Positions 1-64,000 of a stretch of 64,000 nt of DNA are shown piece by piece (within the stretch, counting starts at the first letter, position 1; each line of letters begins with the position of its first letter). The position numbers were made by a program, and so were the translations under genes. Source of the stretch: Laetmonice hystrix (taxonomy: Eukaryota); NCBI GenBank assembly GCA_965235115.1, contig OZ249436.1, positions 31,002,001 through 31,066,000 of the forward strand, written 5' to 3'. The notes beneath the pieces are model-generated. The model was given only the letters and a program-made list of their open reading frames with translations. It was not told the origin of the DNA and made no database searches.

Positions 1-276
1 GACATCATGTCGGGGTCGTCATGACAGCCACGCATACCCGGACGAGGCTGGCGCATCCGTTACCGGCCCCGCCCGATCGTAGGCGGCGATAGACAGGCAA
101 CGGAGAAGGTCCAATTCACGTCTTAAAGGCACGAGCAGATAAAATATATTTGTCAACGAATCCTATGAGAAACGCTGCGTAAGCGTGGCATTACGTTTAA
201 TAATAGGTCCCATTTCGATGATTATAATTTAGTTTCAGTTTAGGAGTTCAGTTTGTGTTTCGAGCGGGGCGCTGTC

Positions 277-10218
<9,942 letters not shown>

Positions 10219-10857
10219 AATGACCACACGGCACAGCCTCAGTCTCTGCGGGACCTGACAGACCAACGCGTCGCTCGATCAGCCCAGTCTCAGAGTCGAA
10301 CTGAGCAGAACGTATTGATCGAAATCACGGTGAACACAGAGAGAGGGAGAGAGAGAGAGAGAGAACCACGCTGGCCAGGTGTCTAGACAGTTTCTGCCAG
10401 TCCATTTATGTATACTCAATATCAGATTGTCACCATGTCCACAATAAAGCGTAAGCGATTGATCTTTGTCATCATGTATGATTTAGGTAGGGTAAATTTC
10501 CCTCCATCCCGGGATGATTTCTCAATGACGCGGTTATTTGTACAAACAATTTAGCTGTCGAAGATGAGTATATAGAGGCTGGAACTTTTTTCCTTGTGCA
10601 GCCGAATCAACCTGTGCGGTAGCCTCAAACCATTTACATTTGCTTTTAGTCGTTTTATCAGTGAACGCCTGCAACCGACAGCGGACGGTAGCGGACGGCA
10701 GCGGACAGCAGCGGACAGCAGCGGACAGCCGACGAGCCAGAGCAGACGACAGCGGATGGCGCAGCCGACGACAGTAGACGCTGCAACGCGACAGCTGCGA
10801 ACCCTTTCAGTTCGCCTATCTCGGCGAGGTCTCCTTGTAATGACAGCAGAGGTGGAT

Positions 10858-10946
10858 AGTTGAGTTTCAGGACGAATCACGTTGAGTTGCAGGACGAATC
10901 AAGTTGAGTTGCAGCACGAATCAAGTTGAGTTGCAGCACGAATCAA
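10858..10946. repeat. 22-bp tandem repeat, 4 copies, preceded by gcggacagca-type low-complexity repeats (10675-10790)
   Basis: Unit agttgagttgcagcacgaatca. Confidence 0.85.
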
Positions 10947-12282
10947 GCCACAGCTAACCCAAGCCAACTCTCGTTGAATACTGCTGATGGTTGCTGATGT
11001 GGGGGCTCTTCTTCTCTTTTCATCTTCCACTTTAATGCGGGTATTGATCATCAAAATTGCAAAAACTATAAGTCAAAGAGTTGATTAATATTATAATGTA
11101 TGAACTACTATGGTAACGAATACGATACTTGTTTTCCTGAAATATAAACTCTGAAGAAGTCATGATTTCACAGCGCACCATTGAAAGCACATGGTAAATA
11201 TTTGCCTACTGAATTCTGATATTTATGGAGGTCTTGACAAAACCCGCCAAACTTTTAAAAGGAAAATCGATTGGGCCTCATATTCACTCCGTAAAAAGGC
11301 AACGATGTAGGCATCGCCCATGAAATGGACAGCACACTGTCCATGGAATATAACCCTCAATTTCTCTATCAATGATGTCAGGTTCTCGCGGATACCAAAA
11401 CACTAAACAGATCAATGTCATAGAATTTAAATGTTGTGTGGGACAACGTGACATCTTACGCGGCATTTCGTTCTGTTTTGTTGGAAATGTCACAAATTCT
11501 GTTTTCTTTAGCGTAAATCTTTTATGATTCCAGAGCAGGACAGCGGCTAAATGCACCGTTCAATATGTAGTATGTCATGTTATTGAGCGATAGCCCGAAA
11601 TGAAGCACGGTTGGAAGTTGGGCTGAAAAAAAAATCATTTTTTTCATTAGAGGCGAGTTTACATTTTATAGCATGACAATAGGTCGACATGCCTCCGCCG
11701 TTGTGACGCAAGATCAATATTATACGGAGAATAAAATGGCAGCCAGGGTAAGCACAGGCGTCCACTGACATAGCCAGCGTGAAGATCCATGTGTTCACTA
11801 ATGGCATGGACGTACATGTCCTTGAATAAATTGAGAGTCATAGTAATCTTTCATGGCATGTCGTCCGCTTCGTATATATTCGTGCGTTGAATATCCAAGA
11901 TGAATATAACACCATCTCCTGTCCCGCACCGAATTTTCAGGAAGGTTTCTATGAACTGCATCATGAAAATTGGATGACATGCACCGAAAAAAACGAACCA
12001 TGTGAAATTTTTGTACTATTCAATTATTTGATTATCCGACTGAACAAATTTGGGCTTTCCTATTATCTTTCCTAAGAAGAACATAATATGACTTTATTAT
12101 AATATCCTGGGCGTAAGGGGACGTTTCCTTCACGGAACGGTGTAGACTCTATGCCGGATCCAACCGATGGACCCTGGCCGACTTTCCAAAATTACCGCAA
12201 ATTGCCCCCCCCCCCCCGACCGGTAACAAGCAGGGGCACTTTCAAATTGACTCAAATATGACTGGCCCTCACAACCTGCCTC

Positions 12283-12755
12283 CTAGTGTTTCCCTGGACG
12301 AGTCTAGTGTTTCCCTGGACGAGTCTAGTGTTTCCCTGGACGGGTTTCGTGTTTCCCTGGACGAGTCTAGTGTTTCCCTGGACGAGTCTAGTGTTTCCCT
12401 GGACGAGTCTAGTGTTTCCCTGGACGGGTTTCGTGTTTCTCTGGACGAGTCTAGTGTTTCCCTGGGCGAGTCTAGTGTTTCCCTGGACGAGTCTAGTGTT
12501 TCCCTGGACGAGTCTAGTGTTTCCCTGGACGGGTCTAGTGTTTCCCTGGACGAGTCTAGTGTTTCCCTGGACGAGTCTAGTGTTTCCCTGGACGAGTCTA
12601 GTGTTTCCCTGGACGAGTCTAGTGTTTCCCTAGACGAGTCTAGTGTTTCCCTGGACGGGTCTAGTGTTTCCCTGGACGAGTCTAGTGTTTCCCTGGACGA
12701 GTCTAGTGTTTCCCTGGACGAGTCTAGTGTTTCCCTGGACGAGTCTAGTGTTTCC
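12283..12755. repeat. 21-bp minisatellite, ~22 copies
   Basis: Unit ctagtgtttccctggacgagt with recurring gggt/tttcg variants; intergenic between genes 1 and 2. Confidence 0.95.
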
Positions 12756-13556
12756 CAGACACAAAGTCCCGTAACAAAACAACAACTCAGGGCACAGGTC
12801 TAAAATCTAGCAGTTCCCACACCGTAACTGCCGACGACTGTTTACATCGGTTCTAGTCGGTGTTGCTTTCAGTCGCGGGGTGAACTCCCCGTATAGCACT
12901 GATGGACAGAATACAGGGCCGGATCCGGGGGGGGGGGGGATTGCAACCCCCCTTAGAAATCCCCCCCAAAAAAGAAAAAAAGAAATGGAAACAAAGGTGT
13001 CAAATGTTCGTCCTCCAGCCCAGGAACTACAGTGTGAATCTAGAATCTAAAGCGATAAGTAGCCTATACGTTATATATTTCATAAAATAATAATAATTTC
13101 GGACTTGACGACTGCAACCCCCCCCCCCCTTGAAAAAATCCTGTTTTTGACCAAAAGCATTCTATCCAGAGTTGTCCTTATTATTGCTCTATAGCTTTTA
13201 TAGCAGCAAAGAGTGATTAAGATTTTTACAAAAGGGGGACAAATAATTTTTAAAAAATCACAATCTTGTTAACTTTTTGGTAGCTCGCGTATCATAGACT
13301 CATCTTGTCTGTCTATTGGAGGGAATGAAAAGAACAATAATGTTCATTTTGTTACTGAGCGCATAAAAGACCTGTGTTTATAGGCATGAGTTTCACCACC
13401 AAAAATAAAAAAGTTTGAACTTTTTGTCAAGCTTGTTTTATTTCATATCATCAATACAGGCAGATGATTTATTTATACTAACAAGTCTGTGAATAGTTCT
13501 AGATGGCTGCAATCAAGAGTTATTTACTTTATGTATCATTTTTTATCATTGAAACC

Positions 13557-16500
13557 TCACGAAATGTTATTGATGGGTGGAGGAGCCGTTTTGGCGTCGA
13601 CAAACATCTCCCGCGGTTTGGAGTGTCCATTCGTCATCGACACCTAACGAAGGAAACGGGAAAAGAACAAGAGAAATCAATGACACGAGTGTTCGTCATT
13701 GGGGACGTCAGAAGTTATTTTGAAGTGGGGGGGGGGGGGGTGAGCATGGTACATCTTTGAATCATACTTATACTGCTCAGAGTCAACAGTGGACCTTTTA
13801 TGTTTGACCTTTTATATGGCACTAGAAGTGTGTGGCGGACATTTTCCATCCAACTCGCGGATCGTACACTCCAATTTTTAAGTGATCAAAAACACTAAAT
13901 CTGCTATTTGACTTGAAATTCTTTAATATATGTCGCTTTCTCCATGATTGGGTTTGATGGTATAGAATCTGGTCGTAGTGCATTCATGGGTAATTCTCTA
14001 AATACTAGACCTACCCGAGATTGAGGGTTGTTGATGTATTTGGTGCACGATATCTCCGTGATGAGAGCAATGAGACAGAGACCGACACCAATTGCCATGG
14101 AGATGAAGACACCGCCTACTGTATCCATGGTGATTCCGGTGTTTTGGTCATCAGACTTGGGACAGTCCTTCTTCGTTTTCTCCCACCATTTCTGTTTTAT
14201 GTCCTCCAGGATTCGCTCTCGTTGAAGACTTAGGATCCTGAAGCGAGCATAAGGTGATACTGTCTAAATATGCAAGGGCATAAACATGTCTGATAGGACG
14301 CCTTTTATCATAGCTCAAACACAAACGCTATGCAACCCAGCATACCAAATCACCTATACCTTTGGCTTATCAAGTCGGTCTGCGGAGAATTCTTCTGTAG
14401 TGCAAAAGCAAACGGCTTGTTTGAGAACTGATCGCCAACAACTGCCAGGTCACATCGCAAACCAGCTTCATACTTTAAAACTGGGGCCATGTGTAGAAAT
14501 GCGAAGTTCTTGTCTGCCAGAACCTGTTTGGTGAACAACGAAAGTCATCCATATATATTATACTTATTCTCCAAACATTCTGCATTAAAAAGTAGACTTC
14601 TGTAAATCGCAGTTATCAACTATTAATTCCCCACGGTTAAACAAAGTGAAGAAGTTGTTTTTATCGACAATGCTAAGACGCTTTAACTTGAAAAGAGACA
14701 CCCGATCCTAACCCTTTGGATGCCCTCCTCGGTACTGTTGAGCAGTTTATCCTTCTTTATTTTCTCCCACATCTTGGTGAACTTGTCGCCGAGAGGATAG
14801 TCCCAGACGGCGTACTGGTAGGTGTTGTCGATCGCCGCCGCCGGTGACACTTTCCTGTCCTCCCAGGTCTGACCCAGAGACATCTCCTTCCAGCGGTCGT
14901 AGAACGTATCCTCGATCATCGACATGTGCATGAAGTAGTTCTGCGCGTCGTGGCCAGCCACTACCGAGTACTGCATGCCGCTCTGCTGGGCGAGGTCGGT
15001 CAGAGAATCCACAGGGGTCTGGGATACAGCAAAACGGAGCACATCTAGTCATAGTGGGGAGGGGGCGGGGGCAAGTTAATTGAGGTTAGAAGATGTTGAA
15101 AGGTATAGGTGTCAAGACCAAATCCGATCTCACATATAGCAAGGCTTGGGGATCTGTCACCGCATGTGGAACATTTTGCAATTGCTGGAACGCGCAAACA
15201 ATTATACTTGTTAACATTATTCAATAACTTGCTGCCCAGTCAGTTGTTCCCCAGGTACTTTCACCATTAACTCCAACCCCAATGGCCCTCCCTACCTTGA
15301 GCCTGGAGGCGGTGAGGAAGGCGGCTAGGTTGGCCGTGAACGTGGCCATGATGACCATACAGAAGAACCAATAGCCAGCCACCAGGAGCCTGCTGGAGAA
15401 TGCCTTGGGCGTGTCGCCCTCACCTTGAACAACAAGCCGGTTATAGCTAACAATCCACTTATACCACACCCGTACGACAAGGCTCAGGCGGCTTTCAATT
15501 AACCAGAATCTTGCCATACTGTGGGAAGAACCATGGTTGTTGATTTTCTCCCTCTGTTTGTATTAAAGTTTGCAAGTTGCTAATTGTAATCAATTGGATC
15601 TTGTAGTTCACTACGATATAGTCACAGAATGATAACTGGATCAATAGGTTGACGTGTACCTGACTTTGTGAAGGACCCCATGACAAACCAGGCACTTTCC
15701 TTGATATCATACACCCGACCTCCCTCACAGTACATGGCCTTTCTGTTCTGGTAGGAGTACGGACTGAAGCGGTCCAGTATGTAGATCAACACAGTCGTAA
15801 CCACCAGGGTGGCAGTCAGAGTGAGCCACACCTTCTCACTGTGAGAACGGAGAAAAAAAACAGTAACTGCCCAATCAATGGTGATGTCCACTGAAATTGT
15901 TTTTCTATATCTTAGATTAGGTATCTTTGAAGGTAAATGGGTACCTTTATGCCATCATTATACAACGGAAAACTTGCCTAAAGACTGTGAGGAAGTTGAA
16001 GAGGTTTTTGTCTGGGTCCGTTTTGTGGATGAGGATCTGAATGCCTGCGTAGTCGTAGTACGGGATGGTGAAGTCCACCATCTCGGACCTCTGTAGGGTA
16101 ACCGTCAAGGTGGCGGCCACCATGTCCACAATCTGACAGGAAAACAAACCCGGGATAACATTTAAGTCAGGCAGAATGGTGGCAGAACGGTAGCAGAATG
16201 AGGGAACAGGGTAAGGGAGTCTAGGAGCGAATCTAGGATTTTGGTAAGGGGGAGGGGTTACGGGGGAGAATTTGCTTGGGGGGGGGGGGTGTTTAGCATG
16301 GTCAATTCAGAAAGTTCGGTTGGGGTGGGGGTGGGGGTTAAATCCCCTAACCCCCGCCCCCATCCGCCACTTGGAGGTATTGTAATGTATACCCCGTCGG
16401 CGAGGAGATGCACCATCTCGTCGTAGGGAGACTGGTTGTAGTATCGACGTGGCATATCGCTCAGCTGAAGGATGTTGTATTCAAACCCGACATTTTGCGC

Positions 16501-19500
16501 AACCTTGTTCAAAACGTCAATCGTGTACCCCGTGTAATTTCCATTACCGTTGTCATCTTTCTCGAGCATCACAAAAGGTGGTTCCTAAAGAAGACGGATC
16601 CGCATGCATTACGGTAAAATTATTGTTTCAAAATAGTGATTGCCAATATCATACGAGTACTAAGGCAATCGCGAAATCATAATAATTTCAAGTACATCTC
16701 CAGTAGAATGTTGGCATGTAATCCTAACAGGGTAAAACTGCAAGCCGTTGACATATTTCATACAAAAATTCAAATTCACGAAAAACGTGAGATGAACTTA
16801 CTAGAAATGTGAGCACACGAAAAAGTGGCCGGCCGTGTTGACCCGGGAACAGGTCTCTATTGAGCGCAACTCCATCCCGAGTGGTCCACATTCCAGCCTC
16901 AAAGAATGAGCCAATCATTACATACTATAGGACATACTATAGTGCCAATAATCATATCTAATGCATAATCTCAAGATAGTACTTTTACATTTGCTTGGGG
17001 TCATAACATTATGGAGGTGAACAAAATATTTAAAAGGGTTTGTAGGTTACTCTATTTGACAATGACAAGACATATTCTAGTTTTCATTTCAGATTCTGCA
17101 GTTAAAGAAGCCTATCGTCGTATACTTGCCGACACCTTTACCTTGTACAGCCCTTGAGGACTGACCCTATGAAGGATGCGCAGACGACTGCCCCCCAAAA
17201 GGACATACCTTCTGATTCAAGTGACTGGAGATTTGGTAGATCTTTATCTGAAGACAAGGTTCTAGTGTATCGGGGACGACACCAATTGGTCCGAATATAC
17301 CAATGCGGGGAATCTAAAAAACGACAACCTTCAATATCATTATTGTCAACAGGTCACACACGAATACACCAACGGAAAACTTGGTACGTCTACCTGCATG
17401 AGGAATGACGAGAAATTTGCAGGCACCCTCTTGGGCGAGGCGTTCTTCAAGAGGTCCCGATTGGCCATCGTAAGATATCCAAAGATCATCGCCAGAGAGT
17501 CATATGCATAGGACGCCTTTACCTGGAAGTTAATTCCATTCAGTCGTCTGATTCTCCTGATAACCAATCACGATATATCCGGACAGGTCGCAAAATAACA
17601 TTAGACAAACAGATCGACGATTTCAGGATTAGGTATAGGTCTACTCACGGGGCTGAAGTGTGTGCCCGCAGTGATCTCCTTGGCAAAGTTGTAGAGGCCG
17701 TAATTGTTGACGTACTGGTTCATGTGTACGACGTTGTCCTCACAGGTGTTAGGCGCACACGTCACGGGCGCCGTTGCTTTCGTCATGACGAACCATCGGT
17801 AGAACGAACCCGTCATGGCGAGTTCTTTGCCCTGTATGTGCCAGTAGGAATTGTTGTTATTATTGATACCGGACGCAATGATTGACGGATTGCAATATGG
17901 TTGATATAACGGAAGTAATGATTGACGGACTGCAATACGGTTGATATAACGGAAGTAATGATTGACAGACTGCAATATGGTTGACGGAACGGAAGTAATA
18001 ATTGACGGACTGCAATATGGTTGACAGAACGGAAGTAATGATTGACGGACTGCAATATGGTTGACGGAACGGAAGTAATGATTGACGGACTGCAATATGG
18101 TTGACAGAACGAAAGTATGATCGATACACGACACAGTGCTTTAAAGCCGAAAGTATAGATCTAATGATAGAACATTGAAAGTAAACTACAGAAAGTGAAT
18201 CACGAAACCTATTATATAGGCTCCACAGAACTTACTTGCTCCAATAGAATTTCGATGTTTCCTTTCGAAGCCATAGCAATAAAGATGTACACATCAACGT
18301 CCTTCCGGAGGTTAATTAGAAGTTTACGAGTGTGATTGACTGAAGAGTTGATGCGAAACAGGAAATAGAATACCGTCATGTTCCAGCCCTCCTCTGTCGG
18401 AATGATCGTGCCATCTGTGGTGATTTATAAAAAAATATTTACCATGATGCCAAGTCGGCTGAGCGTGAACCACTCAGCTTCTGCAGCTCACTCTTTGTTT
18501 TCGTGTGTGGAGGGAATCCCTATCGGGATCAGAAACATTCAATACGCCCATCCCAGGTCTATAGGTGATAGACCGCTACCCATATAACCGCTCCCACCCA
18601 CAATACTTTCAAGCTGACCGAAACATTAAGCATCCTTACCAAACTGGGAATCATAGAATATGGCGATGTGAACGGGTTTGGTGGTGATGTTGGTTTGTTG
18701 GACGACTGCTGTGGCGGCTTGCAGGTAGAGTTGGTCAGGAGGTTTGATAGTTGTCGGGATGGGACGGCCATGGGCCTTACACGTCCGGGAGGTCAAAGAT
18801 AAGTAAGGTCGATTCACCGCCGACGCTATGTCCGACAGTAAGCAGGTGCGAGTATTGGTCAGGTCCAGTATAGCTGACCAGTTATCCGGATTCTTGTGGA
18901 CTGTTTCAATACACACAGGCTTTGATTTATAACTGAATTGTACAGCCAAACATTTTCTTGTATTATGGAGAAGATATCTATACTTTCTCAGTAGGAGAGT
19001 CTGGCGACTATGTTATACATTGTATGTATCGTGTGGTCCACACTAAATATCAAATACATGTACACAAAAGAAGAGAAAGGAAGGAAAGAGAAAAGAGTGA
19101 CATCGCTGGTCCACCAGGTCTTCAATTATCTGTATCTGTCTTATCAAGTACACTGTAAAAAATATTCGTAGGATAACAGACAAAATTTACAGCTTTAATT
19201 GGTGTACATTTATTTTACAGTAGAGTTATCTGTAAAATAACGCAGTAATCTTTACAGTTACAAATAAATGCCATAAAATCGTCATGACTTTCTCGAAGGG
19301 GCGAATCGGCAATTTTTTCGAATTTCAACTGATATGATAAAATTAACTATGATGGTATGTACTATCATTTTCTGAAATTTTATATTTTTCCTACAATTAA
19401 TTATGGAAATAATAATTAATGGCATGGGCGAATCCAGTAATGATTGCTCAACGTGATTTTCTCGAAAGGGCGAATGCTGGGATTCGCCCGTTTGAGAAAA

Positions 19501-22500
19501 TCAAAATGATTGGCCTAATTAGCAGGGCTTTAGCCATATCTCTGCAACTTTTTTGCCAATGTTGACAATTTTGGAGTAGTTTTTCGGGGTTTTCGGTTAA
19601 TTATCACATTATCACATTTTCGAAATTCAACATGGCCGTCAATTCCAAGATGGCCGCCATTTTACCAGAAGTAGCCAAATTTTAGCTCCAAGTCAACTGG
19701 ATTTGATGACGTTTGAGTCGATTTTGTGGTTTAGAATCTATCCAGATCTGGAATCCATTTATGACATTTTCAAATTTTAAGATGGCCGTCATCTAAATAG
19801 GAAATGGCAAGGTTTTGGTCCCCAGTGGACCAATATTGATGGAATTTGAATCAGTTTCGAGGTTGATAGGTGAATGCACACGTGTGCCCCGAGATTTTTG
19901 TGAAGAGAGTAGTGACTAACTTAATACTGGTATAGGCCTACTTCATTTATTTTGCAGTAAGAAATGTAATATCAGTAACGTATTAGATAAGTAGGATTTT
20001 GCATAGTAGAATGAGAAGCGCTCTAGCACGTGGAAATCTAGCTTGAGGCGTTTTTGCAGCAAAATTGCACGTCAGTATATCCGGGAATGAGGCGAAGCCT
20101 TGAGTGGGGGAGAGGGGTCTGAAAAAATTGAAACTTAAAGTGCCAAATAGGCACTGGCATCTAGGAAAGAAATGCAAGGTGTTATCTTAGTCAGGCCGAG
20201 GGCCTTTTTTAAATTAACAGGGGCGCCTGCTGCCACCCCCTCCCCTAAATCCGCCTGTGGCATTGCGCCAGGTAAAAATCTGTTGAAGACGTTTTTGCAT
20301 GTAATGGAACATGCAAGCAGCATTTATCCTATGTATTTATATGAGAATCAGTGGCCGATCCAGTGGGTGGTAAAGGGGTTGCGAGTCCCCGGCCCTATGA
20401 CGTAATTTTTCTTTTTTTCTGCTTGAAAGGTTCAAACCAAGCACACACCCCTTCTTGGCACTCACAAGCTCCCCCCCCCCCCCCCCCACCACCACCTCCC
20501 ATTTGGCGCCAACCTGGATCCATTCCTGCATGGGAATACTATACAAATGTAATGGACAAGATATGGGGGGGGGGGGGGGCTGATCCAGGCATTTGTGAAA
20601 GGGGGCTACAGAGATAAAGCTAAGGTAAAATTCAGCGAGCGCCGAAGGTGTGAGCTGTTCCTGCGGCTTGGGGTCCGGGGGCCCTCCCTTGGGGAAAAAT
20701 TAATATGGAAGGCCAAAAAACGCTATTTCCTAGTATCTGCATGGAGACCACTTTTCTGATAGAAATATAAAGCCTGCTGGGCCACTTTTGATGATACCAC
20801 AGACGATCCCAGCCAGTGTGCAGCCAAATTAGGCCTAACATGACAATTTTCTGGGGGGGGGGGGGGTTACAGGGGGCAACTGCCCCCCCCCCCCTCCGCT
20901 AGCTACGGCCTTGGCTGTCAACATTTAGGAACAGGAATGCAGGAGACACCCACCCAACCGTCGACCAACACCCCCACAGTCCCCCAGCGCCCGGGGGCCT
21001 CATGCACTAAAGCCTTGCAAGCCCTGCAACATCGCAACAGTCTCTCAGCGACCTCGCAAGGTTTCGAACCTCATTCACAAAAGTCTCGCAATTCTGCGAT
21101 AACGCAGCAATCCCGCAAATGATCTAGCAAATCAGTTGAAATTTGCGACAGCTCACGAGGTCCCGCAAATGGTCTGGCAAGGGGTTTGAGCAATATGGCG
21201 GCAGCACATGTCATCCTAGAGGAGGAAAGAGACAACGGGTTCCTTCCAAGACCACGAATCTTCAGGGATAGAACCAACCCTCTGGATATGTATGATGATG
21301 TTGACATACTTAGGAGATTTCGGATGCCTCGGCATACTATACTTGAGGTAGTTGATCTAATTCGAGATGATATTGCACCTCAAACCATGAGGTCACATGC
21401 CATTCCTGCCACACTGCAAACACTGTGCGCCCTTCGATATTATGGCACAGGGAACTTCCAAACCGTCAGCGGAGATATAATAGGGATTAGCCAGTCATCT
21501 GTCTCTAGAATTGTAGCTCGTGTGTCCACGGCACTCTGCAGAAGAGCACCACAACTTATTCGATTCCCTCACAACCAAATTGAACAGCAACAGATTATGG
21601 AAGGATTTTATGAAAGGGCACAGCTTCCAAACACTCTTGGATGCATTGACGGGAGTCTCATTCGCATAAAGTGTCCTTCAGTTGATGAAAATGTATATGT
21701 ATGTCGAAAACATTTCCACGCGCTCAATATTCAAGGCATTTGTGATGACCAATACAAGTTTATCAATGTGGTAGCTCGATGGCCAGGGTCAGCACATGAC
21801 GCCTTTATTTGGAACAATTGCGCCCTCAGTGCCGATTTTGAGAATGGCAACTTCCGTGGGCATCTGTTGGGAGACAGTGCGTATCCCCTACGTCCGTGGC
21901 TTTTGACGCCAATTGCCAATCCACAAAATGCTGCTGAAGAAAGGTACAACCGACATCACCGCCAAACTCGTCAACAAATTGAAGGGACGTTTGGAAGGTG
22001 GAAGATGAGGTGGCTATGTGTACATGTTAACGGTAAGTCCTCAGAAAGCATGTGATTGGAAACGGGTTAATCTTAGTGTCCCACAAAAGAGGGTTCTTAT
22101 GAAACCCCTGAATCCCCTGACCACATCCCTGTATATCGTATGGTCACGAAGACCCTGTGTTACATTACTAATGTATTACACAAACTCGTGCATGGTCACT
22201 ATAATGGTCGTTAAAAGCTGTTGCTGTCGGCCGTACTTAGCTGCCCTTGTGGATTTTTCATATATTACATTTCACCATTGCAGGTGGGGCTCTTATGTTC
22301 ACGCCTGACAGATGTGTGAGGGTCATTGTTGCTACTGCTGTGTTACATAATATTTGTGAAGAGCATGGAGTTCCACTGCCACCTGATGCTCCACTGAATG
22401 AAGATGACATCCAAGATCAAGATGTGAACCCACCGATCCCCAATTTGCAACCAAACGATGGTCGTGACGTCAGAGACGCACTTGTACGTGGACATTTCAC

Positions 22501-25500
22501 ACGATAACTTTTTTCAATGAGGAAGTACAGTCAAACGACATTGATAGAGAGACTGACTTTTTATTTACTGCAAGCGGTATAGCTCTTATGATGTCAACTG
22601 ACATCATTGCGTAATGAAACGATTACACTTAATTATGAGAAGGAAGAAGCGCGTGTCGAACGCCCAGTCAGTTCCCTCTCCCACCTTGCCTCCTCGATCT
22701 GTAAACGTCTTTCTTCAATTTCAAGTCTCCTCCTTTCAATGGCCAAACGTTCTTTCTCAACTGCCAGCAATTCTTGGGAGCAACTTGTTTGGGACGGCGA
22801 AGACGTACAGACGGACTTGCGACGTTTAGATTGTGGGGCATCAGTAGTCAGTTGGTCGGGAAGGGTGACAGGCAGCTCGGTACCTAAATGTGGTTGCACT
22901 GACTCCTCTTCAAATGGGGTGGCAGGCCGGCTATGTTTCGAAGCCGATGAGTAGGTTGACGGAGTCTCAAGAAGGGCGGATTCACGGCATTCTGTTGGAG
23001 CGGGACAATCGCTACAACTCGATTCCTTTCAGTAGAAAAGAAGGTTTCATTGTTAATAATCTGTGTCAGAATAAAAAAAAAGATGGCTACAGAATTGAAT
23101 AGTGGGGAAGTATGGATCTACCTCTTTCTTAGGACGAGATTTCAAATAATCCCATTTATTTGGTTTGGAATAAAATACATTATATCTTAGCACATGAAAT
23201 AGTATCTCGTGAGAATTCTTAGACTTGCTTACCATCTGAGTTGTTGCAGTGTCTATCCCGCCAACTATTCCATGGATAGCTGTGTTACCAATAAGGCTTA
23301 CAATCCGTTCCTCCACATCTGTCAGTTCACGGGTATTTGCTTCACCTCCACCTGTTTTTCTAATGTCCTTTTTTACTTCATTGGCCCGTTTCTTAGTACG
23401 AGATTTCAAATCATCCCATTTCTTCCGCAATTCCCCAACTGTACGTTCAGCGGGTGACACAGAGTTTACAGCAATTGCAATGTTTTTCCACATTGCCTCT
23501 TTTTTGGCATTAGTGACATTATCGCTGAATTTGCTTGACAACAGTTTGTAATTTTCTTCTACCCTATCTACAAGTATGCCAACCTCACGATCTGTGAAAT
23601 TGCTTCGGCGTGTTCTCTTCGTTTCAGTCGCCATTTCTATTTGCAGTAGGTTGAATTCTGTGATGGATGTTTATTTATAGGGCTACCCGGGCGTGCGTAC
23701 AGTCAAGTCGGAAATAAACTACAGTGTAGGGCCCGATAGTCTTCTTGCACTTTGTGACCTTTTTCTTTTTATTCACACTCGCAGCTGCTGCGAGGTTGCT
23801 AACATGCGGGGTCGATGCGTGAGCATTTGTGAATACCGCGCCTCGCAACGCAAGTGTCCTCGCATGGCCCTCGCAAGTCTACTCGTAGCGAACTGCGAGA
23901 TCGCAAAATTGCGAGACTTTAGTGCATAAGGCCCCAGAGCTATAGGCGCGAAGCGCACAAGCCCCGCAGATGCGAAGTATAGGCCTACTAGTAGGCCTAC
24001 ACGAGGCAAAAGGTGCGAAGTCCGCGTGTGCTGAGAGCACAAAGCCTAGTTAGGCGGGTCCAGGGTCATGGCCCCCCAGAAATGATTTGAATTTAAGGTG
24101 TATTTTGGTGATATCTGGTGCATTTTGGAGCACAAAATAACTGAAGTTAGGGAGATCTTGGACTGTGGTGGGCCAAAAATTCACTTGTGACGTAACATAT
24201 TTATGTAGTAGCGAGTGCGCGGCCAGATCTTTATTGCTAACAATGCATCAGTCAGACTACCAGTGCGCGGCCAGTGTTTTTATGCTAGGACTAATAATTT
24301 TTAGTCAGTCTGCGAGGGCGCAGCCCGAATACTGGAACAAACATAGTAAATCAGTATGATAGCACATGAGTGCCATATCAAATCAGGGTAGCTGGCGCGG
24401 ATCGAGGGGAGGGGGCGTATGGGCGCACCCCCCCCCCCTCTTCACCAGCACGATACAAAATTACAGACAAAATAGGTAGTCACCAATCGGAATCCCCCTC
24501 CAAGATTCTGAGCCCCACGCCTCCTCCCGTTTGGGAAAACACTGGATCCGCCCTGGGTAGCAGTACGGTGAAATGAATTAACACCCATGACCCCTTTCAA
24601 GGCACTAGCCAAGATTATTCTGGTCATTTCCGGTTTCGATGGCCGCCATATTGGATTTCGTGGCCATATTGAAATTTGAAAGTTAGAAATGGATGCAGCC
24701 CTCGGATAACCCGCGGAATTGACTCAAAATTGGTCCACTGAGAGCTGAAATAGGCCCCTATAGCTACTTCCAGTTAAATGGCAGCCATCTTGGAATTGGC
24801 GGCCATCTTGATTTCGAATATGTCACATAGGCAATCAGCGTTCATAACAATTCCTAAAACCATTCAGAGATTATAGAAATGTCGAAAAAAGAAAACATAC
24901 CCAAAGGCGAATAGACCAACTTACACACACATTGAATTTCTCAAAGGGGCGAATCAGGGCGAATCCGACTACGGAACGAAATTTTGATTTTCTCAAAAGG
25001 GCGAATTTGTGCTTTGCATTTCCGGTGGTTGTATCCACAACTTCCGGTCGGACGAGTCTGAGGTTCTTAATGTTTTAAAAGGGACTGAATGTTTATTTGC
25101 ATGAAGCATACTTTACTTTGCAGTTTCATGTAATATTTGATACAAAGAACCCGTCCAAACTTTAGCCACATTTTTTTATGCGATTTTCTCAAAACGTCAA
25201 AATTCGGGATTCGCCCCTTCGAGAAAATCATAACGAAATTACAAATGTTTCTGTCAAATTCACGTATTTTGCCTGTTTAATTACAGTTATTATAACTGGC
25301 AGCTGGGACGCCAGTGAAATTAACTGTAAAAATACGCAGCTATTTTTTACAGTGTATCTGTAAACTTGTGACTAGGTATGAAATACGTAGGTTATTTAAT
25401 TTTTAATACCTGACATGATTGTATTGTACATAGTGGTCCTATTGACGAGAAGTGTATAGAATGAACCTGGTAGGGCAAGGTCCCTCGTGTTCTCCGCCGC

Positions 25501-26693
25501 TCTGGCCAGAACTAAACGCAGGTCTTCGTCTGCCTCCTCCATGAAAACGTCTGAAGGTGAAGGGTCGTCATTATCAAATGGATGGGATGGGAAAAGTGCA
25601 TTGATGGTGCGGTGGGATAATGGCGATGATGATGATGATGACACTGGGGGATCCAGGGGGGCCAAGGGGCCCGGCCCCTCCTTAAATTTTCCTTCACCCC
25701 CTTTTTCAAGAAGATGCATTATTCGGGCCCTGAAACCAGGATTCCAACAACAGTCTTTAAAAAAAGCCTCCTATATTGTACGTGATAGTAACACCGAGCC
25801 TAAAAGTAGCCTGGTCCCTGGTGCCTTACCATACGCATCCGCTTGATGTTAGGCCCGGTGATGGCTAACAGAAAGCTGTAAAACGGAAGTGGTGATCTCC
25901 AAGCACTTCCGCCTCGGAGCTAATCACTTCCGCCTCCGGCGTTAACAGAGTGATTGACTTCTGCTTGGAGCGTGGCCGGGAGTGGCCAACAATAGCAACA
26001 TGCCCATGCGTATGCAGACCGTAGCAGGTGTGGGGACTGCTGACGCTGTGTTTACATCCAGAAAAGCGAGGACATTTAACACTTGTATTTTAAAGGGATT
26101 GGCGAAAATATTTGTGTCTTGTTGGAGAAATACGGAGGGTACGGAACTATACCTCGTTTGCGTCCATGTTTTCGATGGGCCAATCACAACGCTTGCTTCG
26201 ATTGGCCATCACCAGGCTTTATATACGAAGTCAATATAGAGCTGGGGACCAGGCCAAGCCTAAAAGGGCCTCCTCAGTCATCCAGTAGCAACATAACTCT
26301 GGGCCATGCAGCATTGAAATAGATCAAAAGGGGCCCGAAATGGCCATGATCACACTACAATCTAAAACAAATTTTGGTGCCCCCCCCATCAAAATCCTGG
26401 ATCCCCCACTGTGATGAGATCATGGCAATAAAGGTTTTATATAGTCAAAAACTGTAGAGAAAGTCTGGGTCCAAATAGGTCCCAATGTTACGCCTTCGTC
26501 AGAAATCCATCTCTGATCAAATGGTGCTGTCAATTAGACCCAGTCAAAGGGAAGAGCGAAGAAAAAAAGTAATATCCAGATCCTAAGAACGAGCTAGGTA
26601 CTTACATACAGGAGGTACTTGCAGGCCTACCGTCCATGTCACCAGTACAGTAACGAAACCATAGGAAACAAACTGCCATGCTTGCTGTCCCAT
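13557..26693 (-). CDS. IR25a/IR8a-type ionotropic co-receptor-like protein (gene 2), 16 exons, ~871 aa
   Basis: Exons 26606-26693, 25410-25550, 18640-18900, 18236-18414, 17649-17831, 17394-17522, 17209-17313, 16802-16897 (acceptor uncertain; 16924 is also in frame), 16393-16584, 15978-16132 (GC donor), 15660-15838, 15296-15423, 14713-15018, 14360-14523, 14015-14237, 13557-13643. Motifs: EPPFVM..YTGYTIDVL; TVTLQRSEMVDFTIPYYD; LDRFSPYSYQN; TFTANLAAFLTASRL; TPVDSLTDLA; co-receptor extra loop IEDTFYDRWKEMSL..AVWDYPLGDKFTKMW; CDLAVVGDQFSNKPFA; GITMDTVGGVFI. IR25a versus IR8a orthology needs a phylogeny. Confidence 0.9.
17877..18116. repeat. 40-bp minisatellite, 6 copies
   Basis: Unit aatgattgacggactgcaatatggttgacggaacggaagt; in intron 4 of gene 2. 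Confidence 0.9.
21195..22507 (+). CDS. Harbinger DDE transposase (HARBI1-like), 2 exons, ~353 aa
   Basis: Exons 21195-22032 and 22284-22507 (GT-AG, phase 1). FRM..F motif region, helix-turn-helix-like GISQSSVSRIV, catalytic GCIDGS, LLGDSAYP, IEGTFGRWK; also WPGSAHDA and LHNIC. No stops or frameshifts. Confidence 0.93.
22633..23634 (-). CDS. Harbinger Myb/SANT-like (trihelix, NAIF1/MSANTD-like) DNA-binding protein, 2 exons, ~264 aa
   Basis: Exons 23233-23634 and 22633-23025 (phase 0). RRSNFTDRE..W..IA..VNS..RT..ELRKKWDDLK..KTGGG; C-terminal coiled-coil-like EKERLAIERRRLEIEERRL; AATAAA on - at 22560-22565. Confidence 0.9.
24392..24555. mobile_element. GCGGATC-family MITE, 5-bp TSD
   Basis: ctggcgcggatc...gatccgccctg flanked by ggtag/ggtag. 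Confidence 0.7.
25642..26411. mobile_element. MITE (CACTGGGGGATCCAGG...CCTGGATCCCCCACTG) containing a nested insertion
   Basis: TIRs visible; flanks tgatga/tgatga, within a GAT repeat so the TSD length is ambiguous. Confidence 0.7.
25807..26256. mobile_element. Non-autonomous element with TAGCCTGGTCCC TIR and 10-bp TSD (AcademH-like)
   Basis: TAGCCTGGTCCC...GGGACCAGGCCA; perfect direct repeat agcctaaaag at 25797-25806 and 26257-26266. Confidence 0.7.
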
Positions 26694-27599
26694 TGTTAAA
26701 CCTTGAATTCACTCCGCCATAATGATCACATTGTCTTTGTCAGAACTTCAGTCCGAACCTGGAGTACCGCCCTGCGCACATGCGCAGTAGCGTTCCTCGG
26801 TACGAATCTCCGGCCGCGCGTGCGCATTCAGTATACGCCATGAAACTAGCTTTACCTTGGCCGGTTGGAATCAATGATGGCTTCCACCTGGCGGATCCAA
26901 CAACATCATTGATCTCCCACGGAGAGCATCCTTCGTCAAGACGCACGAGCAACTATTTACATCCGTGTGCATATTAAAGACACAGGTGTTTGCCCACACG
27001 GTACACGCCGTTTTAGAACTACAGGACTTCGATGGCATGACAATCATGTTAGTCTTACTCAAGGAGTCGATTGTCAACTTATAATGTTACAACCCTATCT
27101 TTATCACATGAATGTATTTATGGAATTTAACTAAACGTGTCTTGCATAAACGGCGCATGCAAAAATATGTTTATCTGAGGAGGACGTTTCTATATAGAAT
27201 TTCAAAGCGATCAATTAGGCAATTGCCATTCTAAATTTTGATCATCAGTTGACTTAAAGCATGTAACTTCATATTGCAACTATCTTTTCAACAAAGATGT
27301 TGGGTTTGTTGAGTATAAGAATTTCCAATAACTTTAAGTTCTAAAAAGTGCTTCGTAATTCACACAACTCCCATTATAGCATTCAATCACTTTATTCCAT
27401 TGAGGAGGACGTTCTATAGTATACCATTCTATTTAGTATGGAGTATACATGACATTGAACCAATTGCATTTTCTGTTAGAAAAATTCCAACTATTTCCGA
27501 TATAGCTACCTGCATGTTTGCAAATTCATCTGAGACCAGATGCCAATCGTGTTTGGTAGAATATTATCGCCTTGGCCTGTCGTATACATGTACATGAAA

Positions 27600-27770
27600 A
27601 CCGGTTTCGGTACATCGGGGCCATGCATGGTTTCTGTTACCGAAACTGAGCGAGTTTACCGAAACCGACGCTGGCATATACCGACACCCACCTGCCGATT
27701 GCGATGAAGTCGGTCAGTTTCGGTCGGTTTTAGTCAGTTTCGGTCGGTTTCGGTGTTTTGTGGAACCGGT
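27600..27770. mobile_element. Small foldback/MITE-like element
   Basis: accggtttc...ggaaccggt ends with internal accgaaac/gtttcggt repeats in mirror arrangement. Confidence 0.45.
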
Positions 27771-28680
27771 GCTCGCGGGTAGGAATGTCAACAAGCCGAG
27801 GTAAAACGCGATCTTTTTTTACCGTCAGCGAAGAATGACACGTTTCCTAGTCCAGTTTCGTTATTGTTTCTCAGTAAATCGACACGGTAGATCGTTGTGC
27901 AGACAGGACAGGTTATCTCTGGAAAAGTTGATGTAATTGGATCCCTTTAAGAAGTTCTTTCCCAATCGCTCTATCATGATAACAGACCACCGAGGTGTCA
28001 GATCATGGCTAATATCAAATAGCATCACACGTCATACCATGACACCTCTAGAGTTGACATGTTATTAGAGGCGTCACGTTGTCCAATTCTACACCAGTTG
28101 GTTACCTCCTCCATTACGCAACGAAGTTAGGCCTAAATTTGATGTGAAGGGTGTTTGTGAATAACTCTTCCATCTGGCCGCATATCTGGCACCTTTTTAT
28201 GTGTACATTGTGAACAGTTTTCCGACGTTGCTCCTTCAGTAAACAAGATATACAATGTTTGTATTATGACAGTCGCTTGTGGCACAATGCATGGTCATGG
28301 ATGCAAGTCGAACTACGAAGAACCATATATGGGGAAATGCACTGTCGTACTTTTCAATGTGGTTTCAATGCTTTTCCACAGTATGACACTTACAATGAGA
28401 CAGGTCATTTGTTGCCATGCAAATAGCACTGGAAACCCCCTTAATAATTCAAACGAATACACACAGTATACAGCTCAAATACTGTCGCGGACCTTGGTCG
28501 ACAACGTCCTGGCTTGGCTCTGGAGAACGTAGGCCACTCAGAGAGGACACACGCGCTCCTTTACGTCCGCTTCAGTCTACAAATCATAATGAATGAATGT
28601 AGCGTCCATTGTTTAATCAGTTTATTTGCTTAATTGTCAGAGTCCTAAAATAAAGACTCTGACCAGTTAATTATAGGTTC

Positions 28681-28831
28681 CATAGGCGGATCCAGGATTT
28701 TGTAAGGGGGGCCAAAATCCTTGGCGCCCCTTCAAATTAACAGAAAACAATAGAAAAAAAAATTAAAAACTCGGGCTGGGGGGGGGGGCAAGGCCCCCTG
28801 CCCCCCCCCCCCCCCGCCGGATCCGCCAATG
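28681..28831. mobile_element. GGCGGATCC-family MITE, 5-bp TSD
   Basis: cataggcggatcc...ggatccgccaatg; TSD ggttc/ggttc. Confidence 0.8.
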
Positions 28832-30033
28832 GGTTCCCTTGATTGTTTTGAAGAGTTTAGCGCGCATTTCACAGCTCAAGCGTATAATGTGACGTATTCT
28901 AACGGACGAACCCCAACTATACGTGTCGACCTACCTATACATGTATAGATCTACCTGCCGTATCTTCAAAAAGGTTCTCTGTCTGAATTCCAACTTTCCA
29001 AATTCTGTATTAAGACACCAACCAAGTTCGACTGGTGAAGTGCCGTTAAACAAGAGACTATTGAAAGAGGACATGCAGTATTTGTCGCTTATAAGCATCT
29101 ATAGTTCGTATTTCATTTCTATGCACGTTGCAATGTTGACAATGGATCAGATTGGTAGGCCATGCGGCCGCCAGGCATGCCGTGCATGCTATTCGCCTAT
29201 CCGGGGTTGCATAAACGAGGCCCAAACATTTAATACCCCTAACATTCACACAGATATCGCCAAAATGTCACGTTTCGGACAAGTTGTCAGTATCCAAACC
29301 TGTTTATCTTAAACACACAAACGGAACATGGTGATATCCGTTTTGATTGGCTGTATTCAACTGTACCGGAAGTTGCTGCTGATAATTTCTCAGCTCTATT
29401 TTCTAAAGGGTAACAAATTTATTGTTAAGGTCCCTCCAGAAACAAACATTTCAGTCAGCATTTCTAAGAAAGGCGATTCAGTGCAAAGATTGAGAGGCGA
29501 TGAAGAAAACCTATAGAGAAGGAATAGGGATTATTGATGAGAGGAAGATATCATAAGCACACTATAATTATCTCCTAACACAAATATCCAACTGTCAGAC
29601 CGAACAATGTGAAGAGAAAGTGGAGGAGACACTATAAGGACTCTTCATGTTTCACTCGCTACAGTTTGTTTGATTATGCCACGAGGTCAACAACCGGGAG
29701 GATACACCCGCCTTCCGCGCTGAGGTTCAGGGACGGCAAACGGTATCGAAACATCATCAATAGCAGCTTGTAGATTACTGAACACTCTAAGGTTCTTTTA
29801 AACGGGGAGGCTTCATTTGGGAAGGAGAAATCCGCTCTCAACAAACGTTACCTCGCTGCAAGTTTAATGGCGATGACCAAGCGGTTTGGACCAATCGATG
29901 AATACTTAGTACAATGTCTTCCGGTTGGATTGAGTCCTCGAGAATGACAGAAGTGGGAGAATTGTGAAACTGGAATGTTGTTGTTGCTGTTTGTAAACAC
30001 CTGTAAGTGACGACGTTCCGGGCTGATGGAATA

Positions 30034-33000
30034 ATGGGAGGCTTAGGAACATACAGCGGAGTGTATCTCTTCATTATATGGGTGTCATTCCTGGACGGCA
30101 CGGCCACGTCCAAGGAGGCGGCAAACGACATTCAAATCGGTAGGTGCCGATATCTCGGAACATAGAATATAAGACGTACTTGATTAGTTGTATTTAAATG
30201 TGACTGCTTTTCCTTTAACTTCTTTTCAATATGCGTAGTTACTCTTCAGACACGAAGACTACCGTAGGCCTACTGACTATATTTTTTCTCTCTCCAAAGT
30301 TGTACTTCTTGACCAGAACACCAAGGACGATTTGCTGTGGGCAGTAGCGCGTTTCATGAACATTACGATGCAAGTGGAATCTCATGTTAACGTCGGGTTG
30401 TGGACCTTACGTATCCCGGAGGAACCAGCCGGACTTTATAATGGTAGGTGCAATGAAGGATTTTACATTGAACAGTAGAACAGGATGGCATGGCAAGAAA
30501 GGGCTTGCTCAGTAACAATCAGGGAGAAGACCGTCAGTTTTACTAGTAATGAAAACAGGAGTAGGGCCCGTAGAAACATGATGCAAAGTATTGTCAATAT
30601 AGGATGCGATCAATATAATATGCGATGAACTGCTCCTTTATCAAAGTGTGATGGTTCTGAACTCCTGCAGATTGTACTTCTCTATGTGAATACTTTAATA
30701 ATAGTGATGATAAACCGGAATTATCAGTATGACTTGACAATATTTTCAATGATCGTTTACAGTAATTTCAACCTCTCGGATGCTTATCGACCATTCCACT
30801 CCGGTTCTGGTGTCTACGTCATGTGATACCGAAGGGCTCATGACGTCACTATTTTATGGGCACCAGTCACAGGGCGTCATCGTGACGCCATCGGGATGTC
30901 CCGAGACAAGAAGTGACGACAGTGTCTCGAACGTTCTTCATATTAGGCCAAGGCCATCTTGGATATATGACTGCATCAGTGACATCATTCGAATAAATGA
31001 ACTCTACTGGGACACCGTTCATGTACTATATGACGAGTCCGTTGGCAAGTAAATCGTTTAGTTTCCTTTGGGGGAATTAGATCTAATCTTAGATTTTCTA
31101 TATAGGCTTCCAAAGAAATAAAAGAACGCCATGACATAACATTACGTCATGACGTCAATGCGTCGAGTATACTGTACATGGTGAGCAACTTTATCTTAAG
31201 CGCGAAATTAGACCTAATTAATGAACGTGTCTGCATGCTATTCGTGAGGCCTACTACTTTTGTTATTTTGAGAAGGGGCGTGAATTGGCCTCATTAGGCG
31301 ATGTAGAAAAGAGAAAGGAAAACTTCAAGTCGTTCTTTTCTGTACCAGGCCCATGTGACGGGCTCAATGTGACTTCTACTTTATTGCCTATAAATCCTTG
31401 ATGCAACAGATCCTGAAAGCATTTCCAAGTTCCTCATAAAGCACACCTCCACCGGAAAGCATTTTGTGGCACACGGCATCACGTACAGGGTTTCTGATGT
31501 CGCTCATTTCCGGCGTGCTGTACGCAGACACCTTGAACAGATCGTCCAGAACCACGAGCTACCTACAGACAACGGCGACGTGTTAATCCTCGTCTTATAC
31601 ACAGAAGAGCACGTGACCGTAGTTCTCAAACAGGTGTAGTATAAAACTGTAGTACTACTACTGTAGTATTACTAAACTTGTATGAATTTGTTAATAGGGC
31701 CTTGGACTTGGTAGACGTCGTTCTAGAGAAGTTGTGACCTTCATAACTGGGTCGAAATCACGTCATTGCTACCCGATCTTTCAGCGACTTTTCTTCAATG
31801 GCGACTGCCAGAAACTTCATTGATTCCCATAGAAACGTCGGAGTAGACTGGTCGAAGTGTGCTGCAAGATAGACGTTGTCTACTTTGACAGTGATCATTC
31901 TATTGTTGCAGGCAGAACTTCTCCATCTCACAAGGAAAGAGTTTTCATGGGTGATTGCGGGAGAGGACCTGCGCACAGAAACGTTTGATATCAGCCAGTG
32001 GACTGCTGACAACCTTGTCTTCATACAAACCGACCTACGGCAGATAGTCAAAGAGAAAGAGTGTCCCTACGGACTTCGATTGTTTGAAGAAGATGGTACC
32101 AACAGTAATTTCACGGTTAGCTCTAATATACGGAAGGCATTTCGAATTTTTAATGTTTCAGTTTTTGCCGATCATATTAAGCACCTTTATCAGACTTATT
32201 GAAGAATGAAAGAGAGTAATTAAAGAAAGAAACCTTGCCTTTTCAGAATGTGGATATCTACACAGCCGAAGCGTTGTTATTGTTAACCCGACTGGCCATG
32301 GCCTCACTAAATACATCCGGCTGTTTAGAGGGCCAAGGGATTGCCATCAGTCATTTGATGAGAGAGGTAACTAACAATAACTCTAGGCCTTGGCCCCTAG
32401 AAACAAATATTTATTACGTGTTACCTATTGCATTACCGATCGCGCACATCTTAGTATATAAAACTACATTCTGACATGAGGATATGAAGTTATTTATTTT
32501 TTTATTTGACTTCAGGGAATATATAAAGGCATTGCACATGGATTTGAATACGACGGATATGGTTTCAACAGTAAAGTAATCTTCCATATAAAGCGCGCCG
32601 AAAAATTTGTCGAAGGAGACATCAGTACAGTTCAACTGGTCTTGTTGGCGACGTGGATTAATGACGGTGGCCTCAGCCCTCCGAGAGCTGCTATCTTCTC
32701 CAACCATTTCGTCGACTTCGGTTATAAAACTATCCGTGTTGTCATGATCGAGGTATTTCGTTTCAGTTGTACGATGGTTAATGCAGTAAAGAGGGCTTGA
32801 TAAAAATTCAAGACAGTGTGGAAAGTAAACTCAAACTCATTTGATCGGCGATCGGGGACTATCCTTTCCGTCGTAAAGTTAAGTGTATAGTGAAAAAAAC
32901 TGTTGTGCCCAATGATGTTCGGCACATTGTGTCTAAAGATGTAAACTGCCCTTTTCAGACGAAGCCGTTTGTTTTTAAAACGTTTAACGCCTCCGCCGAA

Positions 33001-35784
33001 GGAAACTACACCTACAGCGGGTTCTGTGTTGATCTACTTCACGAATTGGCGGAAAGACTTAAGTTTCGGTAAGTGGTGTTGCCTTTAGTTATAGCATCTT
33101 TACTGTACAATTACACTGGAGTATGGGAGCGGGATTGTCATAGAACTCTGTGGGAGAGTTCCAGTAAAGTTGTCGGAAATAGTTATCAAGGATTTACACC
33201 AGACAGAGTTAACGCTAACAACAGACGACTCTGCAATGACTGAACCAGTTGAACAAAGGAACATGTAATCACATGCAAGTACCCGTAACGTTTCAGATAA
33301 AAAAAAAACGTTTACAAAGACTGTAGTCTCTCCTGTTCAGTGAACCTGTTCACTGTAACAATAGGGTCATGTAGGTCGACTCATTGTTTAGATGAGTCGT
33401 AACGCCCTGGATCATGGGTGTAAGGTTAAAGGTCACGGTTATTCATTTGTGTGTGTTTTTTTTAATAACGTACAGCTATGAAGTCGTCTCGCCTAACCCT
33501 CCCGTTCTGGGTAAAGAAGTGGAGCCTGGCATTTGGACCGGCGAGATAGGCATGCTGATAAGTCAAGTGAGATATTCCAGATTTCAATCCTCGTTTTCCT
33601 ATTACACCGCTGACAGTATGTATGTATTTTGACGAGTGACAAAACTTAAACATGCCTTGGATCCATGCAGGAAATACATTTATCTTTTACGGTAATCCTG
33701 CAGAGCCGTAGTCTGGCCCAAATACGCAGGGGGCGGTGTCTTCTGTTCAGGTACCAGGTGTTAATTCCAGTCTCAATGTTGGGGGTCCAGTAGAAATCTC
33801 AAATTCCATGACTTTTCATGACTTTCCCTCGTTTTTCTATTTTCCATGATTTTTCCAAGTCTGGAAAACCAATTAAATTTTCCATCACTTTTCATGACAT
33901 GGGAACCCTGTGCAGAGCAGTGCTTCTTAGAACCTGTTAGACAAAATGCATGTCCCACTTTCCTTCATCTGTTGATTCCTTCAAGACAATGTCAACTTTA
34001 CCCATGGATGGAGCGGCCTATACCTAGACCTATATCCTTGGTTACACCTGTGCAGGCCAGGCGGTTATAAAAATTTAATTGGCAGTTGAAAAAATATAAA
34101 GCCTGGACTTCTGAAATCCTACAGCAGCACCGTTTACGACCTACCCTGTATTAACTCCTACAGGAAGCGAGCATGCTGGCTGGTCCGGCGACGATAGGCA
34201 TCGAACGAGCAGCTGTTGTCAGCTTCACGTCCTCCTTCATGGAGGATGCGGTGGGTATCATCATGAAGAGACCCCAGGGGGGCGAGGCGTCGTTCAACAA
34301 GATCTTCAACCCTTTCCACCACTTGGTGTGGCTGGCCGTCCTCCTCGCAGTGCTAGCCTTCAGTGGCATTCTCGCTTTTGTAAACTACATGAATCATTTC
34401 CACGTGAAGAAACTTGGAGCGGCCTCCGAGGAAGCAGTGAACTCGGGAACGGGCCAACTTCTAAGTAGGACTCTGTCGGATGTGAGCCACGACGCCCGAT
34501 ATTTTACCGGCGGCGAGAGTGCCTGGTTCGTTCTGACACAGTTCCTTGGGCAGTGTAAGTTGTCATATTATATCCACCGACAGAAGAAGTCAAAAACGAC
34601 AAAGACATGACGGATGGTTGTCATGTCAAAGATGTTTTGTCCTTCATAACAAAAATATACGTGGGTGCCCATTTTACGTGACATTGTGATGCACTTTTCT
34701 TCTTTTTTTTGTTTGCTTTTTAGCATATTGTTGAAGACTTTTTTTTCCTTTTTGGGGGATGTTGTCAGATGTTCCTTAACAAATTTACGCCCCCCCCCCT
34801 TCATTACGTCCTGGCTACGTCACTGACTATGATGCAACTTGTCTCTCCATAGATCTATAGGCCTACTGCCAGCAGAGTGTAGTATAATAATTAAATAACT
34901 GCACCATGTGGAAATCCACATGAGTACAGCTTTACTTATCTAATGACTTATAGCCCCCCAAATCGTGCGTGTTTAGACTCTCTCTCTCTCTATCTCATTT
35001 ACTCATATTTCTGAAGAAATTGCCGAGTAGGCATATTATCTGTTATTTCCACTGTTTCAGCAGCGACTATCTACCCGCGCGGGTGGTCGGCCAGGACACT
35101 AGTTGTCTTCTGGTGGATGTTCACCCTTCTAATCTTGGCCTACTACACGGCTAACCTCGCCGCCATTCTGACCGCGCCCCTCCCGGCACGGCACATCAAC
35201 ACATTGACGGAACTGGCTGAACAGGATCTCATTAAACCCCTCATCAAAAACTCCACAAACCTCGAACCACTATTTCGGGTAATGCATTGTCAATGAAATG
35301 ATGAGCCTTTGGTAAATATTATAATGGCAAGTAAACATTTTAAATTGCATGTAGGCCTACAGGTCGTTAGATTCACTATTTTTATGGCTGTGCTGAAAAG
35401 CTCGGGGGAATTTTCTTAGATAAACTCTCTCTATGTTTTTAAAAATTGACAATTACACTCATAATCTGTTTACACATATAGGATTCCAAGCCGAACGGCC
35501 TGTATGGACGCATCTGGTCAAAGCTAGCTGACATTGACCCTCTTCCGAACGACAACAGAGAGGCATTAGATATTGTGGACGAGACGGGCCAGTTCGCCTT
35601 CATGACTGACTCCAGCCAGCTCCAGTATGCCATGAGCCAGAACTGTGACTCGTACGTCATGGCCGACGAGCTCTTCTTCACCGCCAGACTGGCCTTCGCC
35701 ACGCCCCTCGACGCTCCCTACCTAAAGAAGATGTCAATCACGTGAGTCAGCCAATTACAGCTGCAAACAATTCTGGAATCTGGA

Positions 35785-35820
<36 letters not shown>

Positions 35821-36299
35821 AAAAAAGAAAGAAAAAGAGAGAAAGAAAAAGAGAAAGAGAGAAAAGAAAGAAAGAGAGAAAAGAAAGCAAGCAAGCAAGA
35901 AAGAAAGCAACAAAGAAAGAAAGCAACAAAGAAAGAAAGAAAGCAACAAAGAAAGAACATAGGCATAACAAGTGGCGCATGACAAGGGGCACGGGGTCTT
36001 CTCACAAAAAAAATTGGTTTTACCCATTTGCCCATTTTAGAATCGAAAAGATGCAAGAGGCGGGGTTGATAGACCGTCTACGACAGAAGTACTGGCCGAG
36101 TAATCCGTGCGCGAGGCCGGGTGGGCTGACCTCGACAAGCGTGTCCATGCAGCTAGATGACATCAGTGGGGCCTTCGTCGTCTGCCTGATCGCCATTGTA
36201 GTTGGAACAGTCGCTTTCCTTACTGAACGGTTCTGGTCACACAGACGTCGGCGGTCAGCCAGTGGGCCGGCGAACACTGTCGATATGGTCATGACGTGA
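30034..36299 (+). CDS. Divergent ionotropic glutamate receptor / IR-like subunit (gene 3), 13 exons, ~881 aa; paralog of gene 1
   Basis: Exons 30034-30139, 30300-30443, 30763-31044 (GC donor), 31410-31633, 31912-32115, 32247-32366, 32516-32752, 32959-33068, 33476-33566, 34164-34554, 35061-35278, 35482-35741, 36041-36299 (2646 nt). Signal peptide; KPFVF..YSGFCVDLLHELAERLKF; WTGEIGML; TIGIERAAVVSFT; YYTANLAAILT; FAFMTDS; KMQEAGLIDRLRQKYW..C; M4 ISGAFVV. Confidence 0.9.
35783..35957. repeat. (GAAA)n-type purine microsatellite
   Basis: Directly visible in the last intron of gene 3. Confidence 0.95.
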
Positions 36300-36420
36300 T
36301 CATGACGTCCGGACAGTGGGCCGGCGAACACTGTCGATATGGTCATGACGTGATCATGACGTCCGGACAGTGGGCCGGCGAACACTGTCGATATGGTCAT
36401 GACGTGATCATGACGTCCGG
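36260..36420. repeat. 54-bp tandem repeat, 3 copies, overlapping the gene 3 stop codon
   Basis: Unit cagtgggccggcgaacactgtcgatatggtcatgacgtgatcatgacgtccgga. Confidence 0.95.
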
Positions 36421-36668
36421 CTACACTCGCCGTCTAGGCGGGCTGATAGATGGGGTCACTCGTGGGGGGGGGGGGGGGGGGGGCAATCACACCCTGTCAA
36501 ACGTTATAGGCCTAATGTAGACAGGACTGTCTATAGTCCTTCGCTAGGCCTATTTCTGATCGACTCCCTTGCTCTGTCTGCCTTTTCTCTGTGGACCCCA
36601 ATCACATTACATAATAAGGGTAGGCCTATAACAAGTTGGGAAGGCTATAGGCCTACTTTATAGTGAAG

Positions 36669-36976
36669 CATATAGGCGGATCGGGGAGGGGGCAGAGGCC
36701 ACGTGCCCCTTTTAGCTTCCCTAATTCCTAATTATAGATTTATTCTCATTTTAAAATATTTTTGACATATTTAGATTATAGACATATCACACTGGCATAT
36801 AGGAACCGGTTGTCACATCGCCCCTTCGGCGCTTGAGGGCGCCCCCTTTCGTGCAGTGCCCCCCCCCCCCCTTTAGTCACGTTCCTACGCCGTTGCGTCA
36901 CATCTTGAGTGGACATGATTCCTGCGCCCCCCCCCCCCCCCCGCCTAAAGTTAGTGAAATCCTGGATCCGCCCGTG
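36669..36976. mobile_element. GGCGGATC-family MITE, 5-bp TSD
   Basis: catataggcggatc...gatccgcccgtg; TSD tgaag/tgaag. Confidence 0.7.
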
Positions 36977-37021
36977 TGAAGGTTGCCTGGCTTATGTAAG
37001 CTTATAGTATATGTGTAGATC

Positions 37022-37191
37022 TATGCTTTATACCCATATGCATGTACCTAGTATACCCTGTCTTGAATATGCATAGTGTATAAACATAGGGGTGCCCTAT
37101 ATATAGGCCTATTATGCTTTATACCCGTATGTACCTATTATATACCCTGTCTTGAATATGACTATAGTGTATAAACATATAGGGGTGCCCT
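37022..37191. repeat. ~90-bp-period imperfect tandem duplication
   Basis: tatgctttataccc..ataccctgtcttgaatatg..tagtgtataaacata..ggggtgccct occurs twice. Confidence 0.8.
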
Positions 37192-38503
37192 TAGGCTATT
37201 ATGAGTGTGTGTGTGTGTGTCTATAGCCTATTAATGTATTAGCTAGGCCTATATTTGACACATGCTAATTAGCATGTCGTCACTGGCTGATTAACCTCCA
37301 GATATAAATAGCCTACTACATGTACATATGATCGAATATATAGGCAACGTAGTGATTTACGTTCTTTCTGAGAGCCCATAGGGTTATATAGGCATATATA
37401 TTTAGACTTTTAGTGTTCCTTTAATAATTGGTTTTCTTTCCTCTTTTAATCAATTGAGAATTTTCTCACGAAAGGCCCCTCTCCGATAGCTTTGAGCATG
37501 TTGTCACTGTCGGTCTAAGGACAGTTTTGTATACGTGAATCCATCTCGGGACTTGATACTGGCGCCTGTGAGGATTCAAACAATTTGAGTTTATGAGTGG
37601 TGGGTAAACTGGATGTCGGCCTTCCACGTTGAACATCCCCCTGACGTCACAGGTTGACATTACTACCTACTGGAGCGCCACCTTGTGTATCGAGCTTGTA
37701 CTACAGTTGATGGGAGAAAATTCCAACATCCAACAGCTACGTCTCCATGATTCCCGCCAGCTATGTTTGTGAAGCAGGGCCGTGCGCGACCGGTGCGCAG
37801 GTTGGGCAGTGGCGGACCCAGCGGGGGGGCTCTGGGGGCTTAAGCCCCCCCCTCCCCGCAGCTGACTCCTAGGTTATCATTTTGAGGTGTGTCTATGGCA
37901 TACAAAGGCCTACATCAAGCCCCCTCCCTGGATCCGATCCTGGTGGGGGGGTTGGGGGGTTCGGGGTGTCTATAACCCCCCCCCCCCTCCAAAACGTAGG
38001 TTATAGGGGCTTGACACCTCACAAGAAAGATTCTTGAAAGTTATCACTTTTGACATGTCATTTCAGACCATATTTTGTGCTCTAAGATGCGCCAAATGTC
38101 ACCAAATTACACATTAAATTTCAAAATTTTCCGGGACGCCCCCGGACCACCTCGCATGGGTTCCCCCGGCCTGGTTTAAAAAAAAAATCCTGCAGGTGGC
38201 CCTGCGAAGGGCGGCTTTAATAATGGAATCAATTTAACCATTCACACCACAAGGTTCACTTCTATAAACTTTATTTCTTTAAATCTTTGGTCATGGTTCT
38301 GTCTTATCGATAGAGGATTTGAACAGATATTTTTTTTCTACGTGTATGGTTTTGGACTAGAAGATAGTACATGCTATGAATACGTTTCATAACAGATATT
38401 ATGTCATCGAACAGTACAGATGTACATATAGGTAATAATATACTTTAATATGCACAACTTTGGCTCATCTTGCAGTTACCACCATGGCACCATCTTTAAT
38501 TGA

Positions 38504-38851
38504 CAGGGGCGGATTCAGGGGGGGGGGGGGGGGGTCCAAATCCTTCTTTTTGGTCAGAAAAATCTAGGCTATCGGTGCAATAGGTCAATAGGTCTGATGC
38601 AAAAATTCCATTAGTCTACAACTGCAGCATTTTATACAGACAGTGTGGTATTTTTCACGATGAGGCCTTGTGAAACTGTCAAAATAGCATTTTTTGGCCT
38701 TCTAAATTCAAATATTTTCTTGGGGAGAACCCCCATACCCCCGCGCATGAACCATATCATATTCCGACTTCACGTAATGTCATTACGTCATAATTATAAC
38801 ATATTGGACCATCCCCCCCCCCTTTTTTCAAAAAAGCTGGATCCGCCCCTG
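38504..38851. mobile_element. CAGGGGCGGAT-family MITE, 5-bp TSD
   Basis: caggggcggattcag...ctggatccgcccctg; TSD attga/attga. Confidence 0.8.
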
Positions 38852-41531
38852 ATTGACATGCATAATACATCAATATTACTGTTTAAACATGCCTTACTTC
38901 TTCAGCACGGCAGTTCCAATGTTTATTACATCAAGCAGAAAGCGGTATATCCCCCTGGTAACTTAACCCCCACAAAATTTGGTCAGAAGTAAAGATCCAT
39001 AGCCCTGACCTTTTCCCTAACCCCTACTCCTTCCAAAAACATATATCCCTATCCTATCCCTAGCCCTATCCCTGGCCTTAACCCAAACCCCTACTTACAA
39101 ATTTGTCTGGAAGTTACCATGGGGTAATAACCCAGAAAGCCTATGATGTTCACACAGTAACGATACTTTTCATTTTAACCGTTTATCAGTCCTTCAATGA
39201 ACTTCTCACAAATCTTTGTTCCCAAGATACATTTTTACATACACACAAGGAATGTACACAATGCGGTATAAAAACAATTTATGCTATAAAAATACTGGCA
39301 GTTTGCTACAAAACCTGCAGCCGAGAATATATAGCCTACAAATCGTTATACGCTGTATTTATTACCTAGTTCAAAGTATAATCTGCAGTACATGAAAATA
39401 TCTTGTCATTGACAAGTGTAACACTGATACTCAAGTTGCTTGGAACCAATATGGATACGATATATATATCAGCTTTTGATGCAACTTTGAAGCATCACGG
39501 ATGGACCAGCATTTATTTCCGGCATATATATAAGCTTTTACTACCGTAGTCCACATTAGGACAATAGGCCTACCTCACTGCACCCTTGCCCATTGATAGA
39601 GGCTATCACAGTACACCTAGAATTCCTAAGATTACTTGATGATGGTCATGCACCTCCAGAGATTCCAGCTCTACCACAGCAATGTACCGTGGTGTACGGA
39701 ATGTTGCACTAAACATGATAGAAAACGGATATAGTAAGCCACTACATGTACAGGCAACTCTTTGGCAATATGAAGATTTCTTTGCATTACACATACGATA
39801 TAGGTGTGGACCTTCAATTTATGAGCCCGTCCAACCTTTGTCCTTCTAGAATACGTACTTATTTGCAAGCAAGTCATAACGAAAAAATAAACAGAGAAAA
39901 AAATAAAAGCATTCTTTAATATAACATTCCTTCCTAGTTTTAATTCCTTGAAACAAAATATATGCGTTTACAAGACAAAATGTACTTGTTCAATGTTGCA
40001 GTAGTATGACAGGGTACAAAATAATGCTGCGGTCTTTTCAGTGTTTTTCATTGAAAAATCACCCCCGCCTGACAACAAAAACAAACAAACATACAGACAC
40101 AAATACCCCAACAACTCCACTTGATGACTTAGCTCAGTACGAATTTTACACATTCAAGTATACCGGGATGCAGGCAAAATCTATTTGCAGTTAGTAACCG
40201 TTCTCGTGAATTAAACACTCGATTAACTGACTTTTCTCTCCCCCCCCCGCTGGTTTGGCTCAAGTCTTGACACCACTTTGTTGTCACACAAGGAAAGATA
40301 TTTAGTAGAATTACACAAATAGTGCTGTACAAAATGCGGCTCTGAAGCGCCTATTGGACTAGGAAGTCACTCTTTGGCCATCAAAAGACTTACAAGTGCA
40401 ATCGTTAATAATAATACTGTATCCCCGAGCTAGAATCACCATCCATGGAGACCTTAACACAATAAGGATGGACGATGGTTGAGCATTCTCGTTTTAACAG
40501 TTTCACCTTATGCACACAATAATCAGAGGAAGTTTTACACATTGTTCAACCACGTCAGCCTTAGGCAAGCATACCACCTACAACAATGCGATGTCATGTG
40601 GCCATGAGCAATAGACACTACACAAATCCTTTTAGTTTTACTCATAGTTAACAGTTCACTGGACGCATAATGTGATATGTTGAATGGAAAAGATAACCAG
40701 CTGTATGAAAAGTATTGAAAAACAATTAAAGGCATATAATTTAACTCATTTAAGAAATCAGACTTTTTCTTCTATGTCAAGGGGGCAGGACTCATAAAGA
40801 AACTTTGGAAAATCATAATGTGGCATCGGTTAAGAGCTGACAATTCACAATAAATTCTGTGAAATATCACAAACTGAAAATTTGTTTTTGTGAGATTCGC
40901 AGATGTTTTCCATAGATCATGGGTTTGGACGTATTCTCACACTTCTCCCTCCTATACTGATAACGAGATCAGAAGGGGACTGGTCCTGGCGACCGTTAAT
41001 ATTTTCTCCCAAATCAGAATAACCATGCTTGTGTAACATATCACAAACAGGACTGCACACCAATATTGCGTAATTAATCAAATAAAACAAATAATTTAAA
41101 AATAACAACATTGCGTAACAAGAGAATAGTCATATCACGTGCCGACCTGCTCACTGAAATGGTATTGTATAAACATGACTAACCATGACAATTCAAGTTG
41201 ATGTCCATCAAAAACATGTCACCCATGTATTATTATAATATCCAGCAGTGGTGTAAAGAAGTTTGTAACATTCAACAAGTACGAAGAGAGAATTAATGAC
41301 TGTTTGGAGGGAACATTATTATATCCAATTAGTACAGAAACGCATGTTTTGGATTCGAAGCATGTTGATAGAATCAGATAGCAACAAGAGAAAATAGGCC
41401 TTCCTTGCACATAAAAAATATTTTCTGGCAACATAAACACACCATTTTAACATTAAAACACACCTTTTTGAGGAAAAAAGGTTGATTTCAACACTGATAA
41501 ACACCTATCCCTTTCACTGCACTCTCACTTC

Positions 41532-43532
41532 TCACTGCCACTTTTGAAGGTTTATCTTGTTCTGTTTCTCAAAATATTTCTTAAATGAGGCAGGGTAAGG
41601 AAATGGCCACTCGAACTCATTGGGCACAATACCATTACATTTGGATTCAAAGTATGAAAACATTGGAAACCAAATCCGGGTTCGTCTGTGATCTTGCTGC
41701 ATAAGTGCACGATTGTTTGCGAGCGAATGGTAGTAAAGGAAGAGTCGAGAAGTAATGTAGAATGCCACAAATACATCAATGGAATAGTGCTCATGGGCTG
41801 CCAGTATGAAGAACACACCGAAGATGTTCAGGATCCAGGTGGTTGTATGCAACCAGTACATTGACCTTGGAGTATCTGCAAAACATTACAACCGGACCGT
41901 CAGCTGTCATCATGTTGATCTAAAGGCCTAATTCAGAAGAATGGGCTCCTGATACGACGCAAGTAAAAAAGAAATACCCGATGACTAAATGCTGCACTCA
42001 ATACATTTAGTATGATTATGTTAAGAGGGTACTTACATTCCGTGATAAAAAAGTTCAGCAGGGTTACAACCACTGTATGGCCACTAAACATGTAGTCACC
42101 ACAGGTACGCACTCCTCTCAGTGACATTCCACAGCCTTGCCAGATCTTCAATGCCCTTTCTATCTGTGACCAAATGTCACCTGGAGTCTGCAATTTGGAA
42201 GTCTTCAACTTAATTCATATTCAACCAAACCTTTGATCAAGTTTTTTTAACTCTGACAAAGTGACACAGAATGTACCCTCATGTATACCACAAAGTAACA
42301 AAAGGTGCAAGGCAAAATGGCAACCCCTCTTTTTCTACATATATGAAACCACACAAAAACAACTACACAAAATATATAATCAAAATGATACTTTCTGATC
42401 AGGTGACACTGTAACTAAGCTAGTCAAGCGACTAGCACAGGTTTGGTCACAAGGTAAGTAAACGGTAAATTTTTATTTAATTTTATTCATATCTCCCTAG
42501 CAGAGTGAGCATCAACCTACCTTAGGTTCACATTTGAGGTGGATACCAGGTACAGATAATGAGGTTATGAGCATAGTGACACATCTCAGTAGGAAGACTG
42601 TCCCCGCCATTGAAAACATCCTTCTTAGAAGTATGAATCTGAAATCAATATAAAGAGTTTACAGGTAATAAAATTCATCAAGACTAACATTACTAGAATA
42701 CATTTCAAGACTACTAGAATACATTTCACTATCATTTTATTCTAACTTAAATCTAACTCTAGTATGATTGCTCTGTTAAGGGAATACCTTGCCAAACATA
42801 TAAAAATGAAACCTGATCTGTTCACTTTGCATTTCAAATTGTACACTCATACAATTAAATATTTGCATTAACAAAAAGACCTATCTAAAACAAATTACAA
42901 ATGCCTTACCTGTGTTTATGGAAGAAAAGAATGATGGTCCATACTATCAGTAGAATGAGTCCTGTAAATTCACACATTTCAAAAGCCCACGGCACGTATG
43001 GCATATTATCTAGGACAATATCTGGTAAAGGGGGGTACTTCTTTGTATCTGGAACCCGGTCGTGAACAATTACCATCACAAAAGATGTTAGCAGAAAGGC
43101 AGAAAACATGTAGACGTAGGCAATCACAAGTTTCCTATATTCTGGTTCCAATCTCTGTGAGCGTTTTCCTTCCTTTCCATTCAGAAGTTCAATGTCATTA
43201 CTCTCTTCAGAGAGTCCTGAGCACTCACTGTCAAGTCTCCTTGGAGGCAGAGGTTCATTTGGAAATTTTTGGCCATAGTTACAAAGCAGAGAATGACTTT
43301 GTAATCTGTTGCTACCAGAGCGTAGTTTGTGTATGTGAAACATGAGTCGTTTACGATCTCCTAACACTTTTATTTCACATGGTGGTGCACTTAGATCATC
43401 TTCACACAATAAAAGCAGGGCAGCCCCATCTATCCTATGTTGAACACATAATAAACTGATGTATGAGGAGAAGCCATTCTCCTGCAGCCATTCTTTCACG
43501 TCTTCAATTGTCCATGAATCTACTCCGGCCAT
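41532..43532 (-). CDS. SAMD8: Sphingomyelin synthase-related protein SMSr (SAM-domain ceramide phosphoethanolamine synthase), ~411 aa
   Basis: Coding exons 42910-43532, 42521-42638, 42037-42187, 41532-41875. SAM domain [60 protein letters not shown]; catalytic [10 protein letters not shown] and [11 protein letters not shown] likely upstream exon ends at 45166 and could add MKGVG in frame. Confidence 0.95.
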
Positions 43533-43665
43533 ACCGACTCTGCAATCAAGATAAGAATGGCCTACATGTACCGGTACTAAGGAAAAAAGCTCTGAACAAA
43601 TAGGAAATGCAAGCTCTCATAAATTTATTCTTGAAATGATTTAATTAAATCCATTTTATAATGAT

Positions 43666-44051
43666 CAGTGCTGCAAACAGACAGTTGCCCACTCGCCCAA
43701 GGCCACCAAGTCTTTCAGTGGTCGACAAAAACGTCTGTAAGACTCACCCACTTTGGGGACTAAGGACCTGGGCCGAGAGAGGGGGGAGCACAGGTTTAAA
43801 ACGCATCAAGAGGTACCGACCCACCACGTTGAAAGATGGGAAAAGATGGATTTCAGTTGGAGGAGGGAGAGGAGGGGTGGAGGGCTAAAAGGTGGGGTAG
43901 GTCTTTCAGAGCCTAAAAGCCATTTATAAATTTAAAATATGGTCTCTCTCATTGTTAAGTTGGACCACCAATATTTGGGGTGGACCACTAAGTATCTGGA
44001 CTTACTGGTCTGGTCTAACCACCAAGTTGGTGAAACCTGTTTGCAGCACTG
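43666..44051. mobile_element. CAG...CTG MITE, 6-bp TSD
   Basis: Perfect TIR cagtgctgcaaacag / ctgtttgcagcactg; TSD aatgat/aatgat. Confidence 0.85.
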
Positions 44052-45165
44052 AATGATTATGACTGATCTTTTAAAACCACTAATCTGCCCTAAGGCCTAA
44101 CCCTAGGCAATTCAGAACTTTTCATCCATCAAATCCGGTTTACCTTTTAGTTTTATTAAATCTTTGACTAAGGTAAGAGTTAGATTAATTATTACAATGT
44201 ATAACTACCAGTATAACTCTATATATAAGCTCAAACTCGCTATAACAATTTCACTGCTCTAGTCTAGAGCACGTGCAAGTCTAGACAAGTTGGAAATGAC
44301 AATGAAGCCAAAACCCCAAATTACTTTCCCTTGGTCTGGGGCTGACTTGCAAGCACCTACCTGGCAACTCGAAACAGGACTGTATGGCTATGTTAAATAA
44401 CATATATCTATAAATAATGGTAGTAAAAAAAAAAAAAAGCAGAGCTGATTCCCTTCTAATTCTATTACTAACTATTACTAGTATTACTATTAATATTACA
44501 CACACAGTCATACTCTATCATGGCTAAGTATCAGTGACATACACAAGACTAAGTAAGTGCCAGTGAAAGTGACTGAGTGACTCATTCAGCAGCGAGTTTG
44601 ACATTCTGATTAATCCGAACCAAGTGAACGGTCTTAAAAAAGGAGAGCAGGACAGTGAGCATGGTGGTGAGACTGTTAGTGTTGTGTTAGGCTACTGAAT
44701 AATACTGGGCGAGGGTAAGGCTAAGACTAAGCTAAACAAATAAATATTTAATATAAGTAACAACACTCAACACAACAGCAGTACACACACTGACACTGTA
44801 CAGTAGTACTAGTCTAGTCTAGACACACAGTCACAGTAACACTACTTGTAACCTTTTACAACTTGAGTGCCTGACTCTAACGTCAAGAAGTGCTATTCTG
44901 CAGTGCGCGTACAAATTGTTGGTGACTCAAGTAAGTCACGCGAACGCGCAACCCGGAGCCGAGACCGACTCGTGTCACCGTGTCACTCACCCGGCTCCCG
45001 TCCAACCACTCACCGACTGCAGAGTCCACAAAACAGCGAACAGTCAGCCAACAGCTTACTCCGTCAATATACGTCTTAGGAACTCAAACCGATCCCTTTC
45101 TTGATCTTAGTGTAGACTCTGACTCCTACAAGTTGCCACCAGAACAAACTCTATCGTAATCTTAC

Positions 45166-45690
45166 CCTTTCATTCGTATGATGAAGTCAAAGTGTACAAA
45201 ACTAATGCGGAGATCCAAACATCATCGTCTGCTCGGCGCCATGTTGATCTCCCAGGTTGCATGAATGCTGGGAAAATTTGACAAAATTAATGTAATCTTT
45301 ATTTCGCTATTATAATTAACAACTATCACAAACATAGAGTGATTATCAATTGCTATAAGTTTTATGGTCCAGTTCATAATTCTAATGATTCTGAATGAAA
45401 TCTCGAACCCGTGCGTACGTAGCTGCGACCCCCGTGACTCGTCCTCTTGCTGTTTTGGGCAAACGAGGTTGCGTGAAGGCGTGAGGAATACCGAGTGGTC
45501 GAAGTTTCTGCTTCGTGCAAATATAATTTCAGGTCTGTATTTTATTTGTGGAGCTGCCAGATAATTAAGGTTTTTGTTTGTTCCCCATGATCATGTTTAA
45601 CAGCCCTGTTTACGTATATGACCACGTTGAGCATCAGCCGGCTGCATTGTCCATCGACATCGTCCGTATTCAACATGGCGTCCTTCGTGC
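45166..45690. promoter_or_regulatory. Putative bidirectional promoter / first exons of SAMD8 (-) and VDAC (+)
   Basis: Minus-strand donor AAGG/gtaag at 45166/45165; AACATGGCG (YY1-like) motifs on opposite strands at ~45237-45245 and ~45672-45680; CpG-containing, repeat-free stretch between the divergent genes. The VDAC first exon is not pinned down. Confidence 0.45.
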
Positions 45691-46173
45691 GTGACCTTGT
45701 CCGAAGGACTCCTTGACGGACGGTTCTTTTCACTTTTTCGAAGTCATTATTTTATTTAAATCGGGAGTAGTAAAGGAAAAATATACATCAGACATCCCAG
45801 ATTTAGTTTTAGTCGTGACAACAGAATAGACTGTTTGATATCAGTCAAGTTTGTCAGTCATGGGATGGGCAATGATCGGGCTGAGTCTCGAGTCATTGAG
45901 TGTGACGGTGTGGACGGTGTCACTCGGTCACAGTCACACTCGTAGTCGTAACGTTACAGGTGTTGAGTGGGTGCCGTACCTAGCATTCTGTTCACTGTGA
46001 GCAAGTTTGTTACCAGAAAAACCCAATTATTGTCGACCTCTACTATAACAAATTTGATTTCAATATAGAGCTAACTGCATGTAAAACTAAAGCCGTAACG
46101 TTAGAGACTAGGGTTGCCGGCTTAAGTTAACTCTTGGGTTAAACTAGTCTGAGAAACTCTGACTCTTATTCTT

Positions 46174-46448
46174 AAGCCGTGTTTCCATGTGTGCGTTTGC
46201 GTTATATCTGATTCCGTTTTCCGATTCTCCCCATGTGTCCATTGGATTCTATGGTGCTAGTCTGTTTCCCGATCTAAAAACGGATGGATCGCTCCAAGAA
46301 GCGATCCAGAATCGGGGAAACGGACTCAGAAAACGGGATCGGACAACAAAACGTACACGTGGAAACGCTCCCATAGAAAATAGGCATGGGCGATATCAAA
46401 TCGGATTTGGAAAACGGAATCGGAAATGCACAGATGGCAATGCGGCTT
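46174..46448. mobile_element. Foldback MITE (aagccgtgtttccat...atggcaatgcggctt)
   Basis: Imperfect long inverted repeats with internal gattccgttttcc/gaaaacggaatc motifs. Confidence 0.55.
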
Positions 46449-47931
46449 TCGTTTCACCCAGACAGTCAGAGTCGGAGTGCGCACAGTGCAAACTCCCATA
46501 GAGCAAATTTACATTGCCCCTCCCGCATAGAAAACCAAGTGTCATATTCCCAAACCCCGAGTCTAGATCTACCTTCACTTTCTTTACCACTAAGATTAAG
46601 AAGCATTATTAACATGCCACCGTTGAAATAACATGTTATTTTTACCAAAATAGTTGATGATATTTTGTAAGCGGCGAAACCCCAACTACCAACCCTCCGC
46701 CATTACTTTCATGTGAGAAATGACCGCTAGGCGGACCTGGGAGAGAAAACCAATCAATCAGTCTGATGTGACAGGTGCTCATTCCCACCTTCACTTCCGA
46801 TCGTTTCTACATGTATCCATGGATGGTAGATATCGGCGACAGTGTCAATAGTTCATTTGATTCTGATCAAAAAGAGCAATTTGAGATCATTAAGAATGAG
46901 AGACAGCAATCGGTTGGTTTAGTCTAATTTGGTTCCCTACCCCTAGGTGGCTACTGGCCAAATTTGGGTAAACCAATATGGTGCCGACAGGCGAGATTGT
47001 GGTCGAATCCAGCTAACATGAATCTGATTACTCGCAATACAAGCGAATTATTCTGTTTTAATGGATCAAAATGGTAACAAGAGTTCTGGGTATATATGTG
47101 CAGTTTGAAGGTCTGGCATGCAACACTTTTCGAGAAAAGTCTACTCGTTCAAATGGCAGTCAGTCTTTGACATTGGGTAGAGCATACATGATTGTGAATT
47201 GTCCTGCCATGTGCGATTTGTTTTAGATGCACTGGCATCAGGCGTACTGGAATGGGATTTATAAAATAATTGTGGTAGCGTCTTTTCCGCGTGGCGGCAG
47301 CGCTATCCCTACTAATACTTATCACCCCAGTCCCTTTGGCTACACATTATTATGATGTTAGATATGACGACGAAATGCTAATCTATAGGTGCCATAGTGC
47401 CATTTCAGGGTTTGCGCTTACGCCGTCTGATATACCATATTGAATTTACGCAATGAAATTGAGGGTGACGCAAAAATGAAGTTGGCGTGTCCCGTGTATG
47501 CATTGAATGGACATCATCTGCACCACGGCTTTTTACTTGGGCTGGCCGTTGTGGCAGCCAGGGTGGGTGGGGATGTCCCGGCAGTTGGCTAGGGAGAGGG
47601 GGGAAGGAGGGCGGGGATGTCCCGGTAGCTTGGGGGAGGGGGTGAGGGTTGCAAGGGTAAAGGACAAGCAGATTTATTTCTACAGGTACTACTGTCAGGT
47701 AGGCTACATATTACGCCAGTAGACCTGAGGTAAGGGCTCCTTCTCTCCAATGATATCTGGAATTCATTCTAAATTGAAGATTTCCATGATGCACACTTGC
47801 ATATACCGTCATAGTTGAAAGGTTGTGATAGGATCAGGGCCATCATCAGGCAATCTCAAAAACGCTACCGTACCTTTGACAGAAACACCCAGGCTCCGAA
47901 ATACTTCATTTAGGGTACATGCACATAGTAC

Positions 47932-49181
47932 ATGCTCGGAGTGTACCGCTGTCAAAATGTACCAGTCGGATTGACCCACTGTCCAGGTCGGAATTAACCA
48001 TTGTCCCAGTTAGAACGTATCATTCACTTTACAACCTGACACACACCTAGTGATGGTCATAGGATACATTTCGACTAAGCGGATGGTACAAACTACATTC
48101 CGACTACAGTGGTGTTGACTTTTTTTCAGCAACTGGTAGCCCGGGACTAAGCATTAGGAGAGAACTTACTAGCCCGAACTTTCTGTCCACTAGCCCGAAT
48201 TCTATTTTTGGTCTTTATGTTTGTATAAAACATTTATGTTTGTAAAATGCTGATATCAGAGAGACTTTACCCTCAAAGGAGGTGAAAACCTGGCCAGGTG
48301 ACTTTTCCCTGGCTAAAAATACATGACATCATGATTACAGGGATTAAGCCAGGATTTTGAAAAAGAGGGACACCATGTCCCACTGCCCAGAAACCTAGGG
48401 GACATTTTCAATATTTGGGGGACAACTGAGTCACTTGACGAGGAGCACTGGCAACTGCTGTTTTGCCTAATACTGTATAATGTGTTGTTCTTGTTATCAT
48501 GTTCCTTATATGATACTACAGTACTGGTGTTCACAAATGAGTCAACCCATACAACAATGTCTTTAGGGCGGGAAGGGGAAGGCCATAACCACTCTCCAGA
48601 CAGAGATCGTTCTGCATTATGGGAGATTGGGCCATAACGTAATAGAGAACTAAGTCATTAGATGGCGCTTCTTTATATCACACTAGGGCCCGGTTTCTGG
48701 AAAATACTTAAGTCTGAGTTTCAATCAACTTTACTCAACTCAGAAAATGGAGGATTCACATTGGCTAAAAACATTCTTTTGAGTAGATTTGAGTGAAACT
48801 AGTGGGCCTATTATTAAGTATGTTCGAGAAATCGGGCCCTGGTGGCAGCATTGGCATGCCTCCCTCTCGGTCGGCCCTCCAAGGTGGGACATTATGACGC
48901 AGCTAAGCTATAATAAGGGGACATTTGGTTAATATTTTGCGCCAATGGCGCGTGGGCGCGCTCTAGCTAAATCCCTGTGATTATATGATCAAACCGGGAT
49001 TTCAGGTAGTCAAATGGACTATTAAGCTAGTAGCCCGAGGACGCATGCCCTTGGTCTGCTCTGGTTGCCCGATCTGAGAATTCAGTAGTCCCGGGCGTCA
49101 GGCGATAGAAAGTCAACACTACTGGACTAACCCCTGTTCATTCCGACAGGGTACATTCCGGCAGCGGTACACTCTGACCAT
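47932..49181. mobile_element. Four-layer nest of MITEs
   Basis: Outer TIR tcggagtgtaccgctg..aatgtacc (47936) / ggtacatt..cagcggtacactctga (49177); layer 2 at 48107-49124 (TSD gacta); layer 3 at 48338-48977 (TSD tgatta); layer 4 at ~48686-48839 (gggcccggtttct / agaaatcgggccc). Confidence 0.75.
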
Positions 49182-50065
49182 ATACCGCTGAATCAGAGTT
49201 TAGAACTAAGTGAGCATGCATGAGTCACTGTTTGGCCTCACAGCCGTCTGCAAGCTGATGGGCAGTGGAGTTTTCTTTTAAACAAAAATAAATGACAACC
49301 TCAATCAGCAAATGTTTGCCCAAATATCACAGAGGGGATGAGTTATTACAGGTTTACAACTCAACTGAGACAGGTCTGTTATATCAGTATTAAGTTTTAA
49401 CTATCTCATACTAAATACAAATACACCCAGTTATGCAGAGCAACCTCCCGGAGATCTATGACTGCAGATAATTGAGACACCGGCCCCAAAATTACTGCAC
49501 CCATTCGCAGAGCATAAGGTATTGATACCCATGCCAACTCGACCACTGCGTACAGGTGGGGTGGGGGCAGGGTTGGGGGTGCGAACCCCCCCCCCCCATG
49601 CCTTTGGCCAAGGGTGTCCATGCCTACAGCAACAGGCCTCTAAAAATCTAGTCAAAGTATGGTAGCCCACTGGTCCCTCTGACTCATGGTGGTAGCCCGA
49701 GATTATGTGTGGTAGCACCTCCGCATGGCATTTTAGACAGGTATGTTAGCCCGATGGAAATTTTGGTAGTCCCGGGCGTCCGGGTTCCAGATTTATCGAG
49801 GCCTGCCCAAAAATTTTGCAGATTCATAAGTATCGTTGCCATGGCAGGGTTTGCGTAGGTCCTTGAAAGTAAATGAAAGAACTTTATTAGGGATTTTTGA
49901 AGGCCTTGAAAACCTTGAAAATCACGATTTTATCAGAAAAGTTATTGAAAGTCCTTAAATTATTTTTTGGCAGTGTGTAAAAATGTGAAAATGTTTAATC
50001 CCTGAAACATTTATTTCTCCATTGATTCTATTGCAGAATTTATGTTGTCTCGTTTCAGGTTGAAA

Positions 50066-53000
50066 ATGGCTGCTGTCCCTCCATCATATAGCGACTTGGG
50101 AAAGTCTGCTCGTGATCTCTTCAACAAGGGTTTCAGTATGTATAACAAGTAGTCTCAACTTTATATTCATTGCACAAAGATAAATGGCTCACTGGGCTAG
50201 AAGAAGATATCGGTTGTTTGTCTGGTTAAACAGTTAATCCGTCAACTGGCATGAAGAGATTAACATCGTGGGAATGACAATGATATTTATTACAGATTTT
50301 TTTGTAATTATGATCAATCAGGGTTCATACACCCCCTTAAAAACTGGGAAAGTCCTTGAAAAAAGAAGTTGGTCTTGAAAACCCTTGAATGTCCTTAAAT
50401 TCAAGCCTGATGCTTAAAACCCCCAGGAAAGTCCTTAAATTTTCTGAGTGGTCATTTGTCTCATCACTGGATATCACTCGGTCATGTGCATTTAAAAACT
50501 GCAGTGTAATAGATGCTTTCAGGCCTCGAATTAGAAGTTGAAAGGGGCACGGCAAAAACTGCTGTCGATACATAAGAATCAACATCAGATTTTTCCAGGG
50601 CACGGCAGCAAATTTACGATACCTGGAAAAGGAACAATGGCAAATGCTGTTGATGCCGTCGTGTAATTCGAGGCCTGTGCTTTGCTGGTGTTAACGATGG
50701 TTGCAGGAAATTCTCTTCTTGTGAACTTATACTTCAAAAACTATATATTTTTCCATGGAACTAAGACCATGGGCTGATAAGTGATATTAGTAGTTATTGG
50801 ATAGTTTACTGGTAGGTTTTTCCCTGAAAAATCTTTAAGAAAGGGGTCTTAATTACCCTGAAATATCCTTGAAAATACCCTAAAAAATCTCAGGGGAAGT
50901 GTACGAACCCTGTCAATTCACTCAGCCACATATTATTATGGATGCAGGCCTGATTTTAAGACACGAACGATCGTTTCGTTTGCGTGTCGTTCGCCTAAAA
51001 TGGAAAGGCCGAGAACAAAAATCCGTTCACCTGCAAATTTTGCAAGCCTGGGATTAACAGGTAAACGGTCGTTTAGTTCACCTGTCGGCTACCTAAAATA
51101 AAAAACGGGAACGAAAAATGGGTTGCGCAAATTTCCCCTAATTTCAGGCCTGTGGATGCATGAGTGACTCAATAAATCTTCAGGTTCTGGATGGATTCCT
51201 TGGGGGGGGGGGGGGGAAGCATAAGAAGCTATTGTGAACAGTTTAAAAAGAAAAAGTAAATTGTCCAATAGGGTTTCCACGCAAAAGTGAAAAGTCAGGG
51301 TATTTTTTTTTTTCACGGTCAGGGAAAAGTCGGGCAATTCTTTTTCAGGTCAGGGAAGATATCAATTCTGCTTAAGTCATGGAATTTTGTGGGATCAATG
51401 TGATTGACAGCCTTTGACAAATGTATTTTTGAGTGTTGCATCAATTTCCCTGTTAAGAATAACTAAGAGACTCAATACGGACATCCTGGAACTCCACACC
51501 CCCCACCCCTGCCCCGTCCTAACTAAGTGAGGTATGTTTCCAATCTAGTGTAACTGTAGAGCCAGTCAAATTCAGAAAATTCCATTTTGAAAATTCTTTT
51601 TTTTCCACTTGAATTTTAAAATTTCGTTTTTTTTCCATTTTAGTATTTTCTCAGTATACAGGGTGTCCGCAAAAAATGCACAACCATATTTGCACACCTG
51701 TCACATTTGCGAGTTTCACATATGTTACAGGGCATCTTTTTAAAAGAAAAATGGTCTTGATAACGACTCGTAGCGTAGCTTATGAAAAATTGCGAGTTCA
51801 AAACGAGTGTGTTCCAGTGGGTGTCCCGTCCACACTGCCAACCCTCTGCACCGCTGTCCGCCGGGCCGCCTCCCGATGACAGCCCTCCCGGTGACAGTCC
51901 CCTCCCCTCCCTGGCCCGTGACCCCATTGTAGGTTATATCATTTCTCGGTCAAGACAACTTTTGTCACCTGAATTTTTTTATGTAACTTGCATTTAACTA
52001 TATATATAGAATGCCTGACAAAAGATTTAAAAGCCATTTGAAAGTGTGATTCTTCCAATTTTAATTTAAAAGTGTACACCTTAAGTATATCTCAGCAGCT
52101 GTGACTGGTGGCAGATTAATCATTAACAAAGCTACTGGCATGAAGTACATTGTATGTGTACAGGCAGTCTGTGACACCAGCGCATTATATTCTGTATGGT
52201 GTGTGTAATACGGTGGATCGTTCATCTGTTACACAGTTAGAATGAATTAAAAATTTGTTAAGTTATAATTCTCTGACTCTGTAAACAGATACATGTACGT
52301 TTCAAAGTTTAGAAAAATTAAAAGCAGTGTATAGTTCTAAAATTGACATTTTTACAACTGTTTTACAGACTATGGATTCTACAAGTTAGAATGTAAAACA
52401 AAGACATCTAGCGGAGTTAAGTTCACGACAACTGGCAGCTCGAACCATGAAACTGGAAAGGTCAATGGCTGTCTGGAAACAAAGTACACTCTTCCAGACT
52501 ATGGTAAGTGGACTACTTTTACTCCTAAGTCCTTTAAGGTAGTATGATTGACTAGTATAGTTTACAAATTTAGTTAAATGATGAACCTGTCCTTACTTCA
52601 CATACCATATCAAGCAGCAAAATAACCTGTTTCGCATCGCAAATTTCTATACAACTGATGCTTTTTGCTAATCATTTTCCAAAATGTTCAGTATAATTTA
52701 GTACTATCTGCGAATCAAACTTTTATTTTGCTAGTCAAATTTTCTGGATTATTTTGCACCTTGCATATTGAGCTATACTCAGATTCTATAGCAGAGCTCA
52801 AATCTTTTTTGCCCATTTTAAGGTCTTACGTTTGAGGAGAAGTGGCAAACGGATAACACCTTGGGAACAGAGATAACAATTGAAGATCAGCTTGCCAAGG
52901 GCTTGAAGCTCTCCTTTGATACATCGTTTGCCCCGCAAACTGGCAAAAAGAGTGGCAAGATCAAGGGATCCTACAAACAGGATTACATCAACCTCAACTG

Positions 53001-55341
53001 TGATGTGGACTTTGTCTTTGCTGGGCCCACTATCCATGGTGCTGCTGTCTTGGGGTAAGGAATTTTTTTAAGTACTATATGACATAGGCCTATACTTAAA
53101 AGTGGTTTTAAACTTTGTTTAAGGCACATGTGTTCTGACTTCAGTTCATGTCTAAATATTAGGTCTAATATTTCAAGTCACATCACTACGTTTGGTACTT
53201 TAGGGGGATCTAAGATATGGTCAGCTTCTAAAGCCTGTCACTGTCACTATACTAAAAGGGTGATTTAAAGGTGAAAGATAACATATCAGTACATGTATAT
53301 ATAGTCAGATCATGGGGGTTCTGTCTTTATTGTGATTTCTTAGGAAAGGTGCTCTCTGGTCGAGGTTCTTTGCTCCACATTGTCAATATTTAGTGAAATG
53401 TGTCGTCAAGAACCAACGGTCATGTATTGAACTATAAATCCCCAATTAAATTTCTAGAAACAGGCAATTTGTTATCACCAGTTTTTTTCTGTAGGTACAA
53501 TGGCTGGTTGGCTGGCTACCAAATGTCCTTTGACACCTCCAAGTCTAAGTTGTCAAAAAGCAACTTTGCAGTCGGCTATGATGGTGGCGACTTTGTCCTT
53601 CACACAAATGTGTAAGTATTCTACAGGTCTTTTTTATTTCCTTTCACAAATAAAAATAGTGAAGGGGGAGGGGTATGATTGGCACCTTAAGACTACAGAG
53701 AAGTGAATGCTGATCGTCCTGACATAACTAAAGCATATTAGGACAGGGGTGGAAATTAACGCTCGCCCGCTCGCCCGTGGCGAGTCAAACCTCTGTTGGG
53801 CGACCTTGTCTGACCATTCATGTCGCCCTGCTGGCGATTTGTCTGCCCCCCCCCAATGGCAGTCGTCATGATACTACCGGGCAGAGAACTTAGAATGTTA
53901 AGTTCTCCAGTTGCCCAATTCCAGACCTTCTAGAGCCACAAGGCAGCACCTTCGACTGTACAGATTTCTGTGGGTTAAATGGCTGGGCAGTGGTCACGTG
54001 GAGGGCGAGTAACCCTTCACCTGAACTCGCCCTGCTGGCTAGTTCATTTACAGCAGGGCTAGTTGAATTTCTACTTATCTAGCCCTGCTGGCTAGTAGGT
54101 GATTTCCCCCAATTTCCACCCCTGTTAGGACCTGTGCAGTCATCCTCCAGTATAGTGCAAGTCAATTTCCACGATCCCAGAATTGCCGAAGGAATCGCAG
54201 ATTGCTGGATGCAACAGTGTCAAATACACATATCATATTTGCAAATCTTGCTATTTCCAGGAACGATGGAACAGAATTTGGTGGCTCCTACTTCCAGAAG
54301 GTGAATGACGAACTTGACTGTGGTGTGAACCTGTCCTGGACAGCCGGGAGCAATGCCACCAGGTTTGGTCTGGGCGCCAAGTACACCCCAGAGAAGGACA
54401 GCACATTTAGGGCTAAGATCAATAACTCCAGTCAGATTGGCCTTTCCTACCAGCAGAAATTACGTGATGGTTTGTACTGTTTGCATATTGTGCGGGGAAA
54501 TAGGAGTGTATATAGAATTTAAAGATAACAGAAAATTGATATGATTGCAAAAATATTTGATATACTTGTGAGACAACCACCCATTAAGGGCTGGGGGTCG
54601 ACTATAAAACTGTAAATTTGTAAATTGTAATAAGGTATGGGTCATGGACAGATTTGATTTATAAGTCAGGAGATATCAAGATATTCTCCTGTTTACGGAC
54701 TAGTATGATAAAAACTAAAACTGTTATAAGGTGCCTTGTGGGTAAAGCTAATATTCCATAAATGCATTAAGGCATACGTAAATGGCACACAGAGTGCAAG
54801 GTTCCATAAATCCAGTTGACACACGTTTTTGATGGCAGACGTCTGGCATTTCGGAAAGAATTGCTTCATGAAGTGAATCACTTTTTGTTCGCCAGTTCCA
54901 TACATATGGAATCTGTAATACTTCAATTTTAACCATTTCGATTTTTGTCGTACGCCGTATGCCATACAGCTGTTATGCATTAATGGAATCTTAGCTTATG
55001 GGTGAGCAAAAGTAGTAAATTTGGTCTACTTTGATTAATTTGAGTGTTTGTCGGAGACAACTCGCACTTCAGTCGAAGGCACCACTGTATGTTGGGTGCA
55101 ATCTGTGCCTGCACCGATGTAATGTTAGCCTACAAAGTTGTATTGTCTCTAGGAAAATCAAGTAGGACATCTTCTCTGAAAGACTTCAAAATCCAACTTA
55201 TTTATTACTGAACTCAAGGTTTTAAGATTATCGTTTTTATGTTTTTTAGGTGTGAGTCTGACACTGTCCACGCTGATCGAAGGCAAGAACTTCAACCAAG
55301 GTGGTCACAAGTTGGGCCTGGGACTGGACCTTGACGCTTGA
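50066..55341 (+). CDS. VDAC: Voltage-dependent anion-selective channel (mitochondrial porin), 6 coding exons, 284 aa
   Basis: Exons 50066-50135, 52369-52503, 52823-53054, 53495-53611, 54261-54469, 55250-55341. [84 protein letters not shown] at 56028-56033. Confidence 0.97.
50319..50912. mobile_element. CAGGGTTC MITE (5-bp TSD) with nested CAGGCCTCGAATTA MITE (50520-50677, 6-bp TSD)
   Basis: cagggttcatacac...gtgtacgaaccctg, TSD tcaat; inner caggcctcgaatta...taattcgaggcctg, TSD tgcttt. Confidence 0.85.
50945..51152. mobile_element. CAGGCCTGA MITE, 6-bp TSD
   Basis: caggcctga...tcaggcctg; TSD tggatg/tggatg. Confidence 0.8.
53744..54124. mobile_element. CAGGGGTGGAAATT MITE, 6-bp TSD
   Basis: Perfect 14-bp TIR; TSD ttagga/ttagga. 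Confidence 0.85.
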
Positions 55342-58300
55342 ACCTCTGCAGAATCAGTTACTGAGTACTCAAGTCACTCCGTTGTACATGAATTACCAAC
55401 CTCATAAAAAACATTGCTTTGAGGCTTGGCATGATCCCAGACCAGTGCCAAGTGTCTAGCTACATTCATGAACAGAATGATTCCACATGACAACTGCACT
55501 GTTACAGACAGAGGCGACCCAATGGTTTTTTTCTTGCCTGGCCTGCTAAGAGGAACTTTAAAATTTCTACCCGTATTACAGACGATTCAAGCCAGAGGAG
55601 CAAGCCGAGTGAACTGAGCATGTGTGTGATCCAGAAGGTAGATCGTAGCCGTGAGTGGTGCATGGATGCTTCAGTTCAGTACGTTCACCAAGAAATGTAT
55701 ATGTACAGAGATTTTGTTATGCCCTTCCATCGAAGGCACCACTGTTTGTTTGGTGCAATCTGTGCCTGCACCAATGTGGTAGTGTTAGCCTACAAGATTG
55801 TATTGTCTCTAAAGAAGCAAGGACATCTTTGGTAACTGCTGTATGGTATCGTACACAAAAGGAGGACTCATTCGGTTTTCTCTCTCTTCATTATTTATGT
55901 TTGACAGTGAATGGTTGGAAAGGCAGAGGCTTGTACTATAATGAATTGTAAACATCTGTGGGATTGTAATTAAAAAAATTGTGAATATGTTAGATGTTAT
56001 TATTTCAGATAAAATATAAAAAAAGTGAATAAAACATCTTATTGGTCCTAAAAAGTGCATTGTTTTCACCTTTTTCTGCAACCCCTGCATGTACAGGTGA
56101 GGGAGTTTGACCTGAAAAATCTTCAGATTGAATTGAAATGTGTGGAAAAGTTTGGCGATAGACGCGGTAAAATTTGGGAAGTATTAACCCAGGTGTGGTT
56201 TGCATAACGGTGCATGTGGCAGGCACGAGAGTGTATGTATGTCATTAACAGCCCCCCCCCCCTTGCATTGACTCAACCCAATGTTACGTTGGCCCCTTTA
56301 CTTTCCCAACCTTTTGAGGTGGGCACTCTCCTGGCTGAATTGGGTGAGAAGTGTTTTTTGCGGTAAAGGTGATCCAGCGAACAAACTAACCCATAAGTGG
56401 TAGCATCGGAGCCTGGTCGTAGACTTGAGCCTGTAGATTGATCAAAGGCAATCTTCTGTTAGGCTGTGAAAGTTTTTGTGAGGAATTGTTTAAAAAAAAA
56501 GTTCTCGGATTTCATCCATAACGAGAAATGCTTTTACCCGACCAGTATTCTTTAACCTGAAGTTTTATGAGCCTGTCTTTGTGACGCCCCAGAACCGTTG
56601 CAACCTAACTCATTTATCTCAGAGGTATATCTCAGAGATATCCAACAGCTCATAGAACTGAAAAAAACAGATCCAGTGCTCCAGTCTTAGTTGTCAACTT
56701 TATGAATACCGGTGGTACATTGGTGTATGAATTTGGTACGCACATCTGTGTCAGTTCATACCCAAAAAAATCTAAGTTTGTACCTGGTCCTGTTTACCAT
56801 TGGGCATAGGTTCTATTGCTTACCTGAAATTTGAATGCTTGAATATACAACCCCAACCATGTCTTGTGCATGTATAGATAGTGTTTCAGCTATACAATGT
56901 TCTTGTTTGCTGTATTTGGAGCGCTACATTAGTAGAGAGGATGGAAAGATAGATTTTTTTTTACCTCGTAGAATTGGAGGATAACTTTAAACAAGCTTTT
57001 GTCATTTCATAAACTGGTTTTGATTCTGAGAATTGATACATATTAAACTCTTTCTTTTTTTTTTCTCAAAAAGCTTAAAATTGTAGCAAGGCATGCACTT
57101 GGTAGGGGGGGATTAGGACCAATAAACTGAGGTCAATCCCCGCCCCTCACAGACCTGACAGTGACACGACATTACATAGGGATGGAGGAAGCTAGTAATA
57201 TAAGAGGCTGGGTCGTCCGTATCGATTTCTGGGCCGGACGGACAATACATGAGAGCGGCCACCTGGCCCAAGGCTTCGTCTCCCGGGCGGCCGCTCTCAT
57301 GCCCGGCAAGCACTCCGTGACAACCACCAGACCAAGCCCGCTGTGCTCGTGAACGGCGCTGGGAAATCTAGGCCAGTTGACGGACAGACAGACAGACAGG
57401 TTTGCCACGTGTTGTCGGGACGTTCAGGGGCCGGCCAGGCGTATATTATATATTGCCTGGTGTACGGTGGAAGAGCTAGAGGATGAGAGCGATGTGGCGC
57501 CATTATTGACCCGCTCAGAATTAATGTGTAACTGACGTAGCTGGGGACGAATCAAGTACAAGATGAGATGTACTAAAGTGATGTTTTAGTTTATTAATGG
57601 GAATGAGGCAGACTGCGCTTTACTGGAAAACTGTATAGCTTCGTGGAAGATATAAATAATACCGGCGGGAGGGACATTGAAGCTGTATAAAAAGAAGAAA
57701 AGTCGGTGGCTCAGAGGTTTAGGAGGATGTGCGGAAGGTGTGGGAAAATTGGCAATGGGTGGGGCTGAAAATGGCTGCATGCGTGTTCGTGAAGGTAGTT
57801 GAAACAATTCGGGTGGAGGTGGTGGATGGCAGGTAATCCATAAGTCAACAGTAGTATTGTAGGTTGTATATGTGGTGTACAACATCATGCATGACATTTT
57901 TAGGTTGTAGAATGAACGGCCTCCTTTCCGTCTCAAGGTGCCCTATGTGGCAATGTGACGTCTAGGTGACCTTCACTGTAGCAAATATGACGTTGAGGTG
58001 ACCTAGTACAGTCGAGAATTCAAGCGCATCCGCACTTCTTTGAATTTGAGAGTTCGGCTTCCACCTTGAGTATATTTTTGTTAAAGAGTTCATGCTGTGC
58101 TCTGTTTAAAAAAAAAAAAAAATTTAATATTTTTTTTAAACCAAAGGTAGATAGAAGAGATATATAAATTCGGCCATACGAATGTATCCATACTGTTACC
58201 TTGGTACGGCAGTGCGCACATCTATCATGTGTGTTTAATTATGTATGTTAACTGCATCCAAAACTTTTTATATACTTTTAGCAATGAAGAAATAGAGCAC

Positions 58301-58848
58301 CAAGACTAGCCATACATGTATCCATGTAAATTTATATGTAAGTTGAGTAGCGGGTATCTTTTTAAGGCCGGTGGTCTCGGTGCGGAGTACTATATCTGCA
58401 TGTTCCTAATTTTGCCGGGGGCGACAACCACTGCCAGATGTTATGACTGTAAACTGTAAACCACTCGGATAGTGTAGGCCTACACGTTAGACAGCTCTTC
58501 TTCACCACATCAGTCCTAGCTAGGTGTTCTCCAAGTTGGCCTTTGGAAGAAAATTAGAGTATCCCTCAACAAGCACAAGTTGAAAAGTTGGCACCCGATA
58601 CAGGCTGACTGACAGAGCGAAGTCATCCTTGGTGCATCTCGGCGTGTCGAGCCAGGTTCTGCGCATGTACACAGTACCCATCGTACGGAGATATAGAGGC
58701 CGCCAGAGCGCGGTTTACGGCCTCGGTCGGCACTGTGCACGCGGCGGCCGGGGACGGGGTGGAGGCTCAGCACACGGCGGCCGGGCAGCAGTAGTCAGTT
58801 GGACGGGGTAACGGCCACCAGTGCTGGACGAATCGCTCGCCTGTTATC

Positions 58849-61800
58849 ATGTTGAGGGTCGTCATCAGTGGCGCCCGTCGTCTCTTGCGACCCCCAACAG
58901 GTGAGCTAGCATTGGTAGTTTATAGATCTGGGAATATTCCGTGTTTTTAACCTCACGGCTCGCGGATATTCCGGTTTGAAACGGAACGCCTGGTGTATGG
59001 AAGACCTAAACGCCACATTGTTAAACATCTCGACATAGTGACATGGTATAAGTGCCAGTGAAGAGCGCGTGAATCCAACACAGCTGTGGTATGGGGCCCA
59101 CGCGGCTGGTTAAAATACACAACGGCCACGACAAGGCTGACAACTCCCCTACGAGGATTCTTAACGTTGACGTAAAAGATTTACCAATCGTGCCTTGCTG
59201 TTTCCTGACTCAAATGCTTTAGTAAAATGTGAAATACGGTGCTTCAATGGCCAGTTTACGGCTAACCCTGGGCTGACGGAAGTGGGTCAGCTTGGATGCT
59301 GCTGCGCGTAGGGCTTTTTCAACCACGAAACAGTGACCTTATATGAACTTCTTGACTGAACGCCTGATCTGACAAATGTATAGTTAGTCAGGGTAGCCCT
59401 ACCCTTCAGGTTACTTTCCCAGACAAAAACGTGGCTATATATTAGCTAATTCTGGCGAACATAGGGTACAGAGTGGGGTAAACAGGTTTAGATGCTAAGG
59501 TGGGTGTCCTGGTCGTAAGTCAGCGGTGTGCAAGACCCGCAGCATGCAGTCTATTGGCGTGACATGTTGTGAATCGAGGTATGCGTATCACAAAGCGATT
59601 GATCAATCGATACGCTGAGGGGAAAACTTGTAGGACTCTGTTAGACTTAGATGAGGTTCCTACCACCCAAAACTCCACCTGCAGACTCCAGGGAGACCCA
59701 AGACGTACCGGTATACTTGCTACACGTATACATATCGTTGACTTGACTGTATGCTCTGACCCCGATTTGACTCGCCCCAGTTTGCCTTGGCCTGCGTGCG
59801 TCTGCTTATTTTGGACGACAAGAAACGATACATTATTTATTATGGCAAGACATCCTGATCCACACAAACAGGCCCGTCATGTCATAGCCAATCCAGGCTG
59901 CAACTACTCCAGTACACCGATGTGTATATAGTAGGACTTACCATACTTACTAATTACCCTCCATGTGATACTTGTAGGTCAGAGTTATGGCAGGGCTGTC
60001 CGAAACGCCATGTGGTAGTGGCGGTCGTAATGTTTATAACCTATATGATCACCGAATAATCCTGAATTCTCTTGATTGCTTATTCCTCATCTGCCGAATC
60101 TAACTATATCTACCGGCAACGGCTGCACCAACAGAATCAGTTTGATATCGGGGTTATGCAGGAGGTGCTGCATGAGGAATAGACTGTAGTACTGCTAATA
60201 TTCTAGGATGCTGTCCACATGGTAGCACTAATGGATGGGCCGTGTTAATTATGGATGGGGTGACACCAGGTCGAGCCATGAAGAGCTTCAGGAGAGACGG
60301 AAAGGGCAATCAGGGCAGACACAGACAAACCCTGGACAGCCGTGTCCCGAGCCTGTGAGAGTCTCACTGCTGCTGTGGCCAGTGGCATATTTAGGGGGTC
60401 GGGGCAATGGCACTGCCCATTTAAACTGGGTTAGATTGATCAACATGTGTGTGTTTAGGCACTGGTCATAATTTTCTAAATACGCCACTAGCTGTAGCAC
60501 TCGATATCGGAGAGTCTCTCTGCGGATTTCCCGGCAGACCAGTGCTGTATATCTCAGTACATGTATCAAAATCTTATACATATTGGTGCGATAAGGTTAC
60601 TGGAAATTGCTGGACTTAATGCATGAACAACAACCACTGAATATAATTCAGACCAGACTTTATGACATTGAAAGAGTTATTCCTGCTTGTGTCGTATATT
60701 GTGTGGGAAAGGTGAATCCAAGGTGGCCCAGATCAATTAGGTTCAACAACCCAGATCCTAATCTGTAATCCTAATCGGTACTGCCAGAGGATCGCCTCAG
60801 GTGCCGACTTGGTGTATAAAATCACCCCTCACCCCTCACCAGGGCCTAATTTAAGACACGTGACGTCTGCTTATTACATTATGTATATCTGGGCGCCAAC
60901 TCCAGGAGCATACTTCCTCGTGGTGTTAGCAATGGAATATATACATTATTATGTTAACAGAAGTCAGTGTCGGAGACTCCTCTGAGGCATGTTGCATCCT
61001 AACAATCCCTGACAGTAGTCCCCCATACATAGATAAGGCCATCATGCTATATGGGGGTCCCTCAGTCACGTACATTGTAGATCAACGGTTGTGTCTGGCA
61101 TGGCATACAGGGCACAGTAGAATAATTAGGGGGGGGGGGTAATGTGTGCATGCAAAGTATAATTCAGCTGCGGATCCAGGATTTTGGTAGGGGGGGCGTT
61201 AAGGGGGAAAATTTGCTTGAAGGAGGTAGCATGGTCAATTCAGAAAGTTCTAGGGAAAAAAAGAAAAATTGGCTGCGGGGGGGGGGGGGGGTACTCCGCG
61301 CCCCCGATCAGCCACCTTATTTAACACCACGGTTGTCCGCATTCATATGGTATATCAAGACAAAGCAGAAAATGCGTAATATAATAGTTTGAAATCATTT
61401 CTATGCTATTGGCATGTTTACTATCAGCGCCCCTGCACGCCACCAAACCCATCGACTCCTGCATGTTGTTTCTGGCAATGGAAGTATGATTTTGGTATTG
61501 GGTGTGGAGGTCGATATATATACCAACCAGTAATCATGTTACTCGTCCGTTTTCTAAGGATATAGTGCATCTGCCACGCGATGCCAAGGTCTGGCCTTCA
61601 GTGGTGGTTTTTCCTGCTGTCGCTTTTTTTTCTACGTCTGGTTCAAGTTGGACTTGAGGATTTAGGATTACATCTGCAGCCAAGGAGAGCCAGAACGAAA
61701 CGACGGAAAGAACGTCCATCGGGAATTGGCGGGCATAAAATTTGCATTGTGGGTTTTATTGGACAGTTGGGAAGGCTTCACAAGATTGGAAGAGTCCTGC

Positions 61801-63948
61801 CGAAAGACCTGTTGGGCACCCTTGAAACGCAAAGGGCATCAAAATACAGGCTACATACTATGACAATACGGGTGTTCCCTATTCAAGCGCCAAGCCTAGC
61901 TCCCTCCCCTAGAAAAATGTGAAAATTACAGTGCAAAATTATCGTTTTCCTGGCATCTGGGAACAATAATAGGCCTATATGGCAATTTTCTGTGGGTTTA
62001 CAGAACTATGCCCCCTAGCTATACGATCCCGGGACTATGACCTCCAAACTGAATGCCATTTTGTTCTGATCAACAATAATTATATTCCCCCATAGTATAC
62101 ATGCAGTAGACTACAGGACTGTTTCCACAGGCAGCCCTATACTGAGAACGAGTATAGATTTCTGAAATCCTATAGGCCAATACATGTATAGAATATCTTA
62201 AATCACCTGGTAATAAGAGGAAAAAGTCATGGTAGTATATAGATCTAGCTGCAGTGAGGGATACCTTGCCTATGTTGATGAAAGAAAGAAGGCGACTTAA
62301 AAATATTCGAGAAGGGAATGGGGTCACGTATTGTACGTGTACAACACATCCAGTGAATAGAGAAACGTTATCCGATAACTTCAGTCTTGCCAATATATCC
62401 GAGAAACATTCAGTATAGAAATATCATAATGGGTATGCCTTTACCGTAATGATTGTTAAGATGTCGGTAGTTTTTCTATCAGACCCCCTCACTATTTGGT
62501 CTTTTTACTGTGTTTTCGCCGTGAAGATGGCCCTGAATGCATGCCAAAAATTACGGAATAAAACCACCATTACTCACTCACTCCCCCACTCATCTGTGAG
62601 ACGGTAACAGGTAACAGTTCTATATGAACATGGTAGCATTGTAAAATATTACGTATTCTGATAGTACAATTTTTGCGACAGTATTATGCCCGTGGTATAT
62701 TTCCCCCATAGCACTTTCTGACCAGGCTGACCCCCCCCCCCCTCAAAAAAGCAAATTCTTCCCCTAAACCCCCCTTACCAAAATCTTGGATCCGCCCCTG
62801 CGTATATACATGTATGCAGTTTTAGTATGGTAAGTAACGTAGAACACCATTTGTTATGATTCCATCTTTAGGTGGCATCGCCTGTCAGTCTCAAGCCTTA
62901 CACACTTCACAACGGCTGGCTGCCGCCAAATTGTCCGATTTCCAGTTGCGAAAGATTACGCAAGACTTCGACCATGTTTATGGTAGGTGAAAAGTGCATT
63001 ACTTTAAATTGGCGTAATTGATTAGGCCTATATTTAATCAGCTGTAATATAAGTGTGTTGTCCGGTTACATGTCCCTAGGAACGATTACTTCCATAATCG
63101 ATAATGACAGTTACCGAGGTGTTCTTAAAAGTCATTCAACATCAAGTATGTACATGTAACATAGAATTCTAAACTTCTTTCCATATGGCTATATGGCTTT
63201 TACTTATTGAATTTTTTCTTTTGTTTCTTCTGATTTTAGATAGAAATAATGACGGATTTATTGATAAGTCGGACGTCCAAGCAGTTAAGAATGTGAGTAA
63301 TTTTGGTATCTCCAAACTATTGGTGTTAGCATGAGGTGTATGATCACTGGTTTAAAGAATTATTTCCAGTAATACGTGCATGGTATTCAAAATTATTTTT
63401 CTGCCATTTGTCACTTTTAAAGTTCTTTTATTATTATCACCCTGCTGGTATATAACTGAAAAGTATTCATATATTATACAACTATTATGTTATAGGCCTA
63501 TACATGAGAAGTTAACTGTATAATTTTACAGCGACTGCGGACTTACACAGAGAACGTACATGGTAGAGCCATCAAGGACGTATACAAGGCTGGATTTGAC
63601 GATTTTTGGGACATTTTAGTCAGCGTCGCCGACACTAACAAGGATGGGTTTGTCTCGAGGTAGGTCTATATTACGCATTTTCTGCCCAAATGTAGTCACC
63701 GCATATAATTATAACAAAATTATAACTAACCTTTAGTGGCGTTATAAATAAAAGACACCATTCTTTAAATATCTTTAATTATCAGTGCTGCGATGTTACA
63801 AAAATATTATGTAAACTGTATTCCAGGGAGGAATGGGTCCGTTTGTGGGAGGAAATCGTTGGAGGAAAACCTGTCATAGAACCGAAATCACTGCCTCAAT
63901 GGGTACGGATGGTACCCGCTTCCTTATTCCCAGTATTAGATGCCAAAG
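58849..63948 (+). CDS. Calexcitin / sarcoplasmic calcium-binding protein-like EF-hand protein with N-terminal extension (partial; continues beyond the window)
   Basis: Phase-consistent exons 58849-58900, 62872-62982, 63240-63292, 63532-63659, 63827-63948. LSDFQLRKI..F...YD; EF loops DRNNDGFIDKSD and DTNKDGFVSREE; LPQWV..LFPVLDAKG (start of EF3). Not in the ORF track because the exons are short. The link to exon 1 is inferred from phase and composition. Confidence 0.8.
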
Positions 63949-64000
63949 GTAGGTAGCGTATTAGGTTGTTTCCGTTTATTATTATTATATATTATTGAAA

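What the first reader, a model, noticed from the sequence alone, without database searches (positions are those of the whole stretch)
58849..63948. Calexcitin/SCP-type EF-hand protein with a mitochondrial-presequence-like N-terminus, next to VDAC
Seen: the spliced N-terminus MLRVVISGARRLLRPPTGGIACQSQALHTSQRLAAAK precedes the usual family start LSDFQxRK. It is Arg-rich, has no acidic residues and contains an LHTS motif typical of presequence cleavage regions; two canonical EF loops follow. Established: calexcitins and SCPs are described as cytosolic Ca2+ buffers or sensors. Inference: a mitochondrially imported Ca2+-binding protein that I do not recognise as described, encoded 3.5 kb downstream of VDAC, the outer-membrane Ca2+ conduit. 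With SMSr this suggests an ER-mitochondria lipid/Ca2+ gene neighbourhood.
Basis: partly seen in the sequence, partly recalled or inferred. Interest (0 to 1): 0.7.

Follow-up and report, generated by a model that had tools for sequence, protein, structure and literature searches.

The report
Mitochondria-addressed calexcitin-like calcium protein
A marine invertebrate gene encodes a calcium-binding protein of a family normally found in the cytosol, but this one and its relatives in other animals carry what looks like a mitochondrial import tag, making it a candidate for a calcium-binding protein inside mitochondria.

Summary
The gene is real: five exons join in frame through canonical splice sites into a calexcitin/SCP-fold EF-hand protein with a 37-residue basic, acid-free, amphipathic leader. 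No RNA run was listed, so the exon 1 to exon 2 splice is inferred; exon 1 has the best donor of 138 candidates. The main new evidence is comparative. Database relatives form one clade (98/99 support, sparse outgroups). All five whose N-terminal region is visible carry a leader. Four of these five have a strict R-10 (MPP/MIP) cleavage motif just before the core. The window protein has the -8/-5 residues but Gln at -10. Best reading: a conserved subfamily of mitochondrial-matrix calexcitin-like Ca2+-binding proteins. Import and Ca2+ binding are untested. The nearest precedent is hydrozoan clytin2, a photoprotein with a mitochondrial leader. The 'ER-mitochondria neighbourhood' is not supported for this gene: the SMSr-VDAC pair is old linkage shared with vertebrates, where COMTD1 holds the third place, and synteny with VDAC could not be tested.

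The parts
58700..58848 (+). GC- and CpG-rich stretch before the ATG; probable promoter/5' UTR (inferred)
   Evidence: The 300-nt bin 58700-58999 (which also holds exon 1) has GC 0.61, CpG o/e 1.14 and 31 CpG, the highest of 25 bins between 55400 and 62900
58849..58900 (+). Coding exon 1: ATG + 17 codons + 1 base; amphipathic Arg-rich first half of the leader
   Evidence: Only candidate with an 8/9 donor among 194 ATG..GT phase-1 candidates (138 donors) between the VDAC stop and exon 2; in-frame upstream stop; 3% of 300 Markov simulations give a comparable exon. Splice not seen in reads.
62856..62858 (+). In-frame ATG in the last 16 bases of intron 1; a possible start for a shorter form only if the acceptor is not used
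   Evidence: no evidence that it is used
62872..62982 (+). Exon 2: second half of leader, then start of calexcitin core (core Leu at 62931)
   Evidence: tblastn of relative P0014 residues 18-53 to 62880-62981 at 62% identity, extending into the leader; same phase-1/phase-1 exon in L002
62892..62921 (+). R-10-like processing site: Leu at -8, Ser at -5, but Gln at -10; predicted mature start 3 residues before the core Leu
   Evidence: motif definition from PMC11626719
63240..63292 (+). Exon 3: EF-hand 1 loop (Asp at position 12)
   Evidence: Pfam EF-hand_5 E 0.0009, below the curated cut-off; 53 nt, same length as the L002 exon
63532..63659 (+). Exon 4: helices and most of EF-hand 2 loop (from 63631; canonical, Glu12 in exon 5)
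63827..63948 (+). Exon 5: end of EF2, linker, start of EF3; gene continues beyond the window (two more exons expected)
   Evidence: Best PDB hit squid calexcitin 2ccm residues 84-119, E 0.15 alone; 122 nt as in L002
50066..55341 (+). Neighbour: VDAC gene (start codon to stop)
   Evidence: Porin_3 E 5e-20 and 3e-22; start and stop
41535..43532 (-). Neighbour: SMSr/SAMD8 coding region, head-to-head with VDAC
   Evidence: SAM_1 E 1e-12, PAP2_C E 8e-15; ATG at 43532

Best explanation
The gene belongs to a conserved, apparently undescribed subfamily of calexcitin/SCP-fold proteins made with a cleavable mitochondrial presequence. Inferred steps: exon 1 splices to exon 2. The basic amphipathic leader takes the precursor through TOM/TIM23. 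MPP cuts before the bulky -8 residue and MIP removes an octapeptide, leaving a soluble domain of about 190 residues that starts 1-3 residues (6 in one relative) before the usual family start. In the matrix it binds Ca2+ (and probably Mg2+) at EF1 and EF3, and at EF2 in some members, and so buffers or reports matrix Ca2+. Shown: gene structure, leader composition, leaders and motifs in relatives, fold. Inferred: splicing, import, processing, Ca2+ binding, role.
For: Leader 37 aa, net +6, no acids, moment 12.2, against 7 acidic residues in the first 37 core residues. Relatives P0008 (43 aa, net +5; cDNA-like L001 with in-frame upstream stops), P0010 (37, +7), P0014 (36, +8), P0009 (20, -1) and L002 exon 2 (20, +4) all have leaders. 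No clade member starts at the family's usual Met; P0013 is truncated and uninformative. Strict R-10 motif near the core in 4 of 5 relatives, each seen in 1-3% of composition shuffles; three place the mature start exactly 2 residues before the core Leu. In P0009 the three acidic leader residues all lie after the predicted cut. Leaders diverge (2-13 identities over 20-37 positions) while cores stay 45-73% identical, as expected for presequences. The leader is low-confidence (pLDDT under 50, residues 1-33) on a confident core in the P0014 model. Fold: calexcitin 2ccm TM 0.82 by target, E 6e-9. The clade is separated from canonical calexcitin P0016 and P0017/P0018 at 98/99. Intron positions and phases are shared with L002. 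Mitochondrial leaders can work on this fold: clytin2.
Against: No read spans 58900 to 62872. The window protein and P0008 lack Arg at -10, and their looser motif is common in shuffles (32% and 45%). P0009's visible leader is net -1 and may be 5'-truncated. No trained predictor was run, and my presequence criteria were set after seeing the sequence. EF2 is degenerate in P0014 and departs at position 12 in P0010, so Ca2+ capacity varies. The tree has only three outgroup rows, two flagged as long branches. The organisms behind the relatives are not on record, so the taxonomic range is unknown and some could be paralogues. The relatives are not independent samples.
Confidence: 0.62

Rival explanations
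1. Mitochondrial, but not mainly a buffer: a Ca2+-switched ligand-binding protein, enzyme or partner-specific sensor. The same fold serves juvenile hormone diol kinase, photoproteins, coelenterazine-binding protein and okadaic acid binding protein.
For: All four appear among the fold matches. The C-lobe around EF3 and the C-terminus is strongly conserved within the clade, including aromatic, His and Gly-Pro positions not shared with calexcitin P0016, while EF2 decays in some members.
Against: The closest matches are calexcitin and amphioxus SCP, ahead of JHDK (E 3e-13 vs 6e-24) and far ahead of photoproteins (E 1e-4). Catalytic or chromophore-binding residues were not tested.
Confidence: 0.18
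2. The protein of this species is cytosolic or dual-localised: exon 1 is unused or belongs to a minor isoform, translation starts at the in-frame ATG at 62856 or a different first exon, or the leader is a weak import signal.
For: In-frame ATG at 62856; no Arg at -10 in this species; no RNA evidence. Clytin/GFP genes have transcript forms with and without leaders (PMC4043110 passage).
Against: Exon 1 has the best donor of 138 and sits in the CpG peak. The acceptor at 62872 is at the same position and phase in L002. The cDNA-like relative L001 encodes a full leader beginning Met-Leu-Arg as here.
Confidence: 0.12
3. The leader routes the protein elsewhere: secretory pathway, intermembrane space or a membrane surface.
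For: Leaders contain 1-3 Cys and the window leader has a 17-residue uncharged run.
Against: No hydrophobic core: best 9-residue Kyte-Doolittle mean 1.63 here and 0.56-1.09 in five relatives. R-10 motifs point to matrix peptidases.
Confidence: 0.06
4. Separate question, the first reader's: SMSr, VDAC and this gene form a functional ER-mitochondria lipid/Ca2+ gene neighbourhood.
For: The three are consecutive; none of 94 ORFs of 42 or more codons between VDAC and exon 2 hits Pfam. The SMSr-VDAC linkage is old.
Against: In vertebrates the gene after VDAC2 is COMTD1. L001-L003 (1.9-3.6 kb) hold no VDAC or SMSr but are too short to be informative. Old gene pairs commonly persist without shared function (general knowledge).
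Confidence: 0.1

Closest known systems
Squid calexcitin (PDB 2ccm, 4ndb-d)
   Same: Best sequence match (relative P0008 E 6e-24; profile E 1e-27) and best fold match (TM 0.82); same start motif, Asp12 in EF1, degenerate EF4, similar C-terminal tail
   Different: In 2ccm the core begins at about residue 6, with no leader; only about 23% structural-alignment identity; described as acting on K+ channels and ryanodine receptors (PMC13042319 passage)
Amphioxus and crab sarcoplasmic calcium-binding proteins (2sas, 7wbo)
   Same: Same fold and EF arrangement (E 3e-18 and 2e-16; TM 0.77 and 0.70)
   Different: In 2sas the core starts at residue 2, with no leader; cytosolic muscle buffers (recalled)
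Clytia clytin2 (aequorin-family photoprotein with mitochondrial leader)
   Same: Related EF-hand superfamily; 30-50-residue N-terminal leader predicted and seen to localise to egg mitochondria (PMC4043110 passages)
   Different: Photoprotein, much more distant (photoprotein hits E 1e-4 or weaker); the paper regards that targeting as restricted to hydrozoans, so the two gains are probably independent (inference)
Juvenile hormone diol kinase (6kth, 7pjd)
   Same: Calexcitin-fold relative (E 3e-13; TM 0.75)
   Different: Insect enzyme; no leader seen in the aligned chains; kinase residues not tested
ESM Atlas cluster 'calexcitin-2-like' (249 aa, 57 members, mostly Mollusca)
   Same: Rank 3 by features (0.91) and rank 2 by structure for P0008; its length leaves room for about 50 extra residues
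   Different: Sequences could not be seen, so whether it is this clade or has a leader is unknown; a lead only
Known mitochondrial EF-hand proteins (MICU1-3, EFhd1/mitocalcin, SCaMC/aralar, Miro, LETM1)
   Same: Mitochondrial EF-hand Ca2+ binding (names and locations recalled; EFhd1, SCaMC and Miro appear in listing)
   Different: Other families; mostly intermembrane space, outer membrane or membrane-bound; none is among the 19 PDB hits of the clade profile

Membership tests
Calexcitin/SCP family | Sequence relationship to calexcitin/SCP | tested here: met
   Window exon 5 best hit 2ccm (E 0.15, weak alone); window core 45-57% identical to six clade members; P0008 hits calexcitin at E 6e-24
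Calexcitin/SCP family | Compact four-EF-hand SCP fold | tested here: met
   Model of relative P0014, not of the window protein (pLDDT 81.7): Foldseek top hits calexcitin and 2sas, TM 0.77-0.83
Calexcitin/SCP family | EF1-EF3 loops with Ca2+ ligands, EF4 degenerate | tested here: inconclusive
   EF1 and EF2 intact in the window protein; EF3 and EF4 lie mostly outside the window. In relatives EF1 and EF3 are kept, EF4 is degenerate, and EF2 is degenerate in P0014 and altered in P0010
Calexcitin/SCP family | Cytosolic protein starting at the core, no targeting peptide | tested here: not met
   37-residue leader here and leaders in 5 of 5 informative relatives: hence a variant that shares the fold, not a plain member
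Calexcitin (strict) | Measured Ca2+/GTP binding, K+-channel or ryanodine-receptor regulation | not testable with these tools
   Needs biochemistry
Cleavable mitochondrial presequence | N-terminal, net positive, almost no acidic residues | tested here: met
   Net +6, 0 acids; relatives +4 to +8 except partial P0009 (-1)
Cleavable mitochondrial presequence | Amphipathic helix | tested here: met
   Moment 12.2 over 18 residues; relatives 8.5-10.4; control P0016 extension 3.1. A threshold near 7.3 is recalled, not from a call.
Cleavable mitochondrial presequence | R-10 MPP/MIP motif R-X-(F/L/I)-X-X-(T/S/G) | tested here: inconclusive
   Window protein and P0008: -8/-5 met, Arg at -10 absent; L002, P0009, P0010 and P0014: strict motif (definition)
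Cleavable mitochondrial presequence | Exon 1 is spliced to exon 2 in mRNA | tested here: inconclusive
   Only DNA-like contigs of one sample were listed and laid; indirect support
Cleavable mitochondrial presequence | Import and processing in mitochondria | not testable with these tools
   Needs GFP fusion or in organello import; TargetP/MitoFates not available
Secretory signal peptide | Hydrophobic h-region | tested here: not met
   Best 9-residue hydropathy 1.63 here, 0.56-1.09 in relatives
Aequorin/clytin photoproteins | Closest relationship to photoproteins | tested here: not met
   Photoproteins E 1e-4 or weaker vs calexcitin 6e-24; lower fold ranks
Aequorin/clytin photoproteins | Coelenterazine-binding His/Trp/Tyr triads | not tested
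   No residue-level comparison was made
Juvenile hormone diol kinase | Nucleotide-binding and kinase residues | not tested
   Only overall similarity seen

The most novel reading that the evidence does not exclude
An old, widespread invertebrate subfamily of calexcitin-fold proteins is a dedicated, soluble Ca2+ buffer or sensor of the mitochondrial matrix, working at low free Ca2+. This is a type of component whose identity a 2023 review calls undetermined (PMC11550887, section 2.6.2.1), and these proteins would give a direct genetic handle on how a protein buffer shapes matrix Ca2+ transients.
Probability: 0.4. Interest if true: 0.78.

Novelty: new variant of a known kind. Interest (0 to 1): 0.58.

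Why it matters
Calexcitins and SCPs are treated as cytosolic. A 2023 review (PMC11550887, section 2.6.2.1, read in full) says that known matrix components (phosphate, ATP) cannot obviously account for measured mitochondrial Ca2+ buffering, that an unidentified buffer contributes at low Ca2+, and that the buffers' identity needs further work. A soluble EF-hand protein imported into the matrix would be a named candidate in invertebrates. Expressed in cells that lack it, it would also be a natural tool to test what protein buffering does to matrix Ca2+. It would further be a second, probably independent, move of this fold into mitochondria after hydrozoan clytin2. It would not by itself explain mammalian buffering: no vertebrate member turned up in these searches.

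Tried and rejected
Whole genome: none held, so no paralogue search beyond the window and no C-terminal exons; within the window tblastn found no second copy. Splice test: no RNA holder listed. My query was 9.8 kb and mostly intron, which the tool says can hide a small RNA, so this was a weak search. The three runs laid were one sample of DNA-like contigs with no joint at the exon borders among those shown; this is no evidence either way. Single-exon searches: exon 4 found only one unspliced ORF, P0001; exon 2 had no PDB hit; Atlas with exon 5 gave nothing named. Of 6 hits, two long proteins with repeated short matches (P0004, P0005) were not fetched and were dropped. Of 14 hits: 5 are clade members, 5 are unspliced exon fragments of the clade, 1 is canonical calexcitin-like (P0016), 2 are leaderless probably bacterial EF proteins (origin not on record) and 1 is unrelated (P0021). 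P0016's 18-residue acidic extension before a second Met is not presequence-like. First model (P0008, 4 rows) was poor, pLDDT 52, and was not used. Hidden gene between VDAC and exon 2: 0 of 94 ORFs hit Pfam. Rfam: nothing in the window or at relaxed threshold in 54900-56100. The sigma-70 scan is irrelevant for an animal and is ignored. VDAC/SMSr in L001-L003: none, contigs too short. No complex prediction with VDAC was run, because a matrix protein would not meet it. Literature: listings for calexcitin+mitochondria (21 of 23 listed), SCP+mitochondrial+phylogeny+EF-hand (4 of 4), calexcitin+mitochondrial proteome (0), calexcitin/SCP/photoprotein phylogeny (2), matrix buffer EF-hand (25 of 47 listed) and calexcitin-2/-like (7 of 8) showed no title or abstract start describing a mitochondrial calexcitin. 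Passages of PMC13042319, PMC9934868 and PMC3570280 did not either. The library lacks most subscription papers and I read no supplements, where invertebrate mitochondrial proteome tables could list it. The SMSr+VDAC+ceramide+synteny search gave 6 papers, none containing 'synteny'. Earlier scan notes: nothing near, by sequence, by relatives or by words.
Full report
Observation. The stretch holds five exons on the + strand: 58849-58900, 62872-62982, 63240-63292, 63532-63659 and 63827-63948. Each has a GT donor and each internal exon an AG acceptor; joined, they give 155 codons with no stop. The gene continues past the window end. The first 37 residues precede the family's usual start motif and contain 5 Arg, 1 Lys and no Asp or Glu. 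The next 37 residues contain 7 acids; the best 18-residue hydrophobic moment of the leader is 12.2. EF1 (exon 3) has Asp at loop position 12 and EF2 (exons 4-5) has the canonical Glu. The ATG lies 3,508 bases after the VDAC stop. VDAC and SMSr are confirmed by Pfam, and none of 94 ORFs between VDAC and exon 2 hits Pfam.

Is exon 1 the real first exon? Reads could not show it. The run search listed three runs, none on record as RNA, and when laid they behaved as DNA of one sample. My query was long and mostly intronic, so this blank says nothing. Indirect evidence is fair. Among 194 ATG..GT phase-1 candidates (138 distinct donors) between the VDAC stop and exon 2, eight have donors of 7/9 or better and only 58849-58900 reaches 8/9. 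It is also presequence-like, a combination seen in 3% of 300 Markov simulations (criteria set after seeing the sequence). It lies in the most GC- and CpG-rich of 25 bins. An in-frame ATG at 62856, inside the end of the intron, is an untested alternative.

Relatives. Exon 5 found a spliced relative, whose cluster held a full-length 246-residue form, P0008. Searches with P0008 and then with a profile gave P0009, P0010, P0013 and P0014, and a metagenome scan gave three loci. L001 is the intronless, cDNA-like record of P0008, with in-frame stops upstream of its ATG. L002 is a genomic copy with the same intron positions and phases as the window; two of its four shared exons have identical lengths (53 and 122 nt), two are one codon longer, and it has two further exons. 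Cores are 45-73% identical within this set and 27-35% to canonical calexcitin-like P0016 and to leaderless P0017/P0018. The seven rows form one side of a 98/99 branch, but the tree has only three outgroup rows, two of them long. The organisms are not on record. An earlier, unchecked scan note calls this genome a probable annelid.

Leaders are a clade property. P0008 (43 residues, net +5), P0010 (37, +7), P0014 (36, +8), P0009 (20, -1, possibly 5'-truncated) and L002 exon 2 (20 visible, +4) all have one. P0013 is truncated four residues before the core and says nothing. None starts at the usual family Met. The R-10 motif, R-X-(F/L/I)-X-X-(T/S/G)-X4, marks two-step MPP/MIP processing (PMC11626719, passages). 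It is present in strict form next to the core in L002, P0009, P0010 and P0014, each in only 1-3% of composition shuffles. Three of the four put the mature start exactly two residues before the core Leu. In P0009 the acidic residues begin right after the predicted cut. Against this, the window protein and P0008 have the -8 and -5 residues but Gln or Cys at -10, and that looser pattern is common in shuffles (32% and 45%). The leaders share little sequence (2-13 identities over 20-37 positions), though P0014 aligns into the window's leader on exon 2. None has a signal-peptide-like hydrophobic core. The relatives share ancestry, so these are not independent trials. Keeping the chemistry and the motif position while the letters drift is, however, what selection on a presequence predicts.

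Fold. P0008 hits squid calexcitin at E 6e-24, amphioxus SCP at 3e-18, JHDK at 3e-13 and photoproteins at 1e-4. A model of P0014 (pLDDT 81.7; residues 1-33 under 50) matches calexcitin at TM 0.82. EF1 and EF3 are kept across the clade and EF4 is degenerate. EF2 is intact here but degenerate in P0014 and altered in P0010. The C-lobe carries clade-specific conserved aromatic, His and Gly-Pro positions.

Mechanism. Most likely (0.62) the precursor is imported through TOM/TIM23, trimmed by MPP and MIP, and works as a soluble matrix Ca2+-binding buffer or sensor. A mitochondrial but ligand-binding or enzymatic role (0.18) is possible because this fold also serves JHDK, photoproteins, coelenterazine-binding protein and okadaic acid binding protein. 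Together these put mitochondrial import at about 0.8. Cytosolic or dual localisation (0.12) and other compartments (0.06) remain. Gene structure, leader chemistry, motifs in relatives and fold are shown; splicing, import, processing, Ca2+ binding and role are inferred.

Neighbourhood. SAMD8, VDAC2 and COMTD1 are consecutive in human and sheep gene lists and share a 1-Mb window in chicken (passages of PMC11339866, PMC10376747, PMC13196519). The SMSr-VDAC pair in the window is therefore an old linkage with a different third gene. Whether the EF-hand gene sits next to VDAC in other species could not be tested. A matrix protein would not contact VDAC. I give a functional three-gene neighbourhood 0.1.

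Comparison with what is known. It works like a calexcitin/SCP by fold and EF-hand pattern but fails the family's cytosolic, leaderless trait, so I file it as a variant. The nearest precedent is clytin2 of Clytia hemisphaerica, an aequorin-family photoprotein with a 30-50-residue leader found in egg mitochondria; the authors saw such leaders only in hydrozoans (PMC4043110, 12 of 13 passages). Six literature searches (listings only, open-access library, no supplements) showed no description of a mitochondrial calexcitin. An Atlas cluster named calexcitin-2-like (249 aa, 57 members, mostly molluscs) may be the annotated form of this clade, but its sequences could not be seen. A 2023 review states that the identity of mitochondrial Ca2+ buffers is still to be determined (PMC11550887, section 2.6.2.1 read in full).

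Verdict. Observation confirmed; targeting interpretation supported by comparative evidence but unproven; neighbourhood interpretation not supported. New variant of a known kind, interest 0.58.

Noticed in passing
window 41535-43532 (-) and 50066-55341 (+): SMSr/SAMD8 and VDAC are neighbours here (head-to-head), as SAMD8 and VDAC2 are in human and sheep lists and within one chicken window: a very old microsyntenic pair. Both genes are tied to ceramide-triggered mitochondrial apoptosis in mammals (recalled, not checked). The one search that included 'synteny' found no paper with that word.
   Followed up: partly
window 55064-55151 and 55721-55811: A segment of about 90 nt occurs twice at 89-91% identity, once in the last VDAC intron and once in the VDAC 3' UTR. 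Read depth there is near single-copy level; no Rfam match; folding not better than shuffles (z -1.0 and -0.8). Unexplained.
   Followed up: partly
window 21123-23670: DDE_Tnp_4 transposase ORF (+, 21123-22052) facing a Myb/SANT-like ORF (-, 23056-23670): the two-gene layout of a PIF/Harbinger transposon (family name recalled).
   Followed up: no
window about 250-36300: Several ionotropic glutamate receptor-like genes (Lig_chan, Lig_chan-Glu_bd hits on both strands), apparently a local cluster of at least three.
   Followed up: no
window 61165-61291 and 62733-62800: Two inverted copies of a high-copy short repeat inside intron 1 (very high read depth in these bins); ordinary dispersed elements.
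   Followed up: no
window 58665-58811: An out-of-frame upstream ATG opens a short Arg/Gly-rich ORF that stops before the main ATG; whether it lies in the transcript is unknown.
   Followed up: no
P0014 and P0010 (EF2 region): EF2 is degenerate in P0014 and altered at position 12 in P0010, while EF1 and EF3 are kept throughout the clade.
   Followed up: partly
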